Below are positions 1 through 64,000 of a DNA stretch of 64,000 nt, one piece after another; within the stretch, counting starts at the first letter, position 1, and each line of letters starts with the position of its first letter. The stretch is from contig CAWDVR010000002.1 in assembly GCA_963805975.1 (NCBI GenBank), forward strand, positions 320,001 through 384,000, read 5' to 3'. The notes below the pieces were generated by a model. The model saw only the letters and a program-made list of their open reading frames with translations. It did not search any database and was not told the DNA's origin. A program made the translations under genes and the position numbers. Source of the DNA: an uncultured Acidobacteriota bacterium (GTDB lineage: Bacteria > Acidobacteriota > Thermoanaerobaculia > Multivoradales > SZUA-115).

Positions 1-2
1 TG

Positions 3-719
3 CAGCTCACGCGCGACACCGGCTACTTCTGGTTCTTCCGCGACACCAACGTGGAGATGGTGCTCAAGGTCCTCGACGCCTGCGCCGTCAACAACCGGTT
101 CTGGGTGTTCTCGGCCGGGCTCACCAACGTCGAGGTGGACATCCTGGTCACCGACGTGCTGACCGGCCAGACGGCGACCTACAACAATCCCCTGGACCGT
201 CCGTTCCCGCCGATCCTCGACACCAACGCTCTCGCCGTCTGCCCCGGCTCCTCGGCCAGTGCCGCGGAACCATCCCTCGCCGCCGCGGAGCTCGAAGCGG
301 GCGGCTTCGAGAGCGAGAGTGAAGTTGCTTCCCTGGCGGGTGATCCGGGCTTCGACCTCGCGCGCCTGGACACCAAGGGCTCGGACACCTTCCTGCTGCT
401 CAACGGCGGGCGCTTCCGTATCTCGATCGACTGGCAGACCGGGGCCGGCCAGTCCGGCCAGGGCCACGGCGTGCAGCTCACGGCGGACACCGGCTACTTC
501 TGGTTCTTCAACCCGAACAACGTCGAGGTGCTCCTCAAGGTGCTCAACGCCTGCGGGCTCAACGAGCACTACTGGGTGTTCTCCGGTGGGTTGACCAACG
601 TCCGCGCCGTGATCCGAGTGGAGGACACCTCGAACGGGACGGTGAAGACTTACACCAACCCCCAGAACACGCCCTTCCAGCCCATCCTGGACACCAGCGC
701 GTTCGAGACCTGTCCGTAG
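3..719 (+). CDS. 5'-truncated protein ending in two tandem copies of an uncharacterised ~110-aa Cys-ended domain (DTGYFWFF..NVE..KVL.AC..N..WVF..GLTNV..Y.NP..F.PI.DT.A...CP)
   Basis: Frame is open from the window edge (QLTRDTGYFWFFRDTNVEM...). The internal duplication is visible in the translation, and the same domain ends the ORF at 55919. Confidence 0.85.
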   Translation, partial: QLTRDTGYFWFFRDTNVEMVLKVLDACAVNNRFWVFSAGLTNVEVDILVTDVLTGQTATYNNPLDRPFPPILDTNALAVCPGSSASAAEPSLAAAELEAGGFESESEVASLAGDPGFDLARLDTKGSDTFLLLNGGRFRISIDWQTGAGQSGQGHGVQLTADTGYFWFFNPNNVEVLLKVLNACGLNEHYWVFSGGLTNVRAVIRVEDTSNGTVKTYTNPQNTPFQPILDTSAFETCP

Positions 720-849
720 CGGGCAGAATTGATCGAGCATCTCCGGGGACGCCGCCAAAGAGAATGGCGCCCCGGAGGTCTCTCCTACACGCGATCCGGT
801 GTGATTGCGTCCAGCCTTCGGTGGGCGGTCCCTGAGAAAGCAAACCGGT

Positions 850-880
850 AGAAAGCAAGCGGCCGGCTTGCGCCGGCCGC
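850..880 (-). terminator. Intrinsic terminator after rpoC
   Basis: Minus strand reads GCGGCCGGC-GCAA-GCCGGCCGC followed by TTGCTTTCT, about 55 nt after the rpoC stop. Confidence 0.7.
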
Positions 881-935
881 CTGGATCACGTCTGTCAGAA
901 AAGCGTGCAGGCCGGGGTTGGTCCCGGCCCCGCTG

Positions 936-5117
<4,182 letters not shown>

Positions 5118-5154
5118 AGGAGTACCTCCCTAAAGCCGGATGAGTCGTGAACTG

Positions 5155-9426
<4,272 letters not shown>

Positions 9427-9656
9427 ATCGCCTTTCATGCTCGGGCGCGCTTAGGCGCCGAGCTTGCCAAAGACAGGTGGAACCATGCCCTTCCCCACTG
9501 CTCGGACGAGCGCGGGGCGGAAGGCATGGTTCGTTCTGGGCAGAGTAGCAAGTGCGCTTTGTCTACGCCAAAGGAGGGGACCGAAGCCCCGGATCCGCTT
9601 GCCGCACGCTGGAGTAGCGCCGGCGGCTGCCCGACTGCTGCGTGGAGAGGCAGCGC

Positions 9657-10037
9657 TTACTTGACCTCGACCGTGGCACCGACCTCTTCGAACTTCTTCT
9701 TGATCGAGGCCGCCTCGTCTTTCGACACGCCCTGCTTGATGGGCTGCGGGGCGCCCTCGACCAGATCCTTGGCTTCCTTGAGACCCAGGCTCGTCACCTC
9801 GCGCACTGCCTTGATGACGTTGATCTTCTTGTCGCCCGCTTCCTTCAGGATCACGTCGAACTCGGTCTTCTCTTCGACCGCCTCGGCCGCCGCGCCACCG
9901 CCGGCAGGAGCCACGGCCACGGCGGCAGCCGCCGCGGACACGCCGTAGTGCTCTTCGAGTGCCTTGACGAGCTGGTTCAGCTCCAGCACGGTCATCTGGT
10001 CGATCTGGCTGATTAGTTCCTGGGTCGCGACTGCCAT
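9657..10037 (-). CDS. rplL: 50S ribosomal protein L7/L12
   Basis: [30 protein letters not shown]; Ala-rich hinge; synteny. Confidence 0.98.
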
Positions 10038-10095
10038 CTCTGTCTCCTTGTATCACCGACCGACCGCGTGGGTCCGGTGGCGGTCTTCTTGTTCC

Positions 10096-10659
10096 TTAAG
10101 CCTCGGGCTCCGCGCCGGGGTCTCCGCCGCCTGCCTGCTGCTCCTTCTGTAGACGAACCTGATCGAGCACCACCACGAAGTCCCGCGGGATCGCCGCCAG
10201 CGTGCGCACGAAGCGCGCGATCGGCGACTGCAGCAGGAAGAGGAGCTTCCCGATCAGCTCCTTGCGCCCCGGAAGACCGGCGATGTCCTTGACCTGATCG
10301 GCAGCGATCGCCTGGCCCTCGACGATGCCGCCCTTGAACTGGATGGCCGGCACGTCCTTGGCAAACTGGGTCAGGGTCTTGGCCAGCGCGACCACGTCGC
10401 CGTTGGTGAAAGCCACGGCCGTGGCGCCGGTGAACTGATCCTTGAGTTCTGCCAGGGCCTGGCCGTCGATGGCACGCAGAGCGAGGGTGTTCTTGACCAC
10501 CACGTAGGTGCCGCCGCTCTGGCGCACCTTCTCGCGCAGGTCCGTCGCCTGCGGCACTTTGATTCCCTGGTACCCCATCACGAAGGCGTGCCGCGCGGCG
10601 GCCAGCTCCGAGGTGTACTTGTCGACCAGCTCGTTCTTCTTTGCCTGACTGAGGGCCAT
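10096..10659 (-). CDS. rplJ: 50S ribosomal protein L10
   Basis: YQGIKVPQATDLR..VVKNTL..G.TAVAF motifs; lies between rplA and rplL. Confidence 0.96.
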   Translation of the reverse strand: MALSQAKKNELVDKYTSELAAARHAFVMGYQGIKVPQATDLREKVRQSGGTYVVVKNTLALRAIDGQALAELKDQFTGATAVAFTNGDVVALAKTLTQFAKDVPAIQFKGGIVEGQAIAADQVKDIAGLPGRKELIGKLLFLLQSPIARFVRTLAAIPRDFVVVLDQVRLQKEQQAGGGDPGAEPEA

Positions 10660-10671
10660 CGCCGTCTCTCC

Positions 10672-11373
10672 TTACGCTTCCGCCGTCACGAGGGCGCTCT
10701 CGTCGATACGCACGCCCGGGCCCATGGTCGAAGACAGGGCCAGCGACTTGACATACTTGCCCTTGGCCGCCGCCGGCTTGGCCTTCATCACGGCGCCGAT
10801 CAGCGCCTCGGCGTTGGCCGTGAGCTGCGCCGCGTTGAACGAGGCCTTGCCGACCGGGGCGTGAATGATGCCCGCCTTTTCGACCCGGAACTCCACCTTA
10901 CCGGCCTTGATGTCCGAGATCGCCTTGGCGACGTCCGCGGTCACCGTGCCGGTCTTGGGGTTGGGCATCAGGCCCCGGGGGCCGAGCACACGACCCAGGC
11001 GGCCGGTGACTTTCATCATGTCGGGAGTCGAGACCACCGCGTCGAAGTCGAGCCAGCCTTCCGAGATCTTCTTGGCCAGGTCCTCGCCGCCCACGAAGTC
11101 GGCGCCGGCGTCCTGCGCCTCCTTGATCTTCTCGCCGTCGGCGAACACCAGCACCTTGACCGACTTGCCCGTGCCGTGGGGCAGCACCACCGTGCCGCGC
11201 ACCATCTGGTCGGCGTGGCGCGGGTCGACGCCCAGGCGCATGGCGACCTCGACCGTCTCGTCGAACTTCGCCTTGGCGTTCTCCTTCACCAGGCCCACCG
11301 CCTCGGCCAGGGGATACGTCCTCTCTTCGACCTTCTGCGCCGCGGCGCGAAAACGCTTGCCGTGCTTTGCCAC
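10672..11373 (-). CDS. rplA: 50S ribosomal protein L1
   Basis: [40 protein letters not shown]. Confidence 0.98.
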
Positions 11374-11410
11374 CTTCGTCTCCTCGGTTCTGGCCTAGCC
11401 TGTCAGGGGC

Positions 11411-11836
11411 CTAGCCCTGGATCTCGATGCCCATCGACCGGGCAGTGCCGGAGATGGTCTTGATGGCGGCCTCGAGGCTCGCGGCGTTCAGGTCCGGCAT
11501 CTTGGTCTTGGCGATCTCTTCGATCTGCGTCGGCGTCACCTTGCCCACTTTGTTGCGGTTCGGCTCGCCCGAGCCTTTTTGCAGCCCGGCCGCCTTGATC
11601 AGCAGGATCGCGGCCGGCGGCGTCTTGGTGATGAAGGTGTAGGAGCGGTCGGCGTAGACCGTGACCACCACCGGGATGATCAGCCCCTGCTGCGCCGCCG
11701 TCTTGGCGTTGAAGGCCTTGCAGAAGTCCATGATGTTCACGCCCGCCTGGCCGAGGGCCGGGCCCACGGGAGGGGCCGGGGTCGCCTGGCCGGCGGGGAT
11801 CTGCAGCTTGACTTGTCCGACTACCTTCTTCGCCAT
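11411..11836 (-). CDS. rplK: 50S ribosomal protein L11
   Basis: [30 protein letters not shown]. Confidence 0.98.
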
Positions 11837-11877
11837 GACCTCACCCTCGACTTGTCATCCTGAGCGCAGCGTGTCAC

Positions 11878-12435
11878 TTACAGTTTCTGAACCTGGGCGA
11901 AATCCAGCTCGACCGGAGTCTGGCGGCCGAAGATGGTGACCATCACCTTGAGCGTGTTGCGGTCGAGGTTGATCTCGTCGACCACGCCCGAGAAGTTGTT
12001 GAACGGCCCGTCGATGATCTTCACCGGCTCGGCCTTCTCGAACACGTACTTGGGCTTCGGCTTCTCCTTGGCGGTCACCACCTGCTCGAGGATGTTGTTG
12101 ACCTCTTCCTCGGAGAGCGGGGTGGGCTTCTTGCCGGTGCCGACGAAGCCCGTCACCTTGGGAGTGTTCTTCACCACGTGCCAGGCCGGGTCGGACATCT
12201 CCATCTCGACCAGGATGTAGCCGGGGAAGAACTTGCGCTCGATCTCGCGCTTCTTGCCGCCCTTGTACTCGACCACCGTCTCGGTGGGAATGCGGATCTC
12301 GCCGAAGGCGTGGCCCATGCCGAGCGCGTCGGCACGCTGGCGTAGCGTCTCCTTCACCCGCTCCTCGAAACCGGAGTAGGTGTGGACGATGTACCACTGC
12401 CGCGGCTTGGTGGGGGCTGCGCTGTCGATGATCAC
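11878..12435 (-). CDS. nusG: Transcription termination/antitermination factor NusG
   Basis: WYIVHTYSGFE, FFPGYILVEM, KOW motif IIDGPFNNFSG, IFGRQTPVELDF. GTG at 12435 overlaps the secE stop (alternative ATG at 12459). Confidence 0.96.
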   Translation of the reverse strand: MIIDSAAPTKPRQWYIVHTYSGFEERVKETLRQRADALGMGHAFGEIRIPTETVVEYKGGKKREIERKFFPGYILVEMEMSDPAWHVVKNTPKVTGFVGTGKKPTPLSEEEVNNILEQVVTAKEKPKPKYVFEKAEPVKIIDGPFNNFSGVVDEINLDRNTLKVMVTIFGRQTPVELDFAQVQKL

Positions 12436-12650
12436 TAGCTGAGCTTCCCTACGATCCATTCATAGCCGCGAATGATCGCGACATCGACGACCCACAGGTA
12501 GATCGCGAAGATCACGCTGGCCACGAGCACCACCGCCGTGGTGGCGATCACCTCCTGACGGGAGGGGAACGACACCTTGCTCATCTCCGTCCGCACCTCG
12601 CGGAAGAAGGTCTTAGCTTTCTCGTACCAGACGCGTGGGTCCCATTTCAT
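12435..12650 (-). CDS. secE: Preprotein translocase subunit SecE
   Basis: FFREVRTEMSKVSFPSRQE plus one TM helix; lies between tRNA-Trp and nusG. Start at ATG 12650 because the longer ORF overlaps the tRNA. Confidence 0.93.
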   Translation of the reverse strand: MKWDPRVWYEKAKTFFREVRTEMSKVSFPSRQEVIATTAVVLVASVIFAIYLWVVDVAIIRGYEWIVGKLS

Positions 12651-12674
12651 ACTGTTGACGTTTTCCCAAGACTT

Positions 12675-12751
12675 TGGCAGGCCAGGAGGGATTCGAACCC
12701 CCAACATCCGGTTTTGGAGACCGGCGCTCTACCAGTTCGAGCTACTGGCCT
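12675..12751 (-). tRNA. trnW: tRNA-Trp(CCA)
   Basis: AGGCCAGTAGCTC..CCGGT-CTCCAAA-ACCGG..GGTTCGAATCC..CTGGCCTGCCA; encoded CCA end. Confidence 0.97.
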
Positions 12752-12777
12752 GTGTTGGCTTTGCTACGGCTCTACCC

Positions 12778-13971
12778 TTACTTGACGATTTCGGTGACGG
12801 TGCCGGCGCCGACGGTGCGTCCGCCTTCGCGAATCGCGAACCGTACGCCCTTCTCCATCGCGATCGGCGCGATCAGCTCCACTTCCAGGTTCACGTTGTC
12901 CCCGGGCATCACCATCTCCGTGCCACCCGGAAGCGTCGCCACGCCCGTCACGTCCGTGGTACGAAAATAAAACTGCGGACGGTAGCCGTTGAAGAACGGA
13001 GTGTGCCGCCCCCCCTCGTCCTTGGTCAGCACGTACACCTCGCCCTTGAACTTGGTGTGCGGCGTGATCGAGCCCGGCTTGGCCAGCACCTGCCCGCGCT
13101 CCACGTCGTCCTTCTTCGTGCCGCGCAGCAGGATCCCCACGTTGTCGCCCGCCTGGCCCTGGTCCAGGAGCTTCCGGAACATCTCGACGCCAGTCACGAT
13201 CGTCTTCGTGGTCGGATGGATGCCTACGATCTCCACCTCGTCGCCCACCTTGATGATCCCCCGCTCCACCCGGCCCGTCACCACCGTGCCCCGACCCTGG
13301 ATCGAGAAAATGTCCTCGATCGGCATCAGGAAGTCCTTGTCGATCGCCCGCTCCGGCAGCGGCACATAGTTGTCCACCGCCGTGATCAGCTCGATGATCT
13401 TCGAACCCCACGGATCGTCCGCCTTGCCCGCCTCCAAAGCCTTGAGCGCCGAGCCACGGACGATCGGAATGTCATCGCCGGGGAAGTCGTACTTAGACAA
13501 CAGCTCACGAACCTCCAGCTCCACCAGGTCCAAAAGCTCCGGATCGTCCACCATGTCGCACTTGTTGAGGAACACCACGATGCTCGGCACTCCCACCTGG
13601 CGCGCCAACAAAATGTGCTCCCGCGTCTGAGGCATCGGACCGTCCGCCGCCGACACCACCACGATCGCACCGTCCATCTGCGCCGCACCCGTGATCATGT
13701 TCTTCACGTAGTCCGCGTGACCCGGGCAATCCACGTGCGCGTAGTGACGCACCTCCGACTGGTACTCCACGTGAGCCGTCGCGATCGTGATCCCGCGCTC
13801 ACGCTCCTCCGGTGCCTTGTCGATCTGATCGAACGCCACGAAATCCGCCAAACCCTTCGAAGCCAATACCTTCGTGATCGCCGCCGTCAACGTCGTCTTC
13901 CCATGGTCCACGTGACCAATCGTACCGATGTTCACGTGCGGCTTCGAACGCTCAAACTTCTGCTTCGCCAT
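12778..13971 (-). CDS. tuf: Elongation factor Tu
   Basis: [43 protein letters not shown]. Confidence 0.99.
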
Positions 13972-14064
13972 GGCGACTCTGATACCTCCTCACGCTCGCA
14001 TGCCTGACCGCCGAAGCCGCCCGCTGGCACCGAGCCGTTTCAAGTCCGTTCCTGTGATCCGCCT

Positions 14065-14139
14065 TGGAGCCCACGACCGGATTTGAACCGGTGACCCCTT
14101 CCTTACCAAGGAAGTGCTCTACCCCTGAGCCACGTGGGC
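14065..14139 (-). tRNA. trnT: tRNA-Thr(GGT)
   Basis: GCCCACG..CTTCC-TTGGTAA-GGAAG..GGTTCAAATCC..CGTGGGCTCCA. Confidence 0.97.
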
Positions 14140-14218
14140 CTGATTTGTTGCCGCCGAGAGACACTGAAACTCCCCTCGGGCAAGCCACCCGAGACGGAGT
14201 TAACGGCCGAACCGTGCG

Positions 14219-14247
14219 AGTCTAGAGTTTTTTCCTGCCTCTGTAAA
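14219..14247 (-). promoter_or_regulatory. Sigma70-type promoter for tRNA-Thr-tuf
   Basis: TTTACA-17 nt-TAGACT on the minus strand, about 80 nt upstream of tRNA-Thr(GGT). Confidence 0.65.
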
Positions 14248-14415
14248 GCCCCCGCTCGTCCCGAGCGCCCGGCGCTGGTCCACTCCCGGGTACGAGGCAG
14301 GCAGCCCCGGGGGAGGCTCGGAGAGTGTGCCACAAGGCACCGGCGGCAAGCAAGCGGCGTCCCAGATCGGCCGGTGGCTGAGCTCCAAACCCGAGCCGAT
14401 CTCGGGAAATTCCCG

Positions 14416-15495
14416 CTACAGCGCCAGGGCGCAACCCAGTTTCAAGAAAAAGGTGCGGTCTCGGCGCACCAGATCGAGGCTCTGGTTGCCGATCGAGGTG
14501 TCGGAGTAACCAGCGAAGAGAACGGTTGTACACCAGGCGGACCTGCGACAGGTGGGCCCGAAAGGCCTCCCCACGTCGAGCTGGGCGACGTCGGCCTCGA
14601 CCTGCGAGAAGTCGGGATTGACGGCGGCGCTGAGGGTGAAGTTGGTGGTCAACCCCCAGCGTGCCGAGAGCCCCAGCTCGGTGTCCTCAGCGCCGGAGGA
14701 TAGCCCACCCTCCGGGAAGGGATCTCGCCGGTCGGTGCGGATCACGGTCGCGGTGGGGGCGGGCTCCAGATTGCGGCCCGGCTTCATTCCCGAGAAGCCC
14801 GACACCTTGTCCACCTGGCAGAGGATGCAGCCCTGATTGCGGTCGCGCGGCCAGGCGAGCAGGCGATGGCGCACGTTGCGCGGATAGGAGCGGCCGACGT
14901 CGAAGCCCCAGGTCTGGGCCTCGCCGGTGCCGGGAAAACGGAGCTGGGCGAAGGGGATCTCCACCTCGACCACGTAGCCCTCGCCGGTAATGCGGCCCGC
15001 CGAGGCCCAGATCATGTCGAAGGAGAAGTCCTCGATCCCCTCGTTCTTCGAGAAGATCGCGTCGGCCTGCACGCCCAGCGGGTCGATGCGGAACTGGAAA
15101 CCACGGCGCTCGTCGTTGAAGGGGTCGAGCATCAGCACCACGTGGTCGTCCTGGATGAAGGTCTCGATGGCGTCCCGATCCATCAGATGCGCGCGGATCT
15201 CGGCCGGCCTGGGGTCGTGGCAGATCCAGGCCACGTAGAGGCGGGCCTCGTCGTAGGTGACGAGGAACTCGGTCTCGACCGGCGCCGGCACATTGTCGTC
15301 GGGGAACCACTCGTAGGGCAGGTCGTAACGGACGGCTTGCGCCCAGGCGGGCTCTTCCAGCCTGCCGTCGATCACGATCTCCGAGGTCGCGGGGCGGACC
15401 TGGAGTTGGCGCGGCCCCTTCTCGGGCTCCCCCTCGAGCGCGGTCGGCGCCGAACCGAGAATGACCAGGGAGAGCAAGGGGAAGAAGCGCAGCAT
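14416..15495 (-). pseudogene. Internally deleted CBM9-like/DUF5916-type exported protein
   Basis: Signal peptide, IDGRLEEPAW, YDEARLYV, DPFNDERRGF and VNPDFSQVEADVAQLDV, then an abrupt jump to a C-terminal barrel-type strand (DRTFFLKLG). Only 359 aa. Confidence 0.6.
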
Positions 15496-15560
15496 GATCC
15501 TTCCACGGAAGCCTTGCAGCTCCCTAAGACGGGATCACGAGCGAAAAGTTTGCGCGGAAA

Positions 15561-15635
15561 TGGAGCGGGAGACGGGATTCGAACCCGCGACCAACGGCTT
15601 GGAAGGCCGTGACTCTACCCCTGAGTTACTCCCGC
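15561..15635 (-). tRNA. trnG: tRNA-Gly(TCC)
   Basis: GCGGGAG..ACGGC-CTTCCAA-GCCGT..GGTTCGAATCC..CTCCCGCTCCA. Confidence 0.97.
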
Positions 15636-15695
15636 GAAGGGCGGTCAGGCGACGCCGGCCGAACGAGCCGGTGCGCCGAGTGCACAGAAAGAAAA

Positions 15696-15782
15696 TGGTG
15701 GAGGCGGATGGATTTGAACCACCGTAGGGCTTTGCCCGGCAGATTTACAGTCTGCTGCCATTGACCACTCGGCCACGCCTCC
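15696..15782 (-). tRNA. trnY: tRNA-Tyr(GTA)
   Basis: GGAGGCG..GCAGA-CTGTAAA-TCTGC, long variable arm GGGC-AAA-GCCC, CCA end. Confidence 0.97.
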
Positions 15783-15821
15783 ACGGTCCTGTCAAAGACT
15801 TGCTCCTCATGCGGCATGCCC

Positions 15822-15896
15822 TGGAGCCGACACTCGGATTTGAACCGAGGACCTACGGTTTACAAGACCGTTGCTCTACCCCTGAGCTATGCCGGC
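15822..15896 (-). tRNA. trnT: tRNA-Thr(TGT)
   Basis: GCCGGCA..ACGGT-CTTGTAA-ACCGT..GGTTCAAATCC..TGTCGGCTCCA. Confidence 0.97.
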
Positions 15897-15950
15897 GGTC
15901 CTCGCGAGCACCGCGCTACCGCTCGTGAGCTTCCACTCCAAAGCCGCAAG

Positions 15951-15980
15951 AGTGTAGCCGCTTCCAGACGGGCGCCGCAA
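15951..15980 (-). promoter_or_regulatory. Putative sigma70 promoter for tRNA-Thr/Tyr/Gly
   Basis: TTGCGG-18 nt-TACACT on the minus strand, about 55 nt upstream of tRNA-Thr(TGT). Confidence 0.45.
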
Positions 15981-16044
15981 GCGCGACGCGGCCAGGAGGC
16001 GGCAAGCCGCGGCCCCTGGCGACGAACGCCGCGCGAAGGTCAGC

Positions 16045-16485
16045 CTACAGGCTGCGCTTCTTGGCTCGCAGGTTGCGGCGACTGCCCTTGCTCTTGCCGC
16101 CCGGGCCTCCTCCGCCTCCGGGCCGGCCGCCACCACCGCCGCCGCCGCCGAACCCGCCGCCGAAGCCGCCAAAGTCACCGAAGTCCCCCGACGGGGGCGG
16201 TCCGAAGCTCGGGCGCCGCCCTCCGTCCGGTCGCGGCGGGCGGTCTTCAGCCAGGTTCACCTTGAGGGGGCGTCCGCCGAGGTCCCGGCCGTTGAACAGC
16301 CGGATCGCCGCCTCTGCCTGCTCCTGGCTCGCGAACTCCACGAACGCGAAGCCGCGCGGGCGCCCGGTGGCCCGGTCGTTCGGCAGGAAGACGTCGATCA
16401 CCTCCCCGGCCTCGGCCAAGGCACGGGAAAGCTCGTCTCGGGTGGTGCTGAACGCGAGGTTGCCGACGAAAACTTTGCTGGGAAT
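16045..16485 (-). CDS. RRM RNA-binding protein with Gly-rich tail; probable ATT start
   Basis: RNP2 KVFVGNL and RNP1 RGFAFVEF. AAGGAG-7 nt-ATT CCC AGC AAA; the ORF track starts at GTG 16548. Confidence 0.88.
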   Translation of the reverse strand: MPSKVFVGNLAFSTTRDELSRALAEAGEVIDVFLPNDRATGRPRGFAFVEFASQEQAEAAIRLFNGRDLGGRPLKVNLAEDRPPRPDGGRRPSFGPPPSGDFGDFGGFGGGFGGGGGGGGRPGGGGGPGGKSKGSRRNLRAKKRSL

Positions 16486-16604
16486 GACGCCACTCCTTCT
16501 TGATGAACGCCCGCCGCCTGACGGGGCCCGGTTGCAATGGGCTTCCACGGAGCCGTTCCGCGGAAAATCACCGCCGATACTACCCCGAGGCGGGGCAGTT
16601 CGCG

Positions 16605-19046
16605 TCAGCCATCGCGCAGACTGAGCAACGGGTCCACTCGCGCCGCCTTGCGGGCGGGAAGGTAGCAGGCGGCGAGAGAGACCACGGCGAGGATCGCGGT
16701 CACCCCTCCCAGGGTGGCGGGGTCGGCGGGCGCGACGCCGAAAAGGAAGCGGGAGAGCAGCCGCCCGACGGCGAGCGCGCCCGCAAAACCGGCGGCGAGC
16801 CCGATGGCCGTGAGCTTCATGCCTTCGCCGATCACCAGCCGCAGGAGATCGGCCCGGCCGGCGCCGAGCGCGAGCCGCAGGCCGAGCTCCTTGGCGCGGC
16901 GGCCGACGGCGAAGGCGAGCACGCCGTAGAGGCCCACGGCGGCGAGCGCCAGGGCGAGCAGCGCCGAGAAGCCGGAGAGGCCCGCCGCCATGCGCTCCGC
17001 GACCAGCGTGCCAGTAAAGAACTGCGCCAGCACCGCCGGCTGGACCACCGGCACTCGGGGGTCGAGCTGACGCACCACCGCCTCGAGGTCCGGCAACCGC
17101 GCCAGGGGATCGCCGGCAACGCGGGCGAGGAGCGCCATGCTCCCGCCCAGGCTCGACGCCGGCACCTGCCGGTGCTCGAGGAAGACGGCCGGCCGCGCCC
17201 CTTCGCGCAGGGACTCGGTGGCCGCGTCCTCGGCCAGGCCCACCACCTCGAAGTAGGGCCCGCCGGGGCCGTTGAAGCTCAGTCGTTGACCGACCGCCGG
17301 ACGCCCGGCCCAGCCTTCGAGGGCCCGCCCCGCCGCGCGGTTCACGACCACGGCCAGGGGCCGGCCCTCGCCGTCCTGATCACCCAGCGCGCGGCCGGCA
17401 AGGAGCGGGATGCCCAGGGCGGCGAAGTAGTCGCCGCCGACCACGCTGACGTAGAGCATGCGCTCTCCTTCGGCGACCGGCGGCGCGCCCTCCACGGTCA
17501 CCGAGTTGGTGTCCGCGCCCTGTCCGGGCAAGGAGCTGGCGAAACCCACCGCCGCGACGCCGGGAAGGGCCGCCAGCCGCTCGCGGAGCCGGCGGTAGAA
17601 GTCTCGGCTCTCCTCGGCGCTGTAGCCTTCGAGCTGCGGGTCGAAACCTGCCACCAGCACCTCCTCGGCCGCGAAGCCCGAGGCTCCCTGCAGAGCGGAG
17701 AGGGTGCGGGTGAAGAGGCCGGCGGTGGCGAGCAGCACCAGCGACAGGGCGACCTGCGCCACCACCAGGATACGGGACAGAGCCTGCCCGCGTGCGCCGC
17801 CGACGCTCCCCGCCTCATCGCGCAGCACCGGCGCGACCGCCAGCCGCCGCGCGCGGATGCCGGGTGCCAAGGAGAACAGCAGGGCCGAAGCGAGGGAGGC
17901 GGCGGCCGCGAAGGCCACCACCCGGCCGTCCGGCGTCAGGTCGGGCTCGAAGGCGGCCAGGGAGGAAGCCAGCAGGTCGCCGGCCCACAGGGCCGCGAGT
18001 AACGAGAGGGCGCCGCCGGCCGCCGCCAACAGCAGGCCTTCGAGCAGCAGATGGCCCACCAGCCGGGCGTTGCTCGCACCCAGGGCGCGGCGCACCGCGA
18101 GCTCCCGCCGGCGCTGGATGCCGCGCGCCAGCATCAGGTTCGAGACGTTGACCGACGTGGTGAGCAGGACCAGTGCCGCCACCCCCATGAGCAGGGCGGA
18201 GAACGAGACCACCTGGCCGCGCATGGAGGGCGACAGGGAGGCCTTGTCGAAGGGCACCAGCACCGGCTGGCGGCCACGGCTCTCGGGATGCTCCCGGCCG
18301 ATGCCGGCCGCCACTCGCTCGAGGTCGGCACGCGCCGCCTCGAGCGAGACCCCGGCCCGCAACCGGCCGACCATGTGGATACCGCTCCAGTTACGGTTCA
18401 ACAGCAACGCTTGACTGCCGGGCATGAACACCGGCTGCTGGGTGATCGGCACGAAGACCTCCGGCCTGGTGCTCCACACCACGCCGCGGAAGCCCTCGGG
18501 CGCCACGCCCACCACCTCGAAGTCGCGGCCATTCAGGGTCACCGACCTGCCCACCGCACCGGGGTCGGCCCCGAAGCGGTCGCGCCACAGGCCGTGGCTC
18601 AAGACGGCCACCGCCGCACCGCCCTCGGGCTGGTCCTCCCCGGCCACGAAGAAGCGCCCGGCCGCGGGCGTGAGGCCGAGGGCCGTGAAGTAGTCCGCGC
18701 TCACCAGCGCGCCGCTCAGCCGGTCGCTGCGCTCGCCCGCCGTCAGGTCCAGCCCCAGGTGCTTGTAGGCGGCGAGGCCGGCGAAGGTCGAGCTCTCGCG
18801 GCGCAGGTCCACGAAGTCGGCATAGGAGGAGACGCCCGGGGCCCGCTCCTCGCGCGTGAAGACGGCCACCAGCTCCTGCGGGTCGGGGATCGCGGGCAGG
18901 GGCCGGAGCAGCAGGGCGTTGACCACCGTGAAGACCGTGGTGTTGACGCCCAGCCCCAGGGCCAGCGTGGCGAGGATGGTCACCGAGAGGCCGGGGCTCT
19001 TCGCCAGTCCCCGGACCGCCAGTCGAACTTCGTTGAGCAGGGCCAT
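16605..19046 (-). CDS. Duplicated MacB/FtsX-type ABC permease (ADOP-like)
   Basis: TLALGLGVNTTVFTVVNALLLRPLP; two FtsX segments (RRRELAVRRALGAS, KELGLRLALGA); C-terminal PARKAARVDP. Confidence 0.9.
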   Translation of the reverse strand: MALLNEVRLAVRGLAKSPGLSVTILATLALGLGVNTTVFTVVNALLLRPLPAIPDPQELVAVFTREERAPGVSSYADFVDLRRESSTFAGLAAYKHLGLDLTAGERSDRLSGALVSADYFTALGLTPAAGRFFVAGEDQPEGGAAVAVLSHGLWRDRFGADPGAVGRSVTLNGRDFEVVGVAPEGFRGVVWSTRPEVFVPITQQPVFMPGSQALLLNRNWSGIHMVGRLRAGVSLEAARADLERVAAGIGREHPESRGRQPVLVPFDKASLSPSMRGQVVSFSALLMGVAALVLLTTSVNVSNLMLARGIQRRRELAVRRALGASNARLVGHLLLEGLLLAAAGGALSLLAALWAGDLLASSLAAFEPDLTPDGRVVAFAAAASLASALLFSLAPGIRARRLAVAPVLRDEAGSVGGARGQALSRILVVAQVALSLVLLATAGLFTRTLSALQGASGFAAEEVLVAGFDPQLEGYSAEESRDFYRRLRERLAALPGVAAVGFASSLPGQGADTNSVTVEGAPPVAEGERMLYVSVVGGDYFAALGIPLLAGRALGDQDGEGRPLAVVVNRAAGRALEGWAGRPAVGQRLSFNGPGGPYFEVVGLAEDAATESLREGARPAVFLEHRQVPASSLGGSMALLARVAGDPLARLPDLEAVVRQLDPRVPVVQPAVLAQFFTGTLVAERMAAGLSGFSALLALALAAVGLYGVLAFAVGRRAKELGLRLALGAGRADLLRLVIGEGMKLTAIGLAAGFAGALAVGRLLSRFLFGVAPADPATLGGVTAILAVVSLAACYLPARKAARVDPLLSLRDG

Positions 19047-19233
19047 CGTCGCTCCTCCCGTCCCGCGCAGGACGCGTTGCGGCGCCGGCAGTGCAAGCCA
19101 CGAACCAGCGCGCCGGAGGCCGAAAGACGGCGAAGAAGGGTAACCGGGCGCCTCGCGGCTCGGCGCGCTGTGCGGACCTGGGACGTGGCAGTCCCAGGTC
19201 CGGTACGCCGCGCTGCTTTCTCTGGGAGGGCTG

Positions 19234-21108
19234 CTAGATCAGATCCCGGAGGGTCAGCACCACATTGCGGCTCGCCCCCCCGCGCTCGACGGTCAGCTCG
19301 ATGTCGCTTCCTACAGGGCGCGTGCGGAACATGATGCGCAGGTCGGCGAGCGAGAGGCCCGCCGCCGGCCGGCCGTTGACGGCGGTGATCGCGTCGCCCA
19401 CCGCGAGACCGGCCGCCGCCGCCGGGCCGCCGGCCACCACGTCCTCCACCGTGAAGCGATCGGCGCGGCCGCCAGCGTCTCGGGAGAGGTTGACCCAAAT
19501 GCCGGCGCGGTCGTAGGGCTCCGGCTTGTCGAACGAGTCGTTGGGCTCGAGGATCATCTGCTTGCGGCCGTAGTCGAAGACCACCGTGAACCGCTTGAGC
19601 ACGCCGCCGCCCACGTTGCCGGCGAGGTAGGGGTCGGCAAATGCGCCCTTCTGGACCTGCGGCAGGTCGAGGAGCGGCGCCGGCACCCCGACAGTGCCCA
19701 GCTCGAGCAGCCCGGCACGGGCCAGGAGCCCGCGCACGCCACCGCCCACGCCCCAGCCGGTGAGCGCCTCGAGGGTGGCGCCGTACTTCTCCCGCAGGCG
19801 GTGCTCGGCGGCGAACGGCGCGTGCACCGAGAGCGAGGCGCGGCTGCCGGTGTCGATCGAGAAGGTGCCGGGGATGCCGTCGAGCTTGCCCTGGACCTGC
19901 GGCGTGCGGTCCTTGAAGGTGAACGGCACGGCCACCCCCTGGCCGCGATACTGGAAAGCCTCCGGGCGGGTGAGAGTCAGCCGCCGGCCGGCGTAGTCGA
20001 TGGTCACCACCAGGCGCTGGAAGACCTCGAAGCCCACCAGGCCCGCGAGCTCCACACCTTCGACGCTCTCCAGGTTGGCGAGCGGCAGCACGAAGAAGAG
20101 CTGGTCTCTGAGCCGCAGCTTGCCGAGCCCCACCTCACCGACGTGGGTCAGCTCGAGCTCCTCGGTCCCCTCGCCGGAGCCCCGCGCCTCGAACGAGCCC
20201 TGGGTCTCGAGGCCGAGCGCCTTGACGGTCGCGGGAGTCAGCACGTTGGCGCCGCCGGTGTCGACCAGCATACGGAACGGCCCTTTGCCCTCGAGCATGA
20301 TCCGCGCGTAGATGTGGTTGTTGATCAGCTCGAAGGGCACGGTGGTGGCGACCTTCTCGTCCTCGAAGGAGAAGTCCGTGACCTTCGACTCGGGCACGCG
20401 GTAGGCGTCCGCGGCCGTCTGGCGATCGAGCTCGACCGCGACCGCCCGCGCCACCTGGTCGTAGCGCGCCTGGCCGGTCGACGAGCGCTGCACGAAAGGC
20501 AGCCGCACGCCGGCCACCGGCCGGTAGTCGGAGAACCGGCGGGTGCTGGTGCGGGTCGGACCGTGGTCGACGGTGCGGTCGAGCAGGAGGCTCTCGGCGT
20601 CGAGCCAGAGCTCGAGCGCGCGGCCTCGCTCGGGCGTCACCGACAGCACCTCGAACGACCGCTCCCCCTCCCGCTCGCGGCGCGCGTAGACGACCTTCGC
20701 CGGCCAGCGTTCGGGGAAGAAGTGCCCCAGGCAACGCAGGTAGGCCTCGTTGGCGGCTTCCTCGGCGCTCTCGCGGTCGTCCGTGACGTGGACCTGGCCG
20801 GAGCCGTCGCGCGACCACGACGCCGCGCCGTCGAAGCCGGCCGTGCCCTCGACCGGCCCCAGCTCGAAGGTCGAGGTCATGCGGCCGGCCACCAGGTCTT
20901 CCCACACCTCGGCGGCGCCGGTGAGGCCGCCGGCCTCGACCTCCGCCCTGGTGTAGAGGGTCCGCTTGCCGTCCCAGGCGGCTCCGCCGGAAGCCTCCTT
21001 GGCACGCGCCAGGAGGGCTCGCGGGTCGGGAGGCGGCTCCGCGGCCCGCAGCGGGCCAACCCCGCCAAGACAGGCCAGAAACATCAGGACATAGAGGAGG
21101 CTCCGCAT
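19234..21108 (-). CDS. Exported double retropepsin-like aspartyl protease with PDZ domain
   Basis: Signal peptide from ATG 21108; two Asp motifs, LVDTGG and IDTGS; C-terminal PDZ (VVAGGPAAAAGLAVGDAITAVNG). Confidence 0.85.
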   Translation of the reverse strand: MRSLLYVLMFLACLGGVGPLRAAEPPPDPRALLARAKEASGGAAWDGKRTLYTRAEVEAGGLTGAAEVWEDLVAGRMTSTFELGPVEGTAGFDGAASWSRDGSGQVHVTDDRESAEEAANEAYLRCLGHFFPERWPAKVVYARREREGERSFEVLSVTPERGRALELWLDAESLLLDRTVDHGPTRTSTRRFSDYRPVAGVRLPFVQRSSTGQARYDQVARAVAVELDRQTAADAYRVPESKVTDFSFEDEKVATTVPFELINNHIYARIMLEGKGPFRMLVDTGGANVLTPATVKALGLETQGSFEARGSGEGTEELELTHVGEVGLGKLRLRDQLFFVLPLANLESVEGVELAGLVGFEVFQRLVVTIDYAGRRLTLTRPEAFQYRGQGVAVPFTFKDRTPQVQGKLDGIPGTFSIDTGSRASLSVHAPFAAEHRLREKYGATLEALTGWGVGGGVRGLLARAGLLELGTVGVPAPLLDLPQVQKGAFADPYLAGNVGGGVLKRFTVVFDYGRKQMILEPNDSFDKPEPYDRAGIWVNLSRDAGGRADRFTVEDVVAGGPAAAAGLAVGDAITAVNGRPAAGLSLADLRIMFRTRPVGSDIELTVERGGASRNVVLTLRDLI

Positions 21109-21141
21109 GGTGGTCTCCGTTCCTTGAATCCGCGTGAAGAG

Positions 21142-21212
21142 TGGGTTCCCGCTTTCGCGGGAACGACGTCTATGGAGGCGCTGTTCGTCATGCCCGCGAA
21201 AGCGGGCATCCA
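21142..21212. repeat. Inverted pair of CGTC-type REP-like palindromes
   Basis: TGGGTTCCCGCTTTCGCGGGAACGACG..17 nt..CGTCATGCCCGCGAAAGCGGGCATCCA; each copy is self-complementary and the two are inverted. Confidence 0.75.
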
Positions 21213-21242
21213 CCCGGTCCGGCGTTCGAGAATCGCGTGACG

Positions 21243-21968
21243 CTACCGGCCGAAGCGGCGCTGGCGCTGATGGTACGAGCGCAGGGCTCGCAGGAGGTCG
21301 ATGCGGCGGAAGGCGGGCCAGTGCGTGTCGCAGAAGTAGAACTCCGCGTAGGCGCTCTGCCACAGCAGGAAGCCGGACATCCGCACCTCGCCGCTGGTGC
21401 GCAGGATGAGATCCGGCTCGGGCAGCCCGGAGGTGTAGAGGTAGGGCTCGATGGCCCGGTCGTCGAAGCTCGCCAGCACCTCGGCCACCGAGCGGCCGTT
21501 CTTCGCGTGGTCGGCGAGGTAGCGGCGGAAGGCCTCGCTGATCTCCTCGCGGCCGCCGTAGGCCATGGCGATGTTGAGCTGGAAGCGGTCGTAGCCGGCG
21601 GTGGCGCGCTCGGCGTTGGCGATCGCCTGCCGCAGGCCCTCGGGCAGGAGCTCGAGCTTGCCCAGGTAGCGCACCCGCACCTGGTTGGTGTGCACGTCCG
21701 AATGCTCGGCCAGTCGCCGGGTCTCGCGCTCGAAGAGGTGCAGCAGGGTCTCGACCTCGCTGGTGTCGCGGTTGAGGTTGTCGAGCGAGAAGCTCCAGAC
21801 CGTGACCACCGGGATGCCGAACTCGTAGCACCAGGACAGAACCTCGCGCAGCTTCTCGGCGCCGCGCGCGTGGCCGTCGGACGGGTTCGAGAACCCCGAC
21901 TCGCGGGCGAACCGGCGGTTGCCGTCCATGATGATGCCGATGTGGTGCGGGACTCGCCAGCCGGCCAC
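21243..21968 (-). CDS. uppS: cis-Isoprenyl diphosphate synthase (UppS family)
   Basis: PHHIGIIMDGNRRFAR, FSLDNLNR, YGGREEI, PDLILRTSGEVRMSGFLLWQSAY. The true N-terminus probably extends upstream. Confidence 0.9.
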   Translation of the reverse strand: MAGWRVPHHIGIIMDGNRRFARESGFSNPSDGHARGAEKLREVLSWCYEFGIPVVTVWSFSLDNLNRDTSEVETLLHLFERETRRLAEHSDVHTNQVRVRYLGKLELLPEGLRQAIANAERATAGYDRFQLNIAMAYGGREEISEAFRRYLADHAKNGRSVAEVLASFDDRAIEPYLYTSGLPEPDLILRTSGEVRMSGFLLWQSAYAEFYFCDTHWPAFRRIDLLRALRSYHQRQRRFGR

Positions 21969-22256
21969 CTCGGAGGCCAGATGGCGCTCGTAGAGGGCGT
22001 AGAACGGACGCTTGACGAGGCCCTTGGCGATCTGCCAGACGATGGGCAGGCGCCGCGTGTGACGCTGCGCCTCACGAGATGCGATCGGCGTATCCAGGTG
22101 AAGGTTCCTCGGAGGGGAAACCGAGCGCTGGCTCGGCGACCGGGCTGATACTAACAGTCCCGCGGCAGTGACGCTCCGAGACGCCGGCAGAACGGCCGGC
22201 GAAACGTGCTCTTTCGATTACAGTAGGGCCATCTTCTCTACTGAAAGGAGTGTCGA

Positions 22257-22679
22257 ATGAGCGGGAAGGAATTCATGCCGAAGGTGTACCGACTCGACGT
22301 GGTGGTGGACTTCACCGACCCCGACAACCCCACCTGGGGGTTCCATACGGGGGCTGTCGAGACCGACACCATCACCATCGACGCTTACCTGAGCATCCTC
22401 TACCTCTACTTGGAGCCGAGAGGAGTGCCGGACCCCGAAAACGTCGTCTTCGCCTCGAACGTCCAGTGGAAGGACAGCGCGGGCAGGCCGGCCGCCAACC
22501 CCAGTTGCCTGGCGGTGCAGCGGCAGAACGATCACGTGATGTCGATCGTCGACGTCAACGGCGAGATCTCGCGCCTCGACGAGGAGCAGGCGTTCTCCTT
22601 TTTCGTGAGCGTGCTCTACGGCGCCCGGATGTATTCCTCGCCGGACCCGACGATCATCAATCGCGAGCCCCCGCCGTAG
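22257..22679 (+). CDS. Small beta-rich hypothetical protein with C-terminal SPDPTIIN (DP-EP-like) motif
   Basis: AAGGAG SD before ATG; fills the gap between a divergent and a convergent gene; no signal peptide. Confidence 0.75.
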   Translation: MSGKEFMPKVYRLDVVVDFTDPDNPTWGFHTGAVETDTITIDAYLSILYLYLEPRGVPDPENVVFASNVQWKDSAGRPAANPSCLAVQRQNDHVMSIVDVNGEISRLDEEQAFSFFVSVLYGARMYSSPDPTIINREPPP

Positions 22680-22781
22680 GCCATCCGAGAGAGCCGGCTT
22701 CGCGGCGGCAGGCGGGGCCGCCGCCCTGGCGCGCGCCGGCAGGCGAGGATCTCGCCCCAGGGGAAGGAGCGTTCGAGGGTT

Positions 22782-24071
22782 TCATTCCCCTGGCTCTTCA
22801 GGGGTAAACAGCCGGCGGCCGGTCTGCCGGATGCGCTGGAGCACCTTGTCGACTGTGCCGCAGTGGTCGTGAATCTTGATCCGCACCTGGACAAATGCCT
22901 GCTCCGCCCGCTGCATCAGGTAGGGGAGATGCGCCGTCTCGTCAACGAAGTAGACCGAGGGCTTGCCCAGGGCGAGAGCGATCCCCGCCTCGTAAATCAC
23001 GCTCGAAAGCCGCTTCTCGGGATAGAAGAGCAGGAAGTAGCGGCTCTCCTTGAGCGCTTGGTAGTCATCGCCCAGCGACTGGTCCTGCGCCTCGAAGTCC
23101 GCGATCCTCTCGAGGTTCCTGCCGGCGAAGAACACCGAGCGGCAGCCGCAATACTGCAGCAGCGCCTGCTCGATGCTCAGGGCGCTGTTGCGATAGCGGC
23201 TGTAGGACTCTTCGTCCGTGAGGGCGGCCATCGGGGCCGCCAGGAAGACGTCGTAACGGTACCGGCTGAAGGCGGTCTGGATCTTGTCGCGAACCCAGAG
23301 GTAGACGTCGCTCTGGGCATCCCGGGGCTTGACGATCTCGGTGTGGGAGCCGCGGACGACCTTCTTGCGTTTGGAGGCCAGGCCGATCCCCGCGCTCAGG
23401 GGATGGACCCAGAGATCGGTCGCCCCCAAGACCGCCCAGGTGGGGAGGGTGAAGCGGTCGGGAACATCGATGCTCTCGTCGAGGTAGAGGTAGTCCTGGA
23501 ACTTCTCGTTGGTCCGCTGGACGAGCTCGCTGTTGCTGCGCAGAGCGCGGATGTCCGAGGTGACCCCGGGAAGCCAGGACGGCAGCCACGAAGAACCGAG
23601 CTGCGGGGTGGCCATGAGGATCAGCCCGCTCAGCCTCGCGATGGGCGAGTGCTCGCGCGTGTCCAGCAGCTTGGCGATCGCCGCCTTAGAGAGCAGGCCT
23701 CCCATGCTGTGCCCCACGAGGACGATGCTCTGGTAGTCGGCCAAGTCGTCCCGGAGGATCTGGGCGAAGACCTCGGCCTCATGGTCGAGCGAGATCGACC
23801 TCCAGAATTTGAGCCGTCGGAACATCGTGACGTAGGAGTACAGACCTATGTCGACATCTCCGAGGTCATGGAACAGGAAGCTGGGTAGAGAGCCCCAGGT
23901 CGAGCGTGCGCCGTAACGGCTGCCGCCAAGGCCGTGCACGAGCACCACCAGGCGCCGGTTGTCGGTGGGCGAGGAGCGCTGGTGGACGACCAGCGCCTCT
24001 TCCTCGAGGGCTCGGTCCTCGGGCTCGCCAAACGTCGGTTGCGTGATCCGCTTCATTGACTCCGGTCTCAT
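22782..24071 (-). CDS. Alpha/beta hydrolase (lipase-like) fused to a nucleoside 2-deoxyribosyltransferase/TIR-like domain
   Basis: VLVHGLGG, GHSMGG, TDLWV, GSHTEIVKP; then YDVFLAAPM..SSVIYEAGIALALGKPSVYF. Confidence 0.8.
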   Translation of the reverse strand: MRPESMKRITQPTFGEPEDRALEEEALVVHQRSSPTDNRRLVVLVHGLGGSRYGARSTWGSLPSFLFHDLGDVDIGLYSYVTMFRRLKFWRSISLDHEAEVFAQILRDDLADYQSIVLVGHSMGGLLSKAAIAKLLDTREHSPIARLSGLILMATPQLGSSWLPSWLPGVTSDIRALRSNSELVQRTNEKFQDYLYLDESIDVPDRFTLPTWAVLGATDLWVHPLSAGIGLASKRKKVVRGSHTEIVKPRDAQSDVYLWVRDKIQTAFSRYRYDVFLAAPMAALTDEESYSRYRNSALSIEQALLQYCGCRSVFFAGRNLERIADFEAQDQSLGDDYQALKESRYFLLFYPEKRLSSVIYEAGIALALGKPSVYFVDETAHLPYLMQRAEQAFVQVRIKIHDHCGTVDKVLQRIRQTGRRLFTPEEPGE

Positions 24072-24105
24072 GGGCGAGCCTACCAGAGGGCTCGATGGCT
24101 CGAGC

Positions 24106-24492
24106 TCAAGGGGCCACGGCCTGGAAGGCGAGGAAGCCCAGCACCACGAGCACGGCTTCGGCGAAGGCCCAGAGCAGCAGGTCCGCGGTGCCGGACGAAG
24201 AGGGGGCGAGCCGCAGGCAGGCGACGACGAAGGCGAGCCCCGCGAGGCCCAGGACCGGCGCCCAGCTCTTGGCCGCTCGCGGCGACCGGCGCCGGAGGCC
24301 GTAGGCGAGAGGCAGGATGCCGAGCCCTGTCCACGCGAGCGCCCAGAGGGCGTTGCTCAGCACCAGGCTCTCGAAGTCGAAGGCCGGCGCCGAGCCCGTG
24401 GAGGCTTCCGCCCAGTGGAAACCCAGGTGGAGGACCACCGGCAGCGAGAACAGCACTGCGAAGCCGGTGGCCGCCGCGGCCAAGGAGCTCAC
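24106..24492 (-). CDS. Small 4-TM membrane protein
   Basis: GTG overlaps the kinase TGA (GTGA); four hydrophobic stretches at the 3' end of the 24106..25215 frame. Confidence 0.65.
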   Translation of the reverse strand: MSSLAAAATGFAVLFSLPVVLHLGFHWAEASTGSAPAFDFESLVLSNALWALAWTGLGILPLAYGLRRRSPRAAKSWAPVLGLAGLAFVVACLRLAPSSSGTADLLLWAFAEAVLVVLGFLAFQAVAP

Positions 24493-27113
24493 GCCGCCCC
24501 CTTGGCCGGGCGAGCGGACGGGGAGCTGAGAAGGCTCGCGAGCTCCGGCGTCTTCCTCAGCTCGTCGAACCACGGGAACTCGAACCAGCGCGCCTCGACC
24601 CCGCTCGCGAGCGCACGCTCGGCGTGGTACAGCGCCGAGGCACGGTCCCCCAGCAGGGCGAAGACCACCGAGACCTCGTAGGCGGCCTGCGGGTTGTCGG
24701 CCGCGCTCCGCAGCACGGCCTGCACGGCGGCGATGGCGTCCTGATTGCGGCCGAGGTGGGCCAGGGCCTGGGCACGGGTGCTTTCGAGCTGCCAGTGCGA
24801 GGACGCCGGGTCCGCCGCCACCAGCCGCAGCACGGACTCGTAGAGCGAGCGCGCCGCCGGCTCGCCGTGCGCCAGGAGCACCACGTCCGCCAGGTTCAAG
24901 GCCATCATCGGGTTCCTGGGCTCGCCCTCGGCCACCCGGCGGAAGGTCCGCTCGGCGTCTCCGTAGCGCTCGAGGAGGAAGTAGGCGAGCCCGAGGTTGG
25001 CGAGCTCGGTGGCCTCGGCAGAGCGCGCCACCAGCTTCTCGTAGAGCTCCGCCGCCCGCTCCGGGGAGCCGGAGAGGAGCTCGAGCTCCGCCAGCGTGGA
25101 CAGGGCCTCGTACTGGCCCGGCACCTTCGCCAGCACCTCTTCGAGCCGTTGCCGCGCCGCGACGGGGTCGCCGAGCTGCTTCTCGAGCGCGGCGGCACGC
25201 AGCAGGTAGCGCCACGAGGGGTGCTCGCGGGCCACCGTGCGCATCAGCTCCAGCGCCTCGGCGCCCTGGCCCTCGCGCAGCAGGAGCTGGGCGCGGCCGG
25301 CCAGCACCTCGGGATCGCCCGGCTGCAGGCGCTCGAGCTCGGCCAGCGCCTGCCGGGCGCGGGGCAGATCCTCGGCCTTGAGCGCCACCTCGTACTGAGT
25401 GATGAGCACGCGAGGGTCTTCCGGCGCCGCCGCCCGGGCCTCCTCGAGCAGCTCCAGGGCGCGTTCGAGGTCGGCGCGGTCACGGCGCTCGTTGAAGCGG
25501 TAGGTGAGCTCGTCGGCCTCGAAGATCGTCGCTTCGAGAAAGCGCGGCGAGCGCCGGCGGATGGCTTCGAGCGTCGCCACCACCTCGTCGCTCGCCAGCC
25601 GCCCGGCCCCCTCGGCCCGCAGCTCCGGCAGCAGCGTGAGGTACTGGGCGTAGTCCGCCGGCTCCACCTCGAGCCGCGGCGCGCCGCGCCGCAGGCGGCG
25701 GTCCGCATAGGCCCGCCGGAGGTGGCTCGCCACCGCCTCGGCCAGCAGATAGGGCTTGTCGACGGGAGCCTCGAAGCTCTCGGTCCACAACAGCGCGCCG
25801 TCCGCGCCCCGCATCCGCGCCAGCACCACCTGGCAGAGCGCGCCGCTGCAAGCGAGGCTCCCGGTGAGGATCTCGTCGGCGGCCACGGCCCGCGCCTGCT
25901 CGACCGGCGGACCGGTCAGCGGGTCGACCTGGGCCGGCGCCAGCGGCTGCACGCCGTCGAACGACAACAGGCCGCGCAGCAAGGAGCGCCGCAGGTTGGC
26001 GGCGGCGAGCTCGGTGCCGCGGTCCGGCGACGCGGCTTGCACCTCGGGCCGGGGCACCGCCACATAGATCGGCGGCAGCGGTCTGGCACGCAGCAGAAGG
26101 ACAGCCGCCACGGCCACGACGGCCAGCACTGCGGCGAGCGCCACGATTCGTGAGCGGCGCCGCAGCGCAGGAACCTCCGTGGCCTCCGCCCGCGCCCGCA
26201 GCGCGGCAAAGGCCTCGGTGGCGCTCGCCATCGTGCGGTGGTCTTCGAGCGGCCGGCCCGCCGCCAGGCTGCCGGTGCCGGTCCGGGTCGCCGACTCCGC
26301 GGCCAGGACGTCCGCCACCTCGAGCGCGGAGGCCGGCCGTTCGGCAGGCTGCTTGGCCAGCAGGCGGCCGACGAGATCGGAGACGGAGGCCGGCACCTCG
26401 GGGCGCAAGGTCGCCACGGCCGGCGGCCGGAAGCCGCAGATCCGGGTCATCCAGTCGAGCGGCGTCTGCGCCTGGAACGGGTGGTGGCCGGTGAGCATCT
26501 CGTAGAGCAGGCTGCCCAGCGAGAAGAGATCGGAGCGGTGATCCACCGGCTGGCCCTTGGCCTGCTCGGGGGACATCGCGCGGTAGGTGCCGACCACGGC
26601 GCCGTCGAGCGAGAGGTTGGCCTCGGCCTGCGAGTCGTAGAAGCTCTTGGCGACGCCGAAGTCGAGAATCTTGGCGTGACGGCTGCGGGTCACCATCACG
26701 TTGGCGGGCTTCAGGTCGCGATGCACGATGCCCTGGCCGTGGGCCTCGGCCAGCCCCTCGGCGATCTCGCGGCCGAGGCGCAGCGCCAGAGCGATCTCGA
26801 GCGGCCCGGCCGCCAGGAGGTTCTCGAGCGGCTCGCCTTCGACCAGCTCGAGCACCAGGGCATCGCCCTCGGGCGCCTCGAGCAGGTCGTGGATCTGCAC
26901 GATCGCCGGATGGTTGAGCGCCGCCGCCGCCCGCGCCTCGCGCCGGAAGCGCTCGCGGGCGCGGTCGTTGCCGGCCACCTCGGGGCGGATGAGCTTGACC
27001 GCCACCCACCGCCCCAGCCGCTCGTCGCGGGCGCGGTAGACCTCGCCCATGCCGCCGGCGCCGAGACGGCCCGTCACGCGATAGGGGCCGATCCGCTCCG
27101 GGGCACCCGCCAT
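24489..27113 (-). CDS. Hanks-type Ser/Thr kinase with TM and extracytoplasmic TPR region
   Basis: LGAGGMGEVY, VAVK, HRDLKPAN, DFG, MSPEQ, DLFSLG; TM IVALAAVLAVVAVAAVLLL; TPR-like helices. Confidence 0.92.
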   Translation of the reverse strand: MAGAPERIGPYRVTGRLGAGGMGEVYRARDERLGRWVAVKLIRPEVAGNDRARERFRREARAAAALNHPAIVQIHDLLEAPEGDALVLELVEGEPLENLLAAGPLEIALALRLGREIAEGLAEAHGQGIVHRDLKPANVMVTRSRHAKILDFGVAKSFYDSQAEANLSLDGAVVGTYRAMSPEQAKGQPVDHRSDLFSLGSLLYEMLTGHHPFQAQTPLDWMTRICGFRPPAVATLRPEVPASVSDLVGRLLAKQPAERPASALEVADVLAAESATRTGTGSLAAGRPLEDHRTMASATEAFAALRARAEATEVPALRRRSRIVALAAVLAVVAVAAVLLLRARPLPPIYVAVPRPEVQAASPDRGTELAAANLRRSLLRGLLSFDGVQPLAPAQVDPLTGPPVEQARAVAADEILTGSLACSGALCQVVLARMRGADGALLWTESFEAPVDKPYLLAEAVASHLRRAYADRRLRRGAPRLEVEPADYAQYLTLLPELRAEGAGRLASDEVVATLEAIRRRSPRFLEATIFEADELTYRFNERRDRADLERALELLEEARAAAPEDPRVLITQYEVALKAEDLPRARQALAELERLQPGDPEVLAGRAQLLLREGQGAEALELMRTVAREHPSWRYLLRAAALEKQLGDPVAARQRLEEVLAKVPGQYEALSTLAELELLSGSPERAAELYEKLVARSAEATELANLGLAYFLLERYGDAERTFRRVAEGEPRNPMMALNLADVVLLAHGEPAARSLYESVLRLVAADPASSHWQLESTRAQALAHLGRNQDAIAAVQAVLRSAADNPQAAYEVSVVFALLGDRASALYHAERALASGVEARWFEFPWFDELRKTPELASLLSSPSARPAKGAA

Positions 27114-27259
27114 CGCTTCAGGAGCCGCTCGGCCGGAGCTTCACCGAGTCGGGACCAGGCCGCGAAAAGACCCGCATTTCTTCGGGGAAAAGCACCGCCA
27201 GACTCTACCACCCGCGCCCGGCCGGCCCTGGTTGAAACACTGGATCGGGGCGTGTGTGA

Positions 27260-27400
27260 GAGATCGGCATCCGCATGGCGATCGGCGCGTCGCGCGGCAG
27301 CGTGGTGGGGCAGGTCACGCGCCAGGGCCTCTGGATGGCCGGCGCGGGATTCCTGCTCGGCATCCTGGGCGTGATCTTCGTCTGGAAGCAGCTCGCCGGG
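27260..27400 (+). pseudogene. Relic of an FtsX/ADOP permease C-terminal segment
   Basis: EIGIRMAIGASRGSVVGQVTRQGLWMAGAGFLLGILG resembles ELGLRLALGAGRADLLRLVIGEGMKL of the permease at 16605; the rest of the gene is absent. Confidence 0.65.
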
Positions 27401-27456
27401 CCAGGAGCCCCGCCCGTGCCTTGCGCTCCCTCACCGCCTTTCCATAAGCTCGGCCC

Positions 27457-27651
27457 ATGCAGCGCACGGCGCAGATCTTTACAAATTTCAAAGAGGCTGC
27501 AAACGCTGATCGGGAGTTTTACGCCGCGCTGACCCCGCAAGAACGTCTCGATGTGCTGCTCGACCTGATCGCCCGGTATCGGGAGTCTTTGGGTGAAGCT
27601 GCAGAAGGATTTGCGAGAGTTTGTCGAGTTGTTGAACTCGCACGAGGTTGA
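27457..27651 (+). CDS. Small partner protein of a minimal nucleotidyltransferase (putative TA pair)
   Basis: 64 aa, ADREFYAALTPQERL; overlaps the downstream nucleotidyltransferase gene. Confidence 0.6.
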   Translation: MQRTAQIFTNFKEAANADREFYAALTPQERLDVLLDLIARYRESLGEAAEGFARVCRVVELARG

Positions 27652-28051
27652 ATTCCTCGTCGTGGGTGGCCACGCGGTAGCGTTTCACGGCTATCCCCGT
27701 TTCACCGGCGATATCGATTTTTTCGTAAGACCCAGTCAGCAAAACGCCTCCAAGATCGGCGATGCGCTGGAAGCCTTCGGCTTTCCAGAAGCACGACGAT
27801 TCCAGGAGGCACTGATGACGGAAGGCAAGATCGTTCAACTAGGCTACCCCCCGAGCCGCATCGACCTCCTGACCTCAGCAACAGGTCTGGAGTTCGAGGA
27901 CGCATCGAAACAGGCCATCCCGGGCGAGCTCGACGGGTTGCCGGTCCGGTTCCTGGACCGTTCGTCTCTGCTGCGAAACAAGAGGGCCTCCGGTCGAGCC
28001 AAAGATCTGGCCGATGTCGAAGAGCTCGAGAAGATCCTCCGGCCACGCTGA
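27593..28051 (+). CDS. Minimal nucleotidyltransferase (DUF6036-like)
   Basis: FLVVGGHAVAFHGYPRFTGDIDFFV (GG..DxD) and NKRASGRAKDLAD. Confidence 0.85.
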   Translation: MKLQKDLREFVELLNSHEVEFLVVGGHAVAFHGYPRFTGDIDFFVRPSQQNASKIGDALEAFGFPEARRFQEALMTEGKIVQLGYPPSRIDLLTSATGLEFEDASKQAIPGELDGLPVRFLDRSSLLRNKRASGRAKDLADVEELEKILRPR

Positions 28052-28088
28052 AAGCTGGCGCCCCGTTTCCACCGACTCAAAGGACCCC

Positions 28089-29966
28089 ATGACCCGACGC
28101 ATGCTGATCAACGCGCAGCGCCCCGAGGAGCTGCGCATCGCCATCGCCACCGGCTCGACGCTCGACAACTACCAGGTCGAGGTCGCCGACTACAACCTGA
28201 CCCGCGGCAACATCTACCGCGGCGTGGTCGCCAACGTGCAGCCCAGCCTCAACGCCGTCTTCGTGGACTACGGCGCACCGCGCCACGGCTTCCTCGCCCT
28301 CCAGGACCTGGTGCCCGAGGCCTTCCACCACGAACCGGAGCGCGGCGAGCGGCGGCGCATCGAAGACCTGATGGAGCGCGGCCGCTCGGTGGTGGTGCAG
28401 GTGACCAAGGACGCCGAGGGCACCAAGGGCGCGGCGCTCACCACCAGCCTCTCCTTCGCCGGCCGCTACCTGGTGTTCACGCCCTTCGACGACACGCACG
28501 GCGTGTCGCGCAAGGTCGAGGACGAGGAGACCCGCCGCGAGCTCAAGGACCACGTCGCCAAGCTCGACGTGCCGGAGGGCGCCGGGGTCATCGTGCGCAC
28601 CAACGCCCTGGACCAGAACAAAGCCACGCTGTCGCGCGACCTCTCCGCGCTCCTGCGGCTGTGGAAGCGGGTCGAGTCCGAGGCCAAGCGCGGCAAGGGC
28701 CCCAAGCTCCTCTACGGCGACCAGGACCTGATCCTGCGCGCGCTGCGCGACTACCTGGACGCCTCGATCGAAGAGATCCTGGTCGACGACGACGACGCCT
28801 TCGAGAAGGCCGAGGACTATCTGAAGGCCTTCCTGCCGCGCGGCAAGGCGCGGCTCGAGCGCTATACGGAACGCACGCCGCTCTTCTCGCGCTTCGATCT
28901 CGAGTCGCAGATCGACCGCATCTACGAGCGGGTGGTGGAGCTGCCGGCGGGCGGCTCGATCGTCATCGACCGCACCGAGGCCCTGACCGCGATCGACGTC
29001 AACTCGGGCAAGGCCACCCGCGCCGCCACGCACGAGGAGACGGCGCTCGCCACCAACCTCGAGGCGGCGCACGCGGTGGCCCGCCAGCTCGTGCTGCGCG
29101 ACCTGGGCGGCCTGGTGGTGGTCGACTTCATCGACATGCGCGCGGCGAAGAACCAGCGCAAGGTGGAAAAAGAGCTGCGCGACGCGATGAAGAACGACAA
29201 GGCGCGTTCTTCGGTCGGCCGCATCAGCGCCAACGGCCTGCTCGAGATCAACCGCCAGCGCATCCAGCAGGCGCTGTCGCTGCGTACCCATCGCGCCTGC
29301 CCCACCTGCGCCGGCACCGGCCGCATCGCGAGCCCCGAGATGGTGGCCCTGGCGCTCTTGCGGCGCGTCCAGGCGCGGGCCGCCTCCGGCGCCCTCGCCC
29401 GGGTCAAGATCGGCCTCCACCCCGAGCTCGCCGACCACTTCCAGAACAACCGCCGCCAGGAGATCGCCGAGCTCGAGCGCGAGTTCGAGATCGAGGTGGA
29501 AGTGATCGCCGCCGCGCAGCTCCACCGCCCCGAGCAGGAGATCGAGTGGTTCGAGCGCACCGCCGAGGAAGTGCGCGCGCGGCGCGCGGCGCCGGTGCTC
29601 AAACCGGCCGCCCGGGAGGTCGCCGAAGCCAGCGTGCAGGCGGCGGACCTCGCCCTGCCCCCGTCCGACCTCGAAGAGGAAGAGGCGGAGGCCGGCAGGA
29701 ACGGTGACAAGCGCTCCCGCAAGCGCCGCCGTCGCGGTGGCAAGAAGAAGCACCCGCAGCCCGACGCGGCCCCGTCCCCAACGCCGGCGGTGGCAGCCGA
29801 GAACGGCGCCGCCGGCCCCGCCCCGAGCACCGAAAACCAAGGCGAGCCGAGGGCCGAAGAGGGCCGCCCCGGCAAGGCCAAGAAGCGCCGCCGCCGCGGC
29901 GGCCGAAAGCGCCGCAAAGACAGCGCCGGCGAAGACTCGGCAGCCCCGGAACCGGCCGCGGAGTGA
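28089..29966 (+). CDS. rne: Ribonuclease E/G family
   Basis: GNIYRGVV..PSLNAVFVDYG (S1), KGAALTT, IDVNSG, DLGGLVVVDFIDM, Zn-link CPTC.G.G, Arg-rich tail. ATG 28089 with AAGGA SD. Confidence 0.9.
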   Translation: MTRRMLINAQRPEELRIAIATGSTLDNYQVEVADYNLTRGNIYRGVVANVQPSLNAVFVDYGAPRHGFLALQDLVPEAFHHEPERGERRRIEDLMERGRSVVVQVTKDAEGTKGAALTTSLSFAGRYLVFTPFDDTHGVSRKVEDEETRRELKDHVAKLDVPEGAGVIVRTNALDQNKATLSRDLSALLRLWKRVESEAKRGKGPKLLYGDQDLILRALRDYLDASIEEILVDDDDAFEKAEDYLKAFLPRGKARLERYTERTPLFSRFDLESQIDRIYERVVELPAGGSIVIDRTEALTAIDVNSGKATRAATHEETALATNLEAAHAVARQLVLRDLGGLVVVDFIDMRAAKNQRKVEKELRDAMKNDKARSSVGRISANGLLEINRQRIQQALSLRTHRACPTCAGTGRIASPEMVALALLRRVQARAASGALARVKIGLHPELADHFQNNRRQEIAELEREFEIEVEVIAAAQLHRPEQEIEWFERTAEEVRARRAAPVLKPAAREVAEASVQAADLALPPSDLEEEEAEAGRNGDKRSRKRRRRGGKKKHPQPDAAPSPTPAVAAENGAAGPAPSTENQGEPRAEEGRPGKAKKRRRRGGRKRRKDSAGEDSAAPEPAAE

Positions 29967-30006
29967 GGCCGGGCGCCGCGGATCCCGATGCTAAGATGCC
30001 GGGAGC

Positions 30007-31776
30007 GTGATCGAGTTCGAGAAGGTCAGCCGCTACGACATCGTCGAGAAGGTCGCGGAGAGCCCTTTCGCGGTCGTCTATCGCGGCCGAGACAGCACCA
30101 GCCTCCGGCCGGTGGCGATCAAGGTGTGCATCGCCGCGGACTCCGCGTTCCGCCAGCGCTTCCTGCGGCTGGCCGAGGCGGCGGCGCCGCTCCGCCACCC
30201 GCACATCGTCGAGATCCTGGAGTTCGGCTCCGGTGACGGCAAGCCCTATCTGATCGAAGAGTTCCTCACTGGTGAGGATCTGCGCCACCGCATCGCCCGC
30301 CGCGGCACGGTGGACGGCGAGCGCGAGCTCGCGCTCCTCGGCGAGGTGGCGCGCGGCCTCGAGCACGCGCACCGGAAGGGTGTCCTGCACCAGGATCTGA
30401 AGCCTGCCACCGTGCACCTCGAAGACGGCGAGAGGGTGAAGCTGGTGGACTTCGGCATCGCCCGCCTGGCGAGCGCCGCCACCCGCCTGGCCTCGCCCGC
30501 GGCCTTCTCCGCCGCCGGCGGCTACCTGCCGCCCGAGCAGGCCCTGGGCCTGCCCGCCGACGCGCGCACCGACGTCTTCTGTTTCGGCGCCCTGGCCTAC
30601 GAGCTGCTGTCCCGGCACCCGCCCTTCCCGGGCTCGAGCCCGGCCGAGCTCCTGGATCGCGCGCTGGTGGGCCGCCCGGTGCCGCTCGGCGACCTGTGGC
30701 CGGACTGCCCACCCGCCTTCTCGGCCCTGGTGGACCGCTGCCTTTCCGCCAGCCCGGGCGCCCGGCCGGCGGGCTTCGACGAGCTCAACGAGGAGCTGGC
30801 GCCGATCCACGAGCAGTTGCGCGGGCGCCCGCGACGCTTTGCGCGCCGCGTGGACGAGACGCAGTCCGGCCGCGCCGTGTCGCTCGACGACACCATGGCC
30901 ATCCCTCCCGAGATGACGCGGCTCCGCGAGCCGGAGGGCCCCGCCCGGGCCGGCAAGGCCGATGCCCGCGAGGAGAGCCTCAAGACCGCCTACGTCGTGC
31001 CGCCTCCCTCGCCGGACGAAACTCTGGAGTCGACCTTGGTCGCGTCGGTGCCGTTCCTGCCGTCCGCCATGTCGGCCCCCTTGCCCACCGCCGCGGCCGA
31101 CACGGCGGAGACTCCGCCGGCGACCGCGGCGGTGCCCCCGGCCGCGGTGGAGCCACAGCCCAGGCCCGCCCGGTTGCCGTGGATGCCGGCGCTGCCGGAC
31201 AGCGCGCCCTCCCGGGCGCTGCCGACGGCCCCCACGCCCGCGCCCAAGACGCAGCCCGTCCGCCCCGTCTTGCGCCAGCGGTCCCGCTGGCTGATGCCGG
31301 CGCTCGGAGTGGCCGGGCTGCTGGCGGCCACGGCGTTGCTGATGAGCCTGCGCAACGACTCGCCGCCCGCTCCGGCTCCGGCCGGCGGGTCCGCGGCGGT
31401 CTCGCCGGGGCCCTTGGCCACGCCTGCTCCTCAGGCCCCGGCCGAGGCCCCACCCATCGAGAACGGCGGCCTGCTGGTGATCGACGCCACGCCCTGGGCC
31501 GAGATCGTGCGCGTCGTCGACGCGGCCGGCCGCGAGCTGCCGCTGCCGGCCGCGCGGTACACGCCGCTCTCCCTCGCCGTGCCGGCCGGCCGCTTCCGCG
31601 CCGAGCTGGTCCGCCCCGGTGCCCGGAAGCCGGCCCGGGAGTCGACCCGGGAGTCGACACGGGAGCCGGTCTCCTGCGAGGCGGTGGTCGCCGCCGGCGG
31701 CACGGCCGTCTGCCGCGCCGACCTCGGCCGCTTCGAGGCGGCGGACTACTTCAAGGAGACCGGGTGGTGGCGTTGA
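30007..31776 (+). CDS. Degenerate Ser/Thr kinase-like protein with Pro/Ala linker, TM and PEGA-like C-terminus
   Basis: VAIK, HQDLKPAT, DFG, YLPPEQ, DVFCFG; no Gly-rich loop; C-terminal IDATPWAEI..YTPL. Confidence 0.8.
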   Translation: MIEFEKVSRYDIVEKVAESPFAVVYRGRDSTSLRPVAIKVCIAADSAFRQRFLRLAEAAAPLRHPHIVEILEFGSGDGKPYLIEEFLTGEDLRHRIARRGTVDGERELALLGEVARGLEHAHRKGVLHQDLKPATVHLEDGERVKLVDFGIARLASAATRLASPAAFSAAGGYLPPEQALGLPADARTDVFCFGALAYELLSRHPPFPGSSPAELLDRALVGRPVPLGDLWPDCPPAFSALVDRCLSASPGARPAGFDELNEELAPIHEQLRGRPRRFARRVDETQSGRAVSLDDTMAIPPEMTRLREPEGPARAGKADAREESLKTAYVVPPPSPDETLESTLVASVPFLPSAMSAPLPTAAADTAETPPATAAVPPAAVEPQPRPARLPWMPALPDSAPSRALPTAPTPAPKTQPVRPVLRQRSRWLMPALGVAGLLAATALLMSLRNDSPPAPAPAGGSAAVSPGPLATPAPQAPAEAPPIENGGLLVIDATPWAEIVRVVDAAGRELPLPAARYTPLSLAVPAGRFRAELVRPGARKPARESTRESTREPVSCEAVVAAGGTAVCRADLGRFEAADYFKETGWWR

Positions 31777-33005
31777 GAGCGCACCGCGCCCGGGCCGCGG
31801 TGGCCGCCCTCCTCATCGTGCTCCTGGCGCCCACCGTGCCGGCCGCCGAGGACGACTTCCTCGACCACTACAAGGCGGGCCTGGCGGCGATCTCCCGGCA
31901 GGACTACCGGGCCGCGGCCGAGTCCATGCGCCAGGCGATCGCCGGCAAGACGGACGAGGACCCTCGCCTGGCGCGGAAGCTCTACCTGAAGCGCTACCTG
32001 CCCCACTTCTACCTCGGCAAGGCTCTCTTCGAGCTGGGCGACTGCCCGGCGGCGCTCGCCGCCTGGGCCGAGTCCGAGCGCCAGGGGGTGGTGCAGAAGT
32101 TCGAGGAGAAGGCGGAGCTCGAGCGGGACCGCGCTGCCTGCCGTGACCGGCTGGCCACGGCGGCGGCGGCCGACGAGGGCCTCGCCGAGGCGCGGCGGCG
32201 GCTGGCGCGCGCCGAGGAAGCCGCCCGCCGGGTGAGCCAGCTCGCCGGCCGCCCGGAGCTGGCCGCCGCCTGGCAGCAAGGCGAGCCCTCGCTCGCGGCG
32301 CAGGAGAACGAGGCGGCTGGCCTCCTCGCCGGCGCACGCGCCGGGATGCCGCCCGCCGGCGGCCCTGCCGAGCTCCCGCGCATCCGTGCCGCCGGCGATC
32401 TCGCCGGCCAGGCCCTCGCCCGCTTCGAAGCCATCGAACGGGAGGCGCAGCGCTTCGGCCAGACGGTCGAGGCCGAGCGCCGGACGGCCGCCGAGCGGCT
32501 GAGCGCCGCGCTCGCCGGCGCGCGCGAGCTGCTGGCTTCGCAGCGCGAGCTCGAGCCCTATCCCCGCGAGGTGGCCCGCCGCCGCGCCGACCTCGAGGCG
32601 GCGATCGCCGCGGCGGAGCCGGCGGGCTCCCCGGCCGAGGTCGAGAGCGCGCTCGCCGCCCTCGACGCGGCGGCGGGCCGGCTCCGGAAGGCCGTGGCGC
32701 CGCCACCCGAGGCCTTGACCCGTGCCGCCGAAGCCTTCTTCCGGGGCGACTACGAGCGCGTGGTCAAGCTGCTCGAGGGCGCCCGCTTCGCCGAGGCGCG
32801 CGCCGCCGCCCACGCGGCCCTCTTCCGCGCCGCGGCGCGCTTCGCGCTCTTCGTGACCGGAGGCGAGGGCGACGCGGCGCTCCTCGGCTTGGCGCGCGCC
32901 GACGTCGCCGCCTGCCGCGCCGCCGATCCCGCGCTGGCCCCGCTCCCGAGCGCCTTCTCCCCGCGGTTCGTCGAGCTCTTCCGCGCCGAGGCCGGCGCGG
33001 ACTGA
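31773..33005 (+). CDS. Exported TPR/helical protein
   Basis: TTG overlaps the upstream stop (TTGA); signal peptide; YLPHFYLGKALFELGDC TPR; FSPRFVELF C-terminus. Confidence 0.7.
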   Translation: MRAHRARAAVAALLIVLLAPTVPAAEDDFLDHYKAGLAAISRQDYRAAAESMRQAIAGKTDEDPRLARKLYLKRYLPHFYLGKALFELGDCPAALAAWAESERQGVVQKFEEKAELERDRAACRDRLATAAAADEGLAEARRRLARAEEAARRVSQLAGRPELAAAWQQGEPSLAAQENEAAGLLAGARAGMPPAGGPAELPRIRAAGDLAGQALARFEAIEREAQRFGQTVEAERRTAAERLSAALAGARELLASQRELEPYPREVARRRADLEAAIAAAEPAGSPAEVESALAALDAAAGRLRKAVAPPPEALTRAAEAFFRGDYERVVKLLEGARFAEARAAAHAALFRAAARFALFVTGGEGDAALLGLARADVAACRAADPALAPLPSAFSPRFVELFRAEAGAD

Positions 33006-33116
33006 GCCAGCAATTGAACCAGTAGGGGCCACGCGGGTACTCACCGTGGGCAGGGCGCGGACCAGCCTACCCATCGCGGCCGGGCGGCTACCGTAGAATC
33101 ACGCGCGAGGACTTGC

Positions 33117-33350
33117 TTGCATCCCCCACCGCCTGCGCCGCCGGCCCCACTCGCTCGACGGGCCCGCGCTCTGCTCTCCCTCGCCGGCGTCCTCGGTGCG
33201 GTCCTCGGGCCCCGACCCGCCGTCGCCCTCGACCCTGGCCGTGCGATCGCCGACTGCGTGCACCAGACCTGGGGCGCGGACGAGGGCCTGCCGCAGGGCG
33301 TGGTGCAGGAGATCCTCGAGACCCGCGACGGCTACCTGTGGTTCGGCGGT
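33117..33350 (+). pseudogene. N-terminal relic of a beta-propeller (Reg_prop) sensor protein
   Basis: Signal peptide, then ALDPGRAIADCVHQTWGADEGLPQGVVQEILETRDGYLWFG, after which the similarity ends. Confidence 0.65.
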
Positions 33351-33532
33351 GGGGCCTCGGCCCGTGGGCCGGTGCCCTGGCATGCCGGGGAACCGCCGAG
33401 GCTCCGTTGTGTCGTGCCCTGCCTCCACCGGGCGAAGGCGGCGAGACCTACTGACCGGCGCTCCTGCACCGGAGCCACGAGACCCAGACCGGCCTCTCGA
33501 CGGCGGGCAGCGCCGCGGGCGAGAATCCGCTC

Positions 33533-34243
33533 ATGTACCGCCAGCTCGAGCCGGCCAAGATCGACCACACCGTCACTCTTCTCGCACAGCGGGTCGAGGA
33601 GCGCTTCCCGGGCTCGGGGCTCGGCCGCGTGTGCCGCGAGCTCGAGGCGGTGATCCGCGACACCGAGCAGCGCTGCCGCTGGATCGCCGAGCCCAAGCGC
33701 TGGCTGCGCTGGGCGATCGGGCTCTTCATCCTGCTCCTGGTCGCGATCCTGGGAGTCTCGCTCGCCGGCTTGAGCTTCTCGACCGCCCGGCTCACCTGGA
33801 TCGAGCTGGTGACCGGGATCGAGGCGGCGATGAACGACGTCATCCTGATCGGGCTGGCTCTCGTCTTCCTGATCAGCGTCGAGAACCGGATCAAGCGCAA
33901 GAAGGCCTTGAAGGGCCTGCACGAGCTGCGGTCCCTGGCGCACGTGATCGACATGCACCAGCTCACCAAGGACCCGGAGCGGGCGGCCTCGCCGGAGCTC
34001 GACACCGCCTCCTCGCCCCAGCGGCGCCTGACGCCCTTCCAGATGACGCGCTACCTCGACTACTGCTCCGAGATGCTGGCCTTGATCGGCAAAGCCGCGG
34101 CCCTCTACGGCCAGCACCTGGACGATCCGGTGATCCTCGCCTCGATCACCGAGATCGAGAACCTGGCGACCAACCTGTCGCAGAAGATCTGGCAGAAGAT
34201 CCAGACCGTGGAGCTGTACCGTCGGCCGGTCGCCGAACCCTGA
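33533..34243 (+). CDS. Hypothetical 2-TM membrane protein
   Basis: ERFPGSGL, two TMs, LHELRSLAHVIDMHQLTKDP, YLDYCSEML, KIWQKI; normal codon usage. Confidence 0.8.
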   Translation: MYRQLEPAKIDHTVTLLAQRVEERFPGSGLGRVCRELEAVIRDTEQRCRWIAEPKRWLRWAIGLFILLLVAILGVSLAGLSFSTARLTWIELVTGIEAAMNDVILIGLALVFLISVENRIKRKKALKGLHELRSLAHVIDMHQLTKDPERAASPELDTASSPQRRLTPFQMTRYLDYCSEMLALIGKAAALYGQHLDDPVILASITEIENLATNLSQKIWQKIQTVELYRRPVAEP

Positions 34244-34249
34244 GGCTCG

Positions 34250-36874
34250 CTACCCCTTGGCCTCGTACCAGCTCCGGCCCGCCGCGGCGTCGGCGACCAG
34301 GGGGACGGTGAGCTCCGCCACGCCCTCCATCTGCGCCTTGACGAGCTCGCCGACCCGGCCGGCGTCGGCCTCGGGCACCTCGAGCACCAGCTCGTCGTGC
34401 ACGGTGAGGAGCAGCCGCGAGCCCGGGTGGTCGGCGCGCAGCCGGCAGTCGACGGCGATCATCGCCTTCTTCATCAGGTCCGCGGCCGTGCCCTGGATGC
34501 GGGCGTTGATCGCCACCCGGCGGGAGTTCTCGCGCAGGTTCCAGTTGGGCGAGTTGATGTCCGGCAGGTAGCGCACCCGGCCGTAGAGGGTCTCGACCTT
34601 GCCCTCGCGCCTGGCGCTGGCCTCGGTCTCCTCCACGTAGCGCCGCACGCCGGGGTAGCGGTCGAGATAGGCGCGGATGAACTTCTCCGCTTCCTTCGGC
34701 GAGATGCCGCCCAGGTTCTGCGCCAGGCCGAAGCCGCTGATGCCGTAGACGATGCCGAAGTTGATCGTCTTGGCGGCGCGCCGCATCTCGGCGGAGACCA
34801 GGTCCGGCGCCACGCCGAAGACGGTGGCGGCGGTCGTGCGGTGGATGTCGTCGCCGCGGCGGAAGGCCTCGATCATCTCCTGCTCCTGGGCGATGTGGGC
34901 CAGGACCCGGAGCTCGATCTGACTGTAGTCGGCGACCAGCAGCAGCCTGCCGGCAGGTGCCACGAAGGCGCGGCGGATGCGCTGGCCGAGCTCGGTGCGG
35001 ATGGGGATGTTCTGCAGGTTGGGGTTGGCCGAGGAGAGGCGCCCGGTGGCCGCCACGGCCTGGTTGAAGCGGGTGTGGAGGCGGCCGTCCTTACCGACCA
35101 GCGAGGGCAGAGCGTCCACGTAGGTGCCCTTGAGCTTGGTCATCTCGCGGTAGCGCAGCAGCCGCTCCGGCAGCGGGTAGCCCTTGACCGCCAGCTCCTC
35201 GAGCACCTCGGCGCCGGTGGCGTAGCTCTTCGTCTTCCGGGTCTTCTTGCCCGCCGGGTATCCCAGCTTCTCGAACAGGATCGTCCCGAGCTGCTGCGGC
35301 GAGTTGATGTTGAACGGCTCGCCCGCCAGGTCGTGGATCTCGCTCTCGAGGCGCGCCAGGTCGGCGGCGAGCTCGCGAGACATGCCGGCGAGGAACTCCA
35401 CGTCGAGGAGGATGCCCGCCTCCTCCAGGCCCAGAAGCACCGGGACGAGGGGCAGCTCGAGGTCGCGGTAGATGGCCGCGAGCGGCCCCGCACCGAGGTC
35501 GCTCTCGAGCATCGGCAGGAGACGCCGCACCAGGCTCACCCGCTCGCCCGCGAAGGCGAGGAGCCCCGCGCCTCCCAGCGGCGGCTCCTCGCCGCGGTTC
35601 CAGCCCGCGTCCTTGGGCCGCAGAGGGTTTGCCTGCAGGCGGTCGGCGGCGATCTCCTCCAGGCTGTGGCCGTGGGCCGGCCGCAGCACGTAGGAGAGCA
35701 GCATCAGGTCCGCGAGGTGCGGCCAGCACTCGTCCGCGCCGCGCGGTGAGAGGCGGAGCGCCTCCTTGAGATCGTGGCCGGCCAGCCTGCCCCGGGGCTC
35801 GCGGAGGGCGGACTCGAGGCTGGCAACCGCCGCCTCCCGCATGCCGGGGCGGCGGAAATCGGCATAGAAGACCGGGCCTTCCGCCCCGGCCGCGGCCAGG
35901 CCCAGCGGCTCGCCCTCGCCCAGGGCGGCGACGAAGCGGTCGCCCAGAGCTGCCATGGCCCGCTCCCACTCCTCCGGGGTCTCGATCTCGCGCGCCGGCT
36001 CCTCGCCCTGGGTGGCAGCCGGGGCCGCTCCCAGCTCTTCGAGCAGGCTCTTGAGCTCGAGCTCCGCGTAGAGGAGGCGCAGGGCGTCGGTGTCCGGCGG
36101 GTCGAGGTGCAGGGCCGCCACGTCGAGCTCGAGCGGCAGGTCGGTGTAGATGGTCACCAGCTCGCGCGACAGCTCGGCCTGGTCGCGGTGCTGAATGAGA
36201 CCCTCGCGGTACGCCTTGCGCGGCACCTCCTGGGCGCGCTCGAGCAGGGCGTCGAGCGAGCCGTATTCCTGGATCAGGCCCTTGGCGCCTTTCTCGCCGA
36301 TGCCCGGCACGCCGGGCACGTTGTCCGAGGCGTCGCCCATCAGCGCCAACACGTCGACCACCTTCTCGGGCGGCACGCCGAAGTCCTCGGTGACGCCGGC
36401 CGCGTCGTAGAGCTTGTCGCGGCCCGTGTGGTACAGCGAGATCCCCGGCCCCACGAGCTGCATCAGATCCTTGTCGGCGGACACCAGCACCACCTCGTAG
36501 CCGGCCGCGGCTGCCTTCTTCGCCAGCGTGCCGAGCACATCGTCCGCCTCGTAGCTCTCCTGCTCGAGGATCGGGATGCCGAAGGCCTCGATCACCGCAC
36601 GGATGGCCGGGATCTGCACCCTGAGGTCGTCGGGCATCGGCGCCCGGTTGGCCTTGTACTCGGCGAACCGTTCGCTCCTCACCGTGCGGCGCGACACGTC
36701 GAGCGCCACGCCCACCAGCTCGGGCGTGTGGTCGCGCAACAGCTTGCGCAGGATCTGGATGAAGCCGAAGACCGCGTTGGTGGGCGTGCCCTTCGAGCTC
36801 GACAGGTTCCGGATCGCGTAGAAGGCGCGGAAGATGTTCGAGTAGCCGTCGATCAAGAACAGTCGCTGGGGCAT
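34250..36874 (-). CDS. polA: DNA polymerase I
   Basis: 5' nuclease domain (LIDG, YEADD, GDASDNVPGV); polymerase motifs DYSQIELR, KTINFGIVYG, VHDELV. Confidence 0.98.
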   Translation of the reverse strand: MPQRLFLIDGYSNIFRAFYAIRNLSSSKGTPTNAVFGFIQILRKLLRDHTPELVGVALDVSRRTVRSERFAEYKANRAPMPDDLRVQIPAIRAVIEAFGIPILEQESYEADDVLGTLAKKAAAAGYEVVLVSADKDLMQLVGPGISLYHTGRDKLYDAAGVTEDFGVPPEKVVDVLALMGDASDNVPGVPGIGEKGAKGLIQEYGSLDALLERAQEVPRKAYREGLIQHRDQAELSRELVTIYTDLPLELDVAALHLDPPDTDALRLLYAELELKSLLEELGAAPAATQGEEPAREIETPEEWERAMAALGDRFVAALGEGEPLGLAAAGAEGPVFYADFRRPGMREAAVASLESALREPRGRLAGHDLKEALRLSPRGADECWPHLADLMLLSYVLRPAHGHSLEEIAADRLQANPLRPKDAGWNRGEEPPLGGAGLLAFAGERVSLVRRLLPMLESDLGAGPLAAIYRDLELPLVPVLLGLEEAGILLDVEFLAGMSRELAADLARLESEIHDLAGEPFNINSPQQLGTILFEKLGYPAGKKTRKTKSYATGAEVLEELAVKGYPLPERLLRYREMTKLKGTYVDALPSLVGKDGRLHTRFNQAVAATGRLSSANPNLQNIPIRTELGQRIRRAFVAPAGRLLLVADYSQIELRVLAHIAQEQEMIEAFRRGDDIHRTTAATVFGVAPDLVSAEMRRAAKTINFGIVYGISGFGLAQNLGGISPKEAEKFIRAYLDRYPGVRRYVEETEASARREGKVETLYGRVRYLPDINSPNWNLRENSRRVAINARIQGTAADLMKKAMIAVDCRLRADHPGSRLLLTVHDELVLEVPEADAGRVGELVKAQMEGVAELTVPLVADAAAGRSWYEAKG

Positions 36875-37140
36875 GAGGCGGCCATTCTAGCCCGTGCCCG
36901 GGCGAACCTTCCCGCATGCGACGAGCTGCCTGTCGAGCCGCCGATACCATCCTGACACCCTGCTGTTTCCTCAGGCTGTCCCCCTCAAAAGCTCACCTGA
37001 CACTACATCTGTTGATGTTAGTTTTTGGAAATTGGACTGTGTGGATCTTTAAAGTACAAGCTATTCTGCCTTCCGGATTAGAGACCTCCCCGGCCCGCGA
37101 GCGCCGGGCTTCGTCAACCGCCTGTTGAAAGGAGCACTCG

Positions 37141-37779
37141 ATGAAGAAGCGTAGTTGGCTGTTGTTCGCCGCGGTGGCCCTCGTGACCGCCGCCCTCTCC
37201 GTCACCCTGCTGCCGCCTCCCCAGGAAGCGGAAGCGCAGACCGGCTTCCACAGCTACGCCGCCAAGTTCGTCTGCGGGTGGAACCGTTCGAACGTCGGCT
37301 TCGTGGATCCCACCGTGGCCCCCGCGGGCGAGGCGACCGTCAAGCTCGGCAACTACGCCACCGAGGTCAACATCTTCAACCCGCAGCAGGTGAGCCAGGA
37401 CCTCAAGAAGCGCGTCGTGGTGCTCTATCGCAGCGACACCGTGTTCCCGCCGATCGGCCGCGAGCCCAACGCCATCCCCGAGACCGGCACCGATTCGATC
37501 ACCCTTCCCTTCTTCCACGGCACCATGGACGACTGCAACCGCATCTACCGGCTCGCCGGCATCCCGATCGTCAACCCGCCGGTTCTGGCGATCGGCTACC
37601 TGGTCATCCAGAGCCCGCTGGAGCTCGACGTGACCGCGGTCTACACCGCCGAGCTGTGCTCCGACAAGGGTGTCGGCGGCGGCCCCGCGAACCTCTGCAA
37701 CAACGTCACCGCGGGCACCAACTACAGCGTCTCGCTGTCGATCGACGTGGAGCAGATCGCCGGGAAGTTCATCCAGTAG
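37141..37779 (+). CDS. Exported hypothetical protein (YAAKFVCG family), paralog 1
   Basis: AAGGAG SD; signal peptide ending AEA; YAAKFVCG..VKLGNYATEVNIFNP..MDDCNRIY..LSIDVEQ. Confidence 0.85.
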   Translation: MKKRSWLLFAAVALVTAALSVTLLPPPQEAEAQTGFHSYAAKFVCGWNRSNVGFVDPTVAPAGEATVKLGNYATEVNIFNPQQVSQDLKKRVVVLYRSDTVFPPIGREPNAIPETGTDSITLPFFHGTMDDCNRIYRLAGIPIVNPPVLAIGYLVIQSPLELDVTAVYTAELCSDKGVGGGPANLCNNVTAGTNYSVSLSIDVEQIAGKFIQ

Positions 37780-37801
37780 CAGCAGCGCCCGCCTCGTTCA
37801 C

Positions 37802-37839
37802 AGAGAGCCCTCCGCCGCCCCCGCGCCGGAGGGCTCTCT
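37802..37839 (+). terminator. Intergenic stem-loop (terminator or stabiliser)
   Basis: AGAGAGCCCTCCG..CGGAGGGCTCTCT, a 13-bp stem with only a short T tail. Confidence 0.5.
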
Positions 37840-37866
37840 TCCACGGCTCGACCAAAGGAGCTCACC

Positions 37867-38523
37867 ATGAGAACCCGCCACTGGTTGCTGGTCGCCGCGG
37901 CGACTGCCACCGCCGCCGTCGCCGCCATCCTCTTCCTGCCGGCCGCGCCCCAGGCCGAGGCCCAGGACAAGGGCTTCGTCTACAGCTATGCCGCGAAGTT
38001 CGTCTGCGGCTTCAACTCTTCCAACCTCGGCGTCGGAAAGCCGGGAGAAAAGGGTGGCGAGGCCACGGTCAAGCTCGGCAACTACGCCACCGAGATCAAC
38101 ATCTACAACCCCAACAGCGACACCCATGTGCAGAAGAAGCTCGCGGTGCTCTACGACAGTTCGACCCACTACCCGCCGCAAGGCCGCGAGCCCAACGTGA
38201 TCGACGCGCGGGTCGTGGACGCCATCGGCCTCGGCAACAGCCAGGCCACCATGGACGACTGCAACCGCATCTATCAGCTCTTCTTCGGCGGCCTCCCGGG
38301 GGCGTCCCCGCCGCCGCTCCTCATCGGCTGGCTGGTGATCGAGTCCCAGGTGCCCCTCAACGTCACCGGGGTCTACACCGCCGAGCTGTGCAGCGACTGG
38401 TCCATCGACGGCCTGACGCGCGAGTGGGTCTGCCGCCAGAACGCCGACTTCGCCGACCGTCACTACGGCGTGGGCCTGTCGATCGACGTGGAAGAGGTGA
38501 CAGGGACGCGGATCGGGGGGTAG
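37867..38523 (+). CDS. Exported hypothetical protein (YAAKFVCG family), paralog 2
   Basis: AAGGAG SD; signal peptide; same motifs as paralog 1. Confidence 0.85.
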   Translation: MRTRHWLLVAAATATAAVAAILFLPAAPQAEAQDKGFVYSYAAKFVCGFNSSNLGVGKPGEKGGEATVKLGNYATEINIYNPNSDTHVQKKLAVLYDSSTHYPPQGREPNVIDARVVDAIGLGNSQATMDDCNRIYQLFFGGLPGASPPPLLIGWLVIESQVPLNVTGVYTAELCSDWSIDGLTREWVCRQNADFADRHYGVGLSIDVEEVTGTRIGG

Positions 38524-38550
38524 GGAGGAAGGTGTGCGGGCTCGTCGCCC

Positions 38551-38985
38551 TCAAGGCCACGGCGCGACGACCCGCACGCGCAGGATCGGCGCGAGGAGCG
38601 CGAAGTCATTCCGGTTCCGGGTGACGATCGTCGCGCCGATCTCGCGCGCACTCGCGGCGATCAGGATGTCGTTGGCAAACCGCCGCTGGGCGAGGCTCGC
38701 TTCGAGGCCTCCACGGCTGCGCAACCGACGATCCACCTCGGCGGCCCTCTCCCAGGTGGGCCGTGTCGGGGCGTGGAGGCGCCGCCTGGCGGCGAACGGC
38801 TCCACCAACCCGCGCCGCAGGGCCTCGGCCTTCTTGGGAGTCTGAGCGCCGACGAGAAGCTCGAAGAGCACCACGGCGCTCAGCACGATCCGCGGCAGCT
38901 CGGCCTCGTGGAAGGCGCGGAAGCCCTCCGCAAAAGCTGCGTCGTTGAAGCTGTCGATGTAGACGTTGGTGTCGAGGAGGAACAT
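38551..38985 (-). CDS. vapC: PIN-domain toxin (VapC-like)
   Basis: FLLDTNVYI, SAVVLFELL, NDILIAASA, VTRNRNDF. Confidence 0.9.
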   Translation of the reverse strand: MFLLDTNVYIDSFNDAAFAEGFRAFHEAELPRIVLSAVVLFELLVGAQTPKKAEALRRGLVEPFAARRRLHAPTRPTWERAAEVDRRLRSRGGLEASLAQRRFANDILIAASAREIGATIVTRNRNDFALLAPILRVRVVAPWP

Positions 38986-39248
38986 CAGCCGCCGCCGGGA
39001 CGCTCCCCGCTGAAGCGATCGGCGAAACCACCCCGGCCGAGCAGCGAATCCATGCCGCTCCGGACCTCCTGCTGAAAGGCCGCGAAGTCCTCGGCGAGGT
39101 CCAGCGCCCGGTCGATGGCTTCGGTTTCCGTGGCGACCCCGAACGCCTGCTTCGCACGATCGATCTTGCCCTGATCCACGAAGAGGTTCTTGCGCCGGCG
39201 TGCGGATGGGCTCAGCTTCCGGCGGTGTGGATCGAGCGTGAGGGTCAT
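38985..39248 (-). CDS. VapB-like antitoxin
   Basis: GGAGG SD with ATG 39248; RHH-like RKNLFVDQGKIDRAKQAFGVATETEAIDRAL; TGATG overlap with the toxin gene. Confidence 0.75.
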   Translation of the reverse strand: MTLTLDPHRRKLSPSARRRKNLFVDQGKIDRAKQAFGVATETEAIDRALDLAEDFAAFQQEVRSGMDSLLGRGGFADRFSGERPGGG

Positions 39249-39268
39249 GCCGACCTCCAGTGTCCTGG

Positions 39269-39297
39269 ATCTGTATCTATCACAGAGGCATCTGTAT
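39269..39297. promoter_or_regulatory. Putative TA operator
   Basis: Inverted repeat TCTGT-N7-ACAGA plus direct repeat ATCTGTAT x2, just upstream of the antitoxin gene. Confidence 0.4.
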
Positions 39298-39355
39298 GGC
39301 GCAAGAGGCGGAGCTCCCACCGCGGCTCCCGGCGGCGGTGGGGGTTGCTCTCGGC

Positions 39356-40372
39356 TCAGGAGGGAGGCTGGAAGAGCATCGGCCCGCAGATCACGCGGTT
39401 GAGGCCGCCGATCACGACGGGCGGCACAAGGGCCGCGCCCGCCACGGCTGGCAGCCGGCTCACCTCCCCGACGACACACGGGAGCGGGTAGTCCTTCTCG
39501 ACATCCCATTGCGCCACCGTCACCTCTCCGCAGTAGGGTCCTTTCAGCGTCTGCGCTCGCCGCTCCCGCAAGTCGAAGAAGCTAAAGAAGTGCCCGTTCC
39601 CAGCCTGTTGGCTGCAGGTCGCCTCACCAACCACGGGCATGTAGTTCCCGATGAGGACGTCGATACTCCGTGACCTTCCCCTGGGGTAGAGCGTCAAAGG
39701 ATCGTCGCAGTCATTGGGATCGCTCAGCGAGCACAACGTGAACTCGACCGGGCCGTTGTTGCTCTGCAACGGGATCTCCAGCAGGACCAGGTCCGCGACC
39801 GCCTGCTTGAGGCCGAAGACCAGCCAGTCATCACGGTCCGCCTTGAAGCTCATCGCGTGGATTACGGTTTCCTCGTCGTCTTCGAAATCCGCAACGCTGT
39901 AGACGCTGGCATCGATCTGGCCGTCGATGAAGACGACGCTCTTCAGGTCGCCGAGGTCTCCCTGACCCAGGAAGTTCTTCCTGATCGCGCCCGTGGTCGT
40001 GGAAAGGAGGCTCATCGTGGGCACCCACGAGAAGTCCGGGAGAGTGGCTGCTGTCGGGACGACTCCGGTGAAGGTGTTGCTCGCCTCGACGTTGGCGATC
40101 TCTCGGGGTGTCCATTCGCCATCCTCCTTGATGCCTTCCAGGCCTACTCTCTTCCCGTCGAGGCTCAGCTGGTCGATCGTGCATGCATTCAGCTCCGCGT
40201 CGTCGTCCTCCAACGAGCGGATTTGAATCAGGTTCTTCCTCTCATAAACCAGCCACGGCGCATGGTGGGTTGCTTCCGGCAACGACACCACGAGCTCGAT
40301 GTTGTTGCCATCCATCGTGACGTTCGGCACCAGGGCCGCGTAGCCCATGATGAACAGCCGCAAGGTCGCCAT
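39356..40372 (-). CDS. Hypothetical 338-aa beta-rich protein co-transcribed with the CHAT protease
   Basis: AGGAGG SD with ATG 40372, 35 nt after the CHAT stop; acidic, several Cys, no signal peptide. Confidence 0.75.
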   Translation of the reverse strand: MATLRLFIMGYAALVPNVTMDGNNIELVVSLPEATHHAPWLVYERKNLIQIRSLEDDDAELNACTIDQLSLDGKRVGLEGIKEDGEWTPREIANVEASNTFTGVVPTAATLPDFSWVPTMSLLSTTTGAIRKNFLGQGDLGDLKSVVFIDGQIDASVYSVADFEDDEETVIHAMSFKADRDDWLVFGLKQAVADLVLLEIPLQSNNGPVEFTLCSLSDPNDCDDPLTLYPRGRSRSIDVLIGNYMPVVGEATCSQQAGNGHFFSFFDLRERRAQTLKGPYCGEVTVAQWDVEKDYPLPCVVGEVSRLPAVAGAALVPPVVIGGLNRVICGPMLFQPPS

Positions 40373-40407
40373 CGCATCCCTCCTGCCAATAGAAAGCTGC
40401 CTGACCG

Positions 40408-43400
40408 TCAGGCCGCGAGAAGTTGATAGCCGCTCCACGAGCGGACCCGGGAGAGGTCCCGGTCCCGCGATGCGATGCTTCGCCTCTGGGCCTCGGCCAG
40501 CGCCAGCGCGGGATCTCGGTTCTTCGAGAACGCCTCGTGGAACTCGATCGCCAGCCGGGATGCCGCCGAGTCCTCGACCTCCCACAGGGTCGCCACCACG
40601 TGCGGCACGCCCGCGCGCAGGAAGGCGAGCGCGAGGCTCAGGCTGCCTTCCGAGCGCGACAGGCGGCCGGCGGAACCACCACAGGCGTTGAGGAACACCA
40701 AACCGGGCATGGGTCCCCGGAGCCGCGAGATCTCGGCGGCGTAGACCAGGCCTGTCTCGCTGTCCCTCCCGGGCGCGAGCAGGAGGCGTGCGTGGTCAGA
40801 GCGCGAGCGGGCGGGAAGCACATGGGCGGCGACATGGGCGAGCTCGTGGCTGCCCAGCCCGACGGTGAAAGCCTCGGGAGTCGCGAGAGCGCCGGTCAGG
40901 ACCGTGGCACCGGGATAGACGTCACCGACCTGACGGGCCTCCCGTTCGGCGGCGGGCAACGAGCCGAGACCGGGCGTGAGAGCAGGGTCGAAGCTCGGGT
41001 CGCCGACTGCCAGAAGCCTCGGGCGGGCAGTCACCGGGCGGCTCCCGAGGCTGGCCAGGCTCGCAAGATAGAGACGGGAGCTGGGCGCGACGACCAGGCT
41101 CGTAGCCGCTACCAGGTAGTCCGAGGACCGCGAAAGCCAGAGCGCCGCGAAAGGCAGCTCGTGGAGACAGCCATCCGGCACGACGATCGTCACCTCCGAG
41201 GGAGGAAGGAGGGTGGTGTCGGTCCCCAACAGGACCCCGGACAGCTCTACCCCGAGACTGCGGATCTCGGTCTCGTCGTCGCGGTCGATCGCCAGGCGAA
41301 ATGCCGCCACGCGTTCGCAGAGCTCGGACTCTCCCATCTCGCGGATCGCGAAGCTCGTATGCTCGCGGCTCAGGCTCCACACCAGCGTCTTGGCGGGAAA
41401 GACTGCGTACTCCAGCAGGGCAGCACGAGCGGGCAGACGAGCGGCGACCTGGCGGAGACCCAAGCTGGCGAGCGATGCCGGCAGGCCATTCTTCGCACCC
41501 AGCAGATCCTCGGTGACCTGCGCCCGCCCGTCCTCGACGATCCGGAAGGCGCTCTCGGCATCGCCGCCCCTCTCAGCCTCCAGGAGGGCCAGCTCATCGT
41601 AGATATCGACGACGCGATCCAGAAAAGACACTCTCTCCTCGGCAGCCACCGCATACCGCTGCGTCTCGACCTCGGCGACCGCTTCTCGGAGCGTCCTCGC
41701 CTGTTCCTCTTTTCGCCCTGCGGCACCGAGAGCTCGAGCCAGCTCGAGGTAGGTCTCGGGCAGCTGCGGCCCGTACCTCGTGTGCCGGTAGGATTCGACC
41801 GCCGCCGAGAGGCGATCAGCGGCCCTGGTCGGGTCGGAGCGCCCGAGGATCTCTCCTTCGACTCTGGAGAGGTCTGCGAGAAAGTTCAGGCGAGACTCTT
41901 CGTCGTGGATGGCTGCGGCGTTATGGCGAGCCGTCGCTACGTCGGCCAGGGCCTCGTCGTCCAGCCCTGCCCTATGTCGCAGAGATGCCCGCCACATCGA
42001 GGCTGCGGCGACCGCCGTGGGCTGGCCGGCCTGCTCGGCCTCGCGCACGGCAGCGTCCTGGAAGTAGAGAGCGACGCGCGGGTGACCATTGCCCGAGGCG
42101 GCAATGCCGGCTCCTTCGAGGAGGAGCTGACGGCGGCGCGACTCCTGGACCGCACCCAGTCTGCGTATCGCCTCGTAGGCTTCCAGCCAAGCCGCCTGCG
42201 GATCGCCGATGATGTGGTAGTACTCGAAGAGTCCCTGATGTGCAGCGGCGATCCCCTCCTCGTCACGAACAGCTTCCGCAATCCGCAATGCGGATCGATA
42301 GCTCCCCAGAGCGTGGTCGTAGTCTGCCTGGACGAATGCGAGGAGGCCCTCGAGCAGGAGGGCAGAGGCCAGGGAGTGCTTGTAGCACTTTTCTCTCGCG
42401 GTTCCGGTGACAGGGCGCAGGCGCGTCGCCGCCTTACCGTAGGCACCCATTCGAAACGAACAGAGCGCCAGGTGACGTTCGGCTTCGAGAGCCAGAGGGC
42501 TGCCCTGGCGCCGGAGCAGGCGCGCCGCGAGTCGGAGTGAGCTCTCGGCCGCGGCCACCTCGTAGCGATCGAGCTTGCGGAGCCCCGCGAGCAGGTGCTC
42601 GTGGCCTTCCGCCAGAGCGATGAGCGGACCTGGGCCGTCGCTCGAGGTCCCGAGGTTCTCGATCGCGTCGAGAGCCTCCACCAGCAGTCCATCACCCGTG
42701 GCGCGACGAACCGCCGTGGCCAGGGTTCGCGCGGAACGCAGACTTCGTGCGGCCTCGCTCGAATCTCGGCGCAGGACTGCTGCGGCCCAGCCACCGAAGA
42801 GATCCTCCAAGAGGAGCCGCCGAACCCCGGTCGTCCCTGTCGCTTTGTCTGCTGCCGTGAGCTCCAGCTTTTCTTTCGGGAGCCGCCTCCAATCCGGGTC
42901 CGGCTCACGGCTCAGACAGAGGCGCCACGCTTCCGGCTCCTCCCAGACGATCGATGAGCGGCCCATGGCCAGCGCCCGATTGCAGGCGGCGGCCCCGCCT
43001 CCATCCCTGGCGATGGCGTTCTCCGCGGCTGCGAGCCCCGAGAGGTAACCGAGCGGGTCCCCTCTCCGATCGCCTTGCTCCAGATACGCTGCCGCCAGGT
43101 TGCTCCACCACACCCCAGCGTCCGGCTCTTTTTCCGTCGCCTCTTCCAGCAGGGCCACGGCGCCTGGGATGTCGGCCCGGAGAAGGTTGACCAGCGCGGC
43201 GGCATTGAGGTGCTCGCCAGTCCGTTCCCGATTGAGGTCCGCGTCGATCCTGCGTGCTGCCGCGACGCAGCCTGGGCACGCCAAGTCGTACCTCTTCCCG
43301 GGCTCGTAGGGAGCGTACTCGAGGCCCACGAGGCGGCCTTCGGTGGGGCGCACGGGACCAAGAGCTGCGAGCAGATCCTCTAGCGGTGGTCGGCTCGGGG

Positions 43401-43524
43401 GATGGTGGTCGACCGAAATGAGCGCGAGCATCGTGGCGGCAAAGCCCGCGACGCCTAGAGCCGCCGCTATGCCAGCCTGAGACCGCACCCTAGACCCAAC
43501 TCGTCGCTCAGACCCGAGACCCAC
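40408..43524 (-). CDS. Membrane-anchored TPR-CHAT (caspase-HetF-like) protease
   Basis: N-terminal hydrophobic helix, TPR helices, IVVPDGCLHELPFAAL, LPAAEREA, His motif HVAAH, Cys motif VFLNAC, FLRAGVPHVVATLWEVED. Confidence 0.9.
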   Translation of the reverse strand: MGLGSERRVGSRVRSQAGIAAALGVAGFAATMLALISVDHHPPSRPPLEDLLAALGPVRPTEGRLVGLEYAPYEPGKRYDLACPGCVAAARRIDADLNRERTGEHLNAAALVNLLRADIPGAVALLEEATEKEPDAGVWWSNLAAAYLEQGDRRGDPLGYLSGLAAAENAIARDGGGAAACNRALAMGRSSIVWEEPEAWRLCLSREPDPDWRRLPKEKLELTAADKATGTTGVRRLLLEDLFGGWAAAVLRRDSSEAARSLRSARTLATAVRRATGDGLLVEALDAIENLGTSSDGPGPLIALAEGHEHLLAGLRKLDRYEVAAAESSLRLAARLLRRQGSPLALEAERHLALCSFRMGAYGKAATRLRPVTGTAREKCYKHSLASALLLEGLLAFVQADYDHALGSYRSALRIAEAVRDEEGIAAAHQGLFEYYHIIGDPQAAWLEAYEAIRRLGAVQESRRRQLLLEGAGIAASGNGHPRVALYFQDAAVREAEQAGQPTAVAAASMWRASLRHRAGLDDEALADVATARHNAAAIHDEESRLNFLADLSRVEGEILGRSDPTRAADRLSAAVESYRHTRYGPQLPETYLELARALGAAGRKEEQARTLREAVAEVETQRYAVAAEERVSFLDRVVDIYDELALLEAERGGDAESAFRIVEDGRAQVTEDLLGAKNGLPASLASLGLRQVAARLPARAALLEYAVFPAKTLVWSLSREHTSFAIREMGESELCERVAAFRLAIDRDDETEIRSLGVELSGVLLGTDTTLLPPSEVTIVVPDGCLHELPFAALWLSRSSDYLVAATSLVVAPSSRLYLASLASLGSRPVTARPRLLAVGDPSFDPALTPGLGSLPAAEREARQVGDVYPGATVLTGALATPEAFTVGLGSHELAHVAAHVLPARSRSDHARLLLAPGRDSETGLVYAAEISRLRGPMPGLVFLNACGGSAGRLSRSEGSLSLALAFLRAGVPHVVATLWEVEDSAASRLAIEFHEAFSKNRDPALALAEAQRRSIASRDRDLSRVRSWSGYQLLAA

Positions 43525-43719
43525 CCGATGGGGCTCTGAGCCCCGTCACCGTCGCAGGCGCCGTCTTGGCGCCAGGTTAGTTGCAAGATTGACATATGCT
43601 ACCAACCCTGTGACTCCGAAATGGTCGCTGTGGGCCGAGGCCGAGCCAGGAGAGGATTTGGCGCATCCTAGCCCGTTTAGACGGACACCGCCTTCCGCTT
43701 TCCGCCGGAGGCCCAGGCC

Positions 43720-44526
43720 TTGAGCACCGCCCGGCCGGGTGGCGGTCTGCCGCCCAAGACCCCTGAACAGCTTTTCCTGGAGCACCTGCCGCTGGTCGAG
43801 CGCGCGGCGCGGCATGCCTGTTGCCGCTACCACTTCTCGCCGCAGGAGGCCGAGGACTTTCTGTCCGAGGTGAAGCTGAAGCTGATCGACAACGGCTACG
43901 CGGTGCTGCGGAAGTTCGCCCACGGCAGCTCGCTCGGCACGTTCCTCGCCACGGTGGTCCACAATTTCGCCAAGGACTTCGCGAACCATCTGTGGGGCAA
44001 GTGGCGGCCCTGCGCCGAGGCTACGCGGCTCGGCCCGGACGCCGTGCTGCTCGACCGGCTGCTGACCCGCGAGGGGCTGACGCTCGCCGAGGCCACCGCG
44101 ACCATGGTGCACAACTTCAAGGTGGGGCTCACCCCGGCCGCCATCGCCGAGGTCGCCCTGCGGCTGCCGGCCCGCGCGCCCCGCGTCCAGGTGGGAGAAG
44201 AGGCGCTGGGCGCAGAGCCCAGCCGGGAGAGCTCCGGGGTGGACCTCCTCCTGGCAACGGACCGGGCCCGGCTGTTGGACCGTGCGCTGGCCGGATTGCG
44301 GGTCGAGCTTGCGAAGCTGCCGACCGAGGACCGTCTCATTCTGCGGTCCTGGAGCGAAGGGCGGAAGGTCGCGCAGATCGCGCGAACGCTCCGCTGCGAT
44401 CAAAAGCCCCTGTATCCCAGGATCGCCAAGATTTGCGCCAAGCTCAAGGCCGGCCTCCTCGCGCTGGGGATCGGCGAGGCGGAGGTGCGCGAATTGCTAC
44501 GACTGGACGAGGCGGATGGGCGATGA
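43720..44526 (+). CDS. ECF-like RNA polymerase sigma factor
   Basis: Region-2-like FLEHLPLVER..EAEDFLSEV.LKL..SSLGTFL; region-4-like LPTEDRLILR..EGRKVAQIARTL. Confidence 0.8.
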   Translation: MSTARPGGGLPPKTPEQLFLEHLPLVERAARHACCRYHFSPQEAEDFLSEVKLKLIDNGYAVLRKFAHGSSLGTFLATVVHNFAKDFANHLWGKWRPCAEATRLGPDAVLLDRLLTREGLTLAEATATMVHNFKVGLTPAAIAEVALRLPARAPRVQVGEEALGAEPSRESSGVDLLLATDRARLLDRALAGLRVELAKLPTEDRLILRSWSEGRKVAQIARTLRCDQKPLYPRIAKICAKLKAGLLALGIGEAEVRELLRLDEADGR

Positions 44527-44625
44527 GGATCGAGAGAAAGTTGTTCAGAGCGAGCACGATGGGAAGAGCAATACTCGGCTTCGTGTCCGTCCAATGCCGG
44601 GTAGACATATGGGAATCTCATCGCC

Positions 44626-45672
44626 ATGAAACTCTCTAGAGTGCCGGCGCGCCCCGGCTGCCCCTCCGCCGAGGACCTGGCAGCCTTCGTCGACGGCCGC
44701 CTCCAGGGCCTCCAGCGGGAGCGCATCCTGGAGCACCTCGCCTCCTGCGAGGACTGCTACCAGGTGTTCGCTGGCGTGGTCGACTTCCAGGAGCAGGAGG
44801 GGGAGGATGGAGACTCTGCCGGCGAGCATCAAGGAATGCAGGCGGAGGTCGTCCCCTTTCCGCAGGCGCCGGCAGGCTCGCCGGTGAGGCGACGGTTCCG
44901 TGGCATGCCGGCGCTGCGCTGGGCTGCCTGCCTGTCGGTCGGTGTGGGTGGGGCCCTCCTGAGCTACGCCTACTTCGCGGTGCCTCCCCACCTCACCACC
45001 CGCGGGCTTCTGGCGTCTCGGGAAGCCAGTCCGGCCTCACTCCAGGGCGAATCGTGGCTCGAGAACAACACGGACCGAGGGCCGGGCGCCATTCCTTCGG
45101 GTGGCGCAGCCGCGTTCATGCTCGGGGTCTATTGGACAGATCTCGAGGCGGCCGCGATCTCGGGCGACTTCAGGATGCTGCCCGAGATCGCCAGGAGGAT
45201 CCATGGCCTGGTGGCGGAAACCACGGTGGACGGGAGAGCCGAGGAGGCCCTGGTCTATGGCCTGGACCCCGAGGTGGTCTTGCTGGTGAAGAGGCTCGCG
45301 GAACAGCCCGCCACGCAGTCCGTGCCCGCGCTCCGGCAGGAGCTGGACAAGGCGGAGCGGCGGATCGACACTTTTTCCAAGCGCGAAGAGTGGCCCGAGG
45401 TCACACGGGGCAAGTGGGCCGCGGCCGGCTGGCTGGCGGCCAAGGCCGGGGATGCGGCGTTTTTCGCCGAGTCCAGGAACCGCCGCTACCTTGCATGGCT
45501 GCTTCGCCGGAGCGAGGCGCTCTTTCTCCCCGAGGAGGAGGTGGCGGAGCTGGCGGCGATCCAGACGGCGATCCGCAGTGCGGCGCCCGAGGCGCCTCCT
45601 TACCAGGAGCTCGTGGAGAGGTTCGAGAGGGTCATCAACTACTACGCCAACGACCTGGACGCTCCGTACTGA
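44626..45672 (+). CDS. zf-HC2 (ZAS) anti-sigma factor with TM and helical C-terminal domain
   Basis: CPSAEDLAAFVDGRL..EHLASCEDC (HxxxCxxC); TM WAACLSVGVGGALLSYAYF; follows the sigma gene. Confidence 0.8.
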   Translation: MKLSRVPARPGCPSAEDLAAFVDGRLQGLQRERILEHLASCEDCYQVFAGVVDFQEQEGEDGDSAGEHQGMQAEVVPFPQAPAGSPVRRRFRGMPALRWAACLSVGVGGALLSYAYFAVPPHLTTRGLLASREASPASLQGESWLENNTDRGPGAIPSGGAAAFMLGVYWTDLEAAAISGDFRMLPEIARRIHGLVAETTVDGRAEEALVYGLDPEVVLLVKRLAEQPATQSVPALRQELDKAERRIDTFSKREEWPEVTRGKWAAAGWLAAKAGDAAFFAESRNRRYLAWLLRRSEALFLPEEEVAELAAIQTAIRSAAPEAPPYQELVERFERVINYYANDLDAPY

Positions 45673-45726
45673 ATCGGGCCGCGCCATGAAAGCCGCGGCG
45701 TCCGCCGTCTCCGTTATGATCCCGGC

Positions 45727-45981
45727 ATGCCCCCTCCGACAGGAAACCCGCTCACCGGCTGGCTGATGGGCATGGCGGCGCGGCTGCGCTTTCCGCAGCT
45801 CTTCGGCCTGCTCGCGACGCTCTTCTTCTTCGATCTCCTGATCCCGGACCTGATCCCGTTCGTGGACGAGCTGCTGCTCGGTCTGCTGACGCTCGTCGTC
45901 GGATCCCTGCGCAAGGGCCGCGAGGTGCAGACCCCGGCGGCCGAGCCGCTCGTCAAGAACGTCACCCCGCCGCAGGGCTGA
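45727..45981 (+). CDS. Small membrane protein (DUF6116-like)
   Basis: RLRFPQLF..DLLIPDLIPFVDELLLGL. Confidence 0.7.
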   Translation: MPPPTGNPLTGWLMGMAARLRFPQLFGLLATLFFFDLLIPDLIPFVDELLLGLLTLVVGSLRKGREVQTPAAEPLVKNVTPPQG

Positions 45982-45983
45982 GC

Positions 45984-47369
45984 ATGGCGAGGCCGGGAGT
46001 CGGCGCGCTACTCGCCTTCTGGATCGTGGCCTGGCCCGCCTCCGCCGAGCGGCTGACGCCCGCGCGGGCGGCCGAGATGGCGCTCGCCACCCACCCCTCG
46101 GTGGCCGCCGCCCGCGCCGAGCGGCAGGCCAGCGCGGCCGAGCACGACGAGTCGCGGGCCCTGTTTCGGCCGGTGGTCCAGCTCGGCGTTGCAGCGACCC
46201 AGTACGAAGAGCCCTCGCTGGCCTCGCCGATCCACGGCTTCCGGCCCGATCTCTTCCCCACCTTCGACACGACCCTCTACCAGCCCTCGGTCCGCGCCAG
46301 CTACACGCTCTTCGACGGCGGTGCGCGCCGCGCCCGCCGGGAGCAGACCGCGGCACAGGTGGAGCGCGCCGGGGCACGCTTGGCGGCCGAGGAACAGGCG
46401 CTCGTCGCCCGCGTGGCGCGGGCCTACCTCCAGGTACTGAGCCTGGCCGAGGTGTTGGCCGCGGACGGCGCACGTCTCGAGGCCCTGGGCCTGGAGCGGG
46501 ACCGCGCCGGCAAGCTCTTCGCGGCAGGCCGGGCGGCGGAGGTGGAAGTGAAACGCGGCGATGCCGCCTTCGCCGCCGCCGAGGCCGAGCGCGCCGCCCG
46601 CGCCGCCCGCCTCGACCAGACGGAGCGCACGCTCGCCCGGCTGATCGGCGTCGAGACCGAAGCCGCCCGCGCTCCCCTGCTTTCACCCGTGACGCTCGGC
46701 GGAGCGCCAGGCGGGCGGCTCGAGGTGGCACTCGCCGGGCCGGCACGCGAGGATCTCGAGCGCCGCGCCCGCGAGGAGAGCTCCAACGCAAGGGCGGCGC
46801 GGGAGAGCGCCGCCGTCGCCGAGGCCGCCGTGGCGCAAGCCACAGCCGCCAGGCGCCCCAGCGTGCAGCTCGTGGGCAACGAGGTGGGCTACGGCAGCGC
46901 GGAAGGCGACTTCACGGCCGAGTGGAGCGCCGGCTTCCAGCTCTCCTTTCCCCTCTTCACCGGCGGCGCCACCGCCGCCCGCCTGGCCCGGGCCGAGGCC
47001 CTCTCGACCGCCGCCCGCGAGCAGGTGCGCGCGGCGGAGCTCGCGGCGCTCTCCGAGCTCGACGCCGCTCTGACCGCCGAGGCCGAAGCCCTGGCCCGAG
47101 CCGCGAGCCTGGCGGCGGCGGTGGCCAGCTTCGCCGAGGTGGCCCGTATCGAGAAGCTCCGTCTCGACGCCGAGGCCGGCACGCAGAGCGATTACCTGGA
47201 CGCCGAGGCCGACCTGCTCGGAGCGCGAGCCGCCTGGGTGGAGGCTCGGTATGCCGCGCTGGCGGCACGGGTGGAGGTGGCCCGGGCCGTCGGCGGGCTC
47301 GACCCGGCCTGGCTGGCGGTGAACCTCCAGGCCGAACCCATCTTGGCTGCTCCGGAGGCCCCGCCGTGA
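45984..47369 (+). CDS. TolC-family outer membrane efflux protein
   Basis: Signal peptide, ALATHPSV, SYTLFDGG, LSFPLFTGG, DYLDAE. Confidence 0.88.
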   Translation: MARPGVGALLAFWIVAWPASAERLTPARAAEMALATHPSVAAARAERQASAAEHDESRALFRPVVQLGVAATQYEEPSLASPIHGFRPDLFPTFDTTLYQPSVRASYTLFDGGARRARREQTAAQVERAGARLAAEEQALVARVARAYLQVLSLAEVLAADGARLEALGLERDRAGKLFAAGRAAEVEVKRGDAAFAAAEAERAARAARLDQTERTLARLIGVETEAARAPLLSPVTLGGAPGGRLEVALAGPAREDLERRAREESSNARAARESAAVAEAAVAQATAARRPSVQLVGNEVGYGSAEGDFTAEWSAGFQLSFPLFTGGATAARLARAEALSTAAREQVRAAELAALSELDAALTAEAEALARAASLAAAVASFAEVARIEKLRLDAEAGTQSDYLDAEADLLGARAAWVEARYAALAARVEVARAVGGLDPAWLAVNLQAEPILAAPEAPP

Positions 47370-48370
47370 AACGACGCCTGCCGATCGTGATCCTGCTTCT
47401 CGCCGTGGCCGGGGCCGCGTACCTCTGGTGGCAGCGGCGACAGGCGGCGGGCGAGGACGACACCGGGCTCGTCGCCTCGGGCACCGTCGAGGCGACCGAG
47501 GCCCAGCTCGGCTTCGAAGCCGGAGGCCGGATCGCGGAGATCCGGGTGCGCGAGGGCGACCAGGTCGCTGCCGGCGAGCAGATCGCGCGCCTCGAAGGCA
47601 GCGAGACGGAGGCACGGCACCGCCAGGCCGAGGCCCAGCTCGAGGCGGCCAGGGCCCGGCTGGCCGAGATCGAGGCCGGCTCCCGCCGCGAGGAAGTGGC
47701 CCAGGCCGCGGCAGCGGTGGACGGAGCGCGGGTGCGGGTGGAGAACGCCGAGAGCGAGCTGGCGCGGGCCGAGCGCCTGCTGGCGGGAGGCGCCATCAGC
47801 CGCGAGGCCTACGACCGCGCGCTCACGGCGCAGAAGGTGGCGGCGAGCGAGGTGGAGCGCGCCGGCGAGCAGCTCGCACTGCTGCGCCGCGGCGCCCGCC
47901 GCGAGACGATCGCCGCACAGGCTGCCCAGGTGGCCCAGGCCGAGGCCGCGCTCGCCGGCACCCAGGCGGTGATCGAGAAGCTGACGCTCGAGGCGCCGTT
48001 CGCCGGCCGGGTCACCGTGCGCCACCGCGAGCCGGGAGAGACCGCGGCGCCGGGGGCGCCGGTGGTCACGCTGCTCGACCCCGCCGACCGCTGGGTGCGG
48101 ATCTACGTGCCCGAGACCCGCATCGGCGCCGTGCACCTGGGCACGCGCGCCGAGATCCTGTCCGACACCTTCCCCGGCAAGCCCTACGCCGGGGAGGTGG
48201 TGTTCATCGCCTCGGAAGCGGAGTTCACGCCGAAGAGCGTGCAGACGCAGGAAGAGCGGGTGCGGCTGGTGTATGCCGCCAAGGTACGGGTGGAGGGCGA
48301 CCCCGCCTTCGAGCTCAAGCCCGGCATGCCGGTCGACGTGCGACTGGCGCTGGCCGGGCCCTCACCGTAG
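47366..48370 (+). CDS. HlyD-family periplasmic adaptor (YbhG-like)
   Basis: GTGA overlap with tolC; TM; SGTVEA, GGRIAEIRVREGD, AEFTPKSVQT, LKPGMPVDV. Confidence 0.9.
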   Translation: MKRRLPIVILLLAVAGAAYLWWQRRQAAGEDDTGLVASGTVEATEAQLGFEAGGRIAEIRVREGDQVAAGEQIARLEGSETEARHRQAEAQLEAARARLAEIEAGSRREEVAQAAAAVDGARVRVENAESELARAERLLAGGAISREAYDRALTAQKVAASEVERAGEQLALLRRGARRETIAAQAAQVAQAEAALAGTQAVIEKLTLEAPFAGRVTVRHREPGETAAPGAPVVTLLDPADRWVRIYVPETRIGAVHLGTRAEILSDTFPGKPYAGEVVFIASEAEFTPKSVQTQEERVRLVYAAKVRVEGDPAFELKPGMPVDVRLALAGPSP

Positions 48371-48392
48371 GGGCGACCCTCGTGGTCGCCCC
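48367..48392 (+). repeat. GTAG-type REP palindrome
   Basis: GTAG-GGGCGACC-CTCGT-GGTCGCCC; its TAG serves as the hlyD stop codon. Confidence 0.7.
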
Positions 48393-48421
48393 ACCCCCAT
48401 CGATCGGCGGCGGCTTCTCGC

Positions 48422-49351
48422 CTACACCTCGCCCGGCGTCGAGGTGGGGGCGCCGTTGTTGCCGTTGCCGTCGACCCGGTTGTTGCCGAACGAGATGATC
48501 TGCCCGCTACCCACCGCCTGCAGACCGTTGCCGTTGTTGACCGAGGTCACGCCGCTGACGCGCACGATGGCGTTCAGGCCCTCGGAACGCACGCCGGCGT
48601 TGGAGTTGCCCGAGGCGATGGACGATTCGAGGTTCATCTCCACGGCGGCCGAGGTCGAGATCGCGACGAAGCCGTTGGTGGTGGCGCCCGAGGACACGGA
48701 GTTGCTCACCGTCACCTCGGTGCGGTCCTCGACCCGCACGCCGTAGCGGTTGTTGTCGACGTTCACACGGTCGAGGCTGGCGATGAGCGAGCCGGTCGCG
48801 GTCGGCTTGAGCAGTATGCCGCCGCCCGAGACGCCGTTGTTGTTGCGCACCACGGTGTTGACCACGTAGAGCTCCGCGGCGGTGCTCGGCTCGGCGTCGA
48901 TACCGACGCCGGTGAAGCCCTGGATCGCGCAGTTCTCGACGTGCAGCGTCCCGCCGGCGAGGAAGCGGATGCCGTTGATGCCGTTGCCGGCGCCCTCGAT
49001 GACCAGCCCGCGGAGAGTGACGTTGGAGCCGGCCGGGGCGTTGATGATCACGCCGTTGACGAGCGAGGCCAGGATGCCGCCTTCGGAGCCGTCGGCGACG
49101 ATGGAGATCGACTTGGTGATGTTCACCGCGCCGAAACCGCCGGGGTCGAGGACGCTGATCTCACCGCCGGTGGCGGTCTTGGAGATGGCGCCCGCAAAGG
49201 TCTTGCAGGGTGCCGTGCGGCTGCACGGGTTGGCATCGTTGCCGACGCCCGAGACCCAGGTCCGGGTGGCCTGGGCCTGGGCGCCCGAGGCAAAGGCGAG
49301 CAAGGCGAGACCGGCGAGCACAACGGTGAGCAGCTTGGTACGAGAGAGCAT
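48422..49351 (-). CDS. Exported right-handed beta-helix repeat protein, copy A
   Basis: Signal peptide AQA; TWVSGVGND.NPCSRTAPCKTFAGA; Asn/Gly-rich parallel beta-helix repeats. Confidence 0.88.
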   Translation of the reverse strand: MLSRTKLLTVVLAGLALLAFASGAQAQATRTWVSGVGNDANPCSRTAPCKTFAGAISKTATGGEISVLDPGGFGAVNITKSISIVADGSEGGILASLVNGVIINAPAGSNVTLRGLVIEGAGNGINGIRFLAGGTLHVENCAIQGFTGVGIDAEPSTAAELYVVNTVVRNNNGVSGGGILLKPTATGSLIASLDRVNVDNNRYGVRVEDRTEVTVSNSVSSGATTNGFVAISTSAAVEMNLESSIASGNSNAGVRSEGLNAIVRVSGVTSVNNGNGLQAVGSGQIISFGNNRVDGNGNNGAPTSTPGEV

Positions 49352-49451
49352 GGGAACCTCCTTGGGTTGGTTGGGTAGCGGAAGGCCGATACGCGTGGGT
49401 TAGGCCCACGAGGGGCCCATCCGTTACCCGAGAGTGTGAGTGGTTTCTTAC

Positions 49452-50381
49452 CTATACCTCGCCCGGCGTCGAGGTGGGGGCGCCGTTGTTGCCGTTGCCG
49501 TCGACCCGGTTGTTGCCGAACGAGATGATCTGCCCGCTACCCACCGCCTGCAGACCGTTGCCGTTGTTGACCGAGGTCACGCCGCTGACGCGCACGATGG
49601 CATTCAGGCCCTCGGAGCGCACGCCGGCGTTGGCGTTGCCCGAGGCGACGGACGATTCGAGGTTCATCTCCACGGCGGCCGAGGTCGAGATCGCAACGAA
49701 GCCGTTGGTGGTGGCACCCGAGGACACGGAGTTGCTCACCGTCACTTCGGTACGGTCCTCCACCCGCACACCATAGCGGCTGTTGTTGACGTTCACGCGG
49801 TCGAGATGAGCGATCAGCGAGCCGGTCGCGGTCGGTTTCAAGAGGATGGCGCCGCCCGAGGCGCCATTGTTGTTGCGCACCACGGTGTTGACCACGTAGA
49901 GCTCCGCGGCGGTGCTCGGCTGGGCGTCGATGCCCACGCCGTTGAAGCCCTGGATCGCGCAGTTCTCGATGTGCAGCGTCCCGCCGGCGAGGAAGCGGAT
50001 GCCGTTGAGGCCGTTGCCGGCGCCCTCGATGACCAGCCCGCGGAGCGTGACGTTCGTACCGGCCGGGGCGTTGATGATGACGCCGTTGGTGAGCGAGGCC
50101 AGGATGCCGCCCTCGGAGCCGTCGGCGACGATGGAGATCGACTTGGTGATGGTCACCGCACCGAAACCGCCGGGGTCGAGGACGCTGATCTCGCCGCCGG
50201 CGGCGGTCTTGGAGATAGCGCCCGAGAAGGTCTTGCAGGGCGCCGTGCGGCTGCACGGGTTGATGTCGTCGCCCACCCCCGAGACCCAGGTCCGGGTGGC
50301 CTGGGCCTGGGCGCCCGAGGCGAAGGCGAGCAAGGCAAGGCCGGCGAGCACGACGGTGAGCAGCTTGGCGCGAGAGAGCAT
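49452..50381 (-). CDS. Exported right-handed beta-helix repeat protein, copy B
   Basis: 309 aa, collinear and near-identical to copy A. Confidence 0.88.
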   Translation of the reverse strand: MLSRAKLLTVVLAGLALLAFASGAQAQATRTWVSGVGDDINPCSRTAPCKTFSGAISKTAAGGEISVLDPGGFGAVTITKSISIVADGSEGGILASLTNGVIINAPAGTNVTLRGLVIEGAGNGLNGIRFLAGGTLHIENCAIQGFNGVGIDAQPSTAAELYVVNTVVRNNNGASGGAILLKPTATGSLIAHLDRVNVNNSRYGVRVEDRTEVTVSNSVSSGATTNGFVAISTSAAVEMNLESSVASGNANAGVRSEGLNAIVRVSGVTSVNNGNGLQAVGSGQIISFGNNRVDGNGNNGAPTSTPGEV

Positions 50382-50601
50382 GGAAGAATCTCCTTGAGTT
50401 TGGTTGCGTAGCGGAAGGCCGGTGCGCCTGGATCAGGCTCGCGCGAGGCCCGGCCGTTACCGAGGAGTGTGGGGCACGCCGAGGAAGGGCGAAACCCTCC
50501 TAAGAGGAGGTAGCCAGCCCCCCCAAAAGGGAGGGCAGAAGAGACCCAACCCCACCCTCGCCCACAAGCGGGAGGAGGGGCGGGAAGGATGGGGGAGCTG
50601 C

Positions 50602-51543
50602 CTAGATCTGCGGAGGCACGAGCGTCGTGGTCGGCGCGCCGTTGTTGACCGTGTTGCCCTGCGACCGGTTGTTGCCGAAGGAGATGATCTGGCTGCCGCC
50701 CACGCTCTGCAGACCGTTCGAGTTGTCGACCGACATCACGTTAGAGATCCGCACGGTGGCCTGCGCGTTCTCGGCGCGCACGCCCGCGGTGCCGTTGTTG
50801 GCGGCCACCGAGCTTTCGAGGTTGAGCTCCACGGCACCGGCCACGGTCGAGATGGCCAGGAAGCCGTTGCCCGAGTTGCCGGCGGCGGTGCTGTTGCGTA
50901 CCGTCACCTTGCTGCGGTCCTCGACCCGCAACCCGAAGCGGTTGTTGTGCATCCGCACGTTGTCGAGAAATGCAGCGGCCGAGCCGGCGAGGCCCGGCTT
51001 GACGAGGATGCCGCCACCCGAGGCGCCGTTGTTGTTGCGCACCACGGTGTCCGTCACGAAGAGCTCGGAGACGCCCGCTGGCTCGAAGTCGATGCCGACT
51101 CCGTTGGTGGCCGTGATCACGCAACCCTCGACGTGGAGGGCGCCGCCGGCGATGAAGCGGACGCCGTTGATGCCGGTGCCGAAGCCTTCGATGATCAGGC
51201 CGCGGATGGTGACGACGTCGTTGACGCCGGCGTTGACGATCACGCCGGTGGTGCCGGCGGACAGAATGCCGCCCTCGTCGCTCGCGGCGACGATCGAGAT
51301 CGACTTGGTGACGGTCACGCCTCCGAAGCCGCCGGGGTCGAGGACGCTGATCTCACCGCCGGCGGCGGTCTTGGAGATCGCGCCCGCGAAGGTCTTGCAG
51401 GGCGCCGTGCGGCTGCACGGGTTGGCGTCGTCGCCCACGCCCGAGACCCAGGTGCGGGAGGCCTGGGCCTGGGCGCCCGAGGCGAAGGCGAGCAGTGCGA
51501 GCACGGCCAGCAGAGTGGTGAACAGCGTCGAACGGGTACGCAT
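50602..51543 (-). CDS. Exported right-handed beta-helix repeat protein, copy C
   Basis: AAGGAGG SD with ATG 51543; more diverged paralog of copies A and B. Confidence 0.88.
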   Translation of the reverse strand: MRTRSTLFTTLLAVLALLAFASGAQAQASRTWVSGVGDDANPCSRTAPCKTFAGAISKTAAGGEISVLDPGGFGGVTVTKSISIVAASDEGGILSAGTTGVIVNAGVNDVVTIRGLIIEGFGTGINGVRFIAGGALHVEGCVITATNGVGIDFEPAGVSELFVTDTVVRNNNGASGGGILVKPGLAGSAAAFLDNVRMHNNRFGLRVEDRSKVTVRNSTAAGNSGNGFLAISTVAGAVELNLESSVAANNGTAGVRAENAQATVRISNVMSVDNSNGLQSVGGSQIISFGNNRSQGNTVNNGAPTTTLVPPQI

Positions 51544-51772
51544 GGGGACCTCCTTCAGGTTGCAGTCGTATCGGGTGGACGTTCTGGTACCGGCCCCGAG
51601 CCGGTTTGAAGCCGCCTGCCGGCGGCGAGTACACAGAGGGCGGCAAGAAAGATGCTCGATCCTCCCGTGGGATCCCCCTAAGCTGCCACAGCGTAGGTCC
51701 GGCGTCAAGGGATATTCGCGGCCCGTTCCGGCCGAGAAGGGTGGGGGACGCCCGCTGCTAGGCTAGCCCGCC

Positions 51773-52702
51773 ATGTCCCCGGCAGTCCGCGTCCAGGGCC
51801 TCACCCGCCGCTTCGGTGCGCAAGCGGCCGTCGACGGCCTCGACTTCGAGGTGGCGCCGGGCGAGCTCTTCGGCCTGGTGGGGCCGGACGGCGCCGGCAA
51901 GACGACCACCCTGCGCATGCTCGCCGGCGTGCTCTCCCCCACCGCCGGCGACGCCCATTTGGCAGGTACGAGCGTGGCGCGCGACCCGGAGGGTGTGAAG
52001 CCGCGGATCGCCTACATGTCGCAGCGCTTCGGCCTCTATGCCGACCTCACGGTGGCCGAGAACCTCGCCTTCTACGCCGACCTCTACCGGGTACCCCGTG
52101 CCGAACGGGCCGAACGGCTCGAGCGCCTCTACCGCTTCTCGAACCTCGATCCCTTCCGCGACCGCCTGGCGGGCAAGCTCTCGGGGGGCATGAAGCAGAA
52201 GCTCGGCCTCTCCTGCGCCCTGATCCACCAGCCGCAGATCCTGCTGCTCGACGAGCCCACTTTCGGGGTCGACCCGGTGTCGCGCCGCGACCTGTGGCTG
52301 ATCCTGCACGAGCGGGTGGCGCAGGGGGTGACGGCGATCGTCTCCACCGCCTACATGGACGAGGCCGAGCGTTTCGACCGCCTGGCCTTCCTCCACCGCG
52401 GTCGGATCCTGGCCCTGGATCGGCCGCAGGCCTTGCAGGCGGCGTTTCCCGGCGAGCTGGTGGCGGTCTCCACCCCAGACCCCCACCGGGCCAAGGGGGT
52501 GGCCCTGGCGGTGCCGGGAGTGCGCCGGGCGGCGGTGTTCGGCGACCGGCTCCATCTCACACTGGAAGCCGGCGGGGGGGCCGGCGGCGAGATCGCCGGG
52601 GCATTCGAGAGCGCCGGCCTCCCCCGGCCCGCCGTCGAGCGCCGGAAGCCGTCGCTCGAGGACGTGTTCATCGAGCTCGCCGCCGGTGCGGAGGGCGCAT
52701 GA
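51773..52702 (+). CDS. ABC transporter ATP-binding protein
   Basis: GPDGAGKTT, LSGGMKQ, LLLDEP. Confidence 0.93.
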   Translation: MSPAVRVQGLTRRFGAQAAVDGLDFEVAPGELFGLVGPDGAGKTTTLRMLAGVLSPTAGDAHLAGTSVARDPEGVKPRIAYMSQRFGLYADLTVAENLAFYADLYRVPRAERAERLERLYRFSNLDPFRDRLAGKLSGGMKQKLGLSCALIHQPQILLLDEPTFGVDPVSRRDLWLILHERVAQGVTAIVSTAYMDEAERFDRLAFLHRGRILALDRPQALQAAFPGELVAVSTPDPHRAKGVALAVPGVRRAAVFGDRLHLTLEAGGGAGGEIAGAFESAGLPRPAVERRKPSLEDVFIELAAGAEGA

Positions 52703-53643
52703 CGGAGGCGGCTGCCGTCGAGGTACACGACCTCACCCGCCGCTTCGGCGAGTTCACGGCCGTCGACGCCGTGACCTTCCGCGTCGAGCGTGGCGAGGTC
52801 TTCGGCTTCCTGGGTCCCAACGGCGCCGGCAAGACGACCACCATCAAGATGCTCACCGGCCTCCTCGCTCCGACCTCCGGCCGCGGGCGGGTGGCGGGCT
52901 TCGACCTCGCCACCGAGACGCAGCAGATCAAATCGCAGATCGGCTACATGTCGCAGCTCTTCTCGCTCTATGCCGATCTCACGGTCGAGGAGAACATCGC
53001 CTTCTTCTCCGGCTTGAACGGTGTGCCGCGCACCCGGCGAGAGGAACGAAAGCGCTGGGTGCTCGAGATGGCGGGCCTCGAGGGCGAGCGCCGGCAGCGG
53101 ACCGGCGAGCTGCCGCTGGGCTGGAAGCAGCGCCTGGCGCTGGGCTGCGCCGTGCTCCACGAGCCGCCCATCCTGTTCCTCGACGAGCCGACCTCGGGCG
53201 TGGACCCGATCTCCCGGCGGCGCTTCTGGGACCTGATCTACGACCTGACGGCCGGTGGCACCACGGTCTTCGTCACCACCCACTACATGGAGGAGGCCGA
53301 GCACTGTCACCGGCTCGCGCTGATGAACCGCGGTCGCCTCATCGCCCTCGACCGCCCGGCCGTGCTCAAGCGCCAGGCTCTGGAGCCGCTGTTCGAGGTG
53401 GAGGCGGACGATCTCGTCCACGCCGTCGAGGTGCTGCAGGAGGCGCCGGGCATCGTACGCGCCGGCATGTTCGGTCGCCTCCTCCATGTCACGGCCGAGC
53501 GTGCCGAGGGCGCCCCCGAGCGCATCCGCCAGGCGCTGGCCGCGGAGGGCGTCGAGGCGCGAGCGATCCGGGCGATCGAGCCTTCGCTCGAGGACGTGTT
53601 CATCGCGCTGGTGGCCAAGGCCGGCGGCGCGGTGGTGGACTGA
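52699..53643 (+). CDS. ABC transporter ATP-binding protein
   Basis: ATGA overlap; GPNGAGKTT, LPLGWKQ, FLDEP, TTHYMEE. Confidence 0.93.
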   Translation: MTEAAAVEVHDLTRRFGEFTAVDAVTFRVERGEVFGFLGPNGAGKTTTIKMLTGLLAPTSGRGRVAGFDLATETQQIKSQIGYMSQLFSLYADLTVEENIAFFSGLNGVPRTRREERKRWVLEMAGLEGERRQRTGELPLGWKQRLALGCAVLHEPPILFLDEPTSGVDPISRRRFWDLIYDLTAGGTTVFVTTHYMEEAEHCHRLALMNRGRLIALDRPAVLKRQALEPLFEVEADDLVHAVEVLQEAPGIVRAGMFGRLLHVTAERAEGAPERIRQALAAEGVEARAIRAIEPSLEDVFIALVAKAGGAVVD

Positions 53644-53645
53644 CC

Positions 53646-54770
53646 ATGAGCCTGACCCGCCTTCTCGCCATCGCCAGGAAGGAGGTTCTACAGCTCCGGC
53701 GCGACCCGGGGAGCCTCGCCATGGGCTTCCTGATGCCGGCGCTCCTGCTGGTGCTCTTCGGCTACGCCATCTCCTGGGACGTGGCGAACATCGAGACCGC
53801 GGTGCTCGACCAGAGCCGCTCGCCGGCCAGCCGCCAGGTGCTCGACGCCTTCCGGGCGTCCGGTTACTTCGCCGCGCTGCGCCACCTCGAGAGCCCCGCC
53901 GAGATAGAGGCCGTGCTCGACCGCGGCGCGGCGCAGCTCGTGCTCGTCTTCCCGCCCGACTTCGCCGCCCATCTCGCCGACCCGGCGGGCACGGGGCCGG
54001 CCCGCCTGCAGGCGATCGTCGACGGCAGCGACGCCAACACGGCGACCATCGTGCTCGCCTACTCCCAGGCCATCGTGCAGACGTGGGCGAGCCGGGTGGT
54101 GCTCGAGGGCCGGACCTTCACGCCGCCGATCACGGCCCGCTCGCGCGTCTGGTACAACGAGGAGCTCAAGAGCCGCAACATGATCGTGCCCGGCCTGGTG
54201 GCGGTGGTGATGACGGTGATCGCGGCCATGCTCACCTCGCTCACCATCGCCCGCGAGTGGGAGCGCGGCACGCTCGAGCAGCTCGCCTCCACCCCCGTCA
54301 CCCGCGCCGAGGTGGTGCTCGGCAAACTCCTCCCCTACCTCGGGATCGGCCTGGTGGACGTGGCGGTGGCGACCGCCATCGGAGTTTTCCTCTTCGACGT
54401 GCCGTTCCGCGGCTCGATCCTGCTCCTCGCCGTGCTCTCGACCTTCTTCCTGGTCGGCGCCCTGGGCCTGGGGATCTTCATCTCGGCGGTGGCCCGCTCG
54501 CAGCTTCTCGCGAGCCAGATGGCGATGCTCTCGACCTTCCTCCCCGCCTACCTGCTGTCGGGCTTCATGTTCGCCATCGAGGTGATGCCGGCGCCTTTGC
54601 GTGCCCTCACCTACCTGGTGCCGGCGCGCTACTTCCTGGTGGTGACGCGCGGCATCTTTCTCAAAGGCGTCGGGCTCGAGGTGCTCTACGTGCAGGCGGG
54701 GCTGATGGCCCTCTTCGGAGCGGCCGGCCTTGTTCTCGCGGTGCGCGCTTTCAAGAAGGAGATCGGGTGA
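53646..54770 (+). CDS. ABC-2 permease (YbhS-like)
   Basis: RLLAIARKE, DGSDAN, WYNEELKS, REWERGTLEQL, GKLLPY. Confidence 0.9.
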   Translation: MSLTRLLAIARKEVLQLRRDPGSLAMGFLMPALLLVLFGYAISWDVANIETAVLDQSRSPASRQVLDAFRASGYFAALRHLESPAEIEAVLDRGAAQLVLVFPPDFAAHLADPAGTGPARLQAIVDGSDANTATIVLAYSQAIVQTWASRVVLEGRTFTPPITARSRVWYNEELKSRNMIVPGLVAVVMTVIAAMLTSLTIAREWERGTLEQLASTPVTRAEVVLGKLLPYLGIGLVDVAVATAIGVFLFDVPFRGSILLLAVLSTFFLVGALGLGIFISAVARSQLLASQMAMLSTFLPAYLLSGFMFAIEVMPAPLRALTYLVPARYFLVVTRGIFLKGVGLEVLYVQAGLMALFGAAGLVLAVRAFKKEIG

Positions 54771-55900
54771 GCGCCGGAGGGGGCTGGCGCGCGAGCGCCG
54801 CGCGCATCGGCGAGCTGGTGAAAAAGGAGCTGCTGCAGGTGTTCCGCGACTCGCGGCTGGTGCGGGTGATCTTCCTGGCACCCACCATCCAGTTGATCGC
54901 CTTCGGCTACGCGGTGTCGACCGACGTGCGCGACACCGCCACCCTGGTCCTCGACCACGACCGCAGCCAGACCTCGCGGGAGCTCGTCTCCTCGCTCACC
55001 GCCTCGGGCCATTTCCGGGTCGTCGGTCACGCCGAGCACCCGCGCGAGCTGGTTGCGGCGCTCGACCATCGGACGGCGGTGGTCGCGGTCGAGATCCCCG
55101 CCGGCTTCGCGGCCGACCTCGCCGCCGGCCGAGGCACCAGTGTGCAGCTCCTCTTCGACGGCACCAACTCCAACCTGGCGACCGTGGCGCGCGGCTATGC
55201 CGAGCGCATCGTGCAGGGCTTCGGCGCCCGCACCGCGGCCCTGGCCGTACCCGCCTCTCCGCTCGAGCTCACCGAGCGGGCGTGGTTCAACCCGGACCTC
55301 AAGAGCCGCAACTACAACGTGCCGGCGGTGGTGGGCGTCATTCTCATGCTGATCTGCCTGCTCCTGACCTCGCTCGCGGTGGTGCGCGAGCGCGAGATCG
55401 GCACCCTGGAGCAGCTCCTGGTGAGCCCGCTCAGGCCCTGGGAGCTGCTGGTGGGAAAGACCATCCCCTTCGCCCTCCTCGGCCTCTTGGACCTGGCGAT
55501 CGTCACTGCCGTGGCGCTCTTGTGGTTCGAGGTGCCCTTCCGCGGCAGCTTCACGCTGATGATGCTGGCGAGCGTGCTCTACCTGCTCTCAGCCCTTGGG
55601 CTGGGCCTCCTGGTGTCGACCCTCGCCAACACCCAGCAGGAGGCCTTCATGAGCACCTTCCTGCTCTTCATGCCGGCGATGCTGCTCTCGGGCTTCCTCT
55701 TCCCGGTGAGCAGCATGCCCGCGCTCTTCCAGTGGCTGACGATCGCGAACCCGATGCGCCACTACCTGGAGATCGTGCGGGCGGTGTTCCTCAAAGGCGC
55801 TGGGCTCGAAGCGCTGGGGCAGCAGTTCGCCGCCCTTCTCGTTCTGGGAGCCGTGATCTTCGGCGCCGCGGTGTGGCGCTTCCGTGCCCGAGCCCGCTGA
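54767..55900 (+). CDS. ABC-2 permease (YbhR-like)
   Basis: GTGA overlap; WFNPDLKS, REREIGTLEQL, GKTIP, LSGFLFPV. Confidence 0.9.
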   Translation: MSAGGGWRASAARIGELVKKELLQVFRDSRLVRVIFLAPTIQLIAFGYAVSTDVRDTATLVLDHDRSQTSRELVSSLTASGHFRVVGHAEHPRELVAALDHRTAVVAVEIPAGFAADLAAGRGTSVQLLFDGTNSNLATVARGYAERIVQGFGARTAALAVPASPLELTERAWFNPDLKSRNYNVPAVVGVILMLICLLLTSLAVVREREIGTLEQLLVSPLRPWELLVGKTIPFALLGLLDLAIVTAVALLWFEVPFRGSFTLMMLASVLYLLSALGLGLLVSTLANTQQEAFMSTFLLFMPAMLLSGFLFPVSSMPALFQWLTIANPMRHYLEIVRAVFLKGAGLEALGQQFAALLVLGAVIFGAAVWRFRARAR

Positions 55901-55918
55901 GAGAAGACGCCGTCCCCG

Positions 55919-56956
<1,038 letters not shown>

Positions 56957-57197
56957 GAGGGTGACCTCCTGACCTTGGGCTCGGGAGATTCCGAGAGCCT
57001 CGTCGCGTGCCAGTATCCACACCGCAGATTACAGCGCCGTGACCAGGCGGGAGGACAGGGTGCTGGCCGGGATGGCGCCTCCGGCTCCCTGGCCGGAGCG
57101 CAGCGTTACCCGCAGGGGGCGTCGAGCACCGGACCAGGGAGCCGGAGGCGCCATAGCCGGCCGGGCGCTGGTAGGCTCTGGGGGAGAGGAGCACCCG

Positions 57198-57722
57198 ATG
57201 GACCTTCGCTACCCGATCGGCCCCATGGTTCTCGAGAACAACCCCACGCCCGAGATGGTGCAAGCCTGGATCGCCGACGTCGAGGCCGCGCCGGCGGCGC
57301 TGCGCGCGGCGGTGGGGGACCTGGCGGCCGAGCAGCTCGACACCCGCTACCGGCCGGGGGGCTGGACCGTGCGCCAGCTCGTCCACCACCTGCCGGACAG
57401 CCACATGAACGCCTACGTGCGCTTCAAGCTGGCGCTGACCGAGGACACGCCCACCATCAAGCCGTACGAGGAAGCGCGCTGGGCCGAGCTGGCCGACTCC
57501 TTCGACACCCCGGTCGAAGCTTCCCTGACCCTGCTCGAGGTTCTGCACCAGCGCTGGGTGGTGCTGCTCAAGTCCCTGGCGGCGATCGACTTCGACCGCG
57601 CCTACTTCCACCCCGCGCTCGACCAGAAAGTGGCGCTCAAGACCGCGCTCGGCATGTACGCCTGGCACGGCAGGCACCACGTGGCCCACGTCACCACGCT
57701 GCGCGAGCGGATGGAGTGGTGA
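57198..57722 (+). CDS. YfiT/DinB-family thiol S-transferase
   Basis: MDLRYPIG, YRPGGWTVRQLVHHLPDSH, YAWHGRHH. Confidence 0.9.
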   Translation: MDLRYPIGPMVLENNPTPEMVQAWIADVEAAPAALRAAVGDLAAEQLDTRYRPGGWTVRQLVHHLPDSHMNAYVRFKLALTEDTPTIKPYEEARWAELADSFDTPVEASLTLLEVLHQRWVVLLKSLAAIDFDRAYFHPALDQKVALKTALGMYAWHGRHHVAHVTTLRERMEW

Positions 57723-58141
57723 GCAGGGCCCCGGTTCCCATCCTCTCCGCGCTGGTCGAGGTAGCGCGCAGCCGGATCGACGGCCGTGGCCTCTTCGCCC
57801 GGCGGAAGATCGGCAGCCGGCGCAAGATCGGCGAGCTCGAGGGCGAGCGCATCAGCCTCTGGGAGGCACGCCGCCGCGCCAAGACCCGGAAGCGCATCGC
57901 CATCGTGGAGCTCGACGACGGCTCGGCCATCGACGCCTCGGTGGGCGGCAACGAGCTCGCCTACATCAACCACTCCTGCACGGGCAATGTGCGGATGAAG
58001 GTCTACGAGACCTGGGTCGGCTTCTACGCCCGGCGCGATATCCGCAAGGGCGAGGAGCTGACCTGCGACTACGGCGAGAGCCATCACGAGGGCAAGCTCT
58101 CCTGCCGCTGCGGGAGCCCGGAGTGCAGAGGCCGGATTTAG
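57719..58141 (+). CDS. SET-domain lysine methyltransferase with post-SET motif
   Basis: GTGA overlap; SRIDGRGLFA, YINHSC, GEELTCDY, CRCGSPECRG. Confidence 0.88.
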   Translation: MSRAPVPILSALVEVARSRIDGRGLFARRKIGSRRKIGELEGERISLWEARRRAKTRKRIAIVELDDGSAIDASVGGNELAYINHSCTGNVRMKVYETWVGFYARRDIRKGEELTCDYGESHHEGKLSCRCGSPECRGRI

Positions 58142-58169
58142 GCCCGCCCTCGGCTAGGATACGCGCCGC

Positions 58170-59147
58170 ATGACGGCCCTTCCCCTCCGAGGAAAGATCC
58201 TGGTGACCGGCGCCCTGGGCCAGATCGGCTCGGAGCTGGTGGTCGCCCTGCGGCAGCGCCACGGCGCCGGGGCGGTGGTGGCCTCGGACGTGCGTATCCC
58301 GCAGCCGGACCAGGCGGTGGGCGACGGCCCGTTCGAGTTCGTCGACTGCACCAACCAGCGCCAGATCGAGGAAGCGGTCCGCCGCCACGACGTGGCGACG
58401 ATCTACCACCTGGCCGCGCTGCTCTCCGCCACCGCCGAGGCCAAGCCGCAGATCGCCTGGGACGTCAACATGGGGAGCCTCTACCGGGTGCTCGAGGTGG
58501 CCCGCCAGTGCCGCTCGGCGGTGTTCTTCCCGAGCTCGATCGGGGCCTTCGGACCGAGCACGCCACGGGTGGGAACGCCGCAGGACACCCTCCAACGGCC
58601 GACCACCATGTACGGGGTCACCAAGGTGGCGGGCGAGCTGCTGTGCGACTACTACTGCCGGCGCTTCGGGGTCGACACCCGCGGCCTGCGCTTTCCCGGC
58701 CTGATCTCCCACGGCACGCCGCCGGGCGGCGGCACCACCGACTACGCGGTCGAGATCTTCCACGCGGCGCTCCGCCACCGCTACTACACCTGCTTCCTCT
58801 CCGCCGGCACCCGGCTCGACATGATGTACATGCCGGACGCGGTCAAGGCGGTGCTCGACCTGATGGCGGCGGACCCGGCCCGCCTCGCGCACCGCAACGC
58901 CTTCAATGTCACCGGTATGAACTTCACCCCGGAGGAGCTCGCGGCCGAGATCCGGCGCCACATTCCCGGTTTCCGCATCGACTACCGCGTGGACCCGGTG
59001 CGGCAGAAGATCGCCGACAGCTGGCCCCAGAGCCTGGACGACAGCGCGGCGCGCGAGGAGTGGGGCTGGCACCCGGACTTCGACCTCCCCGCCATGGTGC
59101 GCGACATGCTCGAGAACCTCGAGGCGAAGCTCGCCGCCCATTCCTAG
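58170..59147 (+). CDS. tdh: L-threonine 3-dehydrogenase (SDR/epimerase type)
   Basis: ILVTGALGQIG, YHLAALLSA, YGVTK, GGGTTDYAV, MMYMPD; adjacent to kbl. Confidence 0.88.
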   Translation: MTALPLRGKILVTGALGQIGSELVVALRQRHGAGAVVASDVRIPQPDQAVGDGPFEFVDCTNQRQIEEAVRRHDVATIYHLAALLSATAEAKPQIAWDVNMGSLYRVLEVARQCRSAVFFPSSIGAFGPSTPRVGTPQDTLQRPTTMYGVTKVAGELLCDYYCRRFGVDTRGLRFPGLISHGTPPGGGTTDYAVEIFHAALRHRYYTCFLSAGTRLDMMYMPDAVKAVLDLMAADPARLAHRNAFNVTGMNFTPEELAAEIRRHIPGFRIDYRVDPVRQKIADSWPQSLDDSAAREEWGWHPDFDLPAMVRDMLENLEAKLAAHS

Positions 59148-59170
59148 CGGCCTTGCCCACGGAGCCCCCT

Positions 59171-60403
59171 ATGCCTTTCGATCGCCTGCACGCCGCCCTC
59201 TCCGCCGACCTCGCCGAACGCGGCGGCAAGGGCATTCTCAAGGGCGAGGAGTCGGTGATCACCGCCGTGGTGCCCGGCGACGGGCGCCGCGGGCCGCGCT
59301 ACAAGCTGGCCGGCACCGGTGACCAGCTCTTCCTCAAGATGAATTCCAACAACTACCTCGGCATGTCGCTGCGGCCGGAGGTGATCGCCGCCGAGGAAGA
59401 GGCCTGCCAGGCGTTTGGCGTGGGCCCGGGCGCGGTGCGCTTCATCAGCGGCACCTACCGCCAGCACGTGGAGCTCGAGGAGCGCCTCGCCGCCTTCCAC
59501 GGCCGCGAGGCAGCGATGATCTTCTCCTGCGCCTACGCCACGGTGCTCGGCGTGCTGGTGCCGCTCACCACGCCGGAGACCGCGGTGGTGAGCGACGAGC
59601 TCAACCACAACTGCATCATCAACGCGCAGCGGCTGGCGCGGCCCAAAGAAAAGTACATCTACCGCCACCTGGACATGGCCGAGCTCGAGGCGCGGATCGA
59701 GCAGGCGGCCACCGCCGGCTGCCGGCGGGCGCTGATCGTCACCGACGGCATCTTCTCGATGCGCGGCGACCACGCTCCGATGCCGGCCATCGTGGAGCTC
59801 GCGCGGCGCTTCGACGGCCGGTTCGCGGAGGGCGCCTTCGTGGTGATGGACGACTCGCACGGCGTGGGCGCCTGTGGCGCCACCGGCCGCGGCACCGAGG
59901 AGGCGACCGGCGCCCTCGGCATCGACGTCCTGGTGGGCACCCTGGGCAAGGCGTTCGGGGTCAACGGCGGCTACGTGGCGGGCTCGAGCACCTTGATCCG
60001 CTTCCTCCGCGAGTCGGCCGCCACCTACATCTACTCGAACCCGATCACCATGGGCGAGGCGGCGGCGGCGAAGAGGGCCGTGGACATCCTCGACAGCGCC
60101 GAGGGCCTGGCCCTCCTCGCCCATCTCCGGGTGATGACCTCGCGCTTCGCCGAGGGCCTGCTGAAGCTGGGCTACGAGACCCTGCCCGGCGAGCACCCGG
60201 TGACGCCGCTCATGGTACGCGACACGCCGCGGACCTCGGAGCTGGTGCGCCACCTCAAGGCCGGCGGCGTGCTCGCCACCGGCCTCAACTACCCGGTGGT
60301 ACCCAAGGGCGACGAGAGCATTCGCTTCCAGATCTCGGCCGACCACACGGCCGAGGACATCGATTTCGCGCTCCAGGTGCTGGCCGACTTCCCTGCGAGG
60401 TGA
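59171..60403 (+). CDS. kbl: 2-amino-3-ketobutyrate CoA ligase / AONS-family PLP enzyme
   Basis: SNNYLG, GAVRFISGT, SDELNH, DDSHG, GTLGKAFG; follows tdh. Confidence 0.85.
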   Translation: MPFDRLHAALSADLAERGGKGILKGEESVITAVVPGDGRRGPRYKLAGTGDQLFLKMNSNNYLGMSLRPEVIAAEEEACQAFGVGPGAVRFISGTYRQHVELEERLAAFHGREAAMIFSCAYATVLGVLVPLTTPETAVVSDELNHNCIINAQRLARPKEKYIYRHLDMAELEARIEQAATAGCRRALIVTDGIFSMRGDHAPMPAIVELARRFDGRFAEGAFVVMDDSHGVGACGATGRGTEEATGALGIDVLVGTLGKAFGVNGGYVAGSSTLIRFLRESAATYIYSNPITMGEAAAAKRAVDILDSAEGLALLAHLRVMTSRFAEGLLKLGYETLPGEHPVTPLMVRDTPRTSELVRHLKAGGVLATGLNYPVVPKGDESIRFQISADHTAEDIDFALQVLADFPAR

Positions 60404-60457
60404 GACACGGCCCCCGGGAACCAACTCCATACCCACGAGTATTCAGGAGGTGATGCG

Positions 60458-60847
60458 ATGCGACTTGGCAACTTCTCGGTCAGCCTTGCCGTTCAGGACA
60501 TCGCAAAGTCACGTGCGTTCTACGAGAAGCTCGGCTTCCGGGTGTTTGGCGGCGATCAAGCCAAGAACTGGCTGATCCTCCAGAACGAAACGTCCACGAT
60601 TGGCCTTTTCCAGGGGATGTTCGACAAGAACATCATGACGTTCAATCCAGGCTGGGACCGTTCTGGCAACTCGTTGCCGGACTTTGACGACGTCAGGGAC
60701 ATCCAGAAGACGCTCAAGAATCAGGGCCTCGCGTTGACGACCGAAGCCGATGAGACGACGACAGGCCCCGCAAGCCTGATGCTTCTCGATCCAGACGGAA
60801 ACCCGGTCCTCATTGACCAGCATGTGTCGAAGCCGCAGGAGATGTAG
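60458..60847 (+). CDS. VOC/glyoxalase family protein
   Basis: SLAVQDIAKSRAFYEKLGF..DPDGNPVLIDQH; AGGAGG SD. Confidence 0.88.
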   Translation: MRLGNFSVSLAVQDIAKSRAFYEKLGFRVFGGDQAKNWLILQNETSTIGLFQGMFDKNIMTFNPGWDRSGNSLPDFDDVRDIQKTLKNQGLALTTEADETTTGPASLMLLDPDGNPVLIDQHVSKPQEM

Positions 60848-60959
60848 AGGGGCACGTTTCTTCGCGCTTCAGCTCGTCGCGCGCAACGGAAGGCACTCAC
60901 GGAATGCAAGGTGCGTCCCAACAGGTGGTGAGTCGGCGGCCTACAGGAAAGAAGACGTC

Positions 60960-61409
60960 ATGAAACGCATCTGGACGATCATCGGCGTAGGCGATGTGCC
61001 GAGTAGCTTCAGATGGTACCAGTCGCTCTTCGGCCAGCCCGAGACACGACCGGACCATGCCGATTTTGGTCAGATCCTTGATTCGGACGGAACTGTCTTG
61101 CTCTGCCTCCACCAATGGGGCGCGCACGAGCATCCGTCGTTGATGAGCCGGGACCAGGCGACACCCGGCAACGGAGTCCTCTTGTTCTTCCGCGTCGACG
61201 ACTTCGATATGTCACTGAAAAGGGCGCGCACTCTCGTCGCCCGACTCGAAGAGGAGCCGCACGCGAACCCGAATACTCGAACAAAGGAGTTCTCGCTTCG
61301 GGACCCGGACGGATACTACGTCACGATTAGTGAGCTCTCTTCGCTCGAGTCCAGGGGCCACGCGGCGCCAAGCTGGCCCTCTATCGCGGCCGGCGCCGGG
61401 TCGGGTTGA
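60960..61409 (+). CDS. VOC/glyoxalase family protein
   Basis: IIGVGDVPSSFRWY..FRVDDFD..EFSLRDPDGYYV; start placed at ATG 60960. Confidence 0.82.
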   Translation: MKRIWTIIGVGDVPSSFRWYQSLFGQPETRPDHADFGQILDSDGTVLLCLHQWGAHEHPSLMSRDQATPGNGVLLFFRVDDFDMSLKRARTLVARLEEEPHANPNTRTKEFSLRDPDGYYVTISELSSLESRGHAAPSWPSIAAGAGSG

Positions 61410-62382
61410 GCCGCCAGTCTCCCGGCTGCCCGTTCTCGGTCCACACCACTCCGGAGGCCGGAAGCATCTCCACCGAGGGCTCCTGGTCGGTGGCCACGAT
61501 CACCACCCACTCGTCCTTTCGGTCGCGGGCCAGCCGGCCCGCCAGGCGGCGGCCGTGCAGGTAGACCCAGCCGTTCAAGGCCAGCGCCGCGGTGACCAGC
61601 ACCACGTAGACGAGGTCACCCAGCTCCAGGCCCTGGAAGGTCTCGCCGCCGGCGATCGCCATCACTAGGCCCAAGACGGTCAATGCGATCAGCAGCAGCA
61701 GGGTGCCGGACGGCGCTCTGAGCCGCACGATGTGCCGCGCCAGCTCCTCCAGCTCGGGCGCGGAAAGCCGCCGTCGCTCGACGACGAGGGATGAGTCGAG
61801 CTTCTCCGCCAGCGCCCGCGACACCGCCAGGCGGACCGGCGCGACCGGGGGCGCCGCAGCCTCGGCCACCGGCACCGCCAGCCAGTCTCGCACCGCCTGC
61901 CCGTCCACCGAGAGGAGCGCCTGCGAGAACGGCAGCACCTCGGCATAGCGGGCCTTGAGCGCCTCGGACGGCGCGTCCCGGCGCTCGCCGAAGCACTCCA
62001 CCTCGCCCCGCGCCAGGTCCCGCCGCAGGTAGTACCAGCGCCGCAGGACGGTGATCGAGCGCAGCAGGCCGCCTCCCAGGAGCACTGCGCCGAGGGCCAG
62101 CGAGCCCGCTCCCAGGGCCGCAGGGGTGGCTCCGCCTCGCCGGTCATGAAAATCGAGGAAGGCCGCGCCAAAGAGAAAGAAGACGAGCGACAGGACCATG
62201 AACAGACCCGGCTTCCACAGCGACCTCAGGAAGCCGCGGGCGAGCCCCGTCAAGCGGGTCCGTTCCTCCGCATCGAGTCGCCGCGAGCCTGTTCTTCGGA
62301 TGCCCAGGCACCAGGCCACGGTGGCGGTGCCGGCCGGCTCCTGAGGCTGCGAGGGCGGGGGGGGCGGGAGAGCGGGCGCCAT
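61381..62382 (-). CDS. Hypothetical membrane protein with internal duplication (2 x [2TM + EVLP.S..L...G.P..W])
   Basis: RRLDAEER..TM-TM..EVLPFSQALLSVDGQAVRDW and RRLSAPEL..TM-TM..EMLPASGVVWTENGQPGDW. Confidence 0.7.
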   Translation of the reverse strand: MAPALPPPPPSQPQEPAGTATVAWCLGIRRTGSRRLDAEERTRLTGLARGFLRSLWKPGLFMVLSLVFFLFGAAFLDFHDRRGGATPAALGAGSLALGAVLLGGGLLRSITVLRRWYYLRRDLARGEVECFGERRDAPSEALKARYAEVLPFSQALLSVDGQAVRDWLAVPVAEAAAPPVAPVRLAVSRALAEKLDSSLVVERRRLSAPELEELARHIVRLRAPSGTLLLLIALTVLGLVMAIAGGETFQGLELGDLVYVVLVTAALALNGWVYLHGRRLAGRLARDRKDEWVVIVATDQEPSVEMLPASGVVWTENGQPGDWRLNPTRRRPR

Positions 62383-62458
62383 GGGACTCCGGCCGGTGCA
62401 GGAGGTGCGCGGGACCGTGAGGTCATCCTACTGCGCAGCCGGCCGGCGGCAGGCTCTT

Positions 62459-62543
62459 GCAATCCACAAGCCGCAATCCACAGGCCGCAATCTACAAGCC
62501 GCAATCTACAAGCCGCAAACTAGGAGCCGCCAATCCACGAGCC
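62459..62543. repeat. Six degenerate ~14-bp tandem repeats (GCAATCYACAAGCC)
   Basis: gcaatccacaagcc / gcaatccacaggcc / gcaatctacaagcc x2 / gcaaactaggagcc / gccaatccacgagcc. Confidence 0.85.
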
Positions 62544-62551
62544 CTTCTCAG

Positions 62552-62585
62552 CAGAAAGCGCCCGCCCCCCGGAGGGAGCGGGCGC
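62552..62585 (-). terminator. Intrinsic terminator after the peptidase gene
   Basis: Minus strand GCGCCCGCTCCC-TCCG-GGGGGCGGGCGC followed by TTTCT. Confidence 0.6.
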
Positions 62586-62622
62586 GAGGAGAGCTGCTCG
62601 AACGTCAGCGATCCGGCTCAGG

Positions 62623-64000
62623 TCAGTAGCTGACCCTCAACTGGTACGTCGTCCGGGTCGACGAGTAGCGGAGCACACGCACGAAGACGTTGGTCGCCGC
62701 GCCGCCGGTGTTGGTCCAGGACGCCTGGTCCGCGGTGGTGCCGCCGGCAGTGGAGCTCGCCACCTGGGTCCCCGCCGCGTTGTAGATATAGAGGTCGTAG
62801 TCGACCGACAGGCCGTTGAGCAGGCCGGTCACCGTCCGGCCCGCTGGCAGGCTCAGGCGGAAGTAGTCGTTCTGCTGTGAGACCGAGTCGTTCAGGAACG
62901 TCCCCGAGATCTGGTTGCAGGTGCCGGAGATGGCCTGCGGCGCAGCGGTGCTGTCGTTGGGCTCCACGTCCGAGATGGCGTTGCAGGTCGGGCCGGTCGC
63001 ATAGCTGCCGACCAGCGTCAGGCCCGAGTACGCCGAGTACCCGTGGAGCATCACGTGCCAGGTGCCCGCCGCCGGGCTGGGGAAGGTGCAGGTCTCGTTG
63101 TTGCCGCCCAGGTACGGCCGGCAGTCGTACGTGCCGGTGGTGGGCGCCGAGCCGAAGCGCACGTAGAGGTCCGCGTCGCCGGTGCCGCCCGAGGTCTGGA
63201 ACTGCAGGTTGGACGCGCCCGCGGGCACGGTCATGGTCCAGAACTGCTGGCTGCCGGTCGCCCCGGAGATGCCGGACACCGGGACGCCGTTCGCGAGCAC
63301 GTTGCCGGTGCAGGCCGAGGTCGTGGCCTGCGCCTGGGCCGAGTTGCCGGAGCTGCAGGTGCCGTTCGAGGCCGTCACCACGTAGTAGTAGGTCGTGTTG
63401 CAGGACAGGCCGGTGTTGGAGAACGAGGTGGTGGCGGAGGTGCCCACCGAGCTGTAGGGCCCGCCGCTGGTCGCGGAGCGCAGGACGGTGTACGAGGTGG
63501 CGCCGGCAGAGGCGCTCCAGGAGAGGTTGATCTGACTCTGCGACGCGGCGCTGGCGGAGACCCCGGTGGGCGCCGCCGGCGGCGTGCAGCCGCCACTGCC
63601 GTTGATGCCGCTGACGGTGGTGGCGCCGGTGCTCCCGGCGTCGAGCCAGTTGGAGAGGCGGGTGCTGTTGGTGCCGCCGCCGGTCCAGGAGACGCTGAAG
63701 CGCCCGTAGTAGTCCGAGAGATTGTTGCCGGTGGCGCCGCAGGAGGACGGCCCGCCGTGGAGCTGGCCGACGAAGCGGCCGGCGTCGTTGTAGAGCGGCG
63801 AGCCGGACGAGCCCGGCTCGGTCACGCCCGGGATGGTGTACGGGCCGGGAGGATCGGTGGCCCAGCGGGCCCACAGGTGGGTGCCGTCACCCGGTGAGGT
63901 GGTGCCGCTGTAGCTCGTGCTCTGCATGACGGTGGTGACGTAGGTGATGCGCTTCTCGTCGGTCGACGGGTGGTGGATCGAGGCGCAAGGCACCGTGGCG
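62623..64000 (-). CDS. 5'-truncated secreted trypsin-like (lysyl endopeptidase-like) protease with FN3 and PPC domains
   Basis: IHHP..DEKRI, catalytic TEPGSSGSPL, FN3 (SQINLSW..TYYYVV), PPC (GGTGDADLYVRFG, DYDLYIYN). Confidence 0.88.
   Translation of the reverse strand, partial: ATVPCASIHHPSTDEKRITYVTTVMQSTSYSGTTSPGDGTHLWARWATDPPGPYTIPGVTEPGSSGSPLYNDAGRFVGQLHGGPSSCGATGNNLSDYYGRFSVSWTGGGTNSTRLSNWLDAGSTGATTVSGINGSGGCTPPAAPTGVSASAASQSQINLSWSASAGATSYTVLRSATSGGPYSSVGTSATTSFSNTGLSCNTTYYYVVTASNGTCSSGNSAQAQATTSACTGNVLANGVPVSGISGATGSQQFWTMTVPAGASNLQFQTSGGTGDADLYVRFGSAPTTGTYDCRPYLGGNNETCTFPSPAAGTWHVMLHGYSAYSGLTLVGSYATGPTCNAISDVEPNDSTAAPQAISGTCNQISGTFLNDSVSQQNDYFRLSLPAGRTVTGLLNGLSVDYDLYIYNAAGTQVASSTAGGTTADQASWTNTGGAATNVFVRVLRYSSTRTTYQLRVSY

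Follow-up and report, generated by a model that had tools for sequence, protein, structure and literature searches.

Can a CHAT protease free a sigma factor by cutting an anti-sigma factor encoded as a separate protein, and what would the protein encoded directly behind the protease contribute to such a switch? These questions are raised by four genes in the window, a 64,000-nt stretch of DNA from an uncultured Acidobacteriota bacterium, which a sequence-only reading had taken for a candidate proteolytic signalling system. The features of the locus are as follows.

38551..39248, minus strand: vapBC pair beside the module, of which it is not a conserved part
39356..40372, minus strand: partner protein of 338 aa, an unannotated beta-rich family, no signal peptide
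40408..43524, minus strand: TPR-CHAT protease of 1038 aa (membrane anchor, scaffold, TPR, CHAT), predicted to face the periplasm
43411..43476, minus strand: N-terminal hydrophobic anchor of the CHAT protein, residues 17-38, read from the sequence
43678..43703, minus strand: predicted sigma-dependent promoter of the CHAT-partner operon (motif)
43720..44526, plus strand: alternative sigma factor of 268 aa (sigma2, inserted four-helix domain plus linker, sigma4)
44568..44594, plus strand: second copy of the promoter motif, before the anti-sigma gene (-10 core at 44585-44593)
44626..45672, plus strand: anti-sigma factor of 348 aa (zinc domain, TM, helical ectodomain)
45076..45081, plus strand: codons of Arg151-Gly152, the predicted site-1 cleavage site (alignment to DdvA)

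ORF calls and domain searches agree with the divergent four-gene unit around a 195-nt spacer (43525-43719) that had been described, and the four predicted genes are confirmed as real ORFs. The CHAT ORF matches PF12770 (E 9.7e-44), with weak TPR matches, and the His and Cys motifs that had been called intact are present. HVAAH starts at residue 897 and FLNAC at residue 944, so the dyad is His901/Cys948 (codons 40822-40824 and 40681-40683), and both residues are invariant in 52/52 aligned relatives. The sigma scores 41.2 bits on TIGR02937, for which the cut-off is 42.9, and contains sigma2 and sigma4; the long insert noticed between regions 2 and 4 spans, with its linker, about residues 95-172 and is a confident four-helix domain in the predicted structure. 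The HxxxCxxC-TM protein that follows is a zf-HC2 protein (E 1.4e-6) with the CHCC-type zinc ligands Cys12, His37, Cys41, and Cys44 and a TM at about residues 98-118. The 338-aa protein, described as an unknown, has no Pfam or NCBIfam match. Two further observations hold only in part. The CHAT and partner genes do have a low GC3 (0.777, the 2.5th percentile, and 0.838, the 7th percentile, against a genome median of 0.923 over 3,465 predicted genes), but this is not peculiar to the left arm, as the anti-sigma (0.848, 9th percentile) and the sigma (0.881, 17th percentile) are low too. The vapBC pair is present, but elsewhere it was seen in this position only at the orthologous site L001.

The four genes recur together widely, as the sequence-only reading had anticipated. 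CHAT lies directly upstream in 40/48 loci found via the partner. Among 42 CHAT-partner units, 35 have enough flank, and 13 of these carry a divergent sigma (11 with a long insert, 2 with a short one), accompanied in 12 of the 13 by a detected zinc anti-sigma. The 24 loci found via the sigma, some of them on contigs that end early, contain an anti-sigma in 22 cases, a CHAT in 12, and the partner in 8; the gene at +1 of the sigma is a zf-HC2 TM protein in 22/24 relatives. Because kin are not independent, these counts are descriptions rather than tests. The named relatives of the sigma belong mostly to Thermoanaerobaculia and other Acidobacteriota. In the source genome, 4 CHATs are followed by a member of the 338-aa family, 3 of them with a divergent sigma/anti-sigma pair. 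That the four genes came together by chance in an insertion hotspot might be suggested by their low GC3 and by L001, where flanks and sigma are kept and CHAT and partner are different paralogues; this is largely refuted, however, by a layout found in many genomes and at two other places in the source genome, with a shared promoter motif, and we regard it as exceedingly improbable.

Among known systems, DdvA/DdvS of Myxococcus xanthus (PMC11506125; PDB 8ROT, 8RLZ) comes closest, and not Csx29-Csx30 or the gasdermins, which the sequence-only reading had cited as precedents. DdvA 8ROT is the best PDB match of the CHAT profile (E 3.6e-23); a search for PDB relatives with the window CHAT sequence alone gave no match at E<=0.01. 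The anti-sigma profile matches the zinc domain of DdvA (DdvA-Nt 8RLZ, E 4.1e-5, ranked second after RslA). The helical ectodomain of the anti-sigma is homologous to the N-terminal part of DdvA-like proteins. Single ORFs with the order zinc domain-TM-scaffold-TPR-CHAT were found at L013, L118, L120, and L122, the first three of which follow a sigma of the same family. Three of the four fused forms are then followed by the same partner family, behind which lies an S8 protease (L118) or a trypsin-like protease (L122). An N-terminal profile of the four fused proteins and four scaffold-bearing anti-sigmas matches DdvA 7-282 (E 1.6e-17). The same profile aligns with the window anti-sigma family (HHalign 99.3%, RG on RG/RS), a score that owes part of its strength to the shared zinc domain; the ectodomains are just 13% identical. 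Five such scaffold-bearing anti-sigmas also have ectodomains that match the N-terminal region of free CHATs (E 2e-36 to 6e-25); the ectodomain of the window's own anti-sigma does not. Because the anti-sigma and the CHAT are homologous to the two halves of DdvA and fused relatives exist, we infer that the window encodes the two parts of a DdvA-like protein as separate genes, with a scaffold retained in each part.

The module would work like DdvA/DdvS but is not a member of the DdvA family. According to PMC11506125 and PMC6061681, the two systems have in common a zinc anti-sigma domain, a single TM, a juxtamembrane linker, a scaffold, TPRs, a CHAT domain with a His-Cys dyad, an alternative sigma next door, AA/GT promoter elements, and an available RseP, the gene for which is present in the source genome. 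They differ in that the anti-sigma and the protease are separate divergent ORFs in the window, whereas DdvA is one polypeptide; in the inserted helical domain of the window sigma; in the anti-sigma's own predicted promoter; and in the predicted site (Arg-Gly in the window, Met-Gly in DdvA). The predicted targets are a His/Cys protein and proteases, not CBASS or CRISPR. Table S7 of the DdvA survey (PMC11506125) lists no Acidobacteria.

The protease and the anti-sigma ectodomain probably lie on the same side of the membrane. The CHAT N-terminus has four Arg followed by the hydrophobic segment 17-38, and most relatives have a hydrophobic or lipoprotein-like N-terminus by eye; on hydropathy and homology, rather than a signal-peptide predictor, the TPR-CHAT protein is predicted to face the periplasm. 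About 30 residues past the TM, Arg-Gly occurs in 21/25 anti-sigmas and is absent from 4/25; in the window it is Arg151-Gly152. RG is also present in 14/14 anti-sigma homologues (the window's own included, and found with an RG-bearing profile), and R-G/S in 8/8 fused or scaffold-bearing anti-sigmas (4 by pattern, 4 by eye). Among 46 free CHATs examined, the anchor motif was found in 23, and 3 of these have RG at the equivalent place (background 8%). Within the source genome, RG follows the TM in 9/10 CHAT-linked TM proteins downstream of sigmas versus 2/13 others, a comparison of paralogues under a crude TM rule. Through the fused relatives, two profile alignments, of which the one to DdvA is modest (E 4.8e-6), place the RG on DdvA Met131-Gly132, which falls inside the V129-P140 loop, the linker that comes nearest to the opposite catalytic dyad in the DdvA cryo-EM structure (PMC11506125, Fig. 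3B legend). Separases cut after Arg, as mentioned in the same paper (PMC11506125). The anti-sigma ectodomain is thus the likely substrate of CHAT, cut at the conserved Arg-Gly. Of the two substrates originally proposed, the ectodomain is therefore favoured, being predicted on the same membrane side and carrying this site, but the 338-aa protein fares less well, since it has no signal peptide and would by default lie across the membrane.

The promoter evidence concerns what the freed sigma would transcribe. A TTGACA at 43589 in the spacer had been singled out, but it is not borne out as a working element: a sigma-70 scan gave no -10 paired with it (0 sites), and it was rejected as a sigma-70 promoter. 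In contrast, the proposal that the sigma drives the left arm agrees with an ECF-type motif that points into it. The motif, GGAAA-N12-GTCCGTCTA, precedes the CHAT operon, the anti-sigma gene, and CHAT-less partner genes. In the CHAT-operon promoter the -35 GGAAA lies at 43703-43699 and the -10 GTCCGTCTA at 43686-43678; this is the top-scoring motif site in the source genome and belongs to the training set. GACGGAC occurs in 21/37 sigma-upstream regions versus 0.8 expected from shuffles, and reads on the opposite strand as G(G/A)AA-N12-13-GTCCGTC(T/C)A, with a fixed-position A in 21/21 aligned sites. Upstream of sigma genes the motif points away from the sigma and into the CHAT operon. It is found on the sense strand in 25/34 sigma-to-anti-sigma gaps versus 0/34 on the antisense strand, in regions outside the training set, and upstream of 24/47 CHATs (11 of them training sites) versus 3/47 antisense. 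The motif fits the AA and GT elements that PMC6061681 gives for myxobacterial ECF promoters, and we infer that the window sigma reads it.

A score of >=19 is reached by 11 motif sites in the source genome and by no site in 2 Mb of Markov control sequence; at >=17 there are 19 sites, compared with 5.4 expected. The candidate targets include M6 and S8 proteases, a TPR protein, a frameshifted orphan CHAT, and several unknowns. The copy before the anti-sigma gene is predicted to provide negative feedback. A second sigma of the same family (C3:134460) could read the same motif. ECF (group 4) sigmas have just sigma2 and sigma4 with a short linker, and group 3 (sigma28-like) sigmas have a sigma3 domain between the two. 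The insert of the window sigma occupies the sigma3 position, and the best Foldseek matches are SigD and sigma28 (TM 0.31, E 1e-3); Sigma70_r3 is not among the 25 of 60 families listed for the sigma, and a VIA comparison did not single out the insert. The insert may be a sigma3 that reads the GTCC extension.

Taken together, we hold with moderate confidence that the locus is a switch of the DdvA/DdvS type divided over two proteins, with CHAT cutting the anti-sigma at Arg151-Gly152 and thereby freeing the sigma for the CHAT-partner operon, the anti-sigma gene, and other targets. The trigger, by comparison with DdvA, might be damage to the envelope or a protein of an attacker that binds to the TPRs, and binding would align the CHAT dyad. 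The anti-sigma ectodomain would dock on the CHAT scaffold in an arrangement like one half of the DdvA dimer, and the periplasm-facing CHAT would cut the membrane anti-sigma at Arg151-Gly152, after which RseP and cytoplasmic proteases would complete its removal. The freed sigma would then switch on about a dozen other targets besides the CHAT-partner operon and the anti-sigma gene; induction of CHAT would amplify the response by positive feedback, and induction of the anti-sigma would reset it. The sigma would also induce the partner and proteases, the partner in relatives often being followed by, or fused to, an interchangeable second protease. A defence role could be proposed from DdvA and the protease-rich output.

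The partner is the least familiar component. Its family comprises 2,392 clusters at E<=0.001 and occurs in 26/61 related genomes and in 10/201 genomes across the phylum, the source genome included in both counts. His37 (codon 40262-40264) is conserved in 150/150 sequences, Cys329 (codon 39386-39388) in 149/150, and Asn243 in 142/150, and position 261 is His or Asp in 148. An AlphaFold model built with 150 sequences is beta-rich (pLDDT 85.5, pTM 0.88), with a disordered loop at 309-322 followed by a well-packed C-terminal segment that carries Cys329. From this conservation, the partner is possibly an enzyme using His37 and Cys329, perhaps with Asn243. With the partner model, Foldseek gave no PDB or BFVD match at E<=0.001 and VIA none at Z>=2 among 48,161 chains, although an absent structural match does not show that the fold is new. 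Pfam on 59 members gave one weak DUF5979 match, a PDB sequence search and ESM Atlas for two members gave nothing usable, and PADLOC gave no match to the family. With 210 sequences, mean-field coupling had too little depth to locate His37 relative to Cys329. No description of the partner family or of a split system was found in the largely open-access literature covered.

Nearly all partner members start directly with the conserved strand; 200/210 have <20 residues before Gly10, and one is lipoprotein-like. Without a signal peptide the partner would by default stay in the cytoplasm, with the membrane between it and the CHAT active site, which makes it likelier to be an output of the sigma than a substrate of CHAT; it is likely the leaderless output of the switch. 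Downstream of the partner there are 57 same-strand genes, of which 25 were picked by eye and scanned, and 15 of these are proteases of the classes S8, trypsin, C70/C39, C1, and M12; by eye they are mostly leaderless, and the S8 protease at L118 appears to have a leader. The partner is also fused N-terminally to S8 (P0068), C70/C39 (P0081, P0139), and trypsin (L086; P0069 by motif only) proteases; one search for longer partner proteins showed no fusions, but the family cluster search does. The window has no such third gene after the partner. In a FastTree tree, 9/10 partner-less CHATs of the source genome fall outside the main partner-linked group and 8 share one branch, a separation that is suggestive only.

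A bolder version of the switch, which we find rather doubtful as a whole, would be a trans-membrane caspase-gated cascade. Here the periplasmic CHAT would cut the anti-sigma at Arg-Gly, and the sigma, equipped with a sigma3-like domain of its own, would induce a cysteine enzyme of a new class whose all-beta fold is undescribed. The catalytic Cys would sit on the C-terminal strand behind a cleavable loop. As a defence or cell-death output, the enzyme would activate, carry, or covalently capture a second, exchangeable protease (S8, trypsin, papain-like, M12).

The position of the partner directly after CHAT, also after fused DdvA-like genes, could instead mean that it is a dedicated CHAT substrate or inhibitor, whose loop before the invariant Cys is cut after co-export or a breach of the inner membrane, unleashing the partner and the protease behind it by a gasdermin- or serpin-like logic. 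An Arg lies within the 14 residues before Cys329 in 152/204 members, and the protease fusions and the disordered loop would suit this role. CHAT and partner distances also correlate (Mantel r 0.31, 1/2000 permutations as high), but the correlation is modest and as expected of adjacent genes, which would be co-inherited anyway. Against cleavage of the partner stand the near-general lack of a signal peptide, the lack of a conserved site (R/K-G in 67/204 members), and the lack of a disulfide parity signal (even in 108/177 versus 278/481 in the genome control, no difference). A further point against it is the promoter motif that 4/8 partner genes without an adjacent CHAT have of their own, and we judge the partner unlikely to be the substrate or inhibitor.

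Two other explanations change the role of CHAT. CHAT could be a protective cap or sensor on the RG loop that shields the anti-sigma in the manner of RseB while another site-1 protease cuts, in which case sigma-driven CHAT expression would be negative feedback. Conservation of the RG would be expected for binding just as for cleavage. According to section 9 of PMC11506125, DdvA autoproteolysis itself is unproven: dyad mutants still repressed DdvS, phage Mx4 triggered no cleavage, and the TPR-CHAT part blocks RseP. The invariance of the dyad and the mapping of RG to the loop facing the active site nevertheless argue for catalysis, and shielding seems quite unlikely. Alternatively, CHAT could be a mere sigma-induced exported protease acting on outside targets, with no role in anti-sigma control. 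It would then be unremarkable that the motif precedes CHATs far from any sigma (e.g., C6:58708), that M6 and S8 proteases are among the candidate targets, and that 22/35 units have no divergent sigma. This account is very unlikely in view of the fused anti-sigma-CHAT proteins in the same sigma family and of the RG, which is enriched in CHAT-linked anti-sigmas but has not been kept in free CHATs.

Compared with other known systems, the split switch shares single elements with several. Bacterial gasdermins, too, have a conserved partner gene beside proteases of interchangeable classes. The type III-E Craspase system (Csx29-Csx30-CASP-sigma; PMC10028731) resembles the proposed switch in that a TPR-CHAT protease releases an ECF sigma, with targets inside the locus, by cutting a separate anti-sigma, but the window protease is membrane-anchored and its anti-sigma is a zinc/TM protein; the Csx29 model NF041237 scores 15.2 bits on the window CHAT against a cut-off of 300, and no Cas genes were seen by eye among the neighbours. 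ECF54 (PMC7826278, PMC8999054) shares an ECF sigma, a TPR-CHAT and subtilase neighbourhood, and proposed proteolytic control, but it is actinobacterial, without an anti-sigma, and has a carboxypeptidase-regulatory domain at +1, where the window, from Acidobacteriota, has the zinc anti-sigma. Protease-effector defence modules (MBL, alpha/beta hydrolase, Pepco, EACC1; PMC12642450) also place a conserved partner beside interchangeable proteases (caspase-like, trypsin, S8); in contrast to theirs, the window partner has no Pfam or PADLOC match, probably lies on the other side of the membrane from CHAT, and comes with a predicted sigma promoter of its own. PADLOC matched none of the four window genes, and among 12 candidate targets it matched a subtilase model only; apart from weak subtilase and LmuA matches it lends a defence role no support.

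What the module adds is a mapped candidate cleavage site, a promoter, and an unclassified His/Cys protein family. With the protease and its predicted substrate on different polypeptides, one conserved Arg-Gly as the predicted scissile bond, and a promoter that can serve in a reporter, the question of a caspase-like site-1 protease becomes directly testable. The partner, with a large unannotated family, a confident model, and invariant His and Cys, is a good target in the search for a new enzyme class. The source genome has 20 CHAT genes, 14 of them within 4.5 kb of a sigma-like gene, and such switches therefore look like a major signalling layer in these bacteria.

The anti-sigma factors at loci L008, L009, L011 and L015 consist only of the zinc domain, the TM segment and the scaffold (~290 aa), corresponding to the N-terminal third of DdvA, the fused anti-sigma-TPR-CHAT protein of Myxococcus xanthus, without its TPR-CHAT portion. 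They adjoin the same sigma family, and a divergent second sigma is often present. A second, short anti-sigma type in the SZUA-115 genome (G000) pairs with ECF sigmas of the ordinary kind and with CHAT genes, and here too an Arg-Gly (RG), the dipeptide predicted as the CHAT cleavage site in the window's anti-sigma, follows the TM segment. The short-type anti-sigmas and other features of G000 are as follows.

C2:103833, C3:7992, C2:8853, C2:1141536, C3:257516 and C1 near 1477000: short-type anti-sigmas with RG after the TM
C2:96056-120493 and C3:609-18485: multi-CHAT clusters
C6:55537-58708 (locus L028): orphan CHAT gene, promoter motif upstream
C3:134460-143179: second sigma with a long insert, without an adjacent anti-sigma
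Window 37141-38523, plus strand: two secreted paralogues in tandem, 212 and 218 aa long, with the motif YAAKFVCG
Window 48422-51708, minus strand: three near-identical secreted beta-rich proteins in tandem, ~309 aa each, starting RTWVSG after the leader

GC3 is lower in both multi-CHAT clusters, where the neighbours, judged by eye, include caspase-like, FHA-like and kinase genes. The catalytic region of the orphan CHAT lies in a different reading frame, reflecting either a frameshift or an assembly error.

The YAAKFVCG pair, neither member of which has a Pfam match, is also kept at the orthologous site, L001. Toxin-antitoxin-like pairs, seen by eye and uncounted, lie close to several loci (L003, L085, L090, L116 and G000 C4:455412-456070).

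Genes for the His/Cys partner are duplicated in tandem, in two or three copies, at L073, L087 and L095. At L123, the promoter motif is followed by a small protein, the partner and CHAT, in that order; the small protein carries a caspase-like DCC motif and has no Pfam match.

Beside the second long-insert sigma lie more ECF sigmas, together with a kinase-like gene and a CHAT gene, and the promoter motif may be common to this sigma as well.
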